A DNA stretch of 4,306 nt, filler included, from an uncultured virus (IMG/VR IMGVR_UViG_2061766007_000580) (lineage: Duplodnaviria; Heunggongvirae; Uroviricota; Caudoviricetes). It is 2 parts of one record of this genome, joined end to end, with 100 filler letters (N's around TTAATTAATTAA, not from the genome) between each part and the next. Parts side by side here need not be neighbours in the genome. Positions count along the whole stretch, not along the records: positions 904 to 4,306 come from IMGVR_UViG_2061766007_000580; 1 more part is not named here. One strand, given 5' to 3'. Below are positions 1 to 4,306 of the stretch, one piece after another. The stretch's first letter is position 1; the number at the start of each line of letters is the position of its first letter. Below the pieces are notes generated by a model that was not told the origin of the DNA, searched no databases, and was given only the letters and a program-made list of their open reading frames with translations. Position numbers and translations under genes: made by a program.

Positions 1-85
1 TTTCCAGCTCGACGTTTGCGGCCTGCTCGGCCATCTCGACGAGTTCGCACAGTTCGTCGATGGTGATGGTGTTGTACTCGGGCAT
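1..85 (-). CDS. Hypothetical small acidic protein, 3' truncated by window edge (MPEYNTITIDELCELVEMAEQAANVELE...); paralog of 1312-1539
   Basis: ATG at 85-83 preceded by GGAAGGAG RBS; first 23 residues match the 1312-1539 product at 21 positions. Confidence 0.8.
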   Translation of the reverse strand, partial: MPEYNTITIDELCELVEMAEQAANVELE

Positions 86-174
86 GGTTGCTCCTTCCGT
101 TTCGTCGGTTCACTCGTGATGCAGAACGCATCAGCCAAGGCGCTCGTGAGCGCCCTGACGGGACGTTCTGGCTC
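86..174 (-). ncRNA. Conserved structured intergenic element, copy A (hairpin plus pseudoknot; hammerhead-like motifs)
   Basis: Identical to 1540-1624 except one short segment; GTCAGGGCGCT/AGCGCCTTGGC stem; TGATG/CATCA stem whose loop CGTTCTG is complementary to upstream CAGAACG. Confidence 0.5.
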
Positions 175-438
175 CTAGCAAAACCCGAACTCGCGCTCCA
201 TCTCGACGGCGTCGCGCTCCAGTTCAGCAATCCAGAATTCGGCGGCATCGATGCGCTCGTCGATTTCGGCAAATTCGCCCTCAATCCACAGTCGTTCCGC
301 TTCGCTCAGAGCGTGCATTGCGCACGTGTTCGCCACGCTCATGTGCAGGTTCGCCATGTCTTCGAGCGCAATGGTGAGTTCTTCTTCCCACTGCCAGAGT
401 TCGGCACAGACTTCTTCGTAGGCTTCGATGGTGGACAT
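175..438 (-). CDS. Hypothetical highly acidic helical protein, 87 aa (MSTIEAYEEVCAEL...), copy A
   Basis: AAGGAG RBS before ATG at 438; 24/87 residues D/E versus 4 R and 0 K; paralog at 1625-1888 keeps the same frame with many synonymous changes. Confidence 0.88.
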   Translation of the reverse strand: MSTIEAYEEVCAELWQWEEELTIALEDMANLHMSVANTCAMHALSEAERLWIEGEFAEIDERIDAAEFWIAELERDAVEMEREFGFC

Positions 439-546
439 GGTTTCTCCTTTCGTTTCTGGGCATGGTTCGCCCAAGGATTCCGATACATGAATGTGGATCT
501 TTGTGGCATGTAGCCATATGGCAGGGTTATCCCATGNNNNNNNNNN

Positions 547-568
547 GGGGCGCCCACTCGGACGCCCC
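547..568 (-). terminator. GC-rich hairpin, probable intrinsic terminator after 598-803
   Basis: GGGGCGTCC-GAGT-GGGCGCCCC, 9-bp stem with one G-U; any U-tract would fall in the N gap 537-546. Confidence 0.55.
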
Positions 569-597
569 TCGGTTACTCGGTTGTATGTCGTTGTCGT

Positions 598-803
598 TTA
601 CAAATCGCCGCTAAGGGCGTCGAGCACAAAGCTCTCGAAGATGTCCACCTTGCCACCTTCGTGCTCCTCGTTGCGGCGCAGCAGCTCGGCTCTAAGCTCG
701 GCTTCGCTGTAATCGCACCTCGTCACGAGGTAGCTCACAAGGCCGGCGTACCAGCCCCTCGTGGCCTCGACGCGGGCTTCTTCGAGCATGGTCGCATACG
801 GCT
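598..803 (-). CDS. Hypothetical protein; true start probably inside the gap (...PYATMLEEARVEATRGWYAG...DALSGDL)
   Basis: Frame is open upstream of ATG 789 into the Ns, with no RBS before 789; GC3-rich codons; TAA at 600-598. Confidence 0.7.
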
Positions 804-903
804 NNNNNNNNNNNNNNNNNNNNNNNNNNNNNNNNNNNNNNNNNNNNTTAATTAATTAANNNNNNNNNNNNNNNNNNNNNNNNNNNNNNNNNNNNNNNNN
901 NNN
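804..903. other. Artificial 100-nt scaffold gap with six-frame stop linker
   Basis: 44 N + TTAATTAATTAA (848-859) + 44 N. Confidence 0.93.
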
Positions 904-1087
904 TCACTGGGTCGTACTGCCGAACGACTCCGTCGTTGTACATGAGCAGGTAGCCGCTCGGCGTTTCGTCGTTGCTCACGACGATGCACTCGGCCATCGC
1001 AGTAAGCTTCACGGCTTCGGCATGGCTCAGCTCGACGTTGCGATGTGCAATGCGCATGTACTGCTTGTCGATGATGTTGGCGTTCAT
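904..1087 (-). CDS. Hypothetical protein, 3' end lost in gap (MNANIIDKQYMRIAH...VRQYDPV...)
   Basis: GGAAGGAG RBS upstream of ATG 1087; open to the gap at 903. Confidence 0.8.
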
Positions 1088-1125
1088 GGTCGCGCTCCTT
1101 CCCGCGCTCGGTTGTTCTTATGAAT

Positions 1126-1147
1126 CGACCCCGCCGAAGCGGGGCCG
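1126..1147 (-). terminator. Stable C(UUCG)G hairpin directly after a stop codon; terminator or mRNA stabiliser
   Basis: CGGCCCCGC-TTCG-GCGGGGTCG; followed by ATTC, so no real U-tract. Confidence 0.5.
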
Positions 1148-1300
1148 TCAAATCGGATCTTCGTCCTCGTCCTCCTCGTACTCGGCCGCGTCGGCGGCTC
1201 CCCGCTCATAGGCGAATTCGAGGAGCTTGCACTTGCCGATGATTGCGGCCGTGACGAACGTGCCTAGGCACATGGCGAACTCTCGGCGTGTCATTCCCAT
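1148..1300 (-). CDS. 50-aa mini-protein not in ORF track: MGMTRREFAMCLGTFVTAAIIGKCKLLEFAYERGAADAAEYEEDEDEDPI
   Basis: Strong GGAGGTG RBS overlapping the TAG of the upstream gene; fills the space between that gene and a hairpin; TGA at 1150-1148. Confidence 0.8.
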   Translation of the reverse strand: MGMTRREFAMCLGTFVTAAIIGKCKLLEFAYERGAADAAEYEEDEDEDPI

Positions 1301-1311
1301 GACGTCACCTC

Positions 1312-1539
1312 CTACCACTCGACGAGAACGAGGCGCTTCGCGCCAGTATCGGTGGACTCCCAGGCGCTCTCATTCGAGCCCCTGATTACCGCGTCCGTCT
1401 CGTCGAAAGCACGCTTCGCGCTCAGCGACTCGGTCGCATCCCAGCAGCCGAACGCGGCGCACTCCGCGCTTGCGGCCTGTTCGGCCATCTCGACGAGTTC
1501 GTACAGTTCGTCGATGGTGATGTCGTTGTACTCGGGCAT
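1312..1539 (-). CDS. Hypothetical acidic protein, 75 aa (MPEYNDITIDELYELVEMAEQAA...LVLVEW)
   Basis: GGAAGGAG RBS before ATG 1539; paralog starts at 85. Confidence 0.85.
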   Translation of the reverse strand: MPEYNDITIDELYELVEMAEQAASAECAAFGCWDATESLSAKRAFDETDAVIRGSNESAWESTDTGAKRLVLVEW

Positions 1540-1624
1540 GGTTGCTCCTTCCGTTTCGTAGACTCGTGATGCAGAACGCATCAGCCAAGGCGCTCGTGAG
1601 CGCCCTGACGGGACGTTCTGGCTC
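1540..1624 (-). ncRNA. Conserved structured intergenic element, copy B
   Basis: Same stems as 86-174; the only difference is GT-CT-AC here versus GT-GAACCG-AC before GAAACGG. Confidence 0.5.
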
Positions 1625-1888
1625 CTAGCGAAACCCGAACTCGCGCTCCATCTCGACGGCGTAGCGCTCCAGCTCGGCGATATGCGACTCCGCACCATCG
1701 ATGCGCTCGTCGATTTTGGAGAACTCTTTCTCGACCCAATCGCGCTCGAATGTGCTCAGTGCGTGCATGGCGCACACGTTCGCCACGCTCTTGTGCAGGT
1801 TCGCCATGTCTTCGAGCGCAATGGTGAGTTCGTCTTCCCACTGCCAGAGTTCGGCGCAGACTTCTTCGTAGGCTTCGATGGTGGACAT
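1625..1888 (-). CDS. Hypothetical highly acidic helical protein, 87 aa, copy B (72/87 identical to copy A)
   Basis: AAGGGAG RBS before ATG 1888; TAG at 1627-1625. Confidence 0.88.
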   Translation of the reverse strand: MSTIEAYEEVCAELWQWEDELTIALEDMANLHKSVANVCAMHALSTFERDWVEKEFSKIDERIDGAESHIAELERYAVEMEREFGFR

Positions 1889-2036
1889 TGAGTCTCCCTT
1901 CTCTCGATTCTGGGCATAGCTCTCCCTAGGATTCCGATATGTGGGTGNNNNNNNNNNNNNNNNNNNNNNNNNNNNNNNNNNNNNNNNNNNNNNNNNNNNN
2001 NNNNNNNNNNNNNNNNNNNNNNNNNNNNNNNNNNNN

Positions 2037-2466
2037 TGTACACGACGGCGCCACGGCTCTGGCAATATGCCCACTTCGAGCTGCTGAACGCCTTCTTCAC
2101 GGCTTCCTTGAATGCGGGGCTGTAGCCCGTGCCCTTCTCACCGCTGAATGGGTAAATCCATGCCCACGTTCCCTCAATGCGCCATTCTGCCTTATCGAAC
2201 CCAGCTTCCCAGAGCTTCAGGACGGCGTTGTCCAGTCGTTTCACCTGATGGTCGGTGAGGTCGTGCTTCTCAGGGGTGTAGTACACCCTGCCCGTTTCGG
2301 ACTTCTTGACTTCGGGCTTCGGGGCGGACTTCTTCGCCTTCCGCTTCGGGGCGGACTTCTTCGGGGCCTGCGAGACTTCGACGCCCATGCCTGCCAGCTG
2401 GACGGCCTGCTCGAAGCTGATGATTCCAGACTTGTATGCCTGCTCGATGTTGATGTTCTTCTTCAT
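2037..2466 (-). CDS. Hypothetical protein (at least 143 aa) with Lys/Ala/Pro-rich linker (KKSAPK x2) and aromatic-rich C-terminal domain; 3' end in gap 1948-2036
   Basis: AGAAGGGA RBS before ATG 2466 (MKKNINIEQAY...); 21-bp direct repeat at 2316-2336 and 2343-2363. Confidence 0.85.
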
Positions 2467-2494
2467 GGTTCTTTCCCTTCTACTAGGATGGATT

Positions 2495-2956
2495 ACTTGC
2501 GCGGGAATGCGCATATCTACCCATTGAGTGCTAGTAATGACCTCAATAGGCAGACTCCACATTCCCCAACGTGGATACAATTCGCCCTACTGTCACTAGG
2601 GCCGGTTCTAACCGCCGCCTTGTAACTAGCCCCCGTTAAGGGTTCCGTTCCCGTGGACTTGTGAGCGCCTATCGCGTTGGGTTTGGTTTTTGTCGGCTTG
2701 TCTTTCGTCTGCTATGCAGCCGCCGCCCGTGCAAGCGCTTTCATCTTTCGCCACGCTGTAGCTAGTCGGATTACGCGGTTCTCTCTATGGCCGTTTTGGG
2801 TTTGAGTACATGGAACGCGCATCTATTGGTATCGCACGTGGTAGCTTGCTACCGTCTCTTACCCTCATGCATTTGCCCGTGTACCGTAGGGGATGGAGTC
2901 TCAAGACTGCCCGTCCAAGTTGACCTCTTACGCAACTTGCTCCACTGCCTACGGGC
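2495..2956 (-). ncRNA. Candidate large, multi-domain structured RNA in the leader of the leftward operon (family not identified)
   Basis: More than 12 nested or adjacent helices; imperfect pairs in five stems are G-U on the minus strand; no convincing CDS. Confidence 0.7.
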
Positions 2957-3029
2957 TGGGGTTTGGCTGGCGGGTGGGTATGGGCGGCGCCCGTGCCCGT
3001 GCCCTTGCCTGTGTCGTGGTGTTGGTCAT
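2949..3029 (-). CDS. Putative 26-aa leader peptide MTNTTTQARARARAPPIPTRQPNPSP
   Basis: GGAAGGA RBS 8 nt before ATG 3029; stop TAG lies within the first helix of the structured region. Confidence 0.4.
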   Translation of the reverse strand: MTNTTTQARARARAPPIPTRQPNPSP

Positions 3030-3067
3030 TTCGTGCGTCCTTCCAATCGCGGGTTGATGATGGTTGG

Positions 3068-3096
3068 ATAGTAGGGTATTCCCTAACATTTCACAA
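3068..3096 (-). promoter_or_regulatory. Leftward sigma70-type promoter, TSS near 3061
   Basis: -35 TTGTGA (3096-3091), 17-bp spacer, -10 TACTAT (3073-3068). Confidence 0.65.
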
Positions 3097-3141
3097 TAGG
3101 GATATACCTATCTTCACATTGTCTACATAAGTATTTCCCTA
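3072..3141. promoter_or_regulatory. Three 14-bp palindromic operators, consensus TAGGG-W4-CCCTA
   Basis: TAGGGTATTCCCTA 3072-3085, TAGGGATATACCTA 3097-3110, TAAGTATTTCCCTA 3128-3141; located between divergent genes. Confidence 0.75.
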
Positions 3142-3163
3142 ACATGCACAAAACTAGTATGAT
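3135..3163 (+). promoter_or_regulatory. Possible rightward promoter for the HTH gene
   Basis: TTCCCT (3135-3140)-N17-TATGAT (3158-3163); the -35 overlaps operator 3. Confidence 0.45.
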
Positions 3164-3199
3164 GTGGGTACAAAAAAACTTGACTTGAACAGGGGTTTT

Positions 3200-3439
3200 A
3201 TGATGGAAGCTATCGAAGCTGTAAAACATGCCGCGAATGTGTCGCATGTGCCAATAACACAAATAGGCATTGCAATGGGAAAGCGGCCAAACTATGTAAG
3301 CGTGGCTGCAAACAAGAATCAAAGACTACGGAGTGACGTATTAGCGCGAATGCTTGACGTGTGCGGATATGGGCTGTTTGCTATCCCTTATGGGCATGAG
3401 CCAAATGACGCCATACAGATAACAGCGGATAACGACTAG
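3200..3439 (+). CDS. Small XRE/Cro-CI-type helix-turn-helix transcriptional regulator (start 3200 or 3203)
   Basis: AGGGG RBS at 3191-3195; pattern ITQIGIAMGKRPNYVS...LRSDVLARMLDVCGYGL fits the XRE five-helix fold; adjacent operators. Confidence 0.75.
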   Translation: MMEAIEAVKHAANVSHVPITQIGIAMGKRPNYVSVAANKNQRLRSDVLARMLDVCGYGLFAIPYGHEPNDAIQITADND

Positions 3440-3648
3440 AGCACTACTTATATATAGCGTTGATTGACATAGTGCCGGAAATTGCATTTGCGCAGGTCAA
3501 CGCGGGAAAATCACGTATGAGAACGTAGATGATCTTTTTGGGAATATATGGGGTTTGCATGCTATTGAATAGGCTACGCAAGCATGGCGGCTTTGTGTCG
3601 CGTGCTAGTCAATCAATCATGCAATGATAGTTAGTGCGGATAGCGCTA

Positions 3649-3677
3649 GCGCGATGGGTTGCGCGATGGGTTGCGCG
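3649..3677. repeat. Tandem 12-mer GCGCGATGGGTT x2.4
   Basis: 3649-3660, 3661-3672, partial 3673-3677. Confidence 0.8.
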
Positions 3678-3862
3678 TTGCAATAGGGCGGCATGGTTGC
3701 ATGATAGGTTATAGCGTCATCGGTTGCGCTTTTATCTGATTGGCAGTGGGCAATTGAGCGATATGTGCATTGCGGATTGATGGGGATGTAACGCGCATGG
3801 TTGCGCCCTGGTAATTATTCATATATGAGAATAATACGTTATCGGTGATGGGCGATTGGATG

Positions 3863-4258
3863 AATTTACGTAAGCGTAAGTGACGTAAATTTTTGCGTGC
3901 CAGGGCGATAGAGTTTACTAAAAGTTTGTGATTGTAAACACGGATGATGCGTTTTACTGAATGACGCGATGTGTAAGCGTTAAGTGATGGGCGATAGCGT
4001 TTTACGTACAGTGGGAGAGTGTAAGAATTAGTGATTATCGGTTAGCTGTTCCTAACATGTGCGCGTGATGGGATTCCATATGTACCGATAATGGTACAAA
4101 GAAGGGCATAATGCCTGATAGATTCCATTTTTGCAGGTAAAAGTTTACATATAGGGTATGTTGCGTAAGGAATAGGTTTTACACTTGAGATTTTGAGCGT
4201 AAAACAGTGGATAAGAAAGCCAAACTTGACACGACGTAAACACTCCATGGCGTTTACG
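3863..4258. repeat. Cluster of 12 TTTAC/GTAAA motifs, mostly in inverted pairs
   Basis: Motifs start at 3865, 3885, 3914, 3934, 3953, 4001, 4137, 4144, 4178, 4199, 4236, 4253. Confidence 0.7.
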
Positions 4259-4306
4259 ATACCCCCCTATTCGTATAATAATCGAATCGACCAGGGGGAA
4301 CGGCGG

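Follow-up and report, generated by a model that had tools for sequence, protein, structure and literature searches.

A rare, large, multi-domain RNA heading a repressor-controlled early operon of animal-gut phages

Introduction

Bacterial and phage RNAs that exceed 400 nt and are both intricate and conserved are few: the rRNAs, RNase P, tmRNA, self-splicing introns, OLE, GOLLD, ROOL, raiA and a handful more. Each of them has yielded new RNA biology or a new structure. ROOL often lies beside tRNA islands and forms RNA-only homo-oligomeric cages. Among shorter phage RNAs, HK022 put suppresses termination without protein factors, via the zinc-binding domain of the RNA polymerase beta' subunit. 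In lambda, the nut sites comprise boxA and boxB elements to which N and Nus factors bind, and the binding of N to the leader controls both elongation and the translation of N itself. The P4 CI RNA and the c4 RNAs of P1 and P7 are immunity RNAs of about 70 to 80 nt that are cut from phage early-operon leaders.

Here we analyzed a stretch of 4,306 nt (the window) from an uncultured virus of the Caudoviricetes (IMGVR_UViG_2061766007_000580). Its minus strand carries a large structured RNA (hereafter, the leader RNA) heading a repressor-controlled phage early operon. This element, proposed by an initial annotation of the window, is supported by synteny, covariation, G-U asymmetry, the lack of a conserved reading frame and the lack of an Rfam match.

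Like ROOL and GOLLD, the leader RNA is hundreds of nucleotides long, multi-domain and phage-encoded, harbors highly conserved loops and is of unassigned function (PMC12286853). It also shares a rumen link with ROOL, which was first seen in the cow rumen (PMC12286853), since the window DNA is best represented in bovine gut metagenome runs. However, it does not match the Rfam models of ROOL or GOLLD at E ≤ 10 and is far rarer, and while these two are free-standing genes, the leader RNA precedes the protein genes of an operon as its 5' leader, directly behind a repressor-controlled promoter. Furthermore, unlike ROOL, it has no tRNA genes nearby (ARAGORN, 0). Its putative place closely behind an early phage promoter is that of HK022 putL and putR, which are cis-acting nascent RNAs (PMC9378689). 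The put RNAs are, however, about 70 nt long with two stem-loops (PMC9378689), as opposed to 15 or more helices in ~480 nt here, and there is no sequence likeness between them. The succession of an early promoter, a long structured leader and then a small basic-protein gene in first position is similar to the lambda nutL/N leader, but this first gene is unrelated to N and belongs to a family of unassigned function, RNA binding by its product being hypothetical. If it were released from the transcript, the leader RNA would be a functional RNA from an early-operon leader, like P4 CI RNA and P1/P7 c4; unlike these, it does not match their Rfam families, and a protein repressor gene is present at the locus. 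Finally, a catalogue built on IMG/VR comprises more than 10,000 candidate structured RNAs of 29 to 151 nt, for which at least three unique, non-identical regions were required (PMC10690425). The leader RNA resembles these candidates in lying on phage contigs of IMG/VR and in its covariation evidence, but it is ~480 nt long and is present there on two identical contigs only. In a part of the supplements of that study, no match to the leader RNA motifs was found (PMC10690425).

Results

Genomic context of the leader RNA

We recovered three distinct full-length copies of the leader RNA, namely, those of the window, of L001/L002 and of L029. All three share the same locus order, with a divergent HTH gene, a promoter with operator repeats, the leader RNA and the same first gene (Table 1). 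The leader spans ~2467-3061 of the minus strand (594 nt), and its conserved core (2494-2967) measures about 466 to 493 nt among the copies. The leader RNA was never met apart from the first gene, be it at the three loci or on a metagenome contig of run X4, which represents a fourth lineage and carries the ribosome-binding site and the first-gene start directly 3' of the leader RNA. Runs X4, X5 and X7 had small shares (0.05 to 0.11), with contigs spanning only parts of the window. The three full copies and the fragments all come from animal-gut metagenomes. Regarding the phage itself, a 45.9-kb homologue contig encodes TerL, portal, tape-measure and tail genes, and its TerL is 47 to 49% identical to terminases of Paenibacillus and Clostridium phages. 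The phage would be temperate and siphovirus-like, with a Gram-positive animal-gut bacterium as its putative host.

The promoter announced by the initial annotation at 3068-3096 is indeed present in the sequence. It agrees with the consensus at 8 of 12 positions and was hence not listed by the promoter scan. Transcription is predicted to start near 3061, and the candidate promoter lies ~90 nt ahead of the conserved core. L001 harbors TTGACT-17-TATATT at the equivalent site, and on a contig of run X3 an L001-type promoter (TTGACT-17-TATCTT) is joined to a window-like leader at 3066. The operator-like repeat TTCCCTAACAT occurs twice, compared to 0.00 expected matches (200 shuffles), and at the same place L001 and L029 carry another repeat, ACTCCNCAWTTGA. 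The leader RNA is kept between the window and L001/L029 while both operator repeats and repressors differ. The window repressor had no family match itself. Its positional counterpart in L029 matched phrog_1373, "transcriptional regulator" (E = 2.2e-4), and the counterpart in G001 matched HTH_31 at an E value of 4.8e-4, below the Pfam cut-off.

Table 1. Features of the leader RNA locus, in window coordinates
Feature	Position	Strand	Basis or details
Small HTH repressor-like gene, 79 aa, divergent	3200..3439	plus	ORF
Operator-like direct repeats TTCCCTAACAT	3079-3089 and 3135-3145		Flank the divergent promoters
Early (lytic) promoter-like site	3068..3096	minus	-35 TTGTGA, 17-nt spacer, -10 TACTAT; read from sequence
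Poorly conserved 5' part of leader	2968..3061	minus	A/C- and purine-rich, GAAGG-like motifs; invariant columns 0.18-0.30
Domain 1, nested helices and small hairpin	2865..2967	minus	Alignment, pairing counts
P1 2959-2961/2876-2878; P2 2948-2954/2884-2890; P3 2939-2943/2895-2900	Domain 1	minus	
P4 2933-2938/2917-2922; hairpin P5 2913-2916/2904-2907	Domain 1	minus	
Domain 2, variable	2782..2864	minus	Hairpins 2840-2853 and 2815-2839 kept by position
Conserved linker GCCAUAGAGA	2782-2791	minus	3' of domain 2 hairpins
Domain 3, multi-branch	2607..2781	minus	Closed by long-range P6 and P7
P6 2773-2779/2610-2618; P7 2761-2767/2624-2630	Domain 3	minus	
Domain 4	2494..2606	minus	Hairpin 2584-2602, stem 2556-2575, 14-bp stem 2515-2555, hairpin 2498-2513
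Spacer with conserved UCCAUC	2467..2493	minus	Alignment A3
Ribosome-binding site GAAGGGAAAG	2471-2480	minus	Alignment A3
First operon gene, 148 aa, 3' end masked by N	2020..2466	minus	ORF; full length from identical protein P0004

Homologues and known families

The initial annotation could not assign the element to a known family, and our searches agree with this. A cmscan search of the 4,227 families of Rfam 15 at E ≤ 10 gave no match to positions 2440-3080 or to the whole window, nor to the counterparts of the element in L029 and L104. Models of riboswitches, T-boxes, ribosomal-protein leaders and other cis-regulatory leaders were among those without a match at this threshold. The leader RNA is thus neither ROOL nor GOLLD nor any catalogued leader. 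With ARAGORN, tRNA genes were absent (0) from the window, from L029 and from the entire 45.9-kb contig.

Further copies proved scarce. In viral DNA-pattern scans with the conserved blocks of the leader RNA, 2 of 8, 2 of 4, 2 of 6 and 2 of 46 stretches were true matches, in each case the two contigs already known, which are identical to each other and are the only ones in IMG/VR to carry the leader RNA. Scanning viruses with the alignment of the protein returned the same two contigs and nothing further. With a 15-mer of the small hairpin motif, at least 119 viral loci were hit, but among the matches listed none harbored the leader RNA (nhmmer). The metagenome scan yielded 3 true matches out of 20, two of them being the L001/L002 contigs, while one genome scan returned 0 stretches and another 0 true matches out of 16. 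Likewise, neither an nhmmer profile run over every fetched locus, nor blastn and tblastn against 50,697 phage records, nor a scan with the repressor protein produced an additional copy or match. The 810-nt noncoding stretch of L122 showed no likeness to the leader RNA, even by nhmmer with all filters off. Taken together with the evidence on its fold, this element is very probably a conserved structured RNA and a member of a new family, one that is rare, large and multi-domain.

Evidence for a conserved fold

We aligned the three copies (alignment A3, 562 columns) and folded them jointly with RNAalifold on the minus strand, obtaining 105 pairs in 19 helices. In these helices, 94.6% of the 315 cells were paired, compared to 29 to 41% when the partners were slid. 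Moreover, 23 pairs carried compensatory changes, i.e., changes on both sides, against 1 to 4 in the slid controls, and none of 500 shuffles reached this number; these counts rest on three full-length sequences, too few to give a formal covariation test such as R-scape any power, and the shuffle control ignores relatedness. Covariation among homologues, named as a check by the initial annotation, is present in the three copies. The gut metagenome contig of run X3 added compensatory pairs at 2887/2951, 2917/2938 and 2906/2914, as well as a G-U pair at 2896.

The strand of the RNA could be read from the mismatches. It had been noted that imperfect pairs in five stems are A-C on the plus strand and G-U on the minus strand, and this holds for all 7 non-Watson-Crick pairs concerned. 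Across the helix cells of the alignment, we counted 28 G-U versus 4 A-C on the minus strand, and the RNAalifold covariation term was -6.96 on the minus strand versus -1.55 on the plus strand.

In single sequences, the folding signal was modest. The better-than-shuffled folding looked for by the initial annotation was seen for the cores, with z scores of -2.54 for the 474-nt window core and of -1.88 and -2.87 for the homologous cores, but the whole 594-nt leader reached only -1.56 (minus strand; +0.30 on the plus strand). It is the comparison of homologues, and not the energy, that sets these stems apart from chance.

A protein-coding explanation finds no support in the alignment. Each copy has 2 to 12 stop codons per frame in all six frames, and of the 11 to 17 indel runs between two copies, 9 to 15 have a length not divisible by 3, so that no reading frame is conserved across the three copies. 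Domains 1, 3 and 4 have 0.53 to 0.72 invariant columns, compared to 0.12 to 0.53 for the repressor gene, 0.22 to 0.28 for the promoter region and 0.55 to 0.70 for the C-terminal domain of the first gene. The conservation of the leader RNA hence equals that of the best nearby protein domain. As to transcription, a 424-nt contig from a metatranscriptome library (run X7) covers 2745-2987 and gives a weak hint that the leader RNA is transcribed, bearing in mind that this is the sequence of a relative and may reflect DNA carry-over. Words containing CUAG were observed among the short repeated motifs of the leader RNA.

Domains of the leader RNA

The initial annotation listed 14 arm pairs, all of which are antiparallel and complementary at their exact coordinates. 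As a fold, this list stood in large part. At least one compensatory change was found in eight of the stems (2884/2948, 2894/2940, 2916/2933, 2815/2833, 2624/2761, 2584/2597, 2556/2568 and 2515/2542). Stem 2498/2509 is invariant across the copies, and stem 2840/2848 is a hairpin in all three, each time with a different sequence. Stems 2664/2733 and 2694/2718 recur solely as a nested topology of independent single-sequence folds. In contrast, two stems probably lie outside the conserved fold: 2576-2580/2620-2624 was paired in 85.7% of the cells yet crosses the better-supported helix 2773-2779/2610-2618, and 2603-2607/2610-2614 was paired in 61.5%, has a 2-nt loop and has its 5' arm taken by the same helix.

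Domain 1 had 98.6% of 69 cells paired and compensatory changes in 6 of 23 pairs (slid controls, 32 to 44% and 0 to 1). Its joining strands, UGAGAC and GGUACACGGGCAAA, are invariant. A further helix that would close this domain (2972-2974/2862-2864) was rejected, being broken in L001; the same GGG may close domain 2. We also discarded a boxA-like P4 loop spotted by eye, GCUUAACAGG in L001 and L029, which is not kept in the window (GCGUAAGAGG); neither boxA nor boxB was recognized in the leader RNA.

In domain 2, the hairpins occur in all three copies with differing sequences. Its helix 8 has changes on both sides in 5 of 6 pairs, and L001 harbors ~35 additional nt, including one more hairpin. 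Helix 7, which would join the 2850s to the 2480s, was dropped with 77.8% of the cells paired.

Domain 3 is closed by P6 (95% of cells paired) and P7 (100%), each with two compensatory pairs. It branches into a long irregular hairpin (2659-2749) with A/C-rich bulges on the 3' side and the invariant block AAGUCCACGGGAACGGAACCC. The nested topology of this hairpin was the same in three independent single-sequence folds. Sequence-based realignment left almost no consensus pairs in it (5) or in 2782-2868 (8), and support for these two regions is the weaker one, consisting of the topology shared by single-sequence folds. The long-range helices of the leader RNA bridge up to ~170 nt.

In domain 4, 94.4% of 108 cells were paired, with 6 compensatory pairs (slid controls, 25 to 49% and 0 to 1), and the loop GUGACAG of hairpin 2584-2602 is invariant. 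Additionally, GGGAA (2562-2566) can pair with UUCCC (2503-2507), either as a loop-loop contact or within a 9-bp alternative helix, 2558-2566/2503-2511. The latter was paired in 96.3% of the cells, contains one A-U to U-A swap (in the alternative pairing of GGGAAUGUG with CGCAUUCCC) and appeared in the minimum free energy or centroid fold of all three sequences. The last hairpin is separated from the AUG by 28 to 31 nt in all three copies. A conserved hairpin hiding the Shine-Dalgarno sequence was considered and rejected, local hairpins over the ribosome-binding site being found in 2 of 3 copies only.

First gene and downstream hairpins

The first-gene protein has a helix motif, "I(L/I)(S/T)FEQA", at its N terminus, followed by a linker rich in Lys, Pro and Ala and by a C-terminal alpha/beta domain that is conserved. 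The family of this protein is small, with 10 proteins among 5.8 billion and 9 clusters among 1.84 billion representatives. Searches against Pfam, PHROG and NCBIfam gave nothing above the curated cut-offs, the protein atlas had no usable match and cluster members carried no names. The AlphaFold model (pLDDT 69) found nothing in the PDB at E ≤ 0.001 with Foldseek. In a VIA-wide fold search, the top Z score was 5.4 (part of an FtsK motor), and several N-terminal domains of arginyl-tRNA synthetases scored 3.6 to 4.4, within the range of common arrangements, leaving no clear fold match.

No terminator-like site was found between the leader RNA and the first gene, and the scan revealed no U-tract terminator on the minus strand downstream of the leader RNA. 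The hairpin at 1126-1147, between downstream genes, is G+C-rich and has no U run, and in G001 a G+C-rich hairpin follows the first gene. Moreover, a conserved hairpin motif of ~55 nt repeats in the intergenic spacers of the operon. Family searches recognized no N- or Q-like protein in the operon.

Discussion

We tentatively favor a role of the leader RNA in cis on the early operon, a reading that we hold as somewhat short of probable. We prefer it because there is no terminator-like site before the gene, the spacing of 28 to 31 nt is fixed and the alternative pairing contains a swap. The minus strand of ~2467-3061 would be the untranslated 5' leader of the early (lytic) operon, and the leader RNA would be the first transcript made upon induction or infection, folding during transcription. 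It could thereby decide, in cis, on the passage of RNA polymerase and ribosomes into the early genes. One option is that, along ~600 nt without translation, the elongation complex is altered or shielded from Rho or hairpin terminators. Alternatively, the 3' domain may be the active part, given its end close ahead of the start codon and its anti-Shine-Dalgarno-like UUCCC, which takes part in two alternative pairings. The leader RNA may be bound by the first-gene protein, which is basic and rich in Lys, by analogy with lambda N at its own leader.

As a special case of such a role in cis, the folded leader could be an RNA-only processive antiterminator, binding RNA polymerase and carrying it past hairpins inside the operon, as HK022 put does; the initial annotation had proposed such read-through for the hairpins at 1126-1147 and 547-568. 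The place directly downstream of the early promoter, as for putL (PMC9378689), the lack of a recognized N- or Q-like family, the G+C-rich hairpins between downstream genes and the ~55-nt hairpin motif in the spacers would all fit. We nevertheless consider this unlikely, as the leader RNA is about seven times the size of put and shares no sequence with it; no U tracts accompany the downstream hairpins, which never scored as terminator-like on the minus strand. Since no U-tract terminator was found downstream on this strand, the need for antitermination is hypothetical. Nearly as likely as a leader acting in cis is an ornate RNA that is cut from it and acts in trans. This well conceivable alternative, a stand-alone or processed stable large noncoding RNA, would be the first product of the early promoter. 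It would either work like ROOL or GOLLD or provide a decoy or scaffold, whose partner could be the first-gene protein, a host factor or a defence system. The ~480 nt and 15 or more helices of the leader RNA are far more than any known cis-regulator needs, and this, like its long invariant loops and joining segments, favors such a "payload" RNA. ROOL and GOLLD are likewise phage- or prophage-encoded, large, without an assigned function and known from the cow rumen (PMC12286853). In addition, CACGGG is present 3 to 5 times per copy on the sense strand, as a repeated binding motif might be. The leader RNA has also been kept while the specificity of repressor and operator was swapped, which suggests as its target either the conserved first gene or something that the hosts share. 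On the other hand, its 3' end has neither a terminator nor a recognizable processing site, the fold stopping shortly before the AUG; it always accompanies the first gene (three of three loci and the run X4 contig), and it neither matches the ornate RNAs of Rfam nor has tRNA genes nearby.

It is very improbable that the conserved object is DNA, with inverted repeats maintained as such in, e.g., an array of protein sites, an origin of replication or a packaging site. Inverted repeats and short repeated motifs (CACGGG and the CUAG-containing words) could be protein sites, but the excess of G-U over A-C cells, a covariation term far stronger on the minus strand and helices of such span argue against it, and the leader RNA lies inside the transcribed leader while the operator repeats lie outside. 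Hardly credible at all is an element with no function of its own, i.e., a spacer structured by chance or an unrecognized small coding region. Single-sequence folding energies just modestly below those of shuffles would be compatible with it, and the 5' part of the leader does contain, in the window alone, a 26-codon ORF with an SD-like GGAAGGA. However, conservation matches that of the best nearby protein domain, compensatory changes are far above controls and all frames are interrupted; the 26-codon ORF is missing from L001 and L029, and we rejected it as a leader peptide.

Going further than an action in cis, one may speculate, with considerable doubt, that this new class of ornate large RNA is the RNA half of a phage lytic-commitment machinery that licenses the whole early operon. 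It would fold while the early transcript is being made, with the Lys-rich protein of the adjoining gene as a possible partner, and then either sense a host signal or reprogram RNA polymerase, Rho or ribosomes of the host; the ~55-nt hairpin motif between downstream genes may cooperate. If true, this would give Gram-positive gut phages an RNA-based equivalent of N/Q-type control. The place of the leader RNA is fixed and interpretable, as it would be transcribed first on leaving repression and is tied to a single gene of unassigned function. Its function is thus testable by simple reporter, induction and probing experiments, given a host or a surrogate. The leader RNA is also of a size suited to cryo-EM.

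Locus and gene order

In the window, which contains several masked N runs along its 4,306 nt, a row of small genes and an HTH-like gene diverge from a region carrying direct repeats and a promoter-like site. As the latter agrees with the consensus at only 8 of 12 positions, it was not listed by the promoter scan. It lies about 595 nt from the first start codon, and the element (2494-2967, minus strand) fills most of this gap.

Features of the locus and of its homologs. Positions refer to the window unless a contig is named.
Feature	Position	Strand or location	Remarks
Small genes in a row	leftwards from 2466	minus	ORFs
First gene	2020-2466	minus	product P0004, 148 aa
HTH-like gene, 79 aa	rightwards from 3200	plus	ORF
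Direct repeats, TTCCCTAACAT twice	3079-3089, 3135-3145	between divergent genes	0.00 expected by chance
Promoter-like TTGTGA-17-TACTAT	3096-3068	minus	read from sequence
5' stretch	3061-2968	minus	~90 nt, variable
Domain 1	2967-2865	minus	three-way arrangement P2, P3, P4 plus small hairpin P5
Domain 2	2864-2782	minus	variable; two hairpins, position kept, sequence not
Domain 3	2781-2607	minus	multi-branch, closed by long-range helices P6 and P7
Domain 4	2606-2494	minus	hairpin with invariant loop GUGACAG, stem-loop, 14-bp stem, terminal invariant hairpin
CACGGG-bearing leader spans	2650-3001; L029 2511-2801; L001 2424-2740	minus for window	motif counts
~55-nt motif	118-174, 1568-1624	minus	conserved
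~55-nt motif, other loci	L029 814-870; L105 16776-16827; L122 126-180, 368-422		

Homologs of the element

Relatives of the first gene (52% identity) were found on two IMG/VR contigs, L001 and L002, which are identical across the 1,400 nt compared. The non-coding stretch upstream of these relatives shares long identical blocks with the window. Pattern scans on the invariant blocks recovered L029, a 5.2-kb metagenome contig with one more copy, giving three distinct full-length copies (window, L001/L002 and L029). The scans of viral contigs returned true matches in 2 of 8, 2 of 4, 2 of 6 and 2 of 46 stretches, with no copy beyond the known ones. The genomes of 185,579 species yielded no stretch in one scan and no true match among 16 in another, and 50,697 phage records contained no match.

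All three copies share the same gene order: a divergent HTH gene, a promoter with operator repeats, the element, and the same first gene. L001 and L029 carry a different operator word, ACTCCNCAWTTGA rather than TTCCCTAACAT, and their repressors show only distant likeness, indicating that the RNA-plus-gene module is kept while immunity specificity differs. Additional partial variants were present on contigs of other gut metagenome runs. On a contig from run X3, an L001-type promoter (TTGACT-17-TATCTT) is joined at 3066 to a window-like leader, and on one from run X4 the element is directly followed at its 3' side by an RBS and an ATG-ACC-ACC start. A 424-nt contig of a relative from the metatranscriptome library X7 spans 2745-2987, at most a faint indication of transcription. 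The sequence of the window was best represented in the DNA of bovine gut metagenome runs, which may be its source.

P0004 consists of an N-terminal helix motif, a Lys/Pro/Ala-rich linker and a conserved alpha/beta domain. This layout is constant in its family (P0001-P0023), with one to three copies of the 'LTFEQA'-type helix motif, a Lys/Pro/Ala/Glu-rich linker and the conserved domain at the C terminus. With 10 proteins found in 5.8 billion and 9 clusters in 1.84 billion representatives, this is a very rare family, and the product gave no family match and no clear fold match. One member of its 90%-identity cluster has 180 aa compared to 148 aa, and one metagenome contig has a 15-nt insertion within the linker.

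The homologue's contig is a siphovirus-like prophage encoding TerL (47-49% identity to Paenibacillus and Clostridium phage terminases), portal, tape measure, tail endopeptidase and a C5 methylase. The methylase adjoins a weak BglII-like endonuclease match, and three glycosyl/glycerophosphate transferase genes lie in the interval from the early region to the terminase (L105 5515-8356 and L106 876-4117); together these are possible restriction-modification and cell-wall-modifying cargo.

Evidence for a structured RNA on the minus strand

The initial annotation had listed 14 stems between 2495 and 2956. All are complementary exactly at their coordinates, and the imperfect pairs, 7 positions in five stems, are indeed all G-U on the minus strand. 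Comparison with shuffled sequences, which it had also suggested, gave a modest signal in folding energy, not striking by itself: z was -2.54 for the 474-nt core, -1.88 and -2.87 for the two homologous cores, and for the full leader -1.56 on the minus and +0.30 on the plus strand.

RNAalifold predicted 105 pairs from the three minus-strand sequences, and 94.6% of the 315 cells were paired. In this three-sequence alignment, 23 pairs had changes on both sides, a number reached in none of 500 column shuffles. When partners were slid by 1-3 columns as a control, 29-41% of cells were paired and 1-4 pairs had changed on both sides. Recounts by domain on cleaner alignments agreed, with 98.6% paired and 6 of 23 pairs compensatory for domain 1, and 94.4% and 6 of 36 for domain 4. 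The RNA was assigned to the minus strand because G-U outnumbered A-C cells (28 versus 4) and because the covariation term was -6.96 on this strand versus -1.55 on the other. The X3 contig, a fourth lineage, added three compensatory pairs (2887/2951, 2917/2938 and 2906/2914) and a change at 2896 that is G-U on minus and A-C on plus.

No conserved frame was found: every copy has 2-12 stops in each of the six frames. Most indels among the copies are not multiples of three. Invariant columns in domains 1, 3 and 4 (0.53-0.72) reach the level of the best nearby protein domain (0.55-0.70) and are far fewer in the repressor gene (0.12-0.53) and the promoter region (0.22-0.28). These comparisons show an RNA fold that is conserved, strand specific and multi-domain in the early-operon leader.

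Anatomy of the element

Domain 1 has CCC:GGG as closing helix and invariant joining strands. Domain 2 of L001 has one extra hairpin. Helix P6 of domain 3 was absent from the initial list. One of the listed stems, 2576-2580/2620-2624, is doubtful since it would cross P6 as a pseudoknot; the stem 2603-2607/2610-2614 is likewise doubtful, as it is not conserved. The multi-branch of domain 3 contains an invariant block of 21 nt and a long hairpin of irregular shape whose 3' bulges are 12 nt long and A/C-rich, a unit duplicated in L029. The pairing of GGGAA (2566-2562) with UUCCC (2507-2503) in domain 4 is compatible with two drawings, a loop-loop contact or part of a 9-bp alternative helix; the MFE or centroid fold of each of the three sequences contains this helix. 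Within the terminal block just one base varies, and its pairing partner varies with it (A-U to U-A). In all copies the fold ends 28-31 nt upstream of the AUG. Base counts of the core (G 137, A 137, C 122, U 78) show it to be poor in U.

CACGGG occurs 3-5 times per copy on the sense strand, with three sites homologous and the remainder lineage specific. The motif is concentrated in the leader (5/6 matches in the window, 4/6 in L029, 3/8 in L001), where it could serve as a recurrent binding site or result from the CCC:GGG helices.

Relation to known RNAs and possible function

In agreement with the initial annotation, which could assign no family, Rfam 15 (4,227 families) gave nothing at E ≤ 10 for the region alone, nor for the homologous elements of other loci. 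The sole match in the whole window was a terminator-like hairpin at 1126-1147 (16.4 bits versus a gathering score of 57). The lack of an Rfam match indicates that the element is not ROOL, GOLLD, OLE, a riboswitch, a T-box or a catalogued leader. Moreover, whereas tRNA genes are the usual setting of ROOL and GOLLD according to PMC12286853, the window, L029 and the 45.9-kb prophage contig contain none. PMC10690425 describes an IMG/VR catalogue of structured-RNA candidates with motifs of 29-151 nt, each of which needed matches in a minimum of three unique, non-identical regions, filters that would exclude the element. The element's motifs were not found in the supplements that were searched, and the listings of full-text literature searches showed no account of it. 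The element is a new, rare RNA family among the large ornate phage RNAs and structured leaders, and the core of the earlier proposal, a large unassigned structured RNA heading a repressor-controlled phage operon, is supported.

Transcription would start at the repressor-controlled promoter, and the element would be the first RNA made on induction. It has a nearly even chance of being a cis-acting leader, a reading favored because no terminator-like site lies between fold and first gene, the fold sits at a set distance from the start codon and is strictly linked to a single gene, and the 3' domain has two pairings around the anti-SD-like UUCCC. Such an untranslated leader of ~600 nt would also have to cope with Rho. 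A put-like form of cis action is unlikely, since put RNA has only ~70 nt (PMC9378689) and no U-tract terminators were found downstream of the element. The size and complexity of the element, and its retention across different immunity types, favor a second reading, nearly as likely, in which it is a processed, stable, ornate RNA acting in trans; taking ROOL and GOLLD as models, it could target a host factor or a defence system, or act jointly with the first gene's protein. A role at the DNA level conflicts with the G-U asymmetry and is very improbable.

Other elements in the window and related contigs

Beyond the repressor gene, positions 3440-4306 form an ORF-poor stretch of ~860 nt with lower G+C (0.39-0.52), strong G-over-C skew (+0.33 to +0.39) and short direct repeats (a tandem pair of GCGCGATGGGTT, and two copies each of GTGATGGGCGAT and GGGCGATAG-GTTT). 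It showed no conservation in L029 or the homologous genome record G001 and no Rfam match; possible roles are those of an origin, an attachment region or some other non-coding element. At 804-903, masked N runs surround TTAATTAATTAA (848-859), a word interrupted by stops in every one of the six frames; this stretch resembles a scaffold linker, and the flanking parts may not be truly adjacent. A two-gene cassette with the small hairpin motif described below between its genes occurs twice (13-485 and 1467-1939, 86.8% identity), reflecting either a real tandem duplication or a scaffolding effect.

Intergenic spacers of this operon also harbor a second RNA-like motif, conserved and ~55 nt long, ~25-30 nt ahead of the RBS of the next gene. 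RNAalifold predicted 20 pairs, with an outer stem AGAACGU/GCGUUCU around the hairpin CAGGGCGCU-NNNN-AGCGCCUUG; alternatively, GAUGC-GUUCU-GCAUC could form as a small competing hairpin. Two copies are present on L122, an IMG/VR contig that is otherwise unrelated; they carry a compensatory AGAGCGU/GCGCUCU, and their inner hairpins differ. The motif had no Rfam match and may act as a signal for processing, termination or translation. L122 also has its own ORF-poor stretch of ~810 nt (906-1715, minus strand), located between a textbook terminator, AAGCCCGCUUCGGCGGGCUUUUUU, which it follows directly, and the next gene. Its folding z was -3.15 (20 shuffles), and it had no Rfam match and no likeness to the window's element. 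It may be another large phage RNA.
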